Shown piece after piece: positions 1-64,000 of a stretch of DNA of 64,000 nt. The notes below the pieces were generated by a model. That model saw only the letters and a list, made by a program, of their open reading frames with translations, was not told where the DNA came from and did not search any database. Position 1 is the stretch's first letter. Every line of letters starts with the position of its first letter. Both the position numbers and the translations under genes were made by a program. This DNA is from a bacterium (GTDB lineage Bacteria; Zhuqueibacterota; Zhuqueibacteria; Residuimicrobiales; Krinioviventaceae): contig OY843751.1 in assembly GCA_963693055.1 (NCBI GenBank), positions 1 to 64,000 of the forward strand. The letters are read 5' to 3'.

Positions 1-213
1 ATTTTGGGAAATTATTCCCTTACCTTGGGCGCATTATTGATTTCCGTTTTTGTTGCATATAAATGGGGTGTCAAGTCGGTTTTTGGTGAGGTTGAAAAGG
101 AAAACAACCATTTTTATTTTAAATCTGCGTGGTCATTTTTAATTCGCTTCATTTGCCCGGTTGCAATACTCATGATTTTTGTTTATATTTTAGCAACGCG
201 AGATTATTTTTAA
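1..213 (+). CDS. C-terminal part of a sodium-dependent (NSS/SNF family) transporter, truncated by window start
   Basis: Hydrophobic helices with LGALLISVFVAYKWG and WSFLIRFICP patterns typical of the last helices of NSS transporters; frame open from base 1. Confidence 0.65.
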   Translation: MLGNYSLTLGALLISVFVAYKWGVKSVFGEVEKENNHFYFKSAWSFLIRFICPVAILMIFVYILATRDYF

Positions 214-214
214 A

Positions 215-574
215 ATGTCACGTTATTTAGCAATATTTCTGCTTTTTGTTGTCTCGGCGGCGTATTGCGAAACATATACAACTCCCGATTCTTTGCAAAC
301 CACGATTCAGGATCGATGGTTCGCTCCAGATAAAGCCCACCATTTTATTACCAGTGCCTATCTGGCGGCTTTGGGAAATTATGTTGCAAAAGAAGAGTTT
401 TCATTTTCCAGCCATTCCTCTAAAAGAGTGGCAGTAGGATTCTCATTTTCATTAGGACTTTTTAAAGAAATATATGACGGTACAATCAGAAAACGATATT
501 TTAGTTACAAAGATTTAGTTGCAGATTGTGCCGGTATCACAATTGGCCTTATTATATTAAATAATGTAGAGTAA
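215..574 (+). CDS. YfiM/DUF2279-like membrane or secreted protein
   Basis: Signal peptide; DKAHHF, KEIYD and SYKDLVAD motifs. Confidence 0.7.
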   Translation: MSRYLAIFLLFVVSAAYCETYTTPDSLQTTIQDRWFAPDKAHHFITSAYLAALGNYVAKEEFSFSSHSSKRVAVGFSFSLGLFKEIYDGTIRKRYFSYKDLVADCAGITIGLIILNNVE

Positions 575-580
575 AACCAT

Positions 581-2008
581 ATGAATCAACAGAGAGAACT
601 AGACAAGCCAGAATCCAACTGCGGTATTGTTGGAGTTTTTGGAGATAAAAACGCGGCCCATTACAGCTATCTGGGATTATATGCATTACAGCACAGGGGA
701 CAAGAGAGCTCGGGTATTGTAAGCAGTGACGGTGAACAAGTAAGACGTCATGTGGCCCAGGGATTGGTTTCTGATGTGTATTCTGATCCGAAAATATTTG
801 ATTACCTTCAAGGGCATATTGCTATTGGGCACAATCGATATTCTACAACAGGTTCAACCCATTTGATTAATGCTCAACCCTTGCTTCTGACTGGCAAAGA
901 TGGTCCTTTGGCTATAAGTCATAATGGCAATTTTACAAATTCCGGTGGTTTGAGAGAAAGCCTTGAACAAGAAGGGTCTATTTTTCAGACCACTACAGAT
1001 ACCGAAGTTGTTGCACACCTGATTGCACGATCAAAAAAAAGAAAGTTTTCTGCCAAGGTTATTGACGCATTGAACCAGATCCATGGAGCATTTTCATTGA
1101 TCATGTTGACCAAAGATCGTATCTTTGCTACCCGTGACCCTCATGGTGTTAGGCCTTTGTGTATTGGTAAAAAGGGTAATGCCTGGTTTGTTGTTTCAGA
1201 AACTTGTGCCCTGGATATTGTGAGAGCAGAATATGTTCGTGATGTTGAGCCGGGTGAATTGATTGAAATTAGTGCCGAAGGCTTGGTGTCTCATAAAGTT
1301 AATATGGGCAAGAAAAAGCATTCATGTATATTCGAATTTATATATTTTTCGAGACCCGATAGTATGATCTTTAATGAAAATGTGGACAAGGTCCGTAGAA
1401 AACTCGGTAAAAATTTGGCTTTAGAGCTGCCAACAGAAGCAGATATTGTAATCTCTGTTCCGGACTCGAGCAACACCGCTGCTGTTGGATTTTCTCGCAG
1501 ATCAAATATAAAATTCGAGCTGGGCCTCATCCGTAATCATTATATAGGCAGGACCTTTATCCATCCCAAACAAAATATGCGGGATTTCAGCGTACGTATA
1601 AAATTCAATGCAGTTCGCGGTATTTTAAAAGGCAGACGCGTTGTTGTGGTTGAAGACTCTATTGTTCGTGGAACAACACTACGTCAGTTGGTGAAATTGA
1701 TCCGTCAGGCAGGTGCCAAGGAAGTGCATATACGAGTCAGTTCTCCCCCTATAACTTCACCCTGTTTTTATGGTATGGATTTTCCAAGTAAAGAAGAGTT
1801 GATTGCTAACAACAGATCTGTTCAGGAAATTGGTGAATACCTGGGATGCGACAGTATTCACTACCTGTCAAAAGAAGGTCTGATGAGTTCAGTTTCTTCT
1901 GAAAATGGATTTTGTACCGCTTGTTTTACGGGAGATTATCCCATTCCTATTGAGGAAAAAATAGGCAAGTTTCAACATGAATCTGTAAAACAATCAAAAA
2001 ATTCCTGA
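581..2008 (+). CDS. purF: Amidophosphoribosyltransferase
   Basis: Propeptide then CGIVG; LQHRGQE, GHNRYST, PRPP-binding VVEDSIVRGTT, CFYGMD and C-terminal CTACF. Confidence 0.97.
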   Translation: MNQQRELDKPESNCGIVGVFGDKNAAHYSYLGLYALQHRGQESSGIVSSDGEQVRRHVAQGLVSDVYSDPKIFDYLQGHIAIGHNRYSTTGSTHLINAQPLLLTGKDGPLAISHNGNFTNSGGLRESLEQEGSIFQTTTDTEVVAHLIARSKKRKFSAKVIDALNQIHGAFSLIMLTKDRIFATRDPHGVRPLCIGKKGNAWFVVSETCALDIVRAEYVRDVEPGELIEISAEGLVSHKVNMGKKKHSCIFEFIYFSRPDSMIFNENVDKVRRKLGKNLALELPTEADIVISVPDSSNTAAVGFSRRSNIKFELGLIRNHYIGRTFIHPKQNMRDFSVRIKFNAVRGILKGRRVVVVEDSIVRGTTLRQLVKLIRQAGAKEVHIRVSSPPITSPCFYGMDFPSKEELIANNRSVQEIGEYLGCDSIHYLSKEGLMSSVSSENGFCTACFTGDYPIPIEEKIGKFQHESVKQSKNS

Positions 2009-2057
2009 TAACAGTATCTTTACATAAATGCGGGGGCCCCCGTACTGGTGGTTTTTT

Positions 2058-3017
2058 ATGAATAAGGGTTTGAAATTTCTGGACTATATTTTTGTATTAC
2101 GTCCAACATTGTTTTTTCCGGTTTGGACAATTGCGCTTGCCGGAGTATGGGCACAGAATCGTTTTGATTTATTATCTGCATCACAACCGGCCAGGCTGGT
2201 TGTGATTGCGGGTTATGATCTTTCCGTTTTTATCTATTTGGGTTTATTTACGCTTTTGATGGGAGCGGTTTTTCTTGTAAACCAGATTGAAGATGTTGAA
2301 ACTGACCGTTTAAATAAAAAGCTATTTCTCATTGCAAATGGTGATATTAAACTGGTCAACGCTTATATTGAAACTATTTTGTTGACTGTTTTGCCAATTG
2401 GCATTTTGGCATTTGTTTACTGGCCTTTGGCGGTTGTAATGATATTGGCCTATATTGTAATGGGTTGGATGTATAGCTGTAAACCATTGGTTATGAAAAA
2501 CAAACCCATTGGTGGTTTTTTGCCCAATTTTTTTGGTGGATTTATTGTATTTTCTTTTGGATGGATGATACAAGGTCAGCCACAATGGAATATGATATAT
2601 TATGGTGCTCCCTATATCCTGGGCATGATGGCAGTTTATTTTTACACCACCATACCCGATATAGAGGGTGACAAAGCCTCTGAAAAAATAACCGTAGCGG
2701 TAAAATATGGTGCCAGATCTGCAATATGGGGTGGTTTGATTTCAGATGTTATTGCCATTGTATTTGGAATATTAACTCGTGATATTATTGTGTTGATTCC
2801 TACGCTGTTGATTTTGCCGTTTTTTATATTTACAACCCTGAACCAGTCAGTCAAAAATATACTTACAACTAATAAATTTGCAGCGTTGTTTCTCTCATTG
2901 GTTATATGTTATCGGTTTCCAATGTATCTGGTATTAATAGTAATTGTATTCTATTTTTCAAAATGGTATTATAAAAAGAGATTTAATATTGTTTACCCAA
3001 GTTTGAGCATGAAATAA
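2058..3017 (+). CDS. UbiA-family prenyltransferase (DGGGP synthase-like or quinone prenyltransferase)
   Basis: Polytopic membrane protein with Asp-rich NQIEDVETD and PDIEGD motifs; start placed at ATG 2058 (2028 also possible). Confidence 0.85.
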   Translation: MNKGLKFLDYIFVLRPTLFFPVWTIALAGVWAQNRFDLLSASQPARLVVIAGYDLSVFIYLGLFTLLMGAVFLVNQIEDVETDRLNKKLFLIANGDIKLVNAYIETILLTVLPIGILAFVYWPLAVVMILAYIVMGWMYSCKPLVMKNKPIGGFLPNFFGGFIVFSFGWMIQGQPQWNMIYYGAPYILGMMAVYFYTTIPDIEGDKASEKITVAVKYGARSAIWGGLISDVIAIVFGILTRDIIVLIPTLLILPFFIFTTLNQSVKNILTTNKFAALFLSLVICYRFPMYLVLIVIVFYFSKWYYKKRFNIVYPSLSMK

Positions 3018-3027
3018 GGGATAACTT

Positions 3028-3210
3028 ATGAAAAAAATTATTTATAATCGTGATTTGTGCGATTTTTGTGGCACCTGTGTAGGTGTTTGTCCTCATGATG
3101 CAATTGAATTGTCAGAAAATGATCTGAAAATTACTGATAAATGTACGGTATGTATGAATTGTGTATACATCTGTCCTATACGCGCATTGGAGGCCCAAGA
3201 TGAAGAATAA
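3028..3210 (+). CDS. 2x[4Fe-4S] ferredoxin
   Basis: CDFCGTCVGVCP and CTVCMNCVYICP motifs in 60 aa. Confidence 0.93.
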   Translation: MKKIIYNRDLCDFCGTCVGVCPHDAIELSENDLKITDKCTVCMNCVYICPIRALEAQDEE

Positions 3211-4372
3211 ATATGATGTCATAGTCGTTGGTGCGGGTCCTGCAGGTTCTTCGGCAGCTCGTTTTGCAGCCCAATCGGGAGCGTCTGTATTGATGCTTGA
3301 AAAAGACCGTGAAGTGGGTGTTCCTGTGCGATGCGCGGAAGGTGTTGGTGAAAAAGGTGTATTGACAGTTTTAGACAAGCTGGAGCCAGAGTGGATTGAG
3401 CAAAAAATAACCGGTGTAATGCTGTACTCGCCGTCAGGTTTGGAAGTAAAAGTTGATTCAAAAGAAGTTGGATATGTGTTGAATCGCAAAAGGTTTGATC
3501 AGGGACTGGCAGAGCTTGCAGCCAAAGAGGGTGCAGAGATAATAACAAAAGCTTATGTTTATGATCTCATCCTTAAAGATGGCAAAGTTGCGGGCGTCAA
3601 GGTAAAACATCTTGGCAACGAATATGAAATATTGGCTGATATTGTAATTGGTGCGGATGGTGTAGAGTCTCGCGTTGGTCGTTGGGCCGGTTTAAAAACC
3701 CGTGTTCCCATGAAAGATATGGAAACCTGCGCACAGTATACTGCGCAAAATATTGATCTGGATGAGAACTATTGTCATTTTTATTTTTCAAGCAGCATCG
3801 CCCCCAAAGGCTATTTGTGGGTGTTCCCTAAGGGGGAAGGGTTGGCAAATGTAGGATTGGGTATTTCAGGTGAGGCTTCAAAAGACAAGAGTGTTTACCA
3901 GTACCTTGACGAATTTATGAAAGAATATTTCCCTAACGCTGCAATAATAACAACTGTAGTTGGAGGCGATCCTTGCAGTTTGGAACAGGACAAAATTTAT
4001 GCTGATGGATTAATGCTGGTTGGCGATGCCGCAAGACAGGTGAACCCGGTTTCGGGTGGTGGTATTGTAAATGGTATGGTGGCCGGTAAATTTGCGGGTA
4101 TGGTTGCCGGCAAAGCAGTACAGGAAAAGAATTTTACAGCAAAGCGACTCAGCGAATATCAAAAATCATGGCATAATTCTGAAGGGAAAAAGAATAAAAT
4201 ATTTTATAAATTAAAAGAATTTGTGTATAATATGAGTGACAAAGATCTTGATGATACGGCCAAAGTAATTCTTGATTTGCCAATGGAAAAAAGAAGTATT
4301 TTAGGTCTGTTCAAATCAGCAATGGTCAAAAAACCATCATTAATTCTCGAGGCAATCAAAGTCTTTACCTAA
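3200..4372 (+). CDS. Geranylgeranyl reductase family flavoprotein, archaeal DGGGPL reductase-like
   Basis: YDVIVVGAGPAG, EK..VGVPVRCAEG, IGADG, PKGYLWVFP and GDAA..VNP..GGGI motifs; ATG 3200 preceded by GGAGG. Confidence 0.9.
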   Translation: MKNKYDVIVVGAGPAGSSAARFAAQSGASVLMLEKDREVGVPVRCAEGVGEKGVLTVLDKLEPEWIEQKITGVMLYSPSGLEVKVDSKEVGYVLNRKRFDQGLAELAAKEGAEIITKAYVYDLILKDGKVAGVKVKHLGNEYEILADIVIGADGVESRVGRWAGLKTRVPMKDMETCAQYTAQNIDLDENYCHFYFSSSIAPKGYLWVFPKGEGLANVGLGISGEASKDKSVYQYLDEFMKEYFPNAAIITTVVGGDPCSLEQDKIYADGLMLVGDAARQVNPVSGGGIVNGMVAGKFAGMVAGKAVQEKNFTAKRLSEYQKSWHNSEGKKNKIFYKLKEFVYNMSDKDLDDTAKVILDLPMEKRSILGLFKSAMVKKPSLILEAIKVFT

Positions 4373-4381
4373 GAGGGTTTT

Positions 4382-4993
4382 ATGAAATCCAGTATTAGGG
4401 AACTATTAGCAGAAGACAAGAATGTTTTTGGGCTACCGAATATTTTAACTTTGAGCCGATTGGGTTTTTTACCCTTTGTTTTGTATTTTTTATGGATGGG
4501 CACCGCAACAGGAGATCGGCTGGCTTTGTTGTTTATGCTGCTGGCCAGTTTTACCGATTTTCTGGATGGATTATTTGCCCGAAAATTGAACATGACGTCA
4601 CAATTGGGTCGATTGCTTGACCCATTGATTGACAAGCTGAGTGTAGCTTCGGTTATGCTACTTCTTGCCATGAAAAAGGGATTACCTGCCTGGTTTGTTG
4701 CCATTGTTATTGGCCGTGATCTTTTTATCCTTTTAGGCAGTATGCTGGTTATCAAGCGTAAAAGAACCATTATGGAATCCAACATGCCGGGAAAATTTAC
4801 AGCAGCATCTCTGGTGTTGGTCATCATCTTGTATACACTTCAGGTACCCATAGTTAAAGAAATAGCTTTATGGATATCCATCATTCTGATACCTTTTTCA
4901 TTATTAATCTACTTTTTTAATCATATGGACACCATTATCAGAAAATCTGTCAAGCTGAAAGAGAAAATTGAGAGTTTATATAATAGCAAGTAA
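4382..4993 (+). CDS. CDP-alcohol phosphatidyltransferase (PgsA-like)
   Basis: PNILTLSR and TDFLDGLFARK..TSQLGRLLDPLIDK signature. Confidence 0.9.
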   Translation: MKSSIRELLAEDKNVFGLPNILTLSRLGFLPFVLYFLWMGTATGDRLALLFMLLASFTDFLDGLFARKLNMTSQLGRLLDPLIDKLSVASVMLLLAMKKGLPAWFVAIVIGRDLFILLGSMLVIKRKRTIMESNMPGKFTAASLVLVIILYTLQVPIVKEIALWISIILIPFSLLIYFFNHMDTIIRKSVKLKEKIESLYNSK

Positions 4994-5004
4994 GGAAAAT
5001 AAAA

Positions 5005-5916
5005 TTGGGTTTAGCAGATAAATTAAAAAAAGGCCTTGCCAAGACAAAGGCCGGTTTTGTAGACAATATTCAAAATGTTGTAACACTGGGCAAAAAGATT
5101 GATCGGGATGTGCTGGAAGAACTAGAAGAGCTGTTGATCTTGAGCGATGTAGGTGTTGAAACATCGGAAAAGATTATTGAAAATCTTGAAGAAAAGAGCA
5201 AACGGGAGCCGATAAAATCATCAGATGATGTGACCAATCTCTTGAAAAGAGAGCTAGCGCAGGTATTCAAAGAACTTCCGGAACAATCTATTGATTTTGA
5301 TCAACGTCCGCATGTGATCAGTGTGATTGGAGTAAATGGTACCGGGAAAACAACAACGATCGGTAAACTTGCAAATATTCTTAAGCAACAAAACAAAAAA
5401 GTAATGCTGGCTGCCGCAGATACATTTAGAGCGGCTGCAATAGAGCAGTTGGGTGTTTGGGCAGAGCGTACAGGTTCTGACGTTATTCAACCCCAAACCG
5501 GGGCTGACCCGGCTTCTGTTGCGTATGATGCATACAATTCTGCTGTTGCCAAAGATATGGATGTGTTGATTATTGATACCGCAGGCAGACTTCATACCAA
5601 AGTGAATCTGATGGCTGAGCTGGATAAAATTCATCGGGTTGTTCAGCGGCAAAATCCAAACACCCCTCATGAGGTTCTGATGGTTATGGATGCTACCACC
5701 GGACAGAATGGATTGGTGCAGGCAAAGAAATTTGCAGAATCTGTAAATATTACAGGTATAGTTTTAACCAAACTGGACGGTACCGCCAAAGGCGGGATCG
5801 TTTTTTCTATAGTTAAAGAACTGGGCATACCGGTCCGTTATATTGGTTTAGGTGAGCAGATAGATGATTTGCAGGAATTTGATGCTGACCTTTTTGTAGA
5901 GGCATTGTTTCAGTGA
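5005..5916 (+). CDS. ftsY: Signal recognition particle receptor FtsY
   Basis: GVNGTGKTTTIGKLA, DTFRAAA, DTAGRL, TKLDGTAKGG; TTG start. Confidence 0.97.
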   Translation: MGLADKLKKGLAKTKAGFVDNIQNVVTLGKKIDRDVLEELEELLILSDVGVETSEKIIENLEEKSKREPIKSSDDVTNLLKRELAQVFKELPEQSIDFDQRPHVISVIGVNGTGKTTTIGKLANILKQQNKKVMLAAADTFRAAAIEQLGVWAERTGSDVIQPQTGADPASVAYDAYNSAVAKDMDVLIIDTAGRLHTKVNLMAELDKIHRVVQRQNPNTPHEVLMVMDATTGQNGLVQAKKFAESVNITGIVLTKLDGTAKGGIVFSIVKELGIPVRYIGLGEQIDDLQEFDADLFVEALFQ

Positions 5917-7202
5917 AACTATCATACATAAGTTTAGGGTGCCCCAAGAATGAGATCGATCTGGAGTTTATTCTGGGAGGAATTGGTGATGGGGTGGAGA
6001 TTGTCGATCTGGTTGAGCAGGCAGATGCTGTAATTATCAATACCTGTGCATTTATTGATGATGCCAAGCAGGAATCTATTGATAAAATTCTGGAGGCTGT
6101 TGAACAAAAAAAAGACAATCCCCAATTCAAAGTGTTTGTCTCAGGATGCTTACCTCAGAGATACAAAGACGAACTACGTAAAGAAATTCCCCAGGTTGAT
6201 GAATATTTTGATACAACCGAGATAACCACAACACTCAGAAATTTCAATAAAAGGCTGAACCTGCCCTATGTTGAGCAGTTGGATAGATTTCGTATAACGC
6301 CCTCTCATTTTGCGTATTTAAAGATAGCCGAAGGTTGTAATAATCGCTGCAGTTATTGTGCAATTCCTCTGATTAAAGGCGGTTTTGTGAGCAGACCGTA
6401 CAATAGTATTATAAATGAAGCGCAAAATCTGGTTTCGGCGGGAGTTCGTGAGATTATGCTGGTTGCGCAAGACACAACTATGTATGGCAGAGATCTCAAG
6501 CAATCAAACGGATTAGATACATTGCTCAGGGACCTGAATGATCTTGACGGTCTTGAATGGATCCGGTTGTTGTATACGCATCCCGCGCACTGGCAGGATT
6601 CATTTATACAAACTATAGCAGAACTTGATAAAGTGGTAAAATATATCGATTTGCCTGTTCAGCATATATCGGACTCCATTTTAAAAGCTATGGGCCGGAA
6701 CGTAACACGTAAACAAATAGAGTCTCTGGTTCGTCAAATGCGTAAAGAGATACCTGAACTAATGCTGCGTACTACGGTAATTACCGGGTATCCTGGTGAA
6801 ACGGAAGATAATTATCTGGAATTACTTGATTTTGTGCAGGAATTTAGATTTGAACGGCTTGGTGCATTTACATATTCACATGAAGAAGGTACACGTGCAT
6901 ATAAATTGTCGGATGATGTACCCGCGGATGTAAAAGAACAGCGCAAAAATGAAATAATGGAACTTCAAGCAGAGATAACGTATTTAAAGAATAAGGAGCT
7001 GATTGGTAAAAAGATTCCGGTAATTATTGATGAGATTGATACAGAGATTCATGCAGCGATTGGCAGAACACAATGGGATGCACCTGAAATAGACAACTCT
7101 GTATTAATACCTTTGCCCGTATCAGCAAAAATTGGTGATATTGTGAATGTACAAATCACTAATGCGGATATTTATGATTTGCATGCCAAGTTGTCGGAAT
7201 GA
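5913..7202 (+). CDS. rimO: Ribosomal protein S12 methylthiotransferase
   Basis: SLGCPKN, INTCAFI, radical SAM motif EGCNNRCSYCAIP, DAPEID and TRAM-like tail. Confidence 0.95.
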   Translation: MKLSYISLGCPKNEIDLEFILGGIGDGVEIVDLVEQADAVIINTCAFIDDAKQESIDKILEAVEQKKDNPQFKVFVSGCLPQRYKDELRKEIPQVDEYFDTTEITTTLRNFNKRLNLPYVEQLDRFRITPSHFAYLKIAEGCNNRCSYCAIPLIKGGFVSRPYNSIINEAQNLVSAGVREIMLVAQDTTMYGRDLKQSNGLDTLLRDLNDLDGLEWIRLLYTHPAHWQDSFIQTIAELDKVVKYIDLPVQHISDSILKAMGRNVTRKQIESLVRQMRKEIPELMLRTTVITGYPGETEDNYLELLDFVQEFRFERLGAFTYSHEEGTRAYKLSDDVPADVKEQRKNEIMELQAEITYLKNKELIGKKIPVIIDEIDTEIHAAIGRTQWDAPEIDNSVLIPLPVSAKIGDIVNVQITNADIYDLHAKLSE

Positions 7203-7206
7203 ACAC

Positions 7207-7235
7207 TTGAATGTGAATTGTTTTAATAGTATAAT
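7207..7235 (+). promoter_or_regulatory. Sigma70-type promoter for the GWxTD gene
   Basis: TTGAAT-N17-TATAAT directly upstream of 7269. Confidence 0.7.
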
Positions 7236-7268
7236 AGAGTATGGTTTTGTTGGTAAAAAGGTAATATT

Positions 7269-8552
7269 ATGAAAGTTATGAAAATAATATCTCTTATTGT
7301 GTTATTCTCTCTATCTGGAATATTTGCTCAGCCCAATATGACACGTACAACTGCCAGGGTAGAAATGCCTTATAATGTGGATGTTGTGAATGTTCAGGTG
7401 CCTGATAGTCCCGAATTGAGCAGGATAAACGTATACGTAGAAGTCAAGTATGATGATTTGCAATTTATCAAAAAAGACAGCGGTTTTGAAGCTAAATATG
7501 AAGTGACAATGGTCATTTATGATGATGACGAGTTCCAGGTTGACGGAAAAATTTGGAAAGAAGATTTGCTGGTTGAGCGATTTGATGAGACCAATTCACT
7601 GAATATGTACAGCTCTACGCATGCCCAGTTTGATCTGGAACCCGATGAATATATGGCTGCGGTTTCAGTTCAGGATCTTGAATCAGAAAAGACCCATGCG
7701 GTAAAATTTAAACTTGAATTGAGAGATTTTACAAAAGATAAAGTTATGTTGTCTGACATTGCGTATCTCAAAGATTTAGATGTTGATTCCGCGGGCATAA
7801 AAAGCATCTCTCCAACGGTTACAAATGTAGCCAAAGGTTTAAATTCCCCTGCTTTTGCATATTTTGAGATTTATAATCAGACCGATGCTGCCACCGCTGA
7901 AATTAAATACGAGATTGATGCAATAAATGCCAAGTTGGAATTAAAAGACGAGTATTCTATTGATTTGACAGGCAGCCGTACACTTGCTTCAATAGAATTG
8001 CCTATAGATTCTTTACCCCCGGATGGATATGAATTCAGGCTTGAAGTAAAAGCCGACGGTAAAAAAGCAAAGGAAGAGAAAAACTTTTTTATCCGGATGG
8101 AAGGATTACCCGGAACCGCTCAAAACCTGGAAATGGCAATTCGTCAGATAGAGTATATTGCAACTCCGGGAGAGTGGAAGTTGTTGAAAAAAGCCCCGGA
8201 TGATCAAAAAATGGATGAGTTTAAAAAGTTTTGGAAGCGTCATGATCCAACTCCGGGAACAGAAGTGAATGAGGCAATGGATGCGCATTATGGGCGTATT
8301 GAATTTGCGAACCGTTATTTTTCCGTAATGCAACGGGAAGGCTGGCGAACAGACCGGGGTATGCTATATGTGCTGCTGGGTCCACCGGATGATATTACAC
8401 GTGATCCGTATCCCAGTGATATGCGTCCCTGGGAGATCTGGAATTATTACAGATTGAACCGCAGATTTGAATTTGTAGACAAGACCGGCTTTGGCGATTA
8501 CCGTTTTTATTATCCTCAATCCATGTATGAATTACAGATGTATTTAAGATAA
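7269..8552 (+). CDS. GWxTD domain-containing secreted protein
   Basis: Signal peptide; FWKRHDPTPGT..NE and GWRTDRG..Y..LGPPD motifs. Confidence 0.9.
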   Translation: MKVMKIISLIVLFSLSGIFAQPNMTRTTARVEMPYNVDVVNVQVPDSPELSRINVYVEVKYDDLQFIKKDSGFEAKYEVTMVIYDDDEFQVDGKIWKEDLLVERFDETNSLNMYSSTHAQFDLEPDEYMAAVSVQDLESEKTHAVKFKLELRDFTKDKVMLSDIAYLKDLDVDSAGIKSISPTVTNVAKGLNSPAFAYFEIYNQTDAATAEIKYEIDAINAKLELKDEYSIDLTGSRTLASIELPIDSLPPDGYEFRLEVKADGKKAKEEKNFFIRMEGLPGTAQNLEMAIRQIEYIATPGEWKLLKKAPDDQKMDEFKKFWKRHDPTPGTEVNEAMDAHYGRIEFANRYFSVMQREGWRTDRGMLYVLLGPPDDITRDPYPSDMRPWEIWNYYRLNRRFEFVDKTGFGDYRFYYPQSMYELQMYLR

Positions 8553-8560
8553 AATTAACA

Positions 8561-8586
8561 AGGCCCGAAAATACCCTTTCGGGCCT
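8561..8586 (+). terminator. Stem-loop after the GWxTD gene
   Basis: AGGCCCGAAA/TTTCGGGCCT 10-bp stem; no strong U-tract. Confidence 0.45.
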
Positions 8587-8608
8587 GTCCATCCTTGAGA
8601 GACCGTTT

Positions 8609-9559
8609 GTGAAAATCAGAAAACCTGCTGCTTTAAAGCCCGGCGACAGCATTGGTGTTATTTCTCCTGCAAGTCCCTTGTTTGGGGAGAAATATGATGC
8701 ATTTTTAGAGGGTGTTGAATATTTAAAAAGCAGGGGGTATGAAATTGTTAAAGGCAGCAGTATTGCAGACAAGAATGGCTATCTGGCCGGCAGCGATCAG
8801 CAGCGCGCACACGATATTAACCGAATGTTCAGCGACCCGCAAATCAAAGTTATTTTAGCCTCCCGTGGTGGATATGGAACACCCCGAATTCTGAATGCAA
8901 TAGACTATAAAATTATACGTAAACAACCCAAGTGGCTGGTGGGATATAGTGATATAACCGCTCTTCAGTTGGCTTTGTTTAAAAAAGCTGGTTTGGTTTC
9001 TTTATCCGGGCCGATGGTAGCTGTGGATTTGAAAACCGGCATGGACACACTTTCTGAAAAATCTTTTTGGCATCAGCTGTCCGGCAGTTTGAATCCGGAA
9101 CTTTTTTTTTCAGATATAGGCGGGCCTGTCAAAGTATACCGGCAAGGTGTTGCCAGGGGACGCCTGATTGGCGGCTGCATGACTGTTTTGACGGGCTTGT
9201 TGGGCACAGCGTTTATGCCGAATTTTAAAAACAGTATTTTGTTTCTTGAAGATGTTGGTGAAGATCTGTATAAAATTGATCGATTGTTTGCGCAGTTGAA
9301 AAATTCGGGGGTATTGTACAAGATTAAGGGTTTAATTTTGGGACAGTTTAAGGATTGTGTTGATAAAATGTCTGACAATCCCGTAGATTTGGATGATATT
9401 ATTGAACATTATATAGCAGACCTGACTATTCCGGTAATAGGTAATGTTTTTTACGGTCATGCGGATATCAAGATTTCGCTGCCTTTGGGCATAGAATCTT
9501 TACTTGACACAAATCAGGAAAAATTAACATATATGGAGTCTTTAGTAAATGGCAGATAA
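8609..9559 (+). CDS. LD-carboxypeptidase (peptidase S66)
   Basis: SRGGYG, GYSDITAL, LFLEDVGE and FYGH motifs. Confidence 0.92.
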   Translation: MKIRKPAALKPGDSIGVISPASPLFGEKYDAFLEGVEYLKSRGYEIVKGSSIADKNGYLAGSDQQRAHDINRMFSDPQIKVILASRGGYGTPRILNAIDYKIIRKQPKWLVGYSDITALQLALFKKAGLVSLSGPMVAVDLKTGMDTLSEKSFWHQLSGSLNPELFFSDIGGPVKVYRQGVARGRLIGGCMTVLTGLLGTAFMPNFKNSILFLEDVGEDLYKIDRLFAQLKNSGVLYKIKGLILGQFKDCVDKMSDNPVDLDDIIEHYIADLTIPVIGNVFYGHADIKISLPLGIESLLDTNQEKLTYMESLVNGR

Positions 9560-10193
9560 AACCAATGCTCCTTTAAGAATTGCTGCTTTTGCTTCCGGCA
9601 GGGGATCAAATATAGCATCCATATTGAAGCACATTGAAGCTGGTGAGATAAACGCCAAAGTGGTTACGATTATTTGCAACAAATCAAAAGCGGGTGCAAT
9701 GGAGCTGGCAAAGCAGCACAATATTCCGTCTCATCATATTTCCCATACACACTTTGAAGATTTTAAAGCATTTTCTGACCACATGTTAAGTGTGCTGGAA
9801 CAATATGAAACCGATCTGGTTGTGCTGGCGGGTTATATGCGCAAAGTACCAATAGAGGTAGTCCGTGCATACAAGGGTAGAATGCTGAATATTCACCCGG
9901 CGTTATTACCATCCTTTGGCGGGCAAGGCTTGTATGGTAAAAATGTGCATCAGGCCGTTCTGGATTATGGCGCCAAAGTATCCGGTGCTACCGTGCATAT
10001 AGTAGATGAAGAGTACGATACCGGTCCCCCGGTTTGCCAGAAATGTGTACCGGTAAAATGTGATGATACGGTAGAAACCCTGCATCAGCGTGTTCTCAAG
10101 ATAGAGCATGAAATCTATCCGCAAGCCATCAAATATTTCGCTGACAGGTGCATCACAATAGACGGCAGGAAAGTCGTCATTAAAGACGACTGA
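9549..10193 (+). CDS. purN: Phosphoribosylglycinamide formyltransferase
   Basis: SGRGSN, LAGYM, NIHPALLPSFGG, GATVH..DEEYDTGP. Confidence 0.96.
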   Translation: MADKTNAPLRIAAFASGRGSNIASILKHIEAGEINAKVVTIICNKSKAGAMELAKQHNIPSHHISHTHFEDFKAFSDHMLSVLEQYETDLVVLAGYMRKVPIEVVRAYKGRMLNIHPALLPSFGGQGLYGKNVHQAVLDYGAKVSGATVHIVDEEYDTGPPVCQKCVPVKCDDTVETLHQRVLKIEHEIYPQAIKYFADRCITIDGRKVVIKDD

Positions 10194-10206
10194 GCAATGT
10201 GCGTTA

Positions 10207-10235
10207 TTGCATAAAGATGTATTTTTTACTATATT
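10207..10235 (+). promoter_or_regulatory. Sigma70-type promoter upstream of purH
   Basis: TTGCAT-N17-TATATT. Confidence 0.55.
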
Positions 10236-10278
10236 GGTAATTATTTAATACTGAAAATTATAAATAAAGGAGTTTCAG

Positions 10279-11844
10279 GTGTCAGCAGACGTTAATATAA
10301 AACGGGCATTAATTAGTGTTTATGACAAGACCGGACTGGTTGATTTTGCAAAAAAACTTGAAGAAATGGGTGTGGAAATTTTATCGACAGGTGGAACAGC
10401 AAAACATTTAACTGAAAACGGCATAGCCGTTACCTCTGTATCAGATGTTACCGGATTCCCTGAAATACTGGGAGGACGCGTAAAAACCCTTCATCCCCGT
10501 GTGCATGGCGGCATTCTTGCCAAGCGTAGTAAACCCGAGCAGATGGAAGAAATTAAAGCGCATGACATTACCCCTATTGATATGGTAGTTGTAAACCTGT
10601 ATCCTTTTGAAAAAACAGTAGCCCAGCCCGATGTTACCATTGATACAGCTCTCGAGAATATTGATATAGGCGGTCCCTGTATGATCCGTGCGGCAGCCAA
10701 GAATTTTCCGGGCGTTGCTGTATTGACCGATGCTTCACAATATGAAACGGTTATAAATGAACTGGAAGCGGGAAATGGCAGTCTTGCTCTGGAAACCCGC
10801 AAAGCCTTGTCACTCGCAGCTTTTCAACGCACATCTGAATATGATACAGCGATTTCGGCATATCTTGCCAAAGGTACAGAAGAAGCAGAAATGCCTGAAA
10901 CAATAAATTTAAAATTGAAAAAAGTCCAGGGATTGAGATACGGTGAAAATCCCCATCAGAAAGCTGCATATTATGCTGATGCAACGCTTGAACCTTATGG
11001 TATTGTTGCTGCCAACAAGCTTCATGGCAAAGAACTCAGCTTTAATAATATTTTGGATCTGAATGCTGCAATTGGATTGTCGCAAGAATTTGATCGTCCC
11101 GGTGTTGTAATATTAAAGCATAATAATCCCTGTGGCGCGGCAATGGATGAAGATATTGCCAAAGCATATGAAATGGCAAATGAGACAGATCCGGTTTCCG
11201 CGTATGGTGGTATTGTTGCGGCTAACCGTGAAATTAATGAAGAGATGGCAGAAAAAATGTCAAAAGTCTTTTTGGAAGTAATTGTAGCCCCCTCTTTTTC
11301 TGAAAAAGCATTTGAAATATTGACTAAAAAGAAAAACATTCGTTTGATTGAATGGCCCCAGGATAATCCTGTATTCAAGGGAAATGATTTGAGAGCGGTT
11401 TCCGGTGGTTACCTGATGCAGAACCTGGATCTGGGATTTGATGACAAATCTCAATTCAAGGTGGCTACAAAACGTCAACCTACCGACTCTGAATGGCTGG
11501 CTATGGAGTTTGGCTGGAAAGTTTGTAAATGGGTCAAGAGTAATGCTGTGATTTTTGTCAATGAATCCAGAGTACTGGGTATAGGCGCCGGACAAATGTC
11601 ACGCGTTGATTCATCAAAATTTGCAGTTCAAAAAGCCCAAGACGCTGGTCTTTCGCTTGACAATTCGGTACTGATCTCTGATGCGTTCTTTCCGTTCCGT
11701 GATGGTGTAGATGCTGCGGCAGAAGCTGGCGCAGTAGCGGTAATTCAGCCCGGTGGATCGGTTCGTGATGAAGAGGTTGTTGCCGCGGCAGATGAACACA
11801 ATATGGCAATGGTAATGACCGGTACACGGCATTTCCGTCATTAA
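10279..11844 (+). CDS. purH: Bifunctional AICAR formyltransferase/IMP cyclohydrolase
   Basis: [38 protein letters not shown]-terminal RHFRH. Confidence 0.98.
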
Positions 11845-11871
11845 TTTAGATAATAACCAAGAGTATTAGAT

Positions 11872-12897
11872 ATGAAACTATCTTCCCTGTTTTCTAACGA
11901 TCTTGCAATTGATCTGGGTACTGCAAATACGCTGGTATTTGCAAAGAACCGGGATATTGTATTAAATGAGCCCTCTGTGGTCGCAATACGAAAACGCACA
12001 CAAGAGATATTGGCTTTTGGTTTTGAAGCAAAAGAGATGGTAGGACGAACACCCGGAGAAATTATTACTGTTCGTCCCTTAAAAGATGGTGTGATTGCAG
12101 ACTTTGATCTTGCGGAGCAGATGATCCGTTATTTCATAAAAAAATCATCTCCTTCGTTAATTCCCCGTCCCCGTATTGCCATATGTATACCCTCCGGAAT
12201 TACCGAAGTTGAAAAACGCGCAGTGCGGGATGCTGCGGAACATGCCGGGGCAAAAGAAGTGCATCTCATTGAAGAGCCAATGGCTGCGGCTATTGGTTTG
12301 GGGCTGCCTATTGATCAACCTGTGGGAAGTATGGTGATTGATATAGGTGGCGGTACCACAGAGATTGCAGTGATTTCTATGTATGGTATTGTGAACGCAA
12401 CCTCGGTGCGCATTGGTGGTGATGAAATGAACGAAGCCATTATTCAGTATTTTAAAAAAGAGTTCAATCTGCTGATAGGAGAAAATACAGCGGAATTGTT
12501 GAAATGTGAATATGGCAGTGCAGCGCCGGTCAAGCCGGATGGCAGAACTGCTGTTAAGGGTCGTGATTTAATTGAAGGTATACCCAAAACCGTTGATATA
12601 ACGGCTATGCAAATTCAGGATGCATTGACAGAAACTGTGGACTCTATTGTGAGTGCGGTAAAGCAATGTCTGGAATCTACTCCTCCCGAACTTTCTGCAG
12701 ATATCCTGGATAGAGGCATTTTGATGTCCGGTGGGGCTTCATTGCTGAACGGACTTGATCTTCGTTTGCGAGAAGAAACCAAACTGCCCGTTATTGTGTC
12801 TGAAGAGCCCAAGCTGGCGGTTGTGCGGGGCACCGGTATGGTTTTAGAAAATCTGAATTTGTACAGGAAAATCCTGACCCAGATCAAACAATATTAA
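11872..12897 (+). CDS. mreB: Rod shape-determining protein MreB (or Mbl-like paralog)
   Basis: IDLGTANT, RPLKDGVIADF, IEEPMAAAIG, DIGGGTTE. Confidence 0.93.
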   Translation: MKLSSLFSNDLAIDLGTANTLVFAKNRDIVLNEPSVVAIRKRTQEILAFGFEAKEMVGRTPGEIITVRPLKDGVIADFDLAEQMIRYFIKKSSPSLIPRPRIAICIPSGITEVEKRAVRDAAEHAGAKEVHLIEEPMAAAIGLGLPIDQPVGSMVIDIGGGTTEIAVISMYGIVNATSVRIGGDEMNEAIIQYFKKEFNLLIGENTAELLKCEYGSAAPVKPDGRTAVKGRDLIEGIPKTVDITAMQIQDALTETVDSIVSAVKQCLESTPPELSADILDRGILMSGGASLLNGLDLRLREETKLPVIVSEEPKLAVVRGTGMVLENLNLYRKILTQIKQY

Positions 12898-12919
12898 CAG
12901 GACAATGAACTGAAAAGAA

Positions 12920-15106
12920 ATGAAAAGAAGAAAAAATAATCAACCTAAAAAAGTAAAAACAGTTTTAAGAAAATTTATCAACAGGTTTTTATATTTGGTA
13001 TTGGGTATTGTTTTACTGGGTGTTGCATTTATTTTCATCTTTACCCGAAACCTTCCCGATTCAGAAAGGCTTGAAAATATTTCTCCCAATCTACCTTCCC
13101 AGGTCTATTCGGCAGATGGGGTTTTATTAAAAGAGTTTTTAACAGATCAACGAATTTACAAGCCTTTATCAGAATTTGCTCCACTTGTTGTTAATTCAAT
13201 CCTTGCAACAGAAGACCATCATTTTGAAAAACACTGGGGTATTTATCCGCCCCGTTTTGTCAAAGTAACACTGAGCTTTCTGTTGACTGGAAGTAAGGAA
13301 GAGGGCGCAAGTACCATTACCCAGCAGCTTGCCCGTACTTTGTATTTAACGCTTGATAAAAACGTTACCCGCAAGATCAATGAGGTGTTTACAGCAATTC
13401 AACTTGAACGGCGTTATACCAAAGACGAACTGATAGAGATGTATTTAAATCATGTTCAGTTTGCTTTTGGAACTTATGGCTACGAAGCCGCCGCTCAAAA
13501 ATATTTTGGCAAAACCAATACGGAACTGGGTGTTGAAGAATGCGCAGTTTTGACCGGTATGCTGCAGGCACCGGGAAGATTGAATCCTTCTTTGTATGCA
13601 AAAAGTGAACGTATTCAAAATTATGTCAAAACCCGACGTGATCTTGTGCTTCGGCGAATGTTGAGACACGAGTTTATTACTGCCCAAGAGTATGATGAAG
13701 CGGTCCAAAAAGATATTGTTTTTGCAAGTCAGGATAGTACCGTAAATGTAGATATTGCTCCCTATTTTACCGAAGAAGTACGTAGAAAAATGTACGCCAA
13801 AGACAGTACCGAGATCTATACCAGCGGTATGCAGATTTTTACAACGATTGACAGTCGAGTGCAAGCCTGTGCAGAAAGTGCGGTGAAAAACCATTTACCG
13901 GAATTGCAAAAGGTAGTAAACCGTAATATGCACAAAAGGAAAAATTTTGTAAAACTGGTTCCACCCAGCATGTTTGAAAAGCGGTCACTGGAAGCTATTA
14001 TGGCGGATACCGCATATGTAGATTCATTGATTGCGGAAAAATGCAAAGTTCAGGTGGCGTTGGTAGCCCTTGATCCCCGAACCGGTAATATTCTTGCGAT
14101 GATTGGCGGCCGTAATTTTAAAGAGAGTGAATTTAACAGGGCTGTTCAGGCAGTTCGTCAGCCGGGCTCGGTTTTTAAACCGTTTGTTTACACGGCTGCA
14201 GTTGATAATGGTATTATGCCTTTTTATGAAAAGCTGAACCAGCCTATTGTTGTGCATATGGTAGACGGTACACGTTGGACTCCGCATAATTATGACGGAT
14301 CTTTGGGCGGTTTGACAACCATGCGTGAAGCACTGCGGCGGTCTTTGAATCTGGTTACCGCAAGGCTGGTACAGGAAGATGTACCCCCGGAAGAAGTGAT
14401 CCGTTATGCCCGCTATCTGGGTATTACTACTCCATTGCAGGCGGTAGACGCAATTGCCCTGGGTGCTATTGGAGTTCATCCTATTGAAATTATATCTGCT
14501 TTTGGCGCTTTTGCCAACAAGGGTGTTTTGGTAGAGCCGCACTATGTCAGCAGAGTAGAAGATAAATATGGTAATGTTATAGACCGCGCCAACCCGCAAA
14601 GTAAAGGGGTTTTGCGGGAAGAAACCGCATATATTATAGCGGATTTATTGAAAACGGTTGCTTCACGAGGAACAGGTATTGCGTCCAGATCACGGTATAA
14701 TTTTTATCGCCCGGCGGGCGGTAAAACAGGAACCACCAATGACTTTACCGATGCCTGGTATGTAACTTTTACGCCGCAGATTGTATCCGGCGTCTGGGTG
14801 GGGCTTGATGATCCGTCCATGTCGTTAGGTGAAAGACAATCCGGCGCCAGAGCGGCACTGCCCATTAATGCGCCGTTTATCAAGGCCGCACACGACACGC
14901 TGCAGTTGCCGGTAATGGATTTTGAAAAGCCGGAAAATGTGGTACAGGTTGAAGTGTGTCGGGAGACCAAGCAGTTGGCAACGGATTATTGCCCGGATGT
15001 TCTTAGCGAAATCTGTGACGTACGTTTTCTGCCGCAGACCAAATGTGAAAAACACACCGGTGAGCGCGAGAGCCGCTCGTCAAACAACCGTCGTTTGGGT
15101 TTATAA
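12920..15106 (+). CDS. Class A penicillin-binding protein (PBP1A family)
   Basis: N-terminal TM; transglycosylase EDHHF and GASTITQQLAR; transpeptidase SVFK, SLN, KTGT. Confidence 0.93.
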   Translation: MKRRKNNQPKKVKTVLRKFINRFLYLVLGIVLLGVAFIFIFTRNLPDSERLENISPNLPSQVYSADGVLLKEFLTDQRIYKPLSEFAPLVVNSILATEDHHFEKHWGIYPPRFVKVTLSFLLTGSKEEGASTITQQLARTLYLTLDKNVTRKINEVFTAIQLERRYTKDELIEMYLNHVQFAFGTYGYEAAAQKYFGKTNTELGVEECAVLTGMLQAPGRLNPSLYAKSERIQNYVKTRRDLVLRRMLRHEFITAQEYDEAVQKDIVFASQDSTVNVDIAPYFTEEVRRKMYAKDSTEIYTSGMQIFTTIDSRVQACAESAVKNHLPELQKVVNRNMHKRKNFVKLVPPSMFEKRSLEAIMADTAYVDSLIAEKCKVQVALVALDPRTGNILAMIGGRNFKESEFNRAVQAVRQPGSVFKPFVYTAAVDNGIMPFYEKLNQPIVVHMVDGTRWTPHNYDGSLGGLTTMREALRRSLNLVTARLVQEDVPPEEVIRYARYLGITTPLQAVDAIALGAIGVHPIEIISAFGAFANKGVLVEPHYVSRVEDKYGNVIDRANPQSKGVLREETAYIIADLLKTVASRGTGIASRSRYNFYRPAGGKTGTTNDFTDAWYVTFTPQIVSGVWVGLDDPSMSLGERQSGARAALPINAPFIKAAHDTLQLPVMDFEKPENVVQVEVCRETKQLATDYCPDVLSEICDVRFLPQTKCEKHTGERESRSSNNRRLGL

Positions 15107-15166
15107 ACCCGACATTCAAACCGGAAATAACATTCAATGAACAATCGTTTTAATAGCGTATTTTTC

Positions 15167-15195
15167 TTGAATATTTGATATTAAATATTTAGATT
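15167..15195 (+). promoter_or_regulatory. Sigma70-type promoter upstream of pdxS
   Basis: TTGAAT-N17-TAGATT. Confidence 0.5.
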
Positions 15196-15227
15196 ACTTT
15201 TCTAATTAATAAAGAGAGGCGTGAGCG

Positions 15228-16112
15228 ATGAAAGACGCTAAAGATTTTAAATTAAAAGTAGGCCTGGCAGAAATGCTCAAAGGCGGAGTCATTATGGATG
15301 TGACGACTCCTGAACAGGCTAAAATTGCCGAAAGTGCCGGCGCTGTAGCCGTTATGGCGCTTGAACGCATTCCGGCAGATATAAGGGCACATGGCGGTGT
15401 TGCACGCATGTCTGATCCCACGGTTATTAAAGCGATACAGCAAGTTGTTTCTATACCGGTTATGGCTAAATGTCGTATTGGCCATTTTGCTGAAGCCCAG
15501 GTACTTGAGGCTTTGGGTGTAGATTTTATTGATGAAAGTGAAGTTCTGACTCCTGCAGATGAAGAGTTTCATGTAGATAAATGGAAATTCAAGGTGCCGT
15601 TTGTATGTGGCTGCCGTAATTTGGGCGAAGCACTTCGTCGTATCTCAGAAGGCGCTGCAATGATCCGGACCAAAGGTGAAGCCGGAAGCGGAAATATTGT
15701 AGAAGCGGTTCGTCATATGCGTACCGTGCAAAGCGGGCTCAAACGGATCACTGTGCTGGGTGAAGAAGAACTGGTAACCGAAGCCAAGAATCTTGGTGCG
15801 CCGGTTGAACTGCTGCATCAGATCAAAGAAACCGGAAAACTGCCTGTACCTAACTTTTCAGCAGGTGGTGTTGCTACTCCTGCGGATGCGTCTTTAATGA
15901 TGCAGTTGGGTGCTGAAACCGTGTTTGTTGGCAGTGGTATTTTTAAATCTGATGACCCCGAAGCCCGTGCAAAAGCAATTGTTTCTGCTACAACTCATTA
16001 TATGGATTTTGATTTGATTGCCCGTGTTTCAGAAGGACTGGGCGACGCCATGCCGGGTCTTGAAATGTCATCGATCCCAAAAGAGGAGCGGATGGCTGAC
16101 CGTGGTTGGTAA
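15228..16112 (+). CDS. pdxS: Pyridoxal 5'-phosphate synthase lyase subunit
   Basis: [30 protein letters not shown]-terminal RGW. Confidence 0.98.
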
Positions 16113-16139
16113 GCGGGCCGGCATTTTCGGATTGTGTAT

Positions 16140-16709
16140 ATGAAAACAGTCGGTATTTTAGCGCTTCAGGGTGATTTTGATAAACATCAGAAAATGCTGG
16201 ATTCTCTGGGCGTCAACGTTCTTTTGGTAAAAACGGTTACTGAACTAAATAAATGTGGTGGTCTCATTATTCCGGGTGGCGAGTCTACCACCCTGTCATT
16301 GCTGTTGAAAAAGCATGACATGTGGAAACCGGTGATCGAGTTTGCTCAAGATCACCCGGTTTTTGGGACCTGTGCCGGATTGATCATGTTGTCAAAGACC
16401 ATTACCCGTGAACCGGTCGATACGTTGGGTTTGATCGATATTGAAACCGCACGGAACGCTTATGGTCGTCAGGTGGATTCATTTATTGATGATGTTCGTC
16501 TGGAATTAAACGGCAATAATGAAAAGTATGAAGGTGTCTTTATAAGAGCACCCAGAATTATATCCTGCGGTAATGGAGTAAAACCTTTGGGCTGGCACAA
16601 TGATAATGTTGTGCTTGCCGAACAAGGTAATATTCTGGTGGCATCTTTTCACCCGGAATTGTCTGATGATCCTATGGTTCATCAGTACTTTTTGGATAAA
16701 ATTAACTAG
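16140..16709 (+). CDS. pdxT: PLP synthase glutaminase subunit
   Basis: LALQGDF, PGGESTT, GTCAG, RNAYGRQ.DSF, FHPEL. Confidence 0.97.
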   Translation: MKTVGILALQGDFDKHQKMLDSLGVNVLLVKTVTELNKCGGLIIPGGESTTLSLLLKKHDMWKPVIEFAQDHPVFGTCAGLIMLSKTITREPVDTLGLIDIETARNAYGRQVDSFIDDVRLELNGNNEKYEGVFIRAPRIISCGNGVKPLGWHNDNVVLAEQGNILVASFHPELSDDPMVHQYFLDKIN

Positions 16710-16733
16710 ATATTTTAACAAATTTTAAAGCTT

Positions 16734-17702
16734 ATGTTTTCATATGATGTTCGCGGCGTAAAATTAAAACATACCCCTTTTTGGATTGATGCACATCGAA
16801 AAACTCCCTTTTCTTTTATTTCACACGGACATAGTGATCATTTAAAAAATCATGACAAGGTGCTGGGCACACCAGCCACTCTGCGTTTTCATGATATGCG
16901 CGCCAAACAAAAAGAGACTATCTCTCTTGACTATGGCGAACTTTTTGAGCTCGACAACTCTAAAATCACCTTGTACTCTGCGGGCCATGTGCTTGGCTCT
17001 GCCATGATCAAGGTTGAATATCAGGGTCAATCACTATTGTATTCCGGTGATTTTAAAGTACAGGAGAATGAGACCTGTGAGCCTATCCAGATACCTCAGG
17101 CAGATATTTTGATTATGGAATCCACTTTTGGCAGACCGGAATATGTGAACCCCCATTCCCGTGAAAAGCTGGTAGATGATATTATGGACTTTATTGATGA
17201 TTGCCTGCTCAAAGGTATTACGCCGGTGGTGATGGGGTATGGTCTGGGTAAAGCCCAGGAAGCCATGAAGATTATAGGTGATCTGGGATACCAGGTTAAA
17301 GTGCATCATTACGCATGGCGTTTTTCCAAAGTGTATTATGATTTTGGGGTACGCTTTAAAAATTGTTCTCCCTGGTATGAAAAAGAAATGGTCAAGGGGG
17401 AAGTGTTGATTATTCCACCCCATTTGATGATGTCTCGTCGTATTAAAAATATGCCAAACCGATACAAGACTGTATTTTTATCCGGATGGGCTAATAGTAA
17501 TAATGGATTCAGGTTCCACAGTCACCATTCAATTGCCTTGAGCGATCATGCAGATTTTCAGGAGCTTTTGGATTTTATAAAAACGGTTGATCCTGCTATG
17601 GTATATACCACTCATGGCGATAAAGATTTTCCAAATTATATCAGAGACATTGGCTACAAAGCTGAATATCTGGAACCCACCAAAGAAGTGCTTCCTTCCT
17701 GA
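16734..17702 (+). CDS. Metallo-beta-lactamase/beta-CASP nuclease (similar to ligase-associated DNA damage response exonucleases)
   Basis: SHGHSDH, AGHVLGSA, YSGDFK, MESTFG, GKAQE, SDHAD, TTHG motifs. Confidence 0.82.
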   Translation: MFSYDVRGVKLKHTPFWIDAHRKTPFSFISHGHSDHLKNHDKVLGTPATLRFHDMRAKQKETISLDYGELFELDNSKITLYSAGHVLGSAMIKVEYQGQSLLYSGDFKVQENETCEPIQIPQADILIMESTFGRPEYVNPHSREKLVDDIMDFIDDCLLKGITPVVMGYGLGKAQEAMKIIGDLGYQVKVHHYAWRFSKVYYDFGVRFKNCSPWYEKEMVKGEVLIIPPHLMMSRRIKNMPNRYKTVFLSGWANSNNGFRFHSHHSIALSDHADFQELLDFIKTVDPAMVYTTHGDKDFPNYIRDIGYKAEYLEPTKEVLPS

Positions 17703-17710
17703 GGCATGCG

Positions 17711-20245
17711 TTGAATATAGAAAAATATATATCCCCTGAGGCGATCGAAACCATGCGGCAAGCTATTGCCGAAGCCAGTGGCAACGAAGTCTTTTTTGTA
17801 GGATATACCGAAGAAGATTTGATTGTTCACAAGGTCGATGCTGTTGCACGGGGAAATGAATCTGCTGTACCGGCTATATTAAAAATTGCGCGGGAGGCAG
17901 ATGTTGTCATTCACAATCATCCTTCAGGTTTTCTCAAACCCTCATCTCCAGATTTGAATATTGCTTCGGGCCTCGATTCTTTCAGCGTTGCTTTTTATAT
18001 CGTAAATAATGATGTAGACGATGTATACGTAGTGGTTGAACCTTTTGCCAAGCGCGACAAAGTCTTTCTTGATCTGCAAGAGATGGAAGCGCTGTTACAA
18101 AAAGAAGGTCCTATTGCCCGGCATATAAATGGTTTTGAAGAGCGCCAACAGCAAATTGATATGCTGAGCTCCATTTGTGCGGGGTATAACGAGAAAAAAA
18201 TCGCATTGATAGAAGCGGGCACCGGCACCGGAAAAACCATGGCCTATCTTGTACCTGCCATTTACTGGGCCGTGCGAAACAAGACGCGGGTTGTGGTGTC
18301 TACCAATACGATTAATTTACAGGAACAATTGATCAATAAAGATATTCCATTACTGCAAAAGGCTTTGGACCCTGAATTTGAGGCTGTGCTGGTTAAAGGA
18401 CGTTCCAATTATGTCTGTCTGCGCAAAGCGGATGATGTGGAATCTGATTTTGCCGCACTTGCAGAAGAGCACGAGATTGAAGAACTACAGGAGCTGATTC
18501 ATTGGGCAAGGCAATCTCAAGACGGCAGTAAAGCAGACCTTTCGGTCATTCCTTCCGCAACAGTTTGGGAGAAAATTGCCGCGGAAAGTGACACCTGTAC
18601 GCACAGCAGGTGTAAATATTTTCGTGAATGTTTTGTGAACAAGGCCCGTCGTAAAGCCGCACGCGCGCATATTCTGGTTGTGAACCATCATCTGTTATTT
18701 GCAGACCTTGCGGTACGCCGGCAAACCGGCAGCTTTGCGGACGCTGCTATATTACCGCCATACCAGGCTATTGTGTTTGACGAAGCGCATCATCTGGAGC
18801 ATGTTGCAACCCACTATTTTGGCAGCCGGGTTACCCGTGCGGGGTTGGTGCGTATAATGAACCGTTTGCACCGTCGTAAAAAAGCAATTTACAAGGGGCA
18901 TCTACATACATTAAAACATCGTTTATTGTCAAAAAAGGCCATGGTGCCGGATGAGATTGTTCAGCGAATAATCATGACCATTGATGGAGAGCTGGTTGAT
19001 CTGATTGAGCAGATCACAGCTATGAATGACGAGCTTATGGACTCGCTCTACCAGGTGTTGCAGAACCGTGAGCAAAAAATCGGTGTTATGGAAGAAAAAG
19101 AAATCAAGCTGCGCCTGCTTCCTCATATTGTTGATCAGGTGATCTATGATACGGGATTAGATACGCATTTTAAAGAATTTATTCAACAGTTGAAAATTTT
19201 GTCATCAGTGCTGTTGCGGTTAACGGAAACTGTCAAACGCGGTGTTCGTTCAGACGGCGAAGAGATGTTGAACAACCTCATTGAAGTTGAAGCCAATGCC
19301 GAACGTATTGAAGCTGCGGCAGATATTTTAACCGAGGTGCTTTTCAACTCGGGCGAAGAAGATATTCGATGGATTGAAGCAAAGCCTGCCTATCGTAACC
19401 GGTCAATTTTGCATTTTCAGGTATCACCTCTTCATATCGATCAGGTAATGAAAGAAGCGGTTTTTGATACTTTTGAAACCATTATTATGACATCCGCAAC
19501 TCTGACCAGTGACAAAAAGTTTGATTTCATTCGTGAACGACTGGGTTTAACCCTGGTAGAAGAAAAACGTAACATTTGCGCGCAATTGCCTGCTCCGTTT
19601 AATTACAAAGAACAGGTTATTATGGCTGTTCCTAAGGATATGCCGGACCCGCGAAGTCAGAATTTTGCGTCTGAACTGTCCAAGTCTGTTTTAGATGCGC
19701 TGTTGGTCTCTGAGGGACGGGCGTTTGTGCTTTTTACTTCATTCGGGCTGCTGAATATGATATTCCGGCAGCTTGAAGGGCCTTTATCTGAGCATGGCAT
19801 TCGTGTATTAAAGCAGGGTAGTATGAACAGGCACGATTTGTTAAACCAGTTCAAGCGGGAAAAAACATCGGTATTGTTTGGTACAGACAGTTTTTGGGAA
19901 GGTGTTGATGTAGAGGGAGATGCGCTGGAATCGGTTATCATAACCAAGCTGCCGTTCCAGGTGCCCAGTGAACCTATTATTGAAGCAAGATACGAGGCCA
20001 TTGAAAAAGATGGCGGGAATCCGTTTATGGAATACGCAGTACCACTTGCGGTGTTGAAATTCAAACAAGGATTCGGACGTCTGATCAGACGAAAAACAGA
20101 CAGGGGTTGTGTTATTATATTTGACAATCGTGTTATTAATAAAAGTTATGGTAAACGTTTTCTCAGATCACTACCAGAGTGTAAAAACGTTTTTGCATCG
20201 CGAGAACAGATATTATCAGAGTTGAATACCTTTTTCCATCAATAG
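17711..20245 (+). CDS. DinG/XPD-family helicase with N-terminal JAB (RadC-like) domain
   Basis: N-terminal GNEVFF...HNHPSG..KPSSPD; Walker A AGTGTGKT; FeS cysteines; DEAH; FWEGVD; QGFGRLIR. Confidence 0.9.
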   Translation: MNIEKYISPEAIETMRQAIAEASGNEVFFVGYTEEDLIVHKVDAVARGNESAVPAILKIAREADVVIHNHPSGFLKPSSPDLNIASGLDSFSVAFYIVNNDVDDVYVVVEPFAKRDKVFLDLQEMEALLQKEGPIARHINGFEERQQQIDMLSSICAGYNEKKIALIEAGTGTGKTMAYLVPAIYWAVRNKTRVVVSTNTINLQEQLINKDIPLLQKALDPEFEAVLVKGRSNYVCLRKADDVESDFAALAEEHEIEELQELIHWARQSQDGSKADLSVIPSATVWEKIAAESDTCTHSRCKYFRECFVNKARRKAARAHILVVNHHLLFADLAVRRQTGSFADAAILPPYQAIVFDEAHHLEHVATHYFGSRVTRAGLVRIMNRLHRRKKAIYKGHLHTLKHRLLSKKAMVPDEIVQRIIMTIDGELVDLIEQITAMNDELMDSLYQVLQNREQKIGVMEEKEIKLRLLPHIVDQVIYDTGLDTHFKEFIQQLKILSSVLLRLTETVKRGVRSDGEEMLNNLIEVEANAERIEAAADILTEVLFNSGEEDIRWIEAKPAYRNRSILHFQVSPLHIDQVMKEAVFDTFETIIMTSATLTSDKKFDFIRERLGLTLVEEKRNICAQLPAPFNYKEQVIMAVPKDMPDPRSQNFASELSKSVLDALLVSEGRAFVLFTSFGLLNMIFRQLEGPLSEHGIRVLKQGSMNRHDLLNQFKREKTSVLFGTDSFWEGVDVEGDALESVIITKLPFQVPSEPIIEARYEAIEKDGGNPFMEYAVPLAVLKFKQGFGRLIRRKTDRGCVIIFDNRVINKSYGKRFLRSLPECKNVFASREQILSELNTFFHQ

Positions 20246-20250
20246 ACAGA

Positions 20251-20266
20251 TGTACCTACAGGTACA
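20251..20266. promoter_or_regulatory. Palindromic enhancer-like site (TGT-N10-ACA)
   Basis: TGTACCT-AC-AGGTACA perfect inverted repeat about 120 bp upstream of a sigma54 motif. Confidence 0.5.
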
Positions 20267-20383
20267 CCCAATTGTACGTAATAGTGCGTTTTAAGCATGA
20301 TAGACATCAGAACACTTTAATAGATTTTACTCAACGTGTTGTTTTTAATTGGCTTGCGTTTTATCAAGTGTTTTAAGTATGAT

Positions 20384-20400
20384 CTGGCATATCTGTTGCT
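20384..20400 (+). promoter_or_regulatory. Sigma54 (-24/-12) promoter
   Basis: CTGGCATATCTGTTGCT = TGGCA-N6-TTGCT with GG-N10-GC spacing, 22 bp before ATG 20423. Confidence 0.7.
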
Positions 20401-20422
20401 GATATAATAAAAAAAAGTAAAT

Positions 20423-21862
20423 ATGATGAAAAGAATAATATATACAATTTTAGTCTTGATGATTTTGGTGTCTGCTGTTAACGCGCAAAACGCGAGAAAC
20501 GGTTTGGATATGCTAAATTCCAGAATCAATGCTGCGCAGGAGCTGTTAAAGCTGTTTCCTGATAGTCAGGCGGAACAATGGATTGACAGTGCGATTCGAC
20601 AACGGGATGAAGCGGTATCCTTTTTTAATCGTGGGCGAAACAATCTGGCTGCCGCAAAGATAAAAGCGGCTTTGGTTCTGATAAATCAGGCTATTGATCG
20701 TATTTCAGCAGTTCCTGTTGACAGGATACAGGAGCAGATAGATGAATTGATAAGGAATGCTGAGCAGCTCGTTCCGGGGATGAATAATCGCGAAGCAGAG
20801 CGAATGTTGAGCCAGGCCAAAGAGAACCGACAGGCCGGAATACGTGCATTACGTAATAAACAGACACGAAAGGCTATGGAACATTTTCGGGTTGCCAAGT
20901 TTTACGCTGAGAGATCAATCGGGCTTGTTCGCACATCAGGCTTGACTGTGAATCCGGAAACCCTTGAAGAAGAAAAAGAAAAGTATCTGGAACTTGTCAA
21001 TCGTGCAGAAGAACTGGTTGGCAGTTGTAATGATGAGCAGGCCATAAAACTGATCAATCAGGCAAAGGAACAATATCACAATATTTTGCAGGCTGTACAA
21101 TCCGGAAATTATAAAGTAGCTATTGGTTTGTATTACAGTAATACCCGGCTGTTACTGCGTGCTATAGATCTCTGCCAGGGACAGGGTTTTTCCATTCGGG
21201 AACAGGCTGTAGAAGAGGTGGAAATGCTTGGCGAATTGTTAAATACGGCAAAAAATGAAACCCATGTTAAATCCGGTTCACAGGCTGGTTTTGTTTTGGA
21301 CCGAGTTGAGCGGATTTATGATCAGGCCAATACAGCATTGAACGGAGAACGATACGAGATTGCTATTAGACGGGCAGTTTTGGGTAGAAATGTGCTGAAC
21401 CGTCTTTGGAGCAATACGCCAACTCAGATGAATGAACGGGTAGAGCAAGAGCTTGAAAGATTGCGGGATGAAATAGACCGGCAAGAGGATAATAGCGCAG
21501 CCGGAACCCGAAATGAATTGCTCAAAGCCGCACAGTCGAGTGCTGATGACGCGCAGAGATATCTGGGTGAAGGGCGTACCCGGTTGGCACTTGAAATGAT
21601 ATACGCGGGAAATCGTTTTGTTAATGCGGCTTCTTCACCGGCTGCAGATGCAAATCAGGATGACGTACGGGCAAGAGCAGACCAGCTTGAGCAAGAGATC
21701 CATAAATATGAATCGCGTGAGAATACAGAAACAAATGTAGATTTTGTAACGGAAGCGAAAAAAATGCTGCAGCGAGCTGAACAGGCTTTGGCAAGCAATC
21801 AGGCAATAGCTGCGAATGAATATATAAAATTGGGATTTAATTTTTTAGACAAAATTCACTAA
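20423..21862 (+). CDS. Exported all-alpha helical repeat protein of unknown function
   Basis: Signal peptide ending AVNA-Q; recurring Ala/Glu/Arg-rich helix-turn-helix units. Confidence 0.8.
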   Translation: MMKRIIYTILVLMILVSAVNAQNARNGLDMLNSRINAAQELLKLFPDSQAEQWIDSAIRQRDEAVSFFNRGRNNLAAAKIKAALVLINQAIDRISAVPVDRIQEQIDELIRNAEQLVPGMNNREAERMLSQAKENRQAGIRALRNKQTRKAMEHFRVAKFYAERSIGLVRTSGLTVNPETLEEEKEKYLELVNRAEELVGSCNDEQAIKLINQAKEQYHNILQAVQSGNYKVAIGLYYSNTRLLLRAIDLCQGQGFSIREQAVEEVEMLGELLNTAKNETHVKSGSQAGFVLDRVERIYDQANTALNGERYEIAIRRAVLGRNVLNRLWSNTPTQMNERVEQELERLRDEIDRQEDNSAAGTRNELLKAAQSSADDAQRYLGEGRTRLALEMIYAGNRFVNAASSPAADANQDDVRARADQLEQEIHKYESRENTETNVDFVTEAKKMLQRAEQALASNQAIAANEYIKLGFNFLDKIH

Positions 21863-22025
21863 AGGAGGTGGTGATCTGTGCTTAGATTGTTAAGAGAAGG
21901 ATAGACCCCGCTCAGGTTGATGTTTCAAATATGGTTGGGATGCCAAAGAAACGACCCAAACGGAGCCTTTTCCCCAAGTTAGTTTATTACCCATTTAAAA
22001 TCAATATCATTTTAAGGAGAATGTC

Positions 22026-25000
22026 ATGTTACCACATAAATTTTCAACAGGATTGGTGTGTCTACTGGTCATTTTTTTGACGGGGACCCTGTTTTCTCAA
22101 ACAATTGTATTGCATCCTCAGCGTCAATGGATTAATTATGGTGAAGGTTTACAATATGAAGCCCAGGCCTTTTCGGATTTGGGTATGCCGCTGGTAGTTG
22201 ATGAATATGAATGGAGTGTTTCACCAGAAACTGCCGGTACAATCTCAAACGAGGGTTATTTTGTAGCAGGAGACGAGTTTGTTAAAGCAAGCATTACCGC
22301 AACCGCAAGGATCAAAGGAGAGCGTGTATCTGGTGATGCGCTTGTTATTGTAGGAGAATCGCCAGATCCCGAAATTAGTATTGTTGTTGAACCAGAACAA
22401 GCTATTGTAGAACCCATGGGAACGTTAACATTTGCGGCAATTGCCAAGGGTCCCAATGGTATTTCATTACGCATTGATGGTGTTCGCTGGTTGGTATCTC
22501 CACGGAGTATTGGAATGATATCTGATGAAGGTGTTTTTACCGCCGGACCGCGGTTTGCCGAAGGAACGGTAACTGCAGTTGTTGATATTGAAGGTGTACA
22601 ATTTAAAGGCGAAGCGGAAGTACTGGTGAGTTCTGAACCTACGGGTTCTATTTTCGGTACAGTAACCGATGAAAGCGGTAGTGTAATTGACGGGGCTCAA
22701 GTTGCGGTCATTCGTTTGGGAATTCCGGTACAGCGGAAAATTATGGATGTCTCGGAGGATGGTAGTTATATGTTTGATAATCTTGTGCCGGGTAATTTTG
22801 TTGTTGTTGCAGAAGCTGATGGATATATACGAGAGTTTTATAACAATGTGACAGATTTTGATCAAACAACTCCGGTTAGTGTGGGTGTGGAGGAAGATGT
22901 GACTGAAATTAATTTTGAATTGGGCACCGGTGGCAGCATTACCGGCGTGATCACCGATGAAGCCACTGGTGATCCGATTGAAGGTGTTAGCCTCACAGCT
23001 GTACTTACAGTGAACCCTACCCGTCGTTATCACGCATTGAGTGATGTAAATGGAGAATATGCAATTACCGGTATGAAAACAGGCTCATACGCCGTGTTTG
23101 CCAACAAATCAGGATATGTTGCAGAATATTATGATAATGTTCGTTTGCCTGAAGATGTTACTCCTGTCAGTGTTACTGCTCCTGATGAAACATCGGGTAT
23201 TGATATGGCGTTGACAGTGACCAATGCCTTGACAGGTATTGTGACCAGTGATGCAGATGGATCGCCCATCGAAGGTGCTATTGTAGCCGTACGTGAATTG
23301 GTATCTGAAAGCCCGCAGACGGGTGAAGGTTTTTTGAATCAGTTCAGACATGTTGCCCGTACAGATGAAAACGGAGCATTCTCTTTACAGTTGAATCCCG
23401 GATTTTACCTGGTTTACACCCGTGCTTCCGATTTTGTACCTGAATGGTTTGATGGGGTAGATGAGGCAGAAACCGCAACGCCTGTGCAGATTTTTGAAGA
23501 CCAGCATACTGAAATAGAAGTAGGTTTGGCCCCGTTTGGCAGTATCTCCGGAACGGTTACAGATGAAAACACAGGTTTATCTATGCAGGGTGTACGTGTT
23601 GCCGCGTTTTATGAAGGCAATTTGTACGGATATGGACGAAAATTCAGTGCAATTACAGATGAAAATGGTGACTATATAATTCCTTCTGTACCAACAGGTG
23701 AGTTTTTTGTAGCAGCGAATGCTGACAGTTATCTGGTTGAATTTTGGCAGGAAGCTGACTCGCTTGCAAATGCTGCAAAAGTTACAGTTGAAAGTGGTGT
23801 GCCGGTACAGGATATTGATTTTACATTGTCTGCCGGTGGAATTCTTGGCGGTCAGGTTGTTGATTCCGAGTCTGCAACACCGCTCGAAAATGCTATTGTC
23901 AGAGTAGAACGTGTCGACGGCAAGTTGAGGAAAACTGCAAAAACAGACGCTGATGGATTTTGGACCATTAAGGGATTGCCTGCTGGTAGCTATCTTGCAA
24001 TCGCGGTAAAACGTGGATATGAACGTGAATGGTATCTTGATGAGGCAAGCAGGGAAGATGCAGATGAGATCGAACTTTTAGACTCCGGCTCTAATGTGAA
24101 TATTAATTTTACCCTTGCAGAGCTCGCATTGAGCGGTAGTGGAATCTCTGGTGTTGTTATGGATGAGAGTGGTGAAATTCCGGTAGAAGGCGCAATAGTA
24201 ACCATGATGCCTTTGGATTTTGCAAAACCCCGCAGAGGCGTAACCGGCCCTGATGGCTCTTATGAAATTCTGGGTGTAACTCCTGGTGATTATATTATCA
24301 GTTGCCGTGCCCTGAATTATGTTGGTGAATTTTATGACAATGTATATTCATGGCTGGACGCTGATGCAGTAACTGTTGAAACCGATATCGTTACACCGGA
24401 TATAAATTTCAATTTGGCAGCGCAGGAAGAAGGCGCTTATACCATTAAAGGTATGATTGTAGATAAAAAAGGTAATGCCAAAGAAGGTGCACTTGTGGTT
24501 GCAAAGCAGGCTGGAGAGGTTATAGCAGCCGAGATCACCGAGGCTGATGGTAGTTTTCTGCTGCATGGCGTACCCGCTGGCAAGTATTCTCTTATGGCAT
24601 CACAAACCGGTTATGATGAAAGTTATTTGGATGGAACATCTGAAGAAAATTCAAAAGATCTGAGTGTTGGTGATGGCCTGCAAGTATATGACACGGTTAT
24701 TGTTTTGGGTGATGTAACAACTGCTATTGAAACGGAAACAATGGTTCCTGTTGCGTATCAACTTGAGCAAAATTATCCCAATCCATTTAATCCGTCAACA
24801 ACCATTCGGTTTGTATTGCCCAATACCGCGCAAGTAAAATTACAGATTTTTAATTTGCTTGGTAAAAATGTGCGTACTATATTTGAAGGCTCAAGACAAG
24901 CTGGTGCGTATTCATTGTCGTGGGATGGAACCGATAATAACGGTGTTGTGCTGGCATCCGGTATGTATATTTATCGGTTGGAAGCGCAGTCCGAATCCGG

Positions 25001-25040
25001 GCGGTTTGTTGATCAAAAACGAATGATATTTATTAAATAA
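22026..25040 (+). CDS. Surface protein with 2 Ig-like domains, 7 carboxypeptidase-regulatory-like repeats and a C-terminal FlgD/T9SS-type sorting domain
   Basis: Repeats G.I.G.V.D..G.P.EGA...GY..E(F/Y/W)Y; tail LEQNYPNPFNPSTTIRF...WDGTD..G..LASGMYIY. Confidence 0.88.
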   Translation: MLPHKFSTGLVCLLVIFLTGTLFSQTIVLHPQRQWINYGEGLQYEAQAFSDLGMPLVVDEYEWSVSPETAGTISNEGYFVAGDEFVKASITATARIKGERVSGDALVIVGESPDPEISIVVEPEQAIVEPMGTLTFAAIAKGPNGISLRIDGVRWLVSPRSIGMISDEGVFTAGPRFAEGTVTAVVDIEGVQFKGEAEVLVSSEPTGSIFGTVTDESGSVIDGAQVAVIRLGIPVQRKIMDVSEDGSYMFDNLVPGNFVVVAEADGYIREFYNNVTDFDQTTPVSVGVEEDVTEINFELGTGGSITGVITDEATGDPIEGVSLTAVLTVNPTRRYHALSDVNGEYAITGMKTGSYAVFANKSGYVAEYYDNVRLPEDVTPVSVTAPDETSGIDMALTVTNALTGIVTSDADGSPIEGAIVAVRELVSESPQTGEGFLNQFRHVARTDENGAFSLQLNPGFYLVYTRASDFVPEWFDGVDEAETATPVQIFEDQHTEIEVGLAPFGSISGTVTDENTGLSMQGVRVAAFYEGNLYGYGRKFSAITDENGDYIIPSVPTGEFFVAANADSYLVEFWQEADSLANAAKVTVESGVPVQDIDFTLSAGGILGGQVVDSESATPLENAIVRVERVDGKLRKTAKTDADGFWTIKGLPAGSYLAIAVKRGYEREWYLDEASREDADEIELLDSGSNVNINFTLAELALSGSGISGVVMDESGEIPVEGAIVTMMPLDFAKPRRGVTGPDGSYEILGVTPGDYIISCRALNYVGEFYDNVYSWLDADAVTVETDIVTPDINFNLAAQEEGAYTIKGMIVDKKGNAKEGALVVAKQAGEVIAAEITEADGSFLLHGVPAGKYSLMASQTGYDESYLDGTSEENSKDLSVGDGLQVYDTVIVLGDVTTAIETETMVPVAYQLEQNYPNPFNPSTTIRFVLPNTAQVKLQIFNLLGKNVRTIFEGSRQAGAYSLSWDGTDNNGVVLASGMYIYRLEAQSESGRFVDQKRMIFIK

Positions 25041-25048
25041 AATTGACT

Positions 25049-25076
25049 GTCATGGCCCCGTTTCCGGGGCCATGAC
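25049..25076 (+). terminator. GC-rich stem-loop (terminator or mRNA stabiliser)
   Basis: GTCATGGCCCCG-TTTC-CGGGGCCATGAC 12-bp perfect stem; no U-tract. Confidence 0.5.
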
Positions 25077-25096
25077 TGATCAGTAATCGTTGGGAG

Positions 25097-26686
25097 TTGT
25101 ACAAGATCACTGCATTACTGAAAAATAGTATTCTGGGGTTGGTTTTATTTGTCTGTACGCTTTCCTTTGCAGTAGAACCCACTATTGATTCAGCACAGGA
25201 TGAAACCGCATCTGCGGAATATACACTTTACCAGATAAAAATGTCTCATATTGAGCGAATGCTCAAGCAAAATCCAAATGTAAAAGCAGATATTTTAGCC
25301 GAAGTCAGATCGCTAATGCAGGATGCAGTCCTTTTAGCTGATGAACGCATGTACGATATTGCTGCAGAATATCTGGAAAATGTAATTAGCTTGTTGGAAC
25401 AGCCTATGGTCCAGACGCTGGCAATATCTGGTGTTCAATACAAAAAACCGTCTTCGTCCCTGAAATGGGATTTTATTGCGTTTACGGGTTCAGAATACTG
25501 GCAGCAAAAGTTTGGTCTTGTTTTTAATGAAAAAGACAGTACCATTACGGATGAACAGACCAATCCTCATGGCGGATTAAGGGTTTACCTTGATTTTGAA
25601 AAGGGAGAAGCGATACAAAGCCAGATGCAGATCGAGTTGAAATCGAGTCAGGAATACAACTCGGCCAGTATTTATCTGGAACATTATCAAAAATTCACAA
25701 ATAAATTTCGCGGCGTCTTTAAAAACGCCTCTGAAAAAACATCATATAAGCAGAATACAGAGCTTAGCTTTTTTGATAACAGTTTTGAAGCGGGGTTCTA
25801 TTATCAACCCATAGAAAAGCTTGTTTTTTCACTTGATGATGAATTTGAACTGCGCAAGTATAACATCGAGTCAGAGTATTTTTCAAATTACAAACAAAAT
25901 CGTCTGCAATTATCAGCAGAAACCCGCATACCTGACTTTGGCCGTCTCAAAGTAGGGGGCGAGAGACGTTTCCGTAAATACGGGCTGGATGCTTTACGTG
26001 ATTATGATGAGCCCTCTTTAAATGCGCAATTGTGGCCAGACTTGTATACCCGTTTTTCTTTGACAGATATGTTCAGATACAGAACCCGGCAATATGTACA
26101 TGGGTATATTGATTCATTGTACACTAATAATTTCAGTGATATTTACAACCTGGCTGATTTGCGTTATACTCTGTTTGGAGATACGCGCTTTATGTTAGAG
26201 TTTGAAGTTGAATCCCGCGCGTATGAGACCATAACATCATCAATCCCGGATTATTTGGACTATAATGTTGAACCAGGGTTTGAAACAGGTTTGGGGGATT
26301 ATTTTACACTGCAATTGGGGTACAGGTTTAGAAATAAATTGCATGATATAGGCGGAGAAACAGATGAATCGGTGCAGATTGAAGATTTTTATTCGCATGG
26401 CCCGGTGTTTACTCTGGATATTATGATGATGAATGGCTTTCTTGCCAGTATTTCCAATTCTTATCAGGCACAGCGATACCCCAATTACACCAGTTATGAT
26501 TATTCAGGCTTATCCCTTTATTCTAACCGCAATATCAATTCTTTTTTTTTCTATCTCTCCTGGGACCTAACCTCAAGCATTGAGATCAATGGGATGGGTA
26601 TGATTGATTATGATACCGATCAGGAGCTTGAAGGAGCCAACACTATCAGCAATCTTTTAAATTTTGAACTTTTATACAAATTTTAA
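25097..26686 (+). CDS. Putative outer-membrane beta-barrel protein with N-terminal helical domain
   Basis: Signal peptide, Tyr/Phe-rich alternating strands, C-terminal FELLYKF; start uncertain. Confidence 0.7.
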   Translation: MYKITALLKNSILGLVLFVCTLSFAVEPTIDSAQDETASAEYTLYQIKMSHIERMLKQNPNVKADILAEVRSLMQDAVLLADERMYDIAAEYLENVISLLEQPMVQTLAISGVQYKKPSSSLKWDFIAFTGSEYWQQKFGLVFNEKDSTITDEQTNPHGGLRVYLDFEKGEAIQSQMQIELKSSQEYNSASIYLEHYQKFTNKFRGVFKNASEKTSYKQNTELSFFDNSFEAGFYYQPIEKLVFSLDDEFELRKYNIESEYFSNYKQNRLQLSAETRIPDFGRLKVGGERRFRKYGLDALRDYDEPSLNAQLWPDLYTRFSLTDMFRYRTRQYVHGYIDSLYTNNFSDIYNLADLRYTLFGDTRFMLEFEVESRAYETITSSIPDYLDYNVEPGFETGLGDYFTLQLGYRFRNKLHDIGGETDESVQIEDFYSHGPVFTLDIMMMNGFLASISNSYQAQRYPNYTSYDYSGLSLYSNRNINSFFFYLSWDLTSSIEINGMGMIDYDTDQELEGANTISNLLNFELLYKF

Positions 26687-26733
26687 ATTGCTTACCTTGT
26701 ATTTTACAGTGTAATTTATTTAAGGTGGGAGAC

Positions 26734-27387
26734 ATGAACGATAAAAAACGAGGTTTGTATCTCGGAGCCGCAATTGTGGTTTTTGGCTTTATCCTTTTAA
26801 TGAACAACATTGGTATTCTGGATAATGCAGATGATTTTTTAGGTGGTGTTTTCTTTTTATTATTGTCTTTTTTGTTTTTTCATGTATATCGTCAAAAAAA
26901 CGGGAACTGGTGGGCTATCATCCCTTCGCTTTTTCTATTTATTATCGGGATTTCCATGCTGTTTAAGGACTTTGGTTTTTTTCCCGAAGAGATTATTGGA
27001 GTCGCGTTTTTATGGGGAGGAGCTTTGATCTTTGGTATGGTATATTACCGGAACCATGATCATTGGTGGGCTATCATTCCTGCTGGTGCAATGCTTACAG
27101 TGGGTACCATTGTATTGGTAGAAGAATTTAATCTCATGCCCAATGGAGATATTGGCGAGGTTGTTTTTTTTCTGGGTGTTGGATTAACCTTTTTTTATTT
27201 ATATACACTGGCTTCAGAACAGTATCGTTTAAAATGGGCCATCTTTCCTGCTGCAGGATGCTTATTACTGGCAATTGTTGTATATGCCGAGTCCGTTTCC
27301 TGGTTACGAGCGGATATGATTATTCCTATTCTGTTGATAGGTATTGGAGCATTTATAGTTATTAGGGCAGGTAAATCCAAATCATGA
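26734..27387 (+). CDS. Integral membrane protein with repeated WWAIIP motif (LiaF/DUF5668-like)
   Basis: About 8 hydrophobic segments; NWWAIIP, HWWAIIP, KWAIFP repeats. Confidence 0.7.
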   Translation: MNDKKRGLYLGAAIVVFGFILLMNNIGILDNADDFLGGVFFLLLSFLFFHVYRQKNGNWWAIIPSLFLFIIGISMLFKDFGFFPEEIIGVAFLWGGALIFGMVYYRNHDHWWAIIPAGAMLTVGTIVLVEEFNLMPNGDIGEVVFFLGVGLTFFYLYTLASEQYRLKWAIFPAAGCLLLAIVVYAESVSWLRADMIIPILLIGIGAFIVIRAGKSKS

Positions 27388-28589
27388 AATTTTTTCGTTC
27401 AAGACAAGAACCTTTGCCCGCATCGTCGCAGGAACCCATGCAGGTAGATCGCGTAGCAGTACTATCTGCCGGTCATTTTGTGAATGACGTATACCCCGGT
27501 TTTGTACCACCATTGTTACCGCTGTTAATGGAAAAGATTGGTTTTGGTCTGCCTCTGGCTGGTGCGTTGATCTCATTCATGTCTGTTTTCAACTCGCTCG
27601 CGCAACCGGTTTTCGGGCATATTGCGGACAAGACAAAACATCCGTATCTGGTTGTGTTTGGTCCATTGGTTACCGCCATTTTTCTGGGCTGTATTGGCGT
27701 TTTGAACAGTTATGGAATGCTGGTTTTATTTGTCATTATATCCGGTTTGGGTACAGCAGCTTTTCATCCCCAATCTGCGGTATATACCACCCGCGCCAGT
27801 GGTCGACGGGCGGGACTGGGTATGTCTATCTTTGTCACTGGCGGCAGCGCTGGTCATGCTTTGGGCCCCATAATCATAATTCCTATTGTGACCTATCTGG
27901 GTTTACAATACAGTCTTGTTACCATGATTTTTGGTATATTGATTTCAGGATTTATGTTTCTAACGTTGCCTTCTTTTGAGCATGTACCGGTTAGACAAAA
28001 AAGTGCCAGTTTACCAAAACTGGATTTTAAAAAGCATTCCTCTCTGGTGTTTTTGTGGGTCATTGTTTCTGTCAGGGCGTTTATCATTGTTGGATTTATT
28101 ACCTATCTGCCGATTTATCTGCATAATAAATCATTTTCACTGTTTATTTCAGGCTCTGCCATAACATTGTTTGAATTGTCAGGTGCGGCAGGCTCAATGA
28201 TAGGCGGCAGTTTATCTGATTATTTGGGAAAAAAACGGATTATTGTATTAACATTGTTTCTTTCATTACCATGCCTGTACCTTTTTCTTCAGCTTCAAGG
28301 AGTACTCGCCTTTTTAATGTTGGCGCTTGCCGGTGTGTTTATATATGGATCCATACCGGTAGTAATTATCATGGCCCAGGAGTTATATCCTTCCCGGGTA
28401 AATACGGTGTCTTCACTGATGATGGGAGTATCTTGGGGCGTGGGAGGATTGCTGGTAACTCCTCTGGGCTGGTATGCTGATAAATTTGGAATGAAATCCG
28501 CATTTATGGTTTTAATTATACTCGGCGTTATGGCTGCAATTGCTGCCATGTTTTTGCCGGATACCCGTAAACATTTGGTTCATGTATGA
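27384..28589 (+). CDS. MFS transporter (Fsr-like)
   Basis: GHFVNDVY, QPVFGHIAD, GLGTAAFHP; about 12 TM segments. Confidence 0.9.
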   Translation: MKFFRSRQEPLPASSQEPMQVDRVAVLSAGHFVNDVYPGFVPPLLPLLMEKIGFGLPLAGALISFMSVFNSLAQPVFGHIADKTKHPYLVVFGPLVTAIFLGCIGVLNSYGMLVLFVIISGLGTAAFHPQSAVYTTRASGRRAGLGMSIFVTGGSAGHALGPIIIIPIVTYLGLQYSLVTMIFGILISGFMFLTLPSFEHVPVRQKSASLPKLDFKKHSSLVFLWVIVSVRAFIIVGFITYLPIYLHNKSFSLFISGSAITLFELSGAAGSMIGGSLSDYLGKKRIIVLTLFLSLPCLYLFLQLQGVLAFLMLALAGVFIYGSIPVVIIMAQELYPSRVNTVSSLMMGVSWGVGGLLVTPLGWYADKFGMKSAFMVLIILGVMAAIAAMFLPDTRKHLVHV

Positions 28590-29995
28590 GCAAACAAGAT
28601 ATTTTAAAACAATTACCTTCTGTCGATTCCCTACTGGGTGAGAGTACTTTTGAAGCACTATTGAAAGAATATTCAAGAGATATAATCAAATCCCAGTGCC
28701 AGCGAGTATTGGAAACTTTGAGAGCAGATATTCTTAATGAAAAGGGAAATTACAAAGCAGATAAAGACGCGTTTACAAGTTTAATTTTTAAGCAAGTTGG
28801 ACAGATTATGTCCAATGAATTTAAACCGGCACTCAAGCCGGTTATCAATGCAACAGGCATTATTCTCCATACGGGATTGGGCAGGGCACCTTTTTCGTCC
28901 TCTGCTCAAGCGCATGTTAATAATGTTATGCAGGGATATACCAATCTGGAACTGGATATGGAGAGTGGCAAGAGAGGTGTTCGGCATGAACATGTTGGTA
29001 AAATGTTGTGTCATCTGACAGGTGCAGAGGCTGCTGTGGTAGTTAATAATAATGCAGCTGCTGTTTTTATTGCTCTGAACACACTTGCATTTAATCGCGA
29101 GGCAATTGTCTCACGTGGACAATTGGTAGAGATTGGCGGCTCTTTTCGCATTCCGGATGTGATGGAGAAAAGCGGTGCGAAAATGGTTGAAGTGGGTACA
29201 ACCAATAAAACCAAACTTGACGATTATGAAAAAGCTATTTCAGATGAAACTGGCGCTATTATGGTAGCACATACTTCTAATTTCAGGGTGTTGGGGTTTA
29301 CCCACGAGGTGAGTATCGACGAGCTGTCTCAATTGGTTAAAAATAAAAATGTACCGGTTATACATGATCTGGGTGGCGGTGTGCTTTTAAATCTGGAACA
29401 ATATGGATTGCCATATGAGCCCCTGGTTCAGGATAGTATTCGCAGTGGCGCCGATGTGGTTACCTTTAGCGGTGACAAGGTGTTGGGCGGTCCGCAATGT
29501 GGTATTATTGTGGGGAAAAAGAAGTGGATTGAAAAAATAGAAAAGAATCCCATCATGCGTGCAGTGCGGTGTGACAAGCTGATATATGCTGCACTGGAAG
29601 CAACGTTGGAGCTGTTTTTTCATCAAGACCCAATATCCGGAGGACACCGGGTGTTGAGCATGTTTACAGAGTCATCTGAAAAGGTGTATCAACGGGCGGA
29701 AAAAATATACAATGCAATAAAGAATAGTGGCATTACAGATTATAAAGTCGAGTTGAAAGAAAGTTTTGCCCAGGCCGGCAGCGGTGCTCTGCCCCTTGAA
29801 AAAATCAAGAGTGCGGCGTTAGTAGTTACATCTCAAAAACACTCTATTGAAAAACTCGGAAAAATATTTAGAACTTTTAAACAACCTGTAATGGGATATG
29901 TTAAAAATGATGCATTGTATCTGGACATTCGTACGGTTTCAGATAAAGAAGCAGAAATGTTGGAAACAATTCTAGTTGAGGTATTGGGTGGCTAA
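28586..29995 (+). CDS. selA: L-seryl-tRNA(Sec) selenium transferase
   Basis: LPSVD, VINATGIILHTGLGRA, VNNNAAA, SRGQLVEIGGSFRIPD, FSGDKVLGGPQ. Confidence 0.95.
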   Translation: MSKQDILKQLPSVDSLLGESTFEALLKEYSRDIIKSQCQRVLETLRADILNEKGNYKADKDAFTSLIFKQVGQIMSNEFKPALKPVINATGIILHTGLGRAPFSSSAQAHVNNVMQGYTNLELDMESGKRGVRHEHVGKMLCHLTGAEAAVVVNNNAAAVFIALNTLAFNREAIVSRGQLVEIGGSFRIPDVMEKSGAKMVEVGTTNKTKLDDYEKAISDETGAIMVAHTSNFRVLGFTHEVSIDELSQLVKNKNVPVIHDLGGGVLLNLEQYGLPYEPLVQDSIRSGADVVTFSGDKVLGGPQCGIIVGKKKWIEKIEKNPIMRAVRCDKLIYAALEATLELFFHQDPISGGHRVLSMFTESSEKVYQRAEKIYNAIKNSGITDYKVELKESFAQAGSGALPLEKIKSAALVVTSQKHSIEKLGKIFRTFKQPVMGYVKNDALYLDIRTVSDKEAEMLETILVEVLGG

Positions 29996-30627
29996 TTGCT
30001 TTCAATGATAACATTTTTCATTTCACCCTCTACTTTTGCGTGTTTGGCAATTTTTACAATAACCTCTATATCATTTTCTTTGTTGATGATATCACCTTTG
30101 ACACGGCAATTTTTACCAATAATGATATAAAGGGGTTTTTCCCTGTTTGAATCGCTTTTGTTGTCTTTAACAATAATATCGTTTTTTACAGTTGAACCTT
30201 TACGCAGTGATATATTACCATTATAAGTGGTGATATTTTCATTTACGGTTGTGCCATAAAGGGTAATGGAGCCGTTAACTGTTTCAATATTATCTTCAAT
30301 TTTGGTTCCAAATTTACAATTTATGGAACCGTTAACAGAGGATATGCTGCCGCGTACATGGGTATCTTCGGCAATTTTTATAGATCCATTAACGGATTGC
30401 AAACTGCGGATTTGGCCGTTTTTCCCGATGCGTATGGATCCGTTGACTGACCGACAAGTGCCGGATATTTTACAATCATTACCAACATGAATGCTGCCAT
30501 TTACGGTAGAACAGCTGCCGCTATTGTCACCATCATCGATATAGATAGACTTGTTCACCGAAATATTCATGGCAGATAATTGAACAGAAAGAATGACAAA
30601 TATTGCTGTAGAAAGCAGCTTTTTCAT
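29992..30627 (-). CDS. DUF4097/adhesin-like beta-strand repeat secreted protein
   Basis: Signal peptide; tandem (S/T)VNGSI repeats; ATG 30627 has GGAG upstream. Confidence 0.75.
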   Translation of the reverse strand: MKKLLSTAIFVILSVQLSAMNISVNKSIYIDDGDNSGSCSTVNGSIHVGNDCKISGTCRSVNGSIRIGKNGQIRSLQSVNGSIKIAEDTHVRGSISSVNGSINCKFGTKIEDNIETVNGSITLYGTTVNENITTYNGNISLRKGSTVKNDIIVKDNKSDSNREKPLYIIIGKNCRVKGDIINKENDIEVIVKIAKHAKVEGEMKNVIIESN

Positions 30628-30816
30628 AAAAAAACTCCGGTTTATTTCACTATTGGTTACGAAAAATTTGGATTTTTGTTTCATATTTCATAAATTTCTA
30701 ATTGTATTTTTGATTGACTGATAAGAGTTGATTTTTGTTTGACTTTTATGTGTAAAAATTTGTATATTGTCTGTCTTTTCGTTTTTTGTTATTAATCGTT
30801 TGGAGGTTCTACATCT

Positions 30817-32871
30817 ATGCAAAGAGGCCATCTGTTTCGACTGATACTCATAGTGACATTTATTGTTTTATCGATATTATCACTATATCCAACATTTCAA
30901 CTGGGTGATCTTCAGGATAAAGAGGCCGCGCTGGTTGGACAAATTAATGAATTAACCGGCCTTGAAGTTGCCGAAATTGAATCCGGCGTTACACAGGGTG
31001 ATCTTGAAACCCTGGTGCGCGATGCCGTAGGCGGTGATACGCTTGATCAAACTCTGAAAGTAACCAATGAGTTGATTAAATTAAACACCAAGATTGTCAA
31101 AGTTGAAGGCAATGCAATAAGACAGGGACTTGACCTTCAGGGTGGTACCTATTTGGTGTATGAAGTAGACTTGCCTCAGTTAATGAGAGAAAAAGCCAAA
31201 ATCAAAGATGATCGTCTTGAAGATGTGATTACGGCAACTCAAAAGCAGGTTGAAGAAGAAAACAAAGAGTTTTTTGATATATTGACGGACAACTTTAAAA
31301 GCCGCAATATTCAATTGAATCGTTATTTTGGTCGTAAAGGGCAAAGTGATGATGAGATTGTTGAAGACCTGAAAAAAGAAGCCGAAGATTCAATTGATCG
31401 TACTTTGGAAAATATTCGTAACCGTGTTGACCAGTTTGGTGTTTCTGAGCCATCCATTCAAAAAGAAGGAACACGCCGAATTGTTATTGAACTTGCGGGT
31501 ATCCAAAATATTCAACGCGCCAAAGAAGTTATTGGTAAAACAGCGTTGCTTGAATTCAAGCTTGTTAAAGATACCGACATTGTAGTATCTACGATTAATG
31601 ATATTGATCGTGTTGTTAGAAAGTTACGTCTTGGTGAAGAATTTGATGTGAGTGAACTGGACCAGTCTAAGGTGGATTCATCCGAAGTTGGAGAAGCTGC
31701 AGAAGACAAAAATATGTCCATTAATGAATTGTTTGGTGACGATGAAGAAGTAGCAACGGAAAGCAAAGATGAAAATGGTGACATTGTTGTTGATGAAAAA
31801 ACCTTTGCAGACAAACCCTTTTCTTCTTTGATGCGTCGTTTGCCAAATCGTAGTGAAATTTTCGTTCCTGTTCAGAATGAACGTGCAGTACAGCGTATTT
31901 TACAAATGCCTGAAGTTCAGGATGTAGTGCCCGCGGATGCAGAGTTTTTGTGGGGTATGGAAAATACAGTGCTGAATGAACAGGAATATTTGGAATTGCA
32001 TCTTATTAAAAAAGAAGCAGAATTGTTGGGTTCTACACTTACTGATGCTCAGGTGCAGGTAGGTGGCGGCGGACAAAACAGTTTTAATGCTGGTGAAGCC
32101 GAAGTTCATATGGAACTGAACAATGAAGGAACCAAAACTTTTGCACGTGTTACCGGTATGAATGTTGGCAAATTCCTGGCAATTGTATTGGATAACAAGG
32201 TTGCATCAGCTCCCAGAATTAAGGAAAAAATTCCTTCAGGAAGTGCTAGAATTGAAGTTGGTAATATGGATGAAGCTAAAGATTTAGCATTGACCTTGCG
32301 TGCCGGTGCTTTACCTGCTCCTATTCATGTTATTACAGAAAATACAGTAGGGCCTTCTTTGGGACATGATTCCATTAAAAAAGGTCAGAATTCTGCATTA
32401 ATCGGAATATTGCTGGTAATTCTTTTTATGATTTTTTATTATCGGGCCTCTGGAATTATTGCGGATTTTGCACTTTTATTAAATATTGTATTTGTTATGG
32501 CAGTTATTGCAAGTTTTCATGCTACGTTGACCCTGCCGGGTATTGCCGGAATTATTTTGACAGTAGGTATGGCGGTTGACGCAAATGTGTTGATTTTTGA
32601 AAGAATTAGAGAAGAAATCAAGACCGGTAAAACCATAAGGGCTTCTATAGATAGTGGTTATAGCCGTGCATTTTCTACCATTTTAGATGCCAATATTACA
32701 ACATTGATCACCGCGGTTGCGTTGTATAGCTTTGGTACCGGTCCCATTAAGGGATTTGCATTGACGTTGTCTATCGGTATTTTGGCAAGTATGTTTACCG
32801 CCATTGTTGTTACCCGGTTGATTTTTGATTTAATTACGTCACGTTATGCTGTTAAAAAGTTGAGTATTTAA
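30817..32871 (+). CDS. secD: Protein translocase subunit SecD
   Basis: GLDLQGG, RVDQFGVSEP, LRAGALPAP, VGPSLG, GMAVDANVLIFERIREE. Confidence 0.97.
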   Translation: MQRGHLFRLILIVTFIVLSILSLYPTFQLGDLQDKEAALVGQINELTGLEVAEIESGVTQGDLETLVRDAVGGDTLDQTLKVTNELIKLNTKIVKVEGNAIRQGLDLQGGTYLVYEVDLPQLMREKAKIKDDRLEDVITATQKQVEEENKEFFDILTDNFKSRNIQLNRYFGRKGQSDDEIVEDLKKEAEDSIDRTLENIRNRVDQFGVSEPSIQKEGTRRIVIELAGIQNIQRAKEVIGKTALLEFKLVKDTDIVVSTINDIDRVVRKLRLGEEFDVSELDQSKVDSSEVGEAAEDKNMSINELFGDDEEVATESKDENGDIVVDEKTFADKPFSSLMRRLPNRSEIFVPVQNERAVQRILQMPEVQDVVPADAEFLWGMENTVLNEQEYLELHLIKKEAELLGSTLTDAQVQVGGGGQNSFNAGEAEVHMELNNEGTKTFARVTGMNVGKFLAIVLDNKVASAPRIKEKIPSGSARIEVGNMDEAKDLALTLRAGALPAPIHVITENTVGPSLGHDSIKKGQNSALIGILLVILFMIFYYRASGIIADFALLLNIVFVMAVIASFHATLTLPGIAGIILTVGMAVDANVLIFERIREEIKTGKTIRASIDSGYSRAFSTILDANITTLITAVALYSFGTGPIKGFALTLSIGILASMFTAIVVTRLIFDLITSRYAVKKLSI

Positions 32872-32895
32872 TAATTCTGAGGAGATGGAAGCAGA

Positions 32896-33807
32896 ATGCA
32901 ATTTTTTAAAGAATTACAAAACCTGAAAATTATTCCCAATAGAAAATATGCTTATATTTTCTCTGGGGTATTGATCCTGATCAGCTTCTTTTCATTGTTT
33001 TTACATAAAGGCCCCCAGTATGGTATCGACTTTACGGGTGGTACATCATTACAGTTGAAATTTGAAAAAACAGTTGCCCCCGGTGAACTCCGAGAATCGT
33101 TAAGCGGCATCGGGTTTGGCAGAGCGGAAATTAAGCGGATTGGTTTACCCAAAGATAACGAGTTTATCATTCGTGTTGAACAGTTGGAAGAAGGCGCAGA
33201 AGCCGCTACTGTTATGGAGACTAAATTGACCCAAGATTTTCCTGATAATGCATATGACATCCGTGCAGTGACGGAGATTGGCCCCAAAATTGGTAGCGAG
33301 TTGCGTACTGCAGCCATTTTGGCGATTTTGTTTTCACTGGCCGGTATTCTGGTTTATATCAGTTTCCGTTTCGAATTCAAATACGCGGTTGCCGCGGTTG
33401 CCGCACTTTTCCATGATGTGTTTATCACACTTGGAATCTTTTCACTGTTGAATTTTGAAATATCACTTGCTGTTGTTGCGGCGTTTTTAACAATTGTGGG
33501 TTATTCATTGAATGATACCATTGTTGTTTTTGACAGAATCCGTGAGAATTTGAAAATTCTGCGTCGTGAAAATTTTGATAATCTGGTAAATATCAGTTTG
33601 AACCAAACGTTGAGCCGTACTATCATTACTTCATTAACAACCTTGATTGTAGTATTAGTACTCTATATTTTGGGTGGTGAAGTAATACACAGTTTTGCCT
33701 TTGCATTAATTATTGGTGTGCTCATTGGTACGTATTCTTCTCTGTTTGTGGCAAGTCCTATTGTTGTGGAATGGCAAAATCGTACTGCTGACAAAAAGAG
33801 AAAGTAA
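32896..33807 (+). CDS. secF: Protein translocase subunit SecF
   Basis: GIDFTGG, HDV, GYSLNDTIVVFDRIREN, GTYSS. Confidence 0.97.
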   Translation: MQFFKELQNLKIIPNRKYAYIFSGVLILISFFSLFLHKGPQYGIDFTGGTSLQLKFEKTVAPGELRESLSGIGFGRAEIKRIGLPKDNEFIIRVEQLEEGAEAATVMETKLTQDFPDNAYDIRAVTEIGPKIGSELRTAAILAILFSLAGILVYISFRFEFKYAVAAVAALFHDVFITLGIFSLLNFEISLAVVAAFLTIVGYSLNDTIVVFDRIRENLKILRRENFDNLVNISLNQTLSRTIITSLTTLIVVLVLYILGGEVIHSFAFALIIGVLIGTYSSLFVASPIVVEWQNRTADKKRK

Positions 33808-33845
33808 GAACCTTCCATGCAGTATTAACGGATTGGGAGATTATT

Positions 33846-34187
33846 ATGGAAATTATTGAACATTTAGAAAACGATATTATTATTTTAGATTTGTCTGGCA
33901 AGATAATGGGTGGTCCGGATGCGGCAGCTTTGAACGACAAGCTTCACGAGTTGATTGAAGCCGGTAAAACAAGAGTTGTTGCTGATTTGTCTGAAGTGAA
34001 TTGGATGAACAGCAGCGGTCTAGGGATTTTAATCAGCGCTTTGACGACAATCCGAAATGCAGGTGGCGACTTGAAGCTTGCTTCTGTTACGGAGCGGGTT
34101 AAAAGTCTGCTCAAGATAACAAAACTCTTGTCCGTGTTTAATGTTTATGAAAATACAGGCGAGGCCATCGCCAGCTTTAATAATTAG
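33846..34187 (+). CDS. STAS-domain anti-sigma factor antagonist
   Basis: DLSEVNWMNSSGLGIL motif. Confidence 0.9.
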   Translation: MEIIEHLENDIIILDLSGKIMGGPDAAALNDKLHELIEAGKTRVVADLSEVNWMNSSGLGILISALTTIRNAGGDLKLASVTERVKSLLKITKLLSVFNVYENTGEAIASFNN

Positions 34188-34205
34188 CAAGATTTAAATG
34201 TTAAC

Positions 34206-35919
<1,714 letters not shown>

Positions 35920-35920
35920 A

Positions 35921-38230
35921 TTATTTCCCCTCTACAGTTTCATGATCTAACAATTTACGAATTACAAACGCAATTTCTTTCATAAAGATTGGTTTCATAA
36001 TAAACTCATGAATGCCAATTTTTTTTGCTTTTTCTTCGGAAATTACTTCACTAAACCCTGTACATAATACAATAGGAATTTCTGGTCTGATTTCCAATAT
36101 TTTTTTTGCAAGTTCGGCGCCGGTTAATGAGGGCATGGTTTGGTCTGTGATGATTAGATCAAAATCATAGGGGTGTTGTTCAAACAATTCCAGCGCTTCG
36201 GTACTATTTGACTTGGCAATCACGTTGTAACCCAATTGTTCAAGCATTTCCTGGCCAATCTCAACAAGCGTTACTTCATCGTCAACAAATAAAATATTTT
36301 CTGAACCATGGGGAAGGATAGAATCCTGTTCTTCTTTTTCTTCAGAGGCCTCTTCAATTCTAGGAAGGAATATATTAAACGTTGTACCTTTACCTATTTC
36401 ACTGTAAACGGAAATATCTCCATTATGACTTTTTACAATACCATGAACCACTGATAATCCCATACCGGTACCTTCGCCGGGTTTTTTTGTTGTAAAATAG
36501 GGCTCAAAAATTCTTTCAGAGATTTCCGGCGCCATGCCATGTCCACTATCTGTGACCGATAGCTTGATAAAGGGACCAGCGGAAAGACCGTGATAATGAT
36601 TTGCATCTCTGGGGGTGATTTCTATTTCAGACATGCTGACTTCAAGAATTCCCCCGCTGTGGCGCATTGCGTGGGCTGCATTGGTACATAAATTCATGAT
36701 CAATTGATGGATCTGTGTGGGATCTGCAAATACCAGGCTTTTATGTGATCTGATGTTTTGACGTATCTCTATAGTTGTGGGGAGTGAAGCACGTAACAGC
36801 TTTAATACTTCTTTAATGATCAGGCTGATCTGTAAGGGTTTAACTTCCTGCTGGCCCTGACGGCTGAATGCCAAAATTTGTTTGATCAGGTCTTTTGCTC
36901 GATAGCCGGCTTGCAAGACCTGCTGCAAGTGTTTATAAAGCTTAGAGTCTTCCTGGAGATCTCTTTGTGACAATTCGGTATAGCCAAGAATAGCCGCAAG
37001 AATATTGTTAAAGTCGTGAGCAATTCCACCGGCCAGGGTACCAATGGCTTCCATTTTTTGGGCCTGGCGTAGTTGTTTTTCCATTTTTACTTCATTGGTA
37101 ACATCACGTTTTACCGCCACGTAATTGGTAATGGAGCCCCTGGTGTTTCTGATTGGAGATATGGTTACCTCATCTTCGTAAACCGTACCATCTTTTTTCT
37201 GGTTAAAGATGTGACCGTTCCAAATATCACCGCTGAGTATGGTTTTCCACATGTCTGTGAAAAAGGATTTATCATGTTTTTGGCTGTTAAAAATTCTGCA
37301 ATTTTGGTTTAAAAGCTCTTTTCTTGAAAAACCGGTTATACGCTCAACAACGGGATTAACATATTGTATATTGGCATTGGTATCTGTTATTACAATACAT
37401 TCTGCAACCTGTTCAAAGGCTGTTGCTAGGCGAATCAGTTCATTTTCAGCTTTGGTCCTTTCGGTAACGTCTAGCAGAAATCCTATAACACCCGTAATTT
37501 TTTTGGTTTCGTTTCTAAGGGGTGACAACGTAATATCCAGCCAAAATTCACCTTTGGGTAGCTTTATCAAAAAAGTATCATTAATTGTTTCACCGGTATC
37601 AAATACATTGTGGATCTGGGTGATTCTGTTGATTGCATCTTTGGGTGAGTAATAAGAAGACAGAGATTTGCCAACCAGCATATCGGCACTGATTCCGTAA
37701 TGCTCATATATTTGTGGACTAACCCATGCTTGTGTATAAACGCCATCGTAATCATAAACGACTATCATTGCGTTTTGCATGGAACTTAAAATGCTTTCAA
37801 ATTGTTGAATATACTTTTTGTATACTGTTTGTTCGTGTTCTTTGTGGGAAAGAGTGTTTTTGTGGATCAATGCATTACGTACAATTCGGGGCATGCGGGC
37901 AAGATTGTCTTTTAAAACATAATCCCAGGCACCGTTTTGAATGCATTGGATTGCTGTTTGCTCGTCCAGATCGCCTGTTACAATAATTAATGGAATTGTA
38001 GGTTTTAGCGATTGGACCAAGTCAATTGCATCCAGGCCAGTTAAATTCGGCAAGTTAAAATCAGACAAAACCAGGTCGGGTCTGTATTCTTTTAACGCAT
38101 TAACAAAGTCAATTTTATTATCAACCGCAAAAGAGGTAAACGGTATTTCGTCTTTGTTCAGCTCTCGGATAATCAATTCAGTGTCGGTTTCGGAATCGTC
38201 CAGTATCAGTATGCGGACCGGTTCTGTCAT
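35921..38230 (-). CDS. Cytoplasmic hybrid histidine kinase (REC-PAS-PAS-HisKA-HATPase-REC)
   Basis: N- and C-terminal receiver motifs, two PAS/PAC segments, AHDFNN, NLCTNA, FTTK..GEGTGMGL. Confidence 0.93.
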   Translation of the reverse strand: MTEPVRILILDDSETDTELIIRELNKDEIPFTSFAVDNKIDFVNALKEYRPDLVLSDFNLPNLTGLDAIDLVQSLKPTIPLIIVTGDLDEQTAIQCIQNGAWDYVLKDNLARMPRIVRNALIHKNTLSHKEHEQTVYKKYIQQFESILSSMQNAMIVVYDYDGVYTQAWVSPQIYEHYGISADMLVGKSLSSYYSPKDAINRITQIHNVFDTGETINDTFLIKLPKGEFWLDITLSPLRNETKKITGVIGFLLDVTERTKAENELIRLATAFEQVAECIVITDTNANIQYVNPVVERITGFSRKELLNQNCRIFNSQKHDKSFFTDMWKTILSGDIWNGHIFNQKKDGTVYEDEVTISPIRNTRGSITNYVAVKRDVTNEVKMEKQLRQAQKMEAIGTLAGGIAHDFNNILAAILGYTELSQRDLQEDSKLYKHLQQVLQAGYRAKDLIKQILAFSRQGQQEVKPLQISLIIKEVLKLLRASLPTTIEIRQNIRSHKSLVFADPTQIHQLIMNLCTNAAHAMRHSGGILEVSMSEIEITPRDANHYHGLSAGPFIKLSVTDSGHGMAPEISERIFEPYFTTKKPGEGTGMGLSVVHGIVKSHNGDISVYSEIGKGTTFNIFLPRIEEASEEKEEQDSILPHGSENILFVDDEVTLVEIGQEMLEQLGYNVIAKSNSTEALELFEQHPYDFDLIITDQTMPSLTGAELAKKILEIRPEIPIVLCTGFSEVISEEKAKKIGIHEFIMKPIFMKEIAFVIRKLLDHETVEGK

Positions 38231-38436
38231 CTACTCCTCAAAATTTTTCGCTCCAGAAATGCAACCTTTTGCAATAGTGCTGGAATGTTTATATTGAAAA
38301 TATTATATTCTTTCAGATCAAGTACATAAAGTAATGAAAAGTATGTGTACAAATCAAGTGATTTTCTTGAAAAGTGAAATCAATTTCAGCGAATTTTGTG
38401 TTTTATTTATTAAATTTAACATAAGGAAGAAAAGTT

Positions 38437-39687
38437 ATGGCAAAACTGATTCCATTTAAAGGATTAAGACCTGCTCAGCAGATTGCTGCAAAAGTGGCCT
38501 CACTACCTTATGATGTATTGGATTCGAATGAAGCACGGATTATGGCTCAAGATAATCCGAAAAGTTTTTTACATGTAATTAAACCGGAAATAGATCTGGA
38601 TCCCGGTATTTCTCAGTATGACCAGCAAGTTTATGACAAGGGTAAAAGTAACCTCACCGCATTTATAAATGACGGTACCCTGATTCAGGATGAAAAGCCT
38701 TGTTATTATATATATAAACAAATTATGGGTGACCACGAACAAACCGGACTTGTAGCCTGTGCGTCTGTAGAAGAGTATATGAACAATATTGTGAAAAAGC
38801 ACGAGCATACACGTCCTGATAAAGTGAACGATCGTGTGAATTTAATGTTGGCATTGGAAGCGCAGACGGGCCCCATTTTTTTAGCATATAAACAAAATGA
38901 CAAAGTCAGATCATTGATCCAGGCAGCAATGGAAACCGAACCAGTTTATGACTTTACAAGCCATTTTGATATTCGACATATCTTTTATCTGGTTAATGAT
39001 GAAAAACAGGTCAGTGAAATCAAAGCTGCGTTTGATAATATACCTGTATTGTATATTGCGGATGGTCACCATCGTTCCGAAGGTGCTGCCGAGTATTGTA
39101 AACGCATGCGAGCAGAGAATCCCGATTTTACAGGAAATGAAGAATTTAATTTTTTTCTCACGGTGAGTTTTCCTGAGGATGAATTGTTGATATTGCCCTA
39201 TAACCGGGTTGTTAAAGATCTGAATGGTAATACTGCAGCTGAATTGTTGGAGAAAATTAAATCCGCTGGTTTTGTTTTTGAACCTTTCAGCGGAGATTTT
39301 AAAGGTCCTGAAAGCAAAAACAGTTTTGGTGTTTACCTTGAAGGCAAATGGCATTTGATTTCCGCAAACGAGTCCATGATGACCGGCAGAGATGAAGTAG
39401 GCCGTTTGGATGTGGCGTTGCTGCAGGATCTGGTTTTGAATCCCATGTTGAACATTCAGGACCCCCGTACCGATACCCGTATTAAATTTGTGGGTGGACT
39501 GGACTGTATTCAGACGCTTGAAAAACTGGTCAACAGTGGAGATTTTGCAGTAGCTTTTGCATTGTATCCTACCCAGATGGGACAGGTGATGGATGTTGCG
39601 GACGCAGGCATGGTAATGCCACCCAAGTCCACCTGGTTTGAACCCAAACTGCTGAGTGGAATGGTTACACACATGTTGGGTGAATAA
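38437..39687 (+). CDS. DUF1015 family protein
   Basis: PYDV, KKHEHT, YIADGHHR, MPPKSTWFEPK motifs. Confidence 0.9.
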   Translation: MAKLIPFKGLRPAQQIAAKVASLPYDVLDSNEARIMAQDNPKSFLHVIKPEIDLDPGISQYDQQVYDKGKSNLTAFINDGTLIQDEKPCYYIYKQIMGDHEQTGLVACASVEEYMNNIVKKHEHTRPDKVNDRVNLMLALEAQTGPIFLAYKQNDKVRSLIQAAMETEPVYDFTSHFDIRHIFYLVNDEKQVSEIKAAFDNIPVLYIADGHHRSEGAAEYCKRMRAENPDFTGNEEFNFFLTVSFPEDELLILPYNRVVKDLNGNTAAELLEKIKSAGFVFEPFSGDFKGPESKNSFGVYLEGKWHLISANESMMTGRDEVGRLDVALLQDLVLNPMLNIQDPRTDTRIKFVGGLDCIQTLEKLVNSGDFAVAFALYPTQMGQVMDVADAGMVMPPKSTWFEPKLLSGMVTHMLGE

Positions 39688-40448
39688 TGGTCTCGGTAAT
39701 TCCCCTGGCAATGAAAATGCCCAACTTTGGCGGCCGTAAAGTCAATATGTGGCTGATGGCCGCTGTTATCAAATCCCCGGATGCGACCATTCTGGTGGAT
39801 ACCGGATATGTGGGGCATGATGATATTTTCAAACAACTGGATTCGGTGGGGCTTGGGGTTGAGGATATAGATATTGTTCTCAATACCCATGTGCACCCGG
39901 ACCATGCGGGCAACAATCCGGCATTCAAAAACGCGCGCATAGTGCTTAGCAAAACCGATTATGATTTTACGCGCGAGTTTTCTGCAGCAATTTTAGAGAC
40001 GAACGATCCGTTGTCCGTATTTTTAAAATATTTCCCCGAGTATACCTCCAAACAGGCGGAACGCCATGCAGTTTCAGCCCAGCGCACAGCCGAACGGTTC
40101 TGGAACATTCAGGGGATTGGTCCTGCTGACAAGATCGAATGGATTGAAGACGATCCTGATTTGCCAGAGTATTTAGAGTTCTGGTCCACACCCGGTCACA
40201 CACCGGGGCACTATTCTGTGCTGATAAAAGGGGAAACCCGAAATATGCTGCTGGCAGGGGATGCCATGCCGAGCAGGTTGTTCTGGAAGCGAAATCTGCG
40301 CGAGACCGTACCGCGTTACAACTCGGATTCGTATGTGACCAGCAAAGCCCGCATTGAAGACTTTGAAGGGATCATTATGGGTGGGCATGATCTGCCTTTT
40401 GATACGGCAACTAAAAAGTATGTTGAGGATGGGAAAGTTGTGTTATAG
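39687..40448 (+). CDS. Metallo-beta-lactamase fold hydrolase
   Basis: VDTG, THVHPDHAG, TPGHTPGH, AGDA, GHD. Confidence 0.88.
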   Translation: MVSVIPLAMKMPNFGGRKVNMWLMAAVIKSPDATILVDTGYVGHDDIFKQLDSVGLGVEDIDIVLNTHVHPDHAGNNPAFKNARIVLSKTDYDFTREFSAAILETNDPLSVFLKYFPEYTSKQAERHAVSAQRTAERFWNIQGIGPADKIEWIEDDPDLPEYLEFWSTPGHTPGHYSVLIKGETRNMLLAGDAMPSRLFWKRNLRETVPRYNSDSYVTSKARIEDFEGIIMGGHDLPFDTATKKYVEDGKVVL

Positions 40449-40543
40449 CTGTGATTGATAAAGGATAAATATTAACCACAAATGAATCCGCCAGCAAGCG
40501 GACAAGCACAGCGGAACACAAATTTAAACATTATTTATTTTCA

Positions 40544-41242
40544 TTGAGAAGTACGGGTGGTTCATATTTAACAAAGGGGAGAACCCTGAAAAAAATCCAG
40601 ATTTTTTTACTATTATTTCTAGCTGTTTCTCAATGTGCGTTTGGCAATACGCGCTGGGGGTTGACTGCCGGTGTGAATGTTTCACGATTTTATGATATAC
40701 ATACTGAAATGGAACCGGGATTTCATTTGGGATTCATACGAGAGAATTGTTTGGATACAGGAGCATTTACCAGTTATGGATTGATCTTTTCCAGCAAGCG
40801 AGCATTTGTATCCAACAAGTCAGTGGGAGGCTGGGCGAATTCTATTTATTTATGGGACATTGATGTTCAACTGCTTTATCTGCAAGTACCCATTTTGTAT
40901 AATTATCAGTTTTCTATGAATCAGCATCCTGTATTTGTTTCTGTGGGACCTGTTTTATCTTTGTGTTTAGCTGATTTTAGTGAAAAGGCCAAAAAAGAAC
41001 TGTTCTTTTCTTCCGCACCTCCAAACTATAAATATGATTATTATGATACATATGGTGAACAATTGTTTTATCCTCAAAAGAGTTCATCTTTTGGCTTTGA
41101 ACTGGGGATTGGCGCAAAAGTTGAAAACTTGACATATAAATTATTTTCTCATATTGATTTTACCAATGTCAATGAGATTAAAGGAATCAAGATCAATCAG
41201 CCCTTTATTAGTTTTGGTTTCCTGGTTATGTGGTTTTATTGA
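40544..41242 (+). CDS. Outer-membrane beta-barrel (porin-family) protein
   Basis: WGLTAGVNVS, YLQVPIL and GP motifs, aromatic C-terminus; true start may be CTG 40586 after AAGGGGAG. Confidence 0.7.
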   Translation: MRSTGGSYLTKGRTLKKIQIFLLLFLAVSQCAFGNTRWGLTAGVNVSRFYDIHTEMEPGFHLGFIRENCLDTGAFTSYGLIFSSKRAFVSNKSVGGWANSIYLWDIDVQLLYLQVPILYNYQFSMNQHPVFVSVGPVLSLCLADFSEKAKKELFFSSAPPNYKYDYYDTYGEQLFYPQKSSSFGFELGIGAKVENLTYKLFSHIDFTNVNEIKGIKINQPFISFGFLVMWFY

Positions 41243-41342
41243 TTTAATCAATGGATTTGATTTACAGGTGCAAGCAATTTCTTTAAAGAGAGATCTGGAA
41301 TGTTGAGTAATGAATAGATTTTTATGAGAAATGTACCTTGTT

Positions 41343-41762
41343 CTAAATTCCCAGCAGGGGTAGATGCTTGACGCGGTGATATTCCAATGCTTTGCTGACG
41401 CACAATTTGATCTCGTTTTTCGGAATGTCATCATTCATATGAAATACTATTGCACGTTTGCCTTCATATGTGAACAGGTTCGGGAACAAGGTGCGAAACG
41501 TTTCAACCAGTTTTGTTTGGCAATGAAAATAGAGACAATAATAATCCGGATTGGTTTCTTTCCATCCCATTCTTACAGTACTGCCGATTTTTGTTAAATA
41601 GCTTGGCTCACCCCATTTCAGGTCCTCAATCAATTGTTCAACGCCCTCCAATGCTTCGGATGCTTCAATGATGAGCTGGCGGAGTTCCATTATTCTTTGT
41701 TGAATTTCAGGTGGGTATTTTTCAATTGTATGCAAGACGTTTGGATTGCTATTAAACTGCAA
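41343..41762 (-). CDS. DUF1801 domain protein
   Basis: LRQLI, LKWGEPSY, LYFHCQTKL, YEGKRA, ALEYH; TTG start after GGAGG. Confidence 0.85.
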   Translation of the reverse strand: MQFNSNPNVLHTIEKYPPEIQQRIMELRQLIIEASEALEGVEQLIEDLKWGEPSYLTKIGSTVRMGWKETNPDYYCLYFHCQTKLVETFRTLFPNLFTYEGKRAIVFHMNDDIPKNEIKLCVSKALEYHRVKHLPLLGI

Positions 41763-41895
41763 AAGGACCTCCGGATTGTTTTAATGCAAGATTGTTAAAA
41801 CAATGGACCAGACTAAATTAATCCCGGGAGAGTGGAAGAAAAAATGCTGAAAAGATATAGGAAGGAAACACTGGTCAGCCCTTGCAGAAAACTTG

Positions 41896-41998
41896 ATCGC
41901 GATTGATATTCATGTATAGCGAGCTGGATATTAGATTGGGACGTTCGTCCCATAGCAGGTGCTCAGCAATGGTGGTTTCTTTTGAATTGCAGCCTTGG
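41896..41998. repeat. 103-bp direct repeat, copy 1
   Basis: Matches 43430-43532 with 3 mismatches; contains hairpin TGGGACG-TT-CGTCCCA. Confidence 0.92.
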
Positions 41999-42021
41999 CC
42001 TTTTTAAAATATTTTGGAATA

Positions 42022-42046
42022 GGTTACAAGGCAGAGCCTTGTAACC
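42022..42046. repeat. REP-like palindrome
   Basis: GGTTACAAGGC-AGA-GCCTTGTAACC 11-bp perfect stem. Confidence 0.65.
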
Positions 42047-42083
42047 AGTAGGGAATAGTTTTTTACATGATTTCAGAATTCTA

Positions 42084-42112
42084 TTGACATATACTGTTTG
42101 TTTTCGTAATAT
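42084..42112 (+). promoter_or_regulatory. Sigma70-type promoter
   Basis: TTGACA-N17-TAATAT. Confidence 0.65.
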
Positions 42113-42248
42113 CCAAAAGGGAAGCAAGTCTTTTTATTATTAAAAGTAAAAATTTTAATTATCGGGGCGACTCTCGGGGAAACGGCGCTGTTTCGGGTGA
42201 GACCAAAACTGATATTTTAGCAATTAGAATAAATATATAGAGGGGCAT

Positions 42249-43328
42249 ATGCAAAGGAATCTGTACTTGATTGTTTTAATTGTATTTGCGGTATCAATAC
42301 TATGTAAACGAATACCCACATTGCCGGAAACAGAGCCGGAACCCGGCAGCAGAAATTATATATGGGAACTGGATACTCTGAACTCACCCATGAATTATAT
42401 AAGTGCTGTTTGGGGAGCCACACCAAACGATGTATGGGCAGTTGGCGGTGGAGGAACGTATCAAGACAGGTTATGGCATTATGATGGTGTTGAATGGTCT
42501 ATTTATAACAAAGAAGCGATTAATGTAGGGGGTATGACCCTTTGGGGCACAGGTCCGAACAATGTTTGGATGGGCGGACAAGGCGGTTGGGGAGTAGAGG
42601 GGGCTGCGATTTGGCATTTTAATGGCAAAGAATGGAGCCAGTTCTATAATTATAAAGTTGATGGCGCTTATATAATTTCTATTGAAAAAATTTGGGGAAC
42701 ATCTGCTAACGATGTTTATGCTTGTGGAATAATTGATTTTAAAAAAGAGACTATTGATAACTGGCGTGGCTTTGTATTGCATTTTGATGGTAAAAAGTGG
42801 AAAGAAATTGTACGAGCAACCTTTAATTCTCAATTTTTAAAAATAAGGAAAAATGATAATAAAGTCATTGTACAATCTTATGCAATGGATTATAAAAGCA
42901 GCGCTCAAGATATAATAGCATTTTATCAAATAAGTGATAATAAACTTGATGAAATTTATTCAACAACGCTTAAAGATGTTTATTGGGCCAGTCTTCATGT
43001 TATTGATGGAATAACCTATTTTGTTGTTGGTGAGGAGGTATATTCATATCAAGGAGCAAAGATGATTGAGCAATTTACAGTACCAAATTCTGAATTTAAT
43101 TGTCAAATTTATGGCAGGAACAATCTTGATCTTTTTCTTAGTATGAAAGATGGTATCGCCCATTATAATGGAACAGATGTTGAATATATATATACTTATC
43201 CCAATGAAAGCATGGGCAACATAAATGATCCCATAATATTTAAAAATGAAATATTTTTTTGTGTGTTGAATCTTAATAGTACACCGGAAAATAGTAATTT
43301 AATTTTACATGGCAAGATTTTAAAATAA
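42249..43328 (+). CDS. Putative lipoprotein with beta-propeller-like repeats
   Basis: Signal peptide ending ILC; repeats of (V/I/L)WG..PNDVWAVG and W(H)YDG..W; AT-rich. Confidence 0.78.
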   Translation: MQRNLYLIVLIVFAVSILCKRIPTLPETEPEPGSRNYIWELDTLNSPMNYISAVWGATPNDVWAVGGGGTYQDRLWHYDGVEWSIYNKEAINVGGMTLWGTGPNNVWMGGQGGWGVEGAAIWHFNGKEWSQFYNYKVDGAYIISIEKIWGTSANDVYACGIIDFKKETIDNWRGFVLHFDGKKWKEIVRATFNSQFLKIRKNDNKVIVQSYAMDYKSSAQDIIAFYQISDNKLDEIYSTTLKDVYWASLHVIDGITYFVVGEEVYSYQGAKMIEQFTVPNSEFNCQIYGRNNLDLFLSMKDGIAHYNGTDVEYIYTYPNESMGNINDPIIFKNEIFFCVLNLNSTPENSNLILHGKILK

Positions 43329-43362
43329 GGAGAATACTGCTAAACCATAAGAATAATTAATC

Positions 43363-43389
43363 GGAGACAGCGATTGCGGCGCTGTCTCC
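43363..43389. terminator. Stem-loop downstream of the lipoprotein gene
   Basis: GGAGACAGCG-N7-CGCTGTCTCC 10-bp perfect stem. Confidence 0.5.
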
Positions 43390-43429
43390 TGAATTTAGAA
43401 CAGCACACAGGTTGGCGCCCTAATACTTT

Positions 43430-43532
43430 ATCGCGATTGATATTCATGTATAGCGAGCGGGATATTAGATTGGGACGTTCGTCCCATAGCAGATGATCAG
43501 CAATGGTGGTTTCTTTTGAATTGCAGCCTTGG
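43430..43532. repeat. 103-bp direct repeat, copy 2
   Basis: Matches 41896-41998; supplies the last 11 codons and the stop of the adjacent BNR gene. Confidence 0.92.
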
Positions 43533-44876
43533 GCTTTCCTGCACCATAACAGCAAGTATACTACTCTTTTTCCATCGATAATAATCCCCCAACATCTCAT
43601 TGTGAAAAGGGCCCTCTTCTGAATGAACTGTTTTCCAGTCCGACCATTTGTTTGAAGCTTGTGTACCCATGATGACGAGTTTTCCATCTTTTTCAAAGAT
43701 CAGGTATGCGTTGTCAGCCTTGTCCATAAACAGTTTAGGACGGTTCCCCGCAATTCCGGGAAGCTCTGTTTGTTTCCACGTTCCATCTGCCATGCGCCAG
43801 TAATGAAAGTAGCGACGAGCTTCCGGTTTTCCCCATATGTGCTCACCCGGCTCGCTATCAGCAGCTTTTAGAGAGGCTTTAGTACAATGCCACATTACTG
43901 TATGAATACGTCCTTGTGAATCAACTGCCTGGCCATGGGTATTCATCAGTGCATATCTACGGTCAATTTTGAATACGGTTATACCCGGGGAATCAACTCT
44001 GGGAGGACCGTTAATGGCTTGGCCGGCATTGTTTAACCATGTGTTACCCCGATCTTTACTATAGACATAGATAAGGTCATGGTTTGCACCCTGGCTGCTT
44101 TCCCGCCAGACCCAGGTCGCATGCAAATATCCCTTTGGGCCATAGGTGTAGCCGTTTGGGTAGGAACAACGGGAATCGCTGGAACCCAGTGCATCTGTAA
44201 AAGTCCCTTTTGAAGAATCAATTTGATGTGTATTCTCCCACAACCCGGTTTGGGGATTATAATCCACCAACATTCGATCACCATTGCCCGACCCTCGTAG
44301 CCGATAACAGAATTGCAAATCACCATCGGGCGTTTGCCAGAATTGGGGATAGGTTATTTTAATTTTTTTGTTCTTTTCCAGTTCTGGCAGGATCGGACTA
44401 AAAAGAGAGGACTCCCATTAGGTTGTTTCAGGATTGTTGGCAATCCCCTTTTGGGAAATCCGGTAGTGCAGTAAATCTCCATGGTGGTCAAAAGCCATGT
44501 GAATCGTTCCGTCATTTGGGCAAATGCCAATAGAGATCGTATTGTGGGCGTCATTGCTCTTGAATTGATAATCATTGAAACGTATGGTCTCCCAGGGACC
44601 ACCCGGCAGTTTACGTCTGGCGATACAGACCTGCCGATAGCCATCATAGTAGCCTATATACTGGTAATCTTTGTGCGAAATAATTGCATCCTGCTGAAAA
44701 GAGCACCCGTTAATCGCATTTCCATACCTTGCCTCTCCGAACTTTTTGTCGCCAAGGTTCAGTGCATTTGCATCAACAAGCGAATTGTCTGCCTTTATGA
44801 CAAGAGATTCCGCCATTGCTGGTATTGACATCAAAGTGATTAGTATAGTCAAGTAGAAAAGGTTTCTAATTGTCAT
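43497..44876 (-). pseudogene. BNR-repeat (BNR_4-like) glycan-active protein with in-frame TAA
   Basis: ORFs 44418-44876 and 43497-44318 are in the same frame, split by one TAA at 44418-44420 (NPETT*WESSLF..ITYPQFWQTPDG); DAHNTISIG and FDHH motifs. Confidence 0.8.
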
Positions 44877-44909
44877 TCAATTCTCCATAGATAACGATCA
44901 AGCGGCCTG

Positions 44910-47276
44910 TCAAAATTTGACAATAGTGCTTTTACCTGTTGTGAGGTCCAATTGTTCAATTTTATTGCCGTATCTCACTATACAGGGTTTGCCTGCAAGT
45001 GAGTGAATGACCGCTTTCAAGAGCTTACCATCTCTCCATTCAATATCCACAACAAAGCCATCGCGCGCTTTTAATCCTTGAACTGACCCTGTTGCCCATT
45101 CCTGTGGTAATGCCGGCAGCAGATGTATTTCGTTTGCGTGGCTTTGGAGAAGCATCTCGGCTATTCCTGCCGAGCCGCCGAAATTGCCATCAATCTGAAA
45201 TACCCTGCCCGGCCAGCACGCATCCATCAGGTTTGGAAATCCATTGCGGCTGATCAGTCTATTGATATAGAAATGTGCCTGTTCCGGATCGCCAAGTCGC
45301 GCAAAGAAGCTTGTCTTCCATGCATTGCTCCAGCCGACATCTCCCCCAAATCCACGGCGGTCCAGTGTTTTGCGAGCAGCGGCAAACAGCTTTTCCTGTT
45401 TTGGTTGGATAGTAGAGAACGGATATAATCCCAGCAGGTGCGAGACATGCCGGTGCTTTGGATCTTGTTCTTGATAGTCTTTTATCCATTCCTGGATGGT
45501 GCCGTCCGCACTGATCATCATCGGCGGCAGTTTTTTCAAAGCAGTTTCCAGTTCACTCCTGAATGTTTGGTCAGTATTTAGGATTGTTGATCCACTGATT
45601 ACAGCATCGAACACCACCTTGACCAGAGTCATATGGTACGTTGATCCTCGTGTAATCCTTACAGGCTTTTTCGTCTCCGGGTGGATGTACTCGTTCTCTG
45701 GTGAAGTTGAAGGCACAATTACAAGATATCCGTCTTTATCTGTTCGCATATAATCTAAAAGGAACCTGGCCGCCCCTTTGAGGATTGGATAGGCCTTTTG
45801 TTTCAGGAATACCTCGTCCTGTGTAAATTCGTAATGACGCCACAACGTCATTGCCATCCATGCACCTGCAAGAGGATCCAGAAAACCATTTTGAAACTGT
45901 GAACCCGGATTTGATCCACTTCCCGTAGTTCTCCCAAAAGGATTTGTCGCTGTATATGATATCCAGCCATCCGAGCCATACAATGTTTTTGCCGAAACCT
46001 TTCCTTTCTCTGTCAAGAGTTCAAACCAGTCCACTAGTGGATCGATCGTTTCGGAAAGATTACAGAGATCAACCGGCCAATAATTCATTTGAAGATTGAT
46101 GTTGAGATGATAGTCTGATTCCCATGGGGCCCACATTTCTTCGTTCCAGAGCCCCTGTAGATTTAGAGGCAGCCGGCCCGGTCGGCGTGATCCGCTCATC
46201 AGCAGGTAACGACCGTACTGAAAGTACAATGTCACCAAGCCGGGATCATTCGTTCCTTCTTTTAACGCTGCGAGCCGTTTGTCCGTAGAAAGTTTGTTGT
46301 TTGCTGATGTCCCGAGATCAAGTTGTACCCGTTCCATAATCGGACGATGTTCTTTTTCGTGATCGGTTTTAACTTCTTTCCACGTTTTTTTTGCAGCTTT
46401 TTTTAGAATAGTGTCTGCTGTTTTGCCAGGGTCTATTGATCGGTCGAAATTCATTTTTTTGAGGTTATAATCCGTTGTCCCGGTAAACAACAATAGCGCT
46501 TCATCTGCTTTATCTATAATCAGCCTGTCGTTCTCTGCTCTGACAGTACCCCCCGTTGCTTTTACAATCAACCGGCCGGCGAATTTCATGTGTGGTCCAC
46601 CCGGTCCTGATCCGCCCGCATTGTCATCAAATGCCTCAGGTGCTTCAATATCTATTATCTGGCCGTCCATCTTTAATATATTGTTTTCTGTACTCAACTG
46701 CATATCCTTCTTTCGTGTCAACGTCACCGACGTACTGACAGCTCCGGTTTTGTCTGCAGAGAGTCTTATCGCAATCACATCATCAACAGCAGATATCAGA
46801 ATGTCACGTTTATAGGAAATGCCACCGGCCTTGTACTGAACAGTGGCAATACCGCTGATCAGATCCAGCTCGCGTTTATATTCTGTGATTTCCGGGGCGT
46901 GATGAAATTCCAGTTGCAGGTCGGCAAGCGGTTCATATGATCTGAACGATGTCGGTTTTTTAACCATCGTTTTGTGACCAAAGGCGCTGGCCTCTGCAAT
47001 TTTTCCTTCAAGGACCATATCCTGTAATTGTACAAGGTTCTCTTTGAAATTATCGGGATATGTGTCGAACGGCTCTCCAGCCCAAAGGCTTTCTTCGTTT
47101 AACTGAAGGCGCTCATTTAATACACCGCCAAAAACCATCGCTCCCATTCGCCCATTACCTAGAGGCAGGGCTTTTGCCCACTGGTTTGCCGGTTGTTCAT
47201 ACCATAGGATTGTTTCTGATCCGTAGGCAGAAATTAATGCAGCAAAGAGGATGGATATTAGAATATAGCGTTTCAC
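44910..47276 (-). CDS. Glycoside hydrolase family 95 (alpha-L-fucosidase-like)
   Basis: ALPLGNGRMGAM, FQYGRYLL, DYHLNINLQMNYW, SPEN, HRHVSHL, FQIDGNFG. Confidence 0.95.
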   Translation of the reverse strand: MKRYILISILFAALISAYGSETILWYEQPANQWAKALPLGNGRMGAMVFGGVLNERLQLNEESLWAGEPFDTYPDNFKENLVQLQDMVLEGKIAEASAFGHKTMVKKPTSFRSYEPLADLQLEFHHAPEITEYKRELDLISGIATVQYKAGGISYKRDILISAVDDVIAIRLSADKTGAVSTSVTLTRKKDMQLSTENNILKMDGQIIDIEAPEAFDDNAGGSGPGGPHMKFAGRLIVKATGGTVRAENDRLIIDKADEALLLFTGTTDYNLKKMNFDRSIDPGKTADTILKKAAKKTWKEVKTDHEKEHRPIMERVQLDLGTSANNKLSTDKRLAALKEGTNDPGLVTLYFQYGRYLLMSGSRRPGRLPLNLQGLWNEEMWAPWESDYHLNINLQMNYWPVDLCNLSETIDPLVDWFELLTEKGKVSAKTLYGSDGWISYTATNPFGRTTGSGSNPGSQFQNGFLDPLAGAWMAMTLWRHYEFTQDEVFLKQKAYPILKGAARFLLDYMRTDKDGYLVIVPSTSPENEYIHPETKKPVRITRGSTYHMTLVKVVFDAVISGSTILNTDQTFRSELETALKKLPPMMISADGTIQEWIKDYQEQDPKHRHVSHLLGLYPFSTIQPKQEKLFAAARKTLDRRGFGGDVGWSNAWKTSFFARLGDPEQAHFYINRLISRNGFPNLMDACWPGRVFQIDGNFGGSAGIAEMLLQSHANEIHLLPALPQEWATGSVQGLKARDGFVVDIEWRDGKLLKAVIHSLAGKPCIVRYGNKIEQLDLTTGKSTIVKF

Positions 47277-47347
47277 GGTATTGTCCTTTCAGTGTTTTTT
47301 TGCCAGGCATCATAAGGTGCATGGCAAATATCAAGTAGAAATGTTTT

Positions 47348-48787
47348 TTATTCCTTTACATCAACTATCACCCGCTGATAGCGAGTTAACCTCGGGGTGC
47401 CATGATCAGTGACAGCCAGGATGATATGCATAGTACCGGTGCCCGGCGGCATGACCCTGCTTGCAGGCACGGTAAACGATGCCTGCGGTTGGTCAAAATT
47501 TTGGATTGCTATCGGCTGTCCGGTACGCGCGCTTGATGCCGGAAAGGTGCCCGCTTCGTTATAGTAAAACCAGTTGTACGACAGCGCGTCACCGTCAGGG
47601 TCGCTGCAGTTTGTTGCAGCGAGTTTTATGACATCACCCTTTTTTGCGATCATTTGCGCGGGGTGGTCCAGTTTTACGATTGGGGGATGATTGGCCTCAG
47701 CATAAGGCTTGATGGTCCAGTCCATTCTTGCCGCAAAATCATTCTGATACGCTTCACGCCAGCGCCAGATGGTAGCGTGATTGTCGGTGTGCCAGCGGTT
47801 ATCAATGCCCAAAACTTCGTCATCCGCATCGGTCCAAAAGGGACGCGTTTCGGGATAGAGAAACCATTTTTGAATGCGTGGTGTGTAAAGCTCATAGCGA
47901 CCGCCCCAGCCGCCCCAGTTGGGATGCTCGGCATCGCTCAGGCCATTGTTGACAAGATTGAGAAATGACGGCGTATCACCTTCCATCAGGAATTCCCATA
48001 AAGGATACTCGGCGCCCAGGGGGCCTTTGCGCCGGATGTTGCGGTCCAGCCATTCGTTGGTCACCAGCATAAAGTCCGCACCTGAGAATCGACCGTGAAA
48101 ATAGTCGCCGCTGATCCCGCTCCAGGTTGCGTGATGGTACGCACCGCCGGCGTTGAATCCGGGACTCGCAATATAGAACAGATTGGGGAATTCCTTGCGC
48201 AGCCAGGGACCGCTATTATCCTGATCGGATATGGTATATACTCTTAATTTAGCAACAAATTTGTCCAGTTCTTTTGCGGAGCGGGTTTCCCGCACTTTCC
48301 ACAATGCCTGTGCGAGCACATTGGGTCCGCCCCAGACCGTCACCCAGAGAGGACGCGGATCGTCACGGTCCACGGCTTTGATCAGCATTTCAGAACCGGG
48401 CGAGTCTTTGCCCTTGCCCACAGCATCAATGCCGTATTCCGGCAGTCCTTCGCTAACCACGGACAAGAGCTGTTCATCCGTAGGGTAACCGGGCTCGTGC
48501 AGTTCCAGGTTGTCACGGACCTTGCCATATGCTTCAACAATCCTGCGGATGCGCTGCGGCGCGGTACGGTTTTGCTGGTGAATGGATGTAGTAGCAATCA
48601 ACCCTTCGATATCGAATTGATTGGCATAGGTGAGAAACCGCACCATGGACATGGCATCATCGGGTTCGTTTTCAATATCGGTCAAAACAAATACCCGAGG
48701 TTTTTCTGCGGCGGTTGCAAGAGTGCTGAAAAAAATGAAAATAAAAGTGAAAAATATTGTTCTCTTTTTGAAAATTAAATCAATCAT
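47348..48787 (-). CDS. DUF1593 nucleoside hydrolase-like secreted protein
   Basis: [40 protein letters not shown]; ATG 48787 after GGAGG. Confidence 0.88.
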
Positions 48788-48903
48788 AAGTATATCCTCC
48801 ATTTACTACAGGTGATTGGGATATTTTTGTATAATGAATATAATATGTTGATGGGTGGACACATGGGCCCGCCCTTGCAATACATTTTCGACAAAATGAT
48901 TTA

Positions 48904-50355
48904 TCAATCCATTGCAATGGGTTTGGGGCTGACTACAATGCCGGCGTGACGGACCTGTTCGCCGGGGCGGTCCTTGTCGCCCAAATCACGCCTGGCCCTT
49001 TCAGCAATGTCTAATAGTATTTCAACAACATCGGGATGCTGTTCTGCGATGTTGTTGCTTTCGGCAATATCTTCTTCCAGATTATAAAGTTCCAGTTCCG
49101 ACGGGACGGTATCAAGAAGGTGCACTGCTTTGTATTTATTTTCAAGGGGCAGGTGCAGTTTCCAGGGACCGGAGCGCAGGGCCTGAAGCTGGTCTTTTTG
49201 ATAATAGTAAAATACCTGGTGCGGAGTTCTTGCTCCCGGATTGCCAAAGATGAGGGAATGGATGTCTTTACCATCGATGATCCTGTCCTGCGGTGGTGTA
49301 GTGCCCGATAGTGTGCATAGAGTTGGAAGCAGGTCCATGGTAGAGGTTAATTCATTACACTCGCGGTTTTGCGGGATTTTACCTGTCCATTTCATAATAC
49401 AGGGAACGCGCATGCCTCCCTCCAGGGTACTGCCTTTCCAGCCTTTTAGTGGCAGATTATTACCGCCATAACTGGGAGACGCACCATTATCCGAAGTAAA
49501 GAAAACCAGGGTGTTTTCATCCAAACCCAATTCTTTCAAGGTGTTTAGGATCTGTCCGGTTGACCAGTCGATCTCTTCAACGGCGTCACCGTATCCATTG
49601 TTGGCGGATTTCCCCTGAAAGGCTTTACTGGCATGTACGGGATTATGCGGCATGGCGTGCGGCAGGTACAGGAAAAAAGGATTGTCTTTGTTTTTGTTAA
49701 TAAATTCTATGGCCTTTTCCGTATAACGTTTGGTGATGGTATTCTGGTCCACCGGTGCCTCTATTACCTTTTCATTCAGCATGAGGGGGAGTGGCGGATT
49801 GATATTAAACTGTTGCGAACCCATGTCGTTACTGTAGGGAATACCATAATAAAGATCGAATCCCTGTTTTGTTGGCAGGAATTCGGGCTGGTCTCCCAGA
49901 TGCCACTTGCCGATGCAGGCAGTGGCGTATCCCTTGGGTTTAAGCAGCTCGGCAATGGTGATCTCGTTGGGATTGAGTCCCTTTTTGGCAACCGGGAACA
50001 GGACCTGGCGCATTTTGTTTTTCCCAACCGGTTCGGCGTTCATGTTCATATCCACGCGCTGTGAATAGCAACCGGTCATTAAACTGGAGCGGGAGGGAGA
50101 ACACACACCGCTGGAGACATAAAAACTGGTGAATTTGGTACCGGCCTTTGCCATGGCATCGAGATTGGGGGTACGATGCAGTTTAGAGCCAAAGCAGCCC
50201 ACGTCCCCGTAACCCAGATCATCGCAAAAGATTATGATGAAATTCGGCAGTTTGGGTGATTGGGTTATACAATGAGCAGATAATAGAGACCCACCAATAC
50301 ATCCGGCACTTAGGGATTTGAGAAATGACCTGCGGGAAGTGATTGCATTTGGCAT
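48904..50355 (-). CDS. Tat-exported formylglycine-dependent sulfatase
   Basis: SRRSFLK Tat motif, DDLGYGD, CSPSR, GKWHLG, SDNG. Confidence 0.95.
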   Translation of the reverse strand: MPNAITSRRSFLKSLSAGCIGGSLLSAHCITQSPKLPNFIIIFCDDLGYGDVGCFGSKLHRTPNLDAMAKAGTKFTSFYVSSGVCSPSRSSLMTGCYSQRVDMNMNAEPVGKNKMRQVLFPVAKKGLNPNEITIAELLKPKGYATACIGKWHLGDQPEFLPTKQGFDLYYGIPYSNDMGSQQFNINPPLPLMLNEKVIEAPVDQNTITKRYTEKAIEFINKNKDNPFFLYLPHAMPHNPVHASKAFQGKSANNGYGDAVEEIDWSTGQILNTLKELGLDENTLVFFTSDNGASPSYGGNNLPLKGWKGSTLEGGMRVPCIMKWTGKIPQNRECNELTSTMDLLPTLCTLSGTTPPQDRIIDGKDIHSLIFGNPGARTPHQVFYYYQKDQLQALRSGPWKLHLPLENKYKAVHLLDTVPSELELYNLEEDIAESNNIAEQHPDVVEILLDIAERARRDLGDKDRPGEQVRHAGIVVSPKPIAMD

Positions 50356-50394
50356 GGGAAAATCCTTATATTATTGTATCCATTTGGATATATT

Positions 50395-50423
50395 AACATA
50401 TTGTTTCAGAACCTAAAATGCAA
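50395..50423 (-). promoter_or_regulatory. Sigma70-type promoter for the sulfatase
   Basis: TTGCAT-N17-TATGTT on the minus strand. Confidence 0.45.
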
Positions 50424-50449
50424 TGAAATAGTGAAAAAAGGAGCCTGAT

Positions 50450-51217
50450 TTGAAATCGCGTCCATATATACTCAAAGAAGTGCAGTACAAGACTGTAAAA
50501 GCAACGGATTACAATGTTGCTATTTTACCATGGGGTGCCACCGAGGCGCACAATCTCCATTTACCCTATGGTACCGATGTGATTGAAAGCGAGTACATTT
50601 GCGCCGAAGCCGCACGCATAGCCTGGGATGCCGGAGCCAAAGTGATGGTGTTACCGGCTGTGCCCTTTGGTGTGAATACCGGTCAACTGGATATCCCCTT
50701 TGATATCAACATGAATCCTTCAACGCAAATGGCAGTGCTATATGATATTCTCGTATCGCTGGCGAATCAACAAATCCCCAAGGTGGTGATTGTAAACAGT
50801 CATGGCGGTAATGATTTTAAACAGATAATACGAGAGCTGCAGCCGCGTCTGCCAGAAATGTTTATTACCATGCTGAGCTGGTACAAGATTCTGGATCTTG
50901 AAGATTATTTTGACGATACCGGCGACCACGGTTCAGAACTGGAGACCAGCATCATGATGCAGATGGCGCCGGATCTGATTTTGCCATTGGAAGAGGCCGG
51001 AGACGGCAATGCCAAACAGTTCAAGTTCAAAGCAATGCAAGAGGGCTGGGCCTGGGCACAACGGGAGTGGTCAGAAGTGACCGAGGACACGGGTATCGGC
51101 AATCCGAAAAAAGCCACGCTTGAAAAAGGCCAGCGCTACCTGAACGACCTGCTGCCCAAGATCGCTGAATATTTCATCGAGCTGGATGCATGCAAGTTTG
51201 ACGAATGGTATGAGTGA
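50450..51217 (+). CDS. Creatininase family amidohydrolase
   Basis: PWGATEAH..HLPYGTD, NSHGGN, DHGSELETS. Confidence 0.92.
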   Translation: MKSRPYILKEVQYKTVKATDYNVAILPWGATEAHNLHLPYGTDVIESEYICAEAARIAWDAGAKVMVLPAVPFGVNTGQLDIPFDINMNPSTQMAVLYDILVSLANQQIPKVVIVNSHGGNDFKQIIRELQPRLPEMFITMLSWYKILDLEDYFDDTGDHGSELETSIMMQMAPDLILPLEEAGDGNAKQFKFKAMQEGWAWAQREWSEVTEDTGIGNPKKATLEKGQRYLNDLLPKIAEYFIELDACKFDEWYE

Positions 51218-51255
51218 TTTTTGTCTGAATCAAGATGGATGAGATTAAGATAGTG

Positions 51256-51288
51256 ATTTGCCCGGCACCTCCAAGGTGCCGGGCAAAT
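51256..51288. repeat. REP-like palindrome or bidirectional terminator between convergent genes
   Basis: ATTTGCCCGGCACCT-CCA-AGGTGCCGGGCAAAT 15-bp perfect stem. Confidence 0.7.
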
Positions 51289-51367
51289 GTATCGAAAGAC
51301 AGGAATGTGTTTATTTATCCGCGTTTATCTGCGTGCATCGAGCAAAGCGGGCGGTTAATTTTTTGCT

Positions 51368-52618
51368 TTACGCCATCAAATTCAGTTTAACAATATGCAA
51401 CTGCCGGGTACCGTCGCTGGCAATACCGTCAAAGCAGATCTGGTTGCCGCTGCGGTTCCAGCGGGGGTGTAGATCGCAGCGCAGGTCTCCTCTGAAAAAG
51501 AGACGCTCACGCATGTTGATGCGCCCCATTTCAATAAACTCGCGGGTTTCGAGATTGTAGAGATTAATGGATTTCTCCAGAGTTTCATCCAGATTGCGGT
51601 CGGTCACCATCCAGTTTTTATCGGGACCAAAGGAGCAGTGCCCATCAAAGTCCAGCATACCACCACCAAGGTGTTCAAAATGGTTATCCCCGTCTGTTAA
51701 GAGAAAATGCGCCCTTCCCGGAGTATTGTGAATAAACGTGGCCACAATTTCGGTATCATTGCGCCAGTCAAAATGGGAAACGCTAGAGCCATAAGGCACC
51801 ACCTCGGTGAGGTTGCCGCCGTCCGTATCCGCGGCAAACATGCCGGTTTCGAGTCTGCCATTGTCTTGTCGGATGCGCGCCAGAAAAAAGAAGCGGGTGT
51901 CTGAGGGATTAAAAACCACATGATTGAACCACAAGTGTTTTTCTTTCAGCTCCGGATGTTTAGGCACCAGCATCTCGTACACCTGTTTAATGGAAACGAT
52001 CAGCTTTGTTTTACCGGTTTCAAGGTCCATCAGAAAAACACCGTCATTGTCCGGATGCGGATCGTTGGGATTCGGATCTATTGTTCCCGCGTAACCCACC
52101 ACTTTGCGCAAACGGCCCATTCGTCCATAAGTGAGGCAAAGGGCGTGTTTGCCCTGGTGTCCCATTGCGTTAACAGGGCGGGGTAAAACCTGGCGTTTTG
52201 ATGTGTGCAGATCATAGAATACAGAGACCAGTTCGCCCTTTTCTCGGTCGTTGAACAGGATTTTTGAATTGAGATGTGCGGGATGCCAGTACATCATTGC
52301 ACCCTGTTGAAAGTTCCATGCGTGGGTTTGCGTGACAGGAGAAAACGCGCCGGTTTTGGCATCTACCAAACCTATAACGGCGGCATCTTGAGGCTCTGGC
52401 ATATGGTCCTGAAAGGAACTCTGTAATGACAGTATTTGTGACTCTTTGCCGTTCCAGGGACAGATGCCATAATACCCGAAAAAATGGTTCTGTGGACCCG
52501 AGGTGAGTGTAGATATGGAATACCTGGGTCCTGTTTCAGTTTCAGGTGATGTACAACGCATAACTCCTCCCGACAATGCAGCCATAGCTGCAGTTTGGAT
52601 GAACTGGCGTCTTTTCAT
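51368..52618 (-). CDS. Tat-exported beta-propeller protein (oligogalacturonate lyase/TolB-like)
   Basis: KRRQFI Tat motif, HFFGYY, WNFQQG, DGHCSF, RCDLHPRW. Confidence 0.75.
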   Translation of the reverse strand: MKRRQFIQTAAMAALSGGVMRCTSPETETGPRYSISTLTSGPQNHFFGYYGICPWNGKESQILSLQSSFQDHMPEPQDAAVIGLVDAKTGAFSPVTQTHAWNFQQGAMMYWHPAHLNSKILFNDREKGELVSVFYDLHTSKRQVLPRPVNAMGHQGKHALCLTYGRMGRLRKVVGYAGTIDPNPNDPHPDNDGVFLMDLETGKTKLIVSIKQVYEMLVPKHPELKEKHLWFNHVVFNPSDTRFFFLARIRQDNGRLETGMFAADTDGGNLTEVVPYGSSVSHFDWRNDTEIVATFIHNTPGRAHFLLTDGDNHFEHLGGGMLDFDGHCSFGPDKNWMVTDRNLDETLEKSINLYNLETREFIEMGRINMRERLFFRGDLRCDLHPRWNRSGNQICFDGIASDGTRQLHIVKLNLMA

Positions 52619-52631
52619 GTCTGGCTCCGTT

Positions 52632-53312
52632 TTAGTAATTTTTTTTCAGCAAGGGTCCCACAATACTGTTCCAAAGTTCATACCCCTTTTCATTCAGGTG
52701 CAGTCCGTCATCCATAAACAGGTCCTGCATGGGTTTACCGTCTTTGCCAAACATGGGAGTAGCAATATCAACATAATACAGTGATTTAGACTCGTCCGAA
52801 TAGTCTTTAATCATTTTGTTGGTGGTTTCCATTGTTGGCCACATGTCCCATCGGGCGATACTGGGTTTAATGGGAACGTAAACGATCTTGGTTTTGGGGA
52901 ACTTTTTGTGCACGGTTTCTACAAAGGTTTTGTAATCGCTCAGTACCTGTTCAGGTGATTTTTTACCGGCAATATCATTGTCTCCGCAATAAAACACAAT
53001 GATTTTAGGACTGTATTTCATTACGACATCGTAGATGAAAAAGTTGACATCTGAAATATGCGCGCCTCCAAATCCACGATTAATGATGGGCAAGTCGGGA
53101 AATGCATCGTGACTCATCCACATACGGATGCTGGAACTGCCCGCGAACAAGATGGGGTCCTCGGGGAATGCGTTTTTTTGATCGTATTTGATAAAGGATT
53201 GAATGGCATCATCAAACCGATGGGGATCGGGATTTTCGACGGGAGTAAAGGCAAAAGATTGAAATGCCAGAAAGATAACGAGTAAAAGAGTAAAGAGCTT
53301 GAGCTTTTTCAT
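52632..53312 (-). CDS. SGNH/GDSL hydrolase family protein
   Basis: GSSSI, NRGFGG, GDND, DGLH blocks; signal peptide. Confidence 0.92.
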   Translation of the reverse strand: MKKLKLFTLLLVIFLAFQSFAFTPVENPDPHRFDDAIQSFIKYDQKNAFPEDPILFAGSSSIRMWMSHDAFPDLPIINRGFGGAHISDVNFFIYDVVMKYSPKIIVFYCGDNDIAGKKSPEQVLSDYKTFVETVHKKFPKTKIVYVPIKPSIARWDMWPTMETTNKMIKDYSDESKSLYYVDIATPMFGKDGKPMQDLFMDDGLHLNEKGYELWNSIVGPLLKKNY

Positions 53313-53433
53313 TGTGTGCTCCATTTTGATTCAATTTTATAAAAAAAGATAATAATTAAATCAATTGGATGAAACAGAAAAATATTTAATCTGTTTATGC
53401 TTATTGTTTAAAGCTGATTTTTGAGTATCAGGA

Positions 53434-53985
53434 TCAGCGGGAAAGGTGATAACCCACAGTTGCACAGGTTTGAGGTATGATCAACATTGGAATAATATTT
53501 TCAGTAGTTACACTTGCTTGTACTCCGACAGCAGTACCAATAATAGAAGAAAGAATTGTAACGGCGAGAGAGCCATCCAGTCCATTGCGTTGGCCGATTT
53601 TATATACTCCGGCAGTCATTCCTGTTATGTACCCCAATCCACCGCCAAAAACCAGGCTTGCCAGACCAGGAAATTCATTTTGTTTGCTTCGGCTTTCAAT
53701 GATCAGTCCCACACCTGTTCCTACACATCCGCACAAGAAACCGATGATGGGGCTGGAAATAACCTGTTTGGAAAAAGTTTCGTCAATATTTTTATTTTGT
53801 TCAGATATCGCCGTTGTTGTATTTTCAATCGAAACAGATTATACATAGGAAAGATTGTTATCCGGATTAACAAAAACCAGATTGTTTGATCGGTTTAGAA
53901 CAGAGCTGTTAACCTGTGCTGTTAAAAATGCAGGAAATGATAAAAATATTAATACGGGCAATGCGCTAAAAAGAGTTCGGTTCAT
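53434..53985 (-). pseudogene. Exported or membrane hypothetical protein with in-frame TAA
   Basis: Frame from ATG 53985 (MNRTLFSALPVLIFL.. signal peptide) continues into ORF 53434-53736 except for TAA at 53839-53841. Confidence 0.6.
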
Positions 53986-54053
53986 ATTCTCTCTTTGATT
54001 GTTTGTTTGGGAAAGCGTAATAATATAAACGATTGACAGGTAATATACAAAGT

Positions 54054-54085
54054 AAAAAAGCCCTTACGAGAACTCGCAAGGGCTT
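54054..54085 (-). terminator. Intrinsic terminator
   Basis: Minus strand AAGCCCTTGCGAG-TT-CTCGTAAGGGCTTTTTT. Confidence 0.8.
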
Positions 54086-54225
54086 GAAAATTTCTATGTC
54101 TTTGGTGATTAGTCTGAGGAAAGTTTGAATACGTTACCGTCTTTCCATTTTATTGAGATTAGATGGCGAAACTTGTAGGCGAATACAGCCGCAGGAATAA
54201 TAGTAATCGCTTTATAAAATATCCT

Positions 54226-54951
54226 TTATTGTAATTTCCTGATTCGGATGTCAATATTCTGGTCGTCTTTGAACAATTTCAGCAATTGGTTTGTATCGGT
54301 TTCGCCAAAATGATAGGGATACAGTACCGCAGGTTTAATTTTGTGGGCCGCATCAGCTGCCATTTCCGGTGTCATGGTGTAGGGCAGATTCATGGGTACA
54401 AATGCAATGTCGATTTTGCCGAGGTTAGTCATTTCGGGTATGTTTTCCGTATCTCCTGCGACATATACGTGTTTATCACCAAAGGTGATGACATAGCCGT
54501 TACCATTGCCTTTGGGGTGATAGGGATTGCCTTCACCGCGCATATTGACAATGTTGTAGGCTGGTACTGCCTTAATGGTTAGTCCTGATACGTTTTTTGT
54601 ATCTCCATTGTTCATGACCGTGCCTTTGCCAAGTTTGTCAAAGCAAATTTGCGTGAGCAGAATCTTTGTGCTTTCTTTGCTGGTCTGCTTAATGGCGTTG
54701 GCGTCGAGATGGTCACCATGCTCATGAGTGATCAGAATAATGTCAGCTTTGGGCAGGGTGTTATAATCTGCCAGACGTGTCCATGGATCGATTTGGACCA
54801 CTTTGCCATCAAATTTCATCATCAACGTGCCGTGACCAATGAATGTGATTTTCAAGTCGCCTTTTGATGTGGAAAAAGTATCGGATTCGAAATCGTTTGC
54901 TGCAAAAATCATAGATGAGAGCACTAAAATTATTATGAATATTTGTTTCAT
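54226..54951 (-). CDS. Secreted MBL-fold metal-dependent hydrolase
   Basis: GHGT, IDP, THEHGDH, AGDTE, PYTM, YPYH. Confidence 0.88.
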   Translation of the reverse strand: MKQIFIIILVLSSMIFAANDFESDTFSTSKGDLKITFIGHGTLMMKFDGKVVQIDPWTRLADYNTLPKADIILITHEHGDHLDANAIKQTSKESTKILLTQICFDKLGKGTVMNNGDTKNVSGLTIKAVPAYNIVNMRGEGNPYHPKGNGNGYVITFGDKHVYVAGDTENIPEMTNLGKIDIAFVPMNLPYTMTPEMAADAAHKIKPAVLYPYHFGETDTNQLLKLFKDDQNIDIRIRKLQ

Positions 54952-54972
54952 TGTGTCCTCCTTGTTGGCAAT

Positions 54973-55001
54973 AGTATAATAGATTCGTGCTTATAATGCA
55001 A
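54973..55001 (-). promoter_or_regulatory. Sigma70-type promoter
   Basis: TTGCAT-N17-TATACT on the minus strand, 22 bp before ATG 54951. Confidence 0.6.
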
Positions 55002-55002
55002 T

Positions 55003-55038
55003 AAAAAAACCGCAAGCTGTATTGAATAGCTTACGGTT
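55003..55038 (-). terminator. Intrinsic terminator of the Ig-like lipoprotein gene
   Basis: Minus strand AACCGTAAGCTATT..TACAGCTTGCGGTTTTTTT. Confidence 0.75.
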
Positions 55039-55062
55039 AATAAAACAGTACGAGTTTAAGTT

Positions 55063-56286
55063 TTAATTCAATAGATATTGTTCAAGCAATACATTTTCAT
55101 CGGCAAGCTGCATCCAGATTTTCAGGTATCCGGTTTCGGTACCTGAAATGATTTGACCAATCTGCACATTGTTTTCCAAAAGACTTCCCTGGACGATCCA
55201 ATAAGAATCCAGCTCTGAGGGTTTAGAGTTGAAAAAGGCCTTGCGGATAACCACATCCTTGAGCGCGTATGTGGTATTGTTTTGTACCCAGGTGCTGTTG
55301 GAACGACGCTCTACATTTTCAACAAAGTTGTCTACATAAATGCTTTGATAATGATAATATTCATTCATTGTCATGGAAAAGTCAGTACTGGAAAGAGTTC
55401 CTGATATCTGTTCTTCATTCTCATATGAACTGCCAGAGCCCACATCAAAGCTGTAGGTACCTTGCAAGTCAATGTCGACCTGCCAGGTTTTGTTTTTATA
55501 AACCACAGAACCTTTCAATGTCCCAAGTTTTTGACCGTTATTCTGATATGAATAGATCTCAATGTCTGTTCCATCACTGATCTGCATGGTAATCTGAAAT
55601 TCGTGCGGCTGCTGTAAAAAGTTTTCACTGTTACTGTTAAAATCGCCATCCATTTTGCTGATCAGAAAATCGACTGTTGTACCGTTTGAAAATTTTACCA
55701 CCAGTTTGTCATTGGGTGAGGCAGAGTAGGTGAAATTGTCGCTGTTGACAGCAGTTTGCGTCAAGGTTCCTGTTGTGATCAGGGTTTGGCCGCCATTGAT
55801 CAAGCTGGCCTGCCAAACCGCCTCGGCTCCCAGTGCGAGCGCTTCTTCTCCTGTGGATTTCATATATTGCGGGGTGTTATATCCGTCTTGAGCAATTGTT
55901 GATAATTCAACCGGAGGTTTAGAAATCGTTACAGTCGAAACCCCTTCTTTAGTTGCGTCTGCATTTGAAATAACCTTGACTATGGCTGTTACGGATTGGC
56001 CGGAAATAATTGAAGGTGCTGTGTATAAACCATTCTGGGTTATGGTACCAATGTCATTTTCAACAATCCAGGTAACTGCAGTGTCTTCAGTACCGGAAAT
56101 GGTAACTGAAAATTGCTGTGTGCCACCCGGTTCAAGTGTAACGGTGAAAGGGCTGATTGATACGGTTATCTCAGCAGCAGGTGCTGTAGGGTTGTTTGAA
56201 GAATCTCCACCACAGTTGATGATCAGCAGAATACTGATTGTCATAACTGTAAAAATAAGCGAAATATGTTTAATTGTACTGTTCAT
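55063..56286 (-). CDS. Lipoprotein with Ig-like (Big_2-like) domain
   Basis: Lipobox-like IINCGG; VSISP..VTLEPGGTQQF...VTW...GTITQNGLYTAP. Confidence 0.8.
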   Translation of the reverse strand: MNSTIKHISLIFTVMTISILLIINCGGDSSNNPTAPAAEITVSISPFTVTLEPGGTQQFSVTISGTEDTAVTWIVENDIGTITQNGLYTAPSIISGQSVTAIVKVISNADATKEGVSTVTISKPPVELSTIAQDGYNTPQYMKSTGEEALALGAEAVWQASLINGGQTLITTGTLTQTAVNSDNFTYSASPNDKLVVKFSNGTTVDFLISKMDGDFNSNSENFLQQPHEFQITMQISDGTDIEIYSYQNNGQKLGTLKGSVVYKNKTWQVDIDLQGTYSFDVGSGSSYENEEQISGTLSSTDFSMTMNEYYHYQSIYVDNFVENVERRSNSTWVQNNTTYALKDVVIRKAFFNSKPSELDSYWIVQGSLLENNVQIGQIISGTETGYLKIWMQLADENVLLEQYLLN

Positions 56287-56344
56287 AAATCACCATATAT
56301 ATATTCTTTACAATTAATTTCAAATAAATATTTTTCATAAAATT

Positions 56345-56372
56345 TATCCGGGAGGTGTGAGCCTCCCGGATA
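56345..56372 (-). terminator. Stem-loop, probably the original terminator of the M4 peptidase gene
   Basis: TATCCGGGAGG-TGTGAG-CCTCCCGGATA 11-bp stem, followed on the minus strand by AATTTT. Confidence 0.6.
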
Positions 56373-56449
56373 TTGTATATTACTTAAAGTTTAGTGCATA
56401 TGACCATAGGAATCATTGTTTTAATAAAAACAGAAATAAGGAGATTCTT

Positions 56450-57289
56450 ATGGCAGATGTTAAAAATAATTATGGTTTAAAAAGACTCGAATCCAAGACA
56501 GCTAAAAACGCTATTGTCCAAAAACTGTCTCAGGATTTCAATTTGACTCCTATTATTGCCGAAGCTTACTATCAACAATTTGACCAATACTTTCAGGAAC
56601 ATTCCAACATTTCATTATCAGGAGGTGAAGTCGCTTATGAAGCTGTTGCCGCTGAAGAACCAGCCGGCAAACATATCAGATTAACCCGAAAGCTTACGGT
56701 CCGTCTCAAACTAATTGACTTTAATACAGATCTGCAAGCCCTGGCTAATTATGGCCTTGCCGGACTTAGACGACACCGGATCGCCCGTCTGACTCGACAA
56801 GCCTATGATCAGGGTGCTTTACTCAGCTATGAAGACCTGGCAATGCTTTTAACCACCAGTCCGGCCACTGTTAAACGTGACATTTATCATCTCCGTCATC
56901 ACGGTATGTTTATCATGACACGAGGTATGAAACATGACATGGGTCCCGGACTGTCTCATAAAACCATCATTATTGATCTGTATCTTAAAGGTTATACCTT
57001 TTCAGAAATAGAACAAAAAACCAATCATTCTGAAACCAGCATCAAACGTTACCTCGCTGACTTTATGCAGATCGCCCTTTTATACAAGGAAAATTTCTCT
57101 CCGAACCAGATTCGACTCATTGCAAAGAAATCCGACCGCCTGGTGCGCGAGTATATCCAACTCTACCAAACCTATCTTCAACAAAACAATACGCGATTAA
57201 ACGATCTGTTATCTCCTGCGGAACCTGGTGGCGACGCGAAAAAAAAATCCATTCCTCAACATCTATCAGGAGGCAAAGAAAATGAGTAA
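56450..57289 (+). CDS. DUF1670-like HTH protein, paralog A
   Basis: AYDQGALLSYEDLAMLL, TRG..HD.GPG.SHK, LYLKGY..EI..KTNHS..IKRY; ATG after TAAGGAG. Confidence 0.85.
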   Translation: MADVKNNYGLKRLESKTAKNAIVQKLSQDFNLTPIIAEAYYQQFDQYFQEHSNISLSGGEVAYEAVAAEEPAGKHIRLTRKLTVRLKLIDFNTDLQALANYGLAGLRRHRIARLTRQAYDQGALLSYEDLAMLLTTSPATVKRDIYHLRHHGMFIMTRGMKHDMGPGLSHKTIIIDLYLKGYTFSEIEQKTNHSETSIKRYLADFMQIALLYKENFSPNQIRLIAKKSDRLVREYIQLYQTYLQQNNTRLNDLLSPAEPGGDAKKKSIPQHLSGGKENE

Positions 57290-58106
57290 ACCTTTGACTA
57301 AAGAACAAATTCAACTCAAAAAAATGAGACGACTTAAAGATAAAGATCTCAAGCAGTTACTACTGTACAACTTTTTGAATAGCTATGGCTATGACAAAGG
57401 AGCCATCACTGCCAATGCCATCATTGATGATATCCTTAAAATCATTGATGACTATTTCCTTGTCTCCTCTATTGATGATGACTTGCACCATATTCACTAT
57501 GGGCAACTCGTCTGGATGGCTGTTCCTGTCGATGAATACCCCAAACGCGGAAAAAGTATTGCCGCTACCCGAATGAAACCCGTTGTCCTCTCTTTCATTA
57601 CTGATCAGGATACTTCTCATATCGCGCATGGTTTTGATTCCAAAACTTTAAGGAAAAGACGCCTCAAACGTTGGGTTGATGAAGCTTTTGATCAAGGTGC
57701 TCTGCTTACTCAACTTGACCTGGCTATGTTACTCGGTGTCTGTGATGCCGTTGTCAGTAAATATGTAAATGAAATCCAAAAAGAAGGGCATCTCTTACCA
57801 ACGCGTGGCAACATCCATGATCTTTCCGGCGCTATTACTCATAAACGCGAAATTATCACTCTGTATCTTGAGGGATATCTCACTCCCGAAATCGCTTTGA
57901 AAACCAAACACAGCAACGAAGCGGTTGACAGGTATATCAAAGATTACCATCGTGTTGAATTACTTTGGAAGCATGACATTAAAAACCTTGATCAAATCAG
58001 CCAGCTGGCAAGACTTTCCAAACGTGTCATACAACAATATGTTGATCTTTTGCCTGATAAAATTAAAAATCAAAGGAGTCAGTTGAATCTTTCAAAGAAC
58101 AATTAG
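57282..58106 (+). CDS. DUF1670-like HTH protein, paralog B
   Basis: AFDQGALLTQLDLAMLL, PTRGNIHDL..THK, LYLEGY..EIALKTKHS..VDRY; ATG after AGGAGG, overlapping the paralog A stop. Confidence 0.85.
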   Translation: MSKPLTKEQIQLKKMRRLKDKDLKQLLLYNFLNSYGYDKGAITANAIIDDILKIIDDYFLVSSIDDDLHHIHYGQLVWMAVPVDEYPKRGKSIAATRMKPVVLSFITDQDTSHIAHGFDSKTLRKRRLKRWVDEAFDQGALLTQLDLAMLLGVCDAVVSKYVNEIQKEGHLLPTRGNIHDLSGAITHKREIITLYLEGYLTPEIALKTKHSNEAVDRYIKDYHRVELLWKHDIKNLDQISQLARLSKRVIQQYVDLLPDKIKNQRSQLNLSKNN

Positions 58107-58231
58107 TTGCTTTTATATTTCCCTTTTATTACTTTCAGAATGACAGATCACCAAATTTATTAATGATCTGACGCTCCGTTGTATTTTTAGGGGGTTTTAT
58201 AAATTTCTTTTTCTCCTCTGGTCATATGATA

Positions 58232-61200
58232 CTATTTTAATAATAACATTTTTTGTGTTTCAGTACCCATTGGAGTTGTTAAGCGATAGTAATAAATGCC
58301 GCTTGGTAAATCCTGACCGTTAAATTTGATTTGATGCGATCCCGCGGTATAAAATCCATCTGCCACCGACATGACATTTCTACCCAGAACATTATAAACA
58401 TCCAAACGCACATTCATGTTCTCAGGCAGATCAAAACGTATGGTTGTTTCCGGATTAAAGGGATTGGGATAATTCTGATGCAATGTTAATGCGGTAGGTA
58501 TTTTAATATCATTCTCTTCTACTGCAGTTTCGGGACGAGTACCTCGTGTTACCCATAATGGATAAATTGCACCGGTCAAAAACTGAAAATCATCACCTGC
58601 ACCGGTTATACCATCAGTAAGCAAGCTGGCTACAAATACACCATAATTATTTCCATCGGTATATTCGTAAATTACTGCCGAGTCATCTGAAGAAAAATCA
58701 GGTCTAGAGATCGCGTAACCATTTCTTGTGATCACACCAACATCACCCGTCTCCAGGTTGGCGCCATAAGCGGTAACCTCTCCGTTTGCGTCTACAAAAT
58801 CAAATGCCATAATATAATCATTGTTGGATGCCAGAACGGGATTGCCCAGGTTCACACCAATATCCTGTGGAGGAAAAGCACGGATTACTGTGCCGTCTGC
58901 AATACGTAAAAAGTTGATATCCCAATAATCCAGGGTGTCACCGGTTGCGGTAGCCGCTATATTATATGCATCATAAACCAGATACTGACTGTCAAGGGTC
59001 CAGTCCATTGCATCGGCATACAATACCGTAGAGGATTGTGCGCCTTCGGTATAGGTTTGCGCGTAAAGCGGATACTGGTAAACATTGTCTGTATTGACCA
59101 TGTCAAACAGATAGATCAGGCCATCCGCAACGTTTGAAGTTGCTGCAATATAGTTACCATTGGGTGAGTATGCCAGGTTCCAAAAGGTTCCTGAATCGTC
59201 CAACTGCTGTTCCGCACTGCCATCAATAGCTACGATTCTGGGATTGTAATCATAATCCACAAACAATACAAATTCACCATCGTCTGTTATTGAAGGTTTG
59301 TTCAGCACGGGAGAAGCAGAAATCATTTCAATGGTTTCCGCGTCTAGACTAATGCGATAGAGTGCACGGGTCCCGGAATCTACAGCCAGGATCCAATCAA
59401 TGCCTTGTACCTGAGGTTCAATATCGGGTAATGTAGAGCCTTCACCATCCAAAATCCCTACAGTATCAAACGCATTTTGAACCGCCTGATATTCTGTTGA
59501 ATTTTCTCCATAGAGATCGGAAGCTGATTTTAAAATTGCAATTCTGGCGTCAATGAATTGTGAACTGCGAGTCAGGTAAACTGAAAGTGCACGGTAATAA
59601 ATTTTTTCTGCTTTTTCAATGCCGATATTCAGGGCAACTTGATAAAAAGCCCTGTTGGGTATACCACTGTTCACGTGAACACCACCATTGTCGCCATCTT
59701 CAGTATTGGGGAGATTTTGATATTGATTCATATGTCCTGGCTGTTGGCCTCCGCCTACATTGGGGCCATCCGGTTGGATCATATCGCGAAGTGCGTCATT
59801 GGCAATAGAGGGGGTTGTTACATCTTCGCCCACCAACCAGTCGCCGTTTGCGCCTTCATGGTAAAATTCTGCTGCAACGCCAAAAACATCGGCAAAGGAT
59901 TCATTCAAAGCACCTGACTGTTCTTCATAGATCAGGTTTGCTGTATGTTCAATAACACCGTGGCTCATTTCATGAGCGGTTACATCCAACGCACCGGCAA
60001 GATCGCTGAATTGTTGACTGTCGCCATTGCCAAACACCATAAACTGGCCATTCCAGAAAGCATTGTTGTAATTATTATCAAAGTTGACCACAATGTACAT
60101 GGTGCCGCCTTTACCGTCAATGCTGTTACGGTTGTGGATATTGCGATAATAATCATAAACCACACCGCCATTTGCAATTGCACTGATAGCATTGGGCACG
60201 CTCCATGAATTTGCATTGGTTGATGTGTTGTAATACAGTTGGCTGCCATCTCCGTTTTGAGCGTCAAGCACAACAATACCGCCTTCCACGTTGTCTGGGA
60301 GTTGAGATTGCCCTGCGTTGTACATGGGCTTGGAGGTATCGATCAAATAGTGATCACTACCGATTTGATATGCGCCAAAATTTCGGGTATTACCTTGCAG
60401 ATCCATACCACTTGCGTTTACTGCGCCATCATAACAGATGCGGTTAATTTTCTTTAATACATTTCCAGAATGGGCGTCAATTACAATATCCCAGTTTTCG
60501 GCCAGTGTTGGTTTAACGTTTACAATATAAGTCAGGGGGAATTCGTCCTGCATGGGATAAATTACCAGTCTGCTTTGTACCGGAACAGAGTCAGTATCTT
60601 TTAATCCCAGGTATTGTATTGCCTGGATCTCTGCATTACGAGCAGTAACGGAAGGTTGAATATCAAGAGATTTGGGCAAGGGTGTTGTGCGTCCGTTTAT
60701 ACCTACCAGTTTGTTATCTTTATCAAAATGGTAATAAAGGTCACGACCATATACCGGTACATTTGCAAAAGATTGATGCATACGTACATGGGTCATGCCC
60801 AGCGCGTCGGTTTGTTGTTTGACAAAAACCAGCTTGTCGTCCTGGTTTTCAAGACCCAGCAATCGTTTTGCCCTGGGAGCAAAAGCGTTAAGAGATTGGT
60901 TGATGGTGTTACCTGACATTTCATCAGATAACAGATTTTCCGCTTCGATAAATATGGGACTGCTGCCGTCCTGTGACCATTCAATCTGAATGTTACGGTT
61001 CGGGTCTCTTATGAGTTCAATCAATGCCTGTTTTTGGGCAGCGGGTAATTGATAATTGATTGTGTTTTTTTGACGTTTAGCCGTTTTGGGGGCGTTTCTA
61101 AACTGACTGATTTTTTCGCTGATTGTTTTTAGTTTTGCCTGTTCGATACCGATTGTTTTGTCGTTAGCAACCGGACGGGTGTTTTTTTTATCCGTTAATG

Positions 61201-61270
61201 CATTTGTGGATGAAAATGCCGTCCCTGAGAGAAACGCGCATAAAAGTAATATAGCCGTAACATGTTTCAT
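58232..61270 (-). CDS. M4 (thermolysin-like) metallopeptidase with propeptide, beta-propeller and C-terminal sorting-type domain
   Basis: NNAFWNG, HEMSH, GALNESFAD, DNGGVH.NSG; TolB-like repeats; tail LHQNYPNPFNPETTIRF. Confidence 0.93.
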   Translation of the reverse strand: MKHVTAILLLCAFLSGTAFSSTNALTDKKNTRPVANDKTIGIEQAKLKTISEKISQFRNAPKTAKRQKNTINYQLPAAQKQALIELIRDPNRNIQIEWSQDGSSPIFIEAENLLSDEMSGNTINQSLNAFAPRAKRLLGLENQDDKLVFVKQQTDALGMTHVRMHQSFANVPVYGRDLYYHFDKDNKLVGINGRTTPLPKSLDIQPSVTARNAEIQAIQYLGLKDTDSVPVQSRLVIYPMQDEFPLTYIVNVKPTLAENWDIVIDAHSGNVLKKINRICYDGAVNASGMDLQGNTRNFGAYQIGSDHYLIDTSKPMYNAGQSQLPDNVEGGIVVLDAQNGDGSQLYYNTSTNANSWSVPNAISAIANGGVVYDYYRNIHNRNSIDGKGGTMYIVVNFDNNYNNAFWNGQFMVFGNGDSQQFSDLAGALDVTAHEMSHGVIEHTANLIYEEQSGALNESFADVFGVAAEFYHEGANGDWLVGEDVTTPSIANDALRDMIQPDGPNVGGGQQPGHMNQYQNLPNTEDGDNGGVHVNSGIPNRAFYQVALNIGIEKAEKIYYRALSVYLTRSSQFIDARIAILKSASDLYGENSTEYQAVQNAFDTVGILDGEGSTLPDIEPQVQGIDWILAVDSGTRALYRISLDAETIEMISASPVLNKPSITDDGEFVLFVDYDYNPRIVAIDGSAEQQLDDSGTFWNLAYSPNGNYIAATSNVADGLIYLFDMVNTDNVYQYPLYAQTYTEGAQSSTVLYADAMDWTLDSQYLVYDAYNIAATATGDTLDYWDINFLRIADGTVIRAFPPQDIGVNLGNPVLASNNDYIMAFDFVDANGEVTAYGANLETGDVGVITRNGYAISRPDFSSDDSAVIYEYTDGNNYGVFVASLLTDGITGAGDDFQFLTGAIYPLWVTRGTRPETAVEENDIKIPTALTLHQNYPNPFNPETTIRFDLPENMNVRLDVYNVLGRNVMSVADGFYTAGSHQIKFNGQDLPSGIYYYRLTTPMGTETQKMLLLK

Positions 61271-61313
61271 GTTTAACTCCTGAGATGATTGTATTTGCCA
61301 ACTGCGAAACTTT

Positions 61314-61742
61314 TTAAAGATCTGAGCAATACTCGTAAATATCCTGATACAGCGATGTTAACACCAGTGGTATTTCCTGCGAGTTGAGTGTAGCCGGAAA
61401 TCTCCATTGCCGTGTTGTATCCTGCTGTTGTATTGTCAGTAATCTTGACATATTGGAAGATTGGTCGATATTGATATCGGTGAGTGATGATTCGATGGTT
61501 TTTTTGAATTTATAGATTTTTTTTGAATTACCGGATTTTTCCCATTCAATTTGTTCGTCTTTACCCGGCATTTGAGTCCATTTTTGTACGAGCCCTGTAT
61601 CATCCATGTGAAATCCAAGGCGTTGACCTGTAATACCACCGCCTTCAGAAATTGTGATCCGATACGGTCCGGATTTACCGGATTTGCTGCCCGCGCATGA
61701 AAACAGCATTAATACGGATAACATAATAACTGTGACCCTCAT
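61314..61742 (-). CDS. Small lipoprotein, possibly an emfourin-like protease inhibitor
   Basis: Lipobox LFSC; ITISEGGGITG motif; upstream of and co-oriented with the M4 peptidase. Confidence 0.65.
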   Translation of the reverse strand: MRVTVIMLSVLMLFSCAGSKSGKSGPYRITISEGGGITGQRLGFHMDDTGLVQKWTQMPGKDEQIEWEKSGNSKKIYKFKKTIESSLTDINIDQSSNMSRLLTIQQQDTTRQWRFPATLNSQEIPLVLTSLYQDIYEYCSDL

Positions 61743-61856
61743 ACTTTTTATCCTTCCCTTTAACTATAGTTTATAGGTTGAATAACAAGTAAATTATACG
61801 GTTATATTCCGTAAATGAATGTAATTCGGGTCACATTTTGTAAAGGTTAGATTTTT

Positions 61857-62423
61857 TTATATTCTCCAGGCATAACCCATTTTGGCAAAGAATACACGGT
61901 CTGTTCGGGTTAATGGATCTACATGATCACCCCAGTAATTGTCTGAATAGCCCAGAAACAGTACTGTTTGGGGATTGATTTTGTATGAAAACAGGAATTG
62001 GTTGAAAAATGTCTTTTCTTTGGGATCAACGTCATCGTCTTTGTAAAGCGAGACATTGCAGTCGTATACCATTTTTTGTAATATTGCCCGCACAAAGATA
62101 CGTTTTGAAAATTGATATATGACTTTGAATTTACTCGAATTGGCGGTATATAATCTTCCCGGAGCTACATCCAGTTTTTCCCAGGTGTGCCCCATTTCCA
62201 GGTTCAAATGTTTGCCGGGACGTACTTCAATATTGGTCTCAATCACCAAAGCGTCTTGCCAATAGGGCTCATCCAGTACTGCGTCTATTTTTATATCAGA
62301 GTTGATTCTGGGTACTTGCAAGGGCGTTCGGGTGGTATCATTTGTATTAAACAGGGCAAAGGTACAGGAGAAAGGGACCAGTAAAAACAGAATGGTCCGT
62401 ATAACCGGTCTGATCAAATGCAT
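61857..62423 (-). pseudogene. Internally deleted CBM9-like/DUF5916 outer-membrane protein
   Basis: N-terminal IKIDAVLDEPYW..EVRPG joined directly to C-terminal barrel strands FLFSYKINPQTVLFLGYSD..FFAKMGYAW in only 188 aa. Confidence 0.65.
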
Positions 62424-62626
62424 GAAATTCTCCGTATATTAAGATATGGTAATAATTGTAGACAATTCGGTGTGAAAATGGTTTGCAAGGGAACCAGTAC
62501 AAGCGCATTGTCTTTTATACAAACCATGATCCCGATAAAAGGTTACAATGTCAGAAAGGTTGTTGATTTATTTTATATACGGTGAAAAAAGAAGACGGAT
62601 TTCAAAATAATGAATAATATTCAATG

Positions 62627-64000
62627 TTAGCGAAGCAAAGTACATTTTTTAATTAAAGTATTACTGTTTGTTGCGAGGCGTATAAAATAGATACCGGAGG
62701 GATGGGCTGCGGCTTGCCATATCAATTCATAATTGCCTGCGGTTTGGGTGCCACTAAACAAATGATCAATCCGTTGACCCGTAATATTATAGATTTCAAT
62801 GTTGACACGGGAAGGTTTTTCGAGTTGATAGGCTATTGTGGTATTATTATTAAAAGGATTGGGGTAATTCTGAACCAAACGGGTAGTTTTGGGTGTTTTC
62901 CCGGTTTTAATACCTGATATGGTTTGCGGCATGGCCTTTAACGTGTTGAATATTTGCAGTTTTCCACTACCCCAGGCATTGTTAGGTGTTGAGCCGGTGA
63001 GTTCATCCTGCAAGGCGCCTTGTGCCAGCAGAGATCTGATTTGGACGACAGAGAGTGTCGAATCGATTTGCAGCATTAGTGCAATAGCTCCTGCTGCATG
63101 CGGACCGGAAAAACTGGTGCCTTCAACGCTTCTGTAGCCTCCGCTGAATTGTGGATAGCGGGTGTTGACGTCGGGAGTAAAGATCAGCTTGCCCGGGGCG
63201 GTAATATCTACACATTCCATACCATCGATTCTTGGCCCAATACCACTAAAGGTTGACAACTCGCCGGCAGGCTGATTGGTGGTCCGGATGTTAAAAGAGC
63301 CAACAGTCACCGCGCTGTCTGCTGTGGCAGGTAGTGTGACTGTGGCATTTTTTGTTGCATATGCATTGAAAAAAGCGCCATGTTCCCAGCCAAAGCGGGG
63401 ATCATAAGCATAACCATCCAAATGTCTTGTGGTGTTGGAAGGATTTTTTATGGTTATAGTCCAGTCACTTCCCACACGGTTGAGTCTGTACAGGACAATA
63501 TCGTATCGGCCTGTACCGCGCTCAGACTGCTGATGGGTGGTCCATATGTTAAAGAGCATGGAAGGAGTGATCTCTGAGGTCGCATCGAGTTTGAAATACT
63601 GTCCATCAGGAGACAGTAAACTGAAATCAAACAGGGAATCCTGATCTGTGAACAGAAATGACAAGAAAAATGGCGTACCGTTATTGTCCTGAATGATGGG
63701 CCAGGTTACACTAAAGGATATGGAATTGTTTGGCGGGATGTCCGCTTCCATGTGAACATCTGCCAGGTTCATATTGCCGGAGGGTATTACCGGAATGACA
63801 CCCCTGGCCGCAAGCGAATCCATCATGATCTCTTCATGAGATGACCCGTCCAGATATTCCTGCGAGTACCAGCCTTGTTCATACGTAACCAGATTTACAT
63901 CTGCTTCCGCCAGATACTCGAGGGTGCCGTAAACCAGGTCTGCATCGGGTGCTATGCCGGTTAGCGCGTTTACACCCGGCCAGCCTCCGGCAAGAATACC
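62627..64000 (-). CDS. S8 subtilisin-like peptidase with C-terminal sorting-type domain (5' end outside window)
   Basis: Frame open to window end (GILAG..GIAPDADL); SGN, DITAPG, GTSFSGPHAAG; tail QNYPNPFNNNTTI. Confidence 0.9.
   Translation of the reverse strand, partial: GILAGGWPGVNALTGIAPDADLVYGTLEYLAEADVNLVTYEQGWYSQEYLDGSSHEEIMMDSLAARGVIPVIPSGNMNLADVHMEADIPPNNSISFSVTWPIIQDNNGTPFFLSFLFTDQDSLFDFSLLSPDGQYFKLDATSEITPSMLFNIWTTHQQSERGTGRYDIVLYRLNRVGSDWTITIKNPSNTTRHLDGYAYDPRFGWEHGAFFNAYATKNATVTLPATADSAVTVGSFNIRTTNQPAGELSTFSGIGPRIDGMECVDITAPGKLIFTPDVNTRYPQFSGGYRSVEGTSFSGPHAAGAIALMLQIDSTLSVVQIRSLLAQGALQDELTGSTPNNAWGSGKLQIFNTLKAMPQTISGIKTGKTPKTTRLVQNYPNPFNNNTTIAYQLEKPSRVNIEIYNITGQRIDHLFSGTQTAGNYELIWQAAAHPSGIYFIRLATNSNTLIKKCTLLR

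Follow-up and report, generated by a model that had tools for sequence, protein, structure and literature searches.

An insertion sequence of an undescribed family, encoding two DUF1670 proteins, that inserts into the last codon of genes with secretion tails

The window analysed here, a stretch of 64,000 nucleotides of bacterial DNA, carries a recently mobile insertion sequence of an undescribed family, element A, both genes of which encode proteins of the Pfam family DUF1670 (PF07900). It lies in the last codon of a host gene and rebuilds this codon together with the stop behind it. Element A is an active element of such a family, probably endowed with a new kind of transposase. To our knowledge, the prokaryotic insertion sequences described so far move by DDE, DEDD, HUH, serine, tyrosine or Cas1 enzymes; if the reading favoured below is true, a widespread active family without known profiles adds a catalytic class to this list and gives a DUF its function. 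A preliminary description of the locus, made from the sequence alone, had put it forward as a candidate new type of insertion sequence. That reading stands: the element is multi-copy, its empty sites are polymorphic, and the same ends and paired-gene architecture recur across many phyla. Its account of the ends, the empty site and the base composition has to be corrected, and it missed the target specificity.

Copies, empty sites and ends

The genome, complete in a single contig of 6.5 Mb, contains six copies of element A, which show no difference over the 1832-bp core and have unrelated flanks. In the contigs from three sequencing runs of a single sample, from which the genome assembly may itself derive, these copies collapse into one piece, 56384-58237, at about six times the depth of the flanks. 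Two loose ends from these contigs have no match in the genome, and joints of a circle or of an empty site are absent from them, assembled contigs dropping rare forms. A search of the genome with the PF07900 profile returns 26 matches, which make up 13 pairs: six belong to element A, the others to a second element, B (1884 bp, seven copies; G000:C1:987151-989034 and six further sites), whose repeats differ from those of A. The ORF1s of the two elements are about 42% identical over the aligned part, and B uses the same class of target as A, in the opposite orientation relative to its own genes. Plasmid and phage records hold no match to the element.

In the congeneric genome G085, four of the five loci tested are empty, each with a single AA: the window locus, the site of one B copy, a site (C1:507848-511583) at which B and A are stacked at a single host stop and from which both are absent, and the site of an A copy that lies off target. 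At the fifth locus, the host gene gave no alignment. The proposed search for copies with the same ends and different flanks, and for empty sites, has thus succeeded on both counts, and the possibility of conserved synteny finds no support in G085, where there is no syntenic DUF1670 pair at the window locus. The empty site itself is not the one that had been predicted.

The inverted repeats first reported (15 bp, one mismatch, spanning 1832 bp) are present and are not due to chance, since none of 2000 random 15-mers of this genome has a comparable partner 1.5-2.5 kb away. They had been taken for the termini; in the six copies, the shared sequence runs on beyond them for 11 bases (left) and 7 bases (right), and the flanking dinucleotide is shared as well. 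As a single AA stands at every empty site and an AA on each side of the element when the site is occupied, the element has the limits given in Table 1. The two paralogous ORFs, correctly described as overlapping and as opposite in direction to both neighbours, overlap by 8 bp and match DUF1670 at 199 (ORF1) and 211 bits (ORF2), for a cut-off of 25. Their supposed C/T richness does not set them apart: it is 0.50, against 0.474 +/- 0.027 for 3337 long ORFs, 12-14% of which are as high, and it is 0.42-0.43 in the ORFs of element B. A scan for sigma-70 promoters did no better than chance, giving 10 against 7.0 +/- 2.6 in shuffled sequences.

Table 1. Features of element A and of its insertion site (positions in the window)
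Feature	Position	Strand	Evidence or remark
Element A, the insertion sequence, 1850 bp; six identical copies in the genome	56386..58235	+	Copy alignment, contig depth, empty site
AA dinucleotide at the host-distal junction; second copy, putative 2-bp target duplication	56384..56385	-	G085 empty site has a single AA
Host-proximal AA dinucleotide; positions 1 and 2 of the final (Lys) codon of the host gene	58236..58237	-	
11-bp terminal extension beyond the left repeat, common to all copies	56386..56396	+	
Left inverted repeat (subterminal), CATATGACCATAGGA	56397..56411	+	
ORF1, DUF1670, 279 aa	56450..57289	+	Predicted beta-hairpin, winged HTH and two HTH units
Candidate catalytic residues of ORF1: R158, D163, H170, H193, Y201			
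Nine-A run, candidate slippage site; with one A fewer, ORF1 and ORF2 share a frame	57239..57247	+	
AGGAGG ribosome-binding site of ORF2	57268..57273	+	Sequence
ORF2, DUF1670 paralogue, 274 aa; same motif: R175, H187, H210, Y218	57282..58106	+	
Right inverted repeat	58214..58228	-	
7-bp terminal extension; outer four bases ATAG (minus strand)	58229..58235	-	
Host gene, M4-type metallopeptidase with T9SS type A sorting tail	58232..61270	-	TIGR04183, residues 934-1009, above cut-off
Former end of the host gene, now displaced (G + TAA stop)	56380..56383	-	
Host terminator-like hairpin, separated from its gene by the element	56345..56372	-	Present at the empty site

The target site and the host gene

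The element enters genes with a T9SS tail within their last codon, between its second and third bases (AA|RTAR). Read in the orientation of the host gene, the element starts with ATAG (A) or ATAA (B), so that the last codon and the stop are restored; in the window, the ATAG of the 7-bp extension provides the last base of the Lys codon and a TAG stop (58232-58234), and the old host stop is shifted to the far side of the element. Since the first four bases of the element rebuild codon and stop, the host protein is unchanged. The stop noted earlier 3 bp past the right repeat is indeed at that position, but it is supplied by the element and is not, as had been supposed, of host origin.

Twelve of the 13 copies of A and B lie at the Lys-stop of genes with T9SS-type tails (11 genes), the tails being judged by motif and that of the window's host gene confirmed with TIGR04183. 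The genome has 261 T9SS tails; among its 44,777 AARTRR hexamers, 158 belong to such tails that end in Lys. In relatives, a motif-positive T9SS tail ends at the junction in 58 of the 63 loci at which both ends are visible; in three of the five exceptions, a group II intron lies within the element end. The target varies at every third codon position, and the dinucleotide on the host side tracks the last residue of the host protein (AA for Lys, CG or AG for Arg, CA for Gln, CC for Pro and GA for Glu). The element has an unusual target strategy, in that the conserved tails of some 260 secretion-tagged genes per genome serve it as harmless landing sites.

The off-target copy of A (G000:C1:6088448-6090297) lies in non-coding DNA, where T is still found at -13, -10 and -7. 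In G085, the sequences that match its two flanks are separated by 136 kb, which indicates a rearrangement breakpoint near this copy; the empty site itself is intact. Five solo remnants of B ends were found (G000:C1:1730447, 5975648, 5684749, 3844075 and 333436), four of them directly 3' of the stop of other T9SS-tail genes, and solo host-proximal ends are common in relatives too; the end that supplies the stop seems to outlast the decay of the remaining element. The group II introns of the Poribacteria (Rfam RF00029, 65.6 bits; L084:5267-5343, L096:5264-5340 and L098:5267-5343) sit inside the host-proximal end, between the terminal extension and the repeat. Other subfamilies of DUF1670 pairs (L015, L018, L021, L008, L010 and L011) have different repeats, that of L021 being GCCATATGGCAA, and flanks unlike T9SS tails.

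The gene pair in related elements

Both ends are visible in 63 of the best 80 of 123 related GTDB loci, and most of the others lack flank, which leaves little to the idea that such pairs might occur without repeats. These 80 loci are labelled KSB1, Calditrichota, Ignavibacteria, Bacteroidetes, Marinimicrobia, Cloacimonadota, Poribacteria and Gemmatimonadota, among others, and the distribution is patchy (33 of 167 genomes of the element's own phylum; 19 of 301, 21 of 251 and 14 of 86 in three other groups). A gene pair is present in 70 of the 73 related loci with room for one. The end-to-end span of the 63 loci is 1299-2015 bp, none exceeding the upper value apart from intron insertions. Of the internal ORFs of at least 100 aa, 125 out of 190 are DUF1670-like, and 51 distinct others have no Pfam match; no extra gene, and hence no separate transposase of the kind that had been envisaged, was found between the ends at these 63 loci. 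A metagenome scan with the 16-base end pattern gave 121 stretches, nine of them with DUF1670; the others were dropped as likely chance matches.

Within the genome, the ends of A occur solely at the six A copies, and those of B at the seven B copies and the five remnants, so that the genome holds no larger helper with such ends. Judging from dN/dS values of 0.076 and 0.09 (B against its 93% variant), both genes of element B are under purifying selection. At eight loci there is at most 80 nt of non-coding DNA inside each repeat, with full-length members down to 57+24 and 51+60 nt, and a guide RNA would therefore not be needed. The preliminary description had left the choice between a pair that mobilises itself and a non-autonomous derivative; the lack of a helper with shared ends and the selection on the B genes favour an autonomous pair. 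Short, internally deleted derivatives that keep both ends, MITE-like or decayed, occur at L308 (362 bp), L400, L411 and L468; short derivatives with both ends measure 362, 824, 949 and 1227 bp.

The two ORFs may be expressed both apart and together. A run of at least six A near the end of ORF1 is present in 65 of 73 pairs, and the frame of ORF2 is open from this run in 64 of the 65 loci that have it. Five close natural fusions (529-559 aa; three distinct types) join exactly at the A run, and more distant fusions also exist; the fusion records could stem from homopolymer sequencing errors. In an excerpt of PMC5009743, nine-A runs are described as causing transcriptional slippage and A_AAA_AAG as causing -1 frameshifting. 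ORF2 also carries a ribosome-binding site of its own, and it is plausible that the proteins are made separately as well as fused. From these sequences we infer that the two proteins act as one unit, either as a heterodimer or as a fusion that slippage at the A9 run would produce. Most of the Poribacteria elements (L079-L110) have ORF2 in the -1 frame behind a run of the A_AAA_AAG type, and most elements from elsewhere have A9 and the +1 frame, two routes to the same fusion.

The DUF1670 proteins

The AlphaFold2 models of ORF1 and ORF2 (pLDDT 85 and 78; pTM 0.66 and 0.46) comprise, besides a pair of helices at the N terminus and a beta-hairpin, a winged HTH and two more HTH units; these units are of the ordinary HTH and winged-HTH kinds, and the predicted secondary structure is nearly all helical. 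As had been stated, no transposase or recombinase is recognised: profile searches with ORF1 and ORF2 give no catalytic family of either kind at E<=1, and neither do the profiles of 126 homologues among the matches listed (25 of 81 families). Among these matches, the one link to serine recombinases is the resolvase HTH (PF02796, in 14 of the 126 members), found without a resolvase catalytic domain. A PDB sequence search with ORF1 gave no match at E<=10 and the corresponding profile 10 weak ones (E 0.08-0.6); Foldseek against the PDB gave none at E<=0.001 with either model, and a fold search of BFVD a single one (7.8e-4, TM 0.15). In the VIA-align structure search the best matches are generic HTHs, with Z scores of 6.6 (rmsd 1.8, 56 residues aligned) and 6.1 (rmsd 1.5, 47 aligned), and the matches listed comprise HTH and winged-HTH units and no recombinase or nuclease catalytic domain. 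These structure searches probe the N-terminal third poorly, and the absence of fold matches to predicted models does not make the fold new. The best hits in the ESM Atlas (0.81), archaeal HTH clusters, offer a lead.

Two assignments to known enzymes were considered and rejected. Topoisomerase VI-A turns up in the structure search (Z 5.6 and 5.1) among many other winged helices, but the Spo11 motif includes a conserved Tyr and the helix that matches has none, so that a Spo11-like role was not retained. Membership of a divergent branch of the tyrosine recombinases was dismissed after hhalign comparisons with six tyrosine recombinase domains gave probabilities of 0.2-0.4% (0.24% and 0.41%) and left box II unaligned.

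A small set of polar residues is nearly invariant. Over 83 representatives, taken at 50% clustering, R158 is retained in 83 of 83, H170 in 80 of 83, H193 in 78 of 82, Y201 in 81 of 83 and D163 in 67 of 83. In 24 proteins made up of several units, the later or full units keep D163, G165, H170, H193 and Y201 in 31 cases out of 31, the position of R158 being Arg in 24, Lys in 3 and another residue in 4. The 21 divergent N-terminal units score lower but stay alignable; in these, His193 is kept in 0 of 18 aligned (a hydrophobic residue stands instead), Tyr201 in 3 of 17, Asp163 in 2 of 20 and His170 in 2 of 19. Because Asp, His, His and Tyr are kept in the later units and lost jointly in the N-terminal ones, they are a candidate active site, and since the fold tolerates the loss of His193, a chemical role can be argued for it. 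Binding of DNA or of a metal alone could also account for the conservation of these polar residues; the position of Tyr201 is one at which HTH recognition helices often carry an aromatic residue. Multi-unit DUF1670 proteins of a second lineage (P0244, P0251, P0254 and P0259, 930-952 aa; P0287, P0300 and others, about 520 aa) show an alternation of intact and degenerate units.

A proposed mechanism and its alternatives

The two DUF1670 proteins are, in our judgement, likely to be the element's own transposase. Since the only two genes of the element encode uncharacterised HTH proteins, the mover is likely to be a DNA-cutting enzyme of an undescribed kind. The HTH units of the two subunits would bind the repeats of the element and the target, the latter being read directly as DNA (T at -13, -10 and -7, then NN|RTAR), presumably with no guide RNA. 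A cut with a 2-nt stagger would be made in the last codon and the element joined, after which gap repair by the host would duplicate the dinucleotide. The conserved Arg-Asp-His-His-Tyr set may cut and join the DNA. The least certain part is that Asp163, His170 and His193 might hold a metal ion and that Tyr201 might be a nucleophile forming a transient phosphotyrosine bond; this chemistry is a guess. We lean towards seeing in DUF1670 a new class of HTH-module transposases, in which two paralogous subunits would use an Asp-His-His-Tyr site of their own, read a degenerate coding motif and insert into the final codon with the protein unaltered.

The flanking dinucleotide bears on a rather different use of the same pair, as a conservative recombinase: a circle excised with its own core dinucleotide would recombine with a matching target core, so that one of the two AAs belongs to the element and nothing is duplicated, following the logic of IS110/IS1111 or of serine or tyrosine recombinases. 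This reading, possible though doubtful, is a variant of the idea that the pair is the transposase and is compatible with it. Among 106 unique junction pairs, drawn from 482 loci which are kin and so do not count as independent events, 101 are concordant (97 AA/AA, 2 AG/AG and 2 CG/CG) and 5 discordant (AA/TG, CA/AA, AA/AT, CG/AG and a fifth that looks like a 1-base insertion). The discordant pairs suit a carried core in that the host side always yields a sensible host codon; two of them are in decayed copies and one has just 5 bases of flank, but the AA/TG pair belongs to an intact element and is not accounted for by plain duplication. Further points in favour are the asymmetric subterminal repeats, as in IS1111 (according to an excerpt of PMC11187229, which adds that apparent duplications often arise from misplaced ends), the mimicry of the right half of the target by the first bases of the element, the two copies in G126, with CG at all four ends seen, the frequent A instead of T at the last base of the element in lineages with a distal dinucleotide other than AA, and an H-x22-H-x7-Y spacing in the sequence that recalls box II of tyrosine recombinases. 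Against these stand the four concordant pairs other than AA/AA, which favour a 2-bp duplication and one of which belongs to the AG/AG element L039, nearly identical to its AA/AA sister element L037. The same element end also occurs after CA and CC in one genome and after AG and CG in another, so that the core is not a fixed one; copies do exchange flanks, which can produce discordant pairs; and the hhalign comparisons speak against a tyrosine recombinase domain. No protein position convincingly tracks the three non-AA lineages, in a tree from which 7 of 42 rows without both intact ORFs were left out. On balance, duplication seems to us the more likely account of the dinucleotide.

Three explanations deny the pair the part of transposase or give it a different guide. 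The DUF1670 proteins might be DNA-binding adaptors that target the element and recruit a host enzyme (a topoisomerase, Xer or a repair nuclease) or the transposase of another insertion sequence. Helper candidates are many: the genome holds at least ten other multi-copy families, of 2-10 copies each and with transposase-like ORFs, which we take to be of the IS5, IS256, IS4, IS3, IS481 and IS1182 types, as well as seven tyrosine recombinase matches, and its DDE-type elements or these recombinases could act in trans. Every modelled part resembles DNA-binding units, and the short derivatives show that ends can persist without intact genes. We nevertheless consider action in trans unlikely, since no other element of the genome bears A or B ends, since the same ends and target are found across many phyla with this pair only, and since the joint loss of Asp, His, His and Tyr in units that can still be aligned is the pattern of inactivated enzyme domains. 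That a small RNA from a non-coding end, carried by the HTH proteins, pairs with the target as in IS110/IS1111 is highly improbable. The strict choice of target, the subterminal repeats and the hairpins that A and B carry in their 3' non-coding part would fit it, but the non-coding parts of full-length members are as short as stated above, an Rfam search found no match at E<=1, and variation of the target at third codon positions suits read-out by a protein better than base pairing. That the element is a non-autonomous remnant, derived from a larger one with a known transposase, is just as hard to uphold and is largely refuted: DUF1670 proteins of about 520 and 940 aa do attest to larger versions, but they consist only of further DUF1670/HTH units, none of the 63 spans is longer than the limit given above, and the B genes are under selection.

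Comparison with known systems

A full-text literature search, with subscription journals, bioRxiv supplements and ISfinder outside its scope, found no paper that names DUF1670 or PF07900; a descriptive search gave nothing on the element among the matches listed, and neither name occurs in three supplements of PMC13343696. The closest parallel in layout is the IS1111 group of the IS110 superfamily, which, in an excerpt of PMC11187229, is likewise described as having asymmetric subterminal repeats, a fixed orientation at a specific target and a short shared core; its terminal extensions are of 7 and 3 bp, against 11 and 7 in the element. In contrast to IS110/IS1111, the element has no match to the DEDD/Tnp profiles and two HTH-type genes, and its non-coding part, at some loci 80 nt or less per side, can be too short for a guide RNA of the IS110 type. 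IS630/Tc1-mariner elements duplicate TA, unlike the element, in which the dinucleotide is AA, AG, CG or CA, within a coding motif of about 20 bp. They resemble it in their inverted repeats, the dinucleotide on both sides and two frames that can be joined by slippage or frameshifting (excerpt of PMC5009743), and differ from it in that the element matches no DDE-domain profile and its second frame is a paralogue of the first instead of a catalytic domain.

Tandem paralogous subunits are found in RIT elements, in TnpA/TnpB of Tn554 and in XerC/XerD. The catalytic residues of tyrosine recombinases are given as RKHRH plus Tyr in an excerpt of PMC8138268, and the near-invariant Arg, His, His and Tyr of the DUF1670 proteins come in the same order with a spacing like that of box II, a resemblance and not a membership. 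The element differs from these recombinases in having no PF00589 match and in that its motif lies, in the model, on an HTH like that of sigma region 4. The Y1 (HUH) transposases of IS200/IS605 are small enzymes with a His/His/acidic metal site and a Tyr nucleophile, which insert beside a short target. Unlike these and the Y2 enzymes of IS91, the DUF1670 proteins have no HUH motif and no Y1_Tnp match, and, unlike IS200/IS605, the element has inverted repeats rather than end hairpins and gains an extra dinucleotide upon insertion. From IS607 and the serine recombinases it is set apart by the absence of a resolvase catalytic-domain profile. If the proposed reading is true, the pair offers a compact new chemistry for site-specific insertion of DNA. 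Both proteins belong to Pfam DUF1670 (PF07900), a family with no assigned function that is here tied to mobility.
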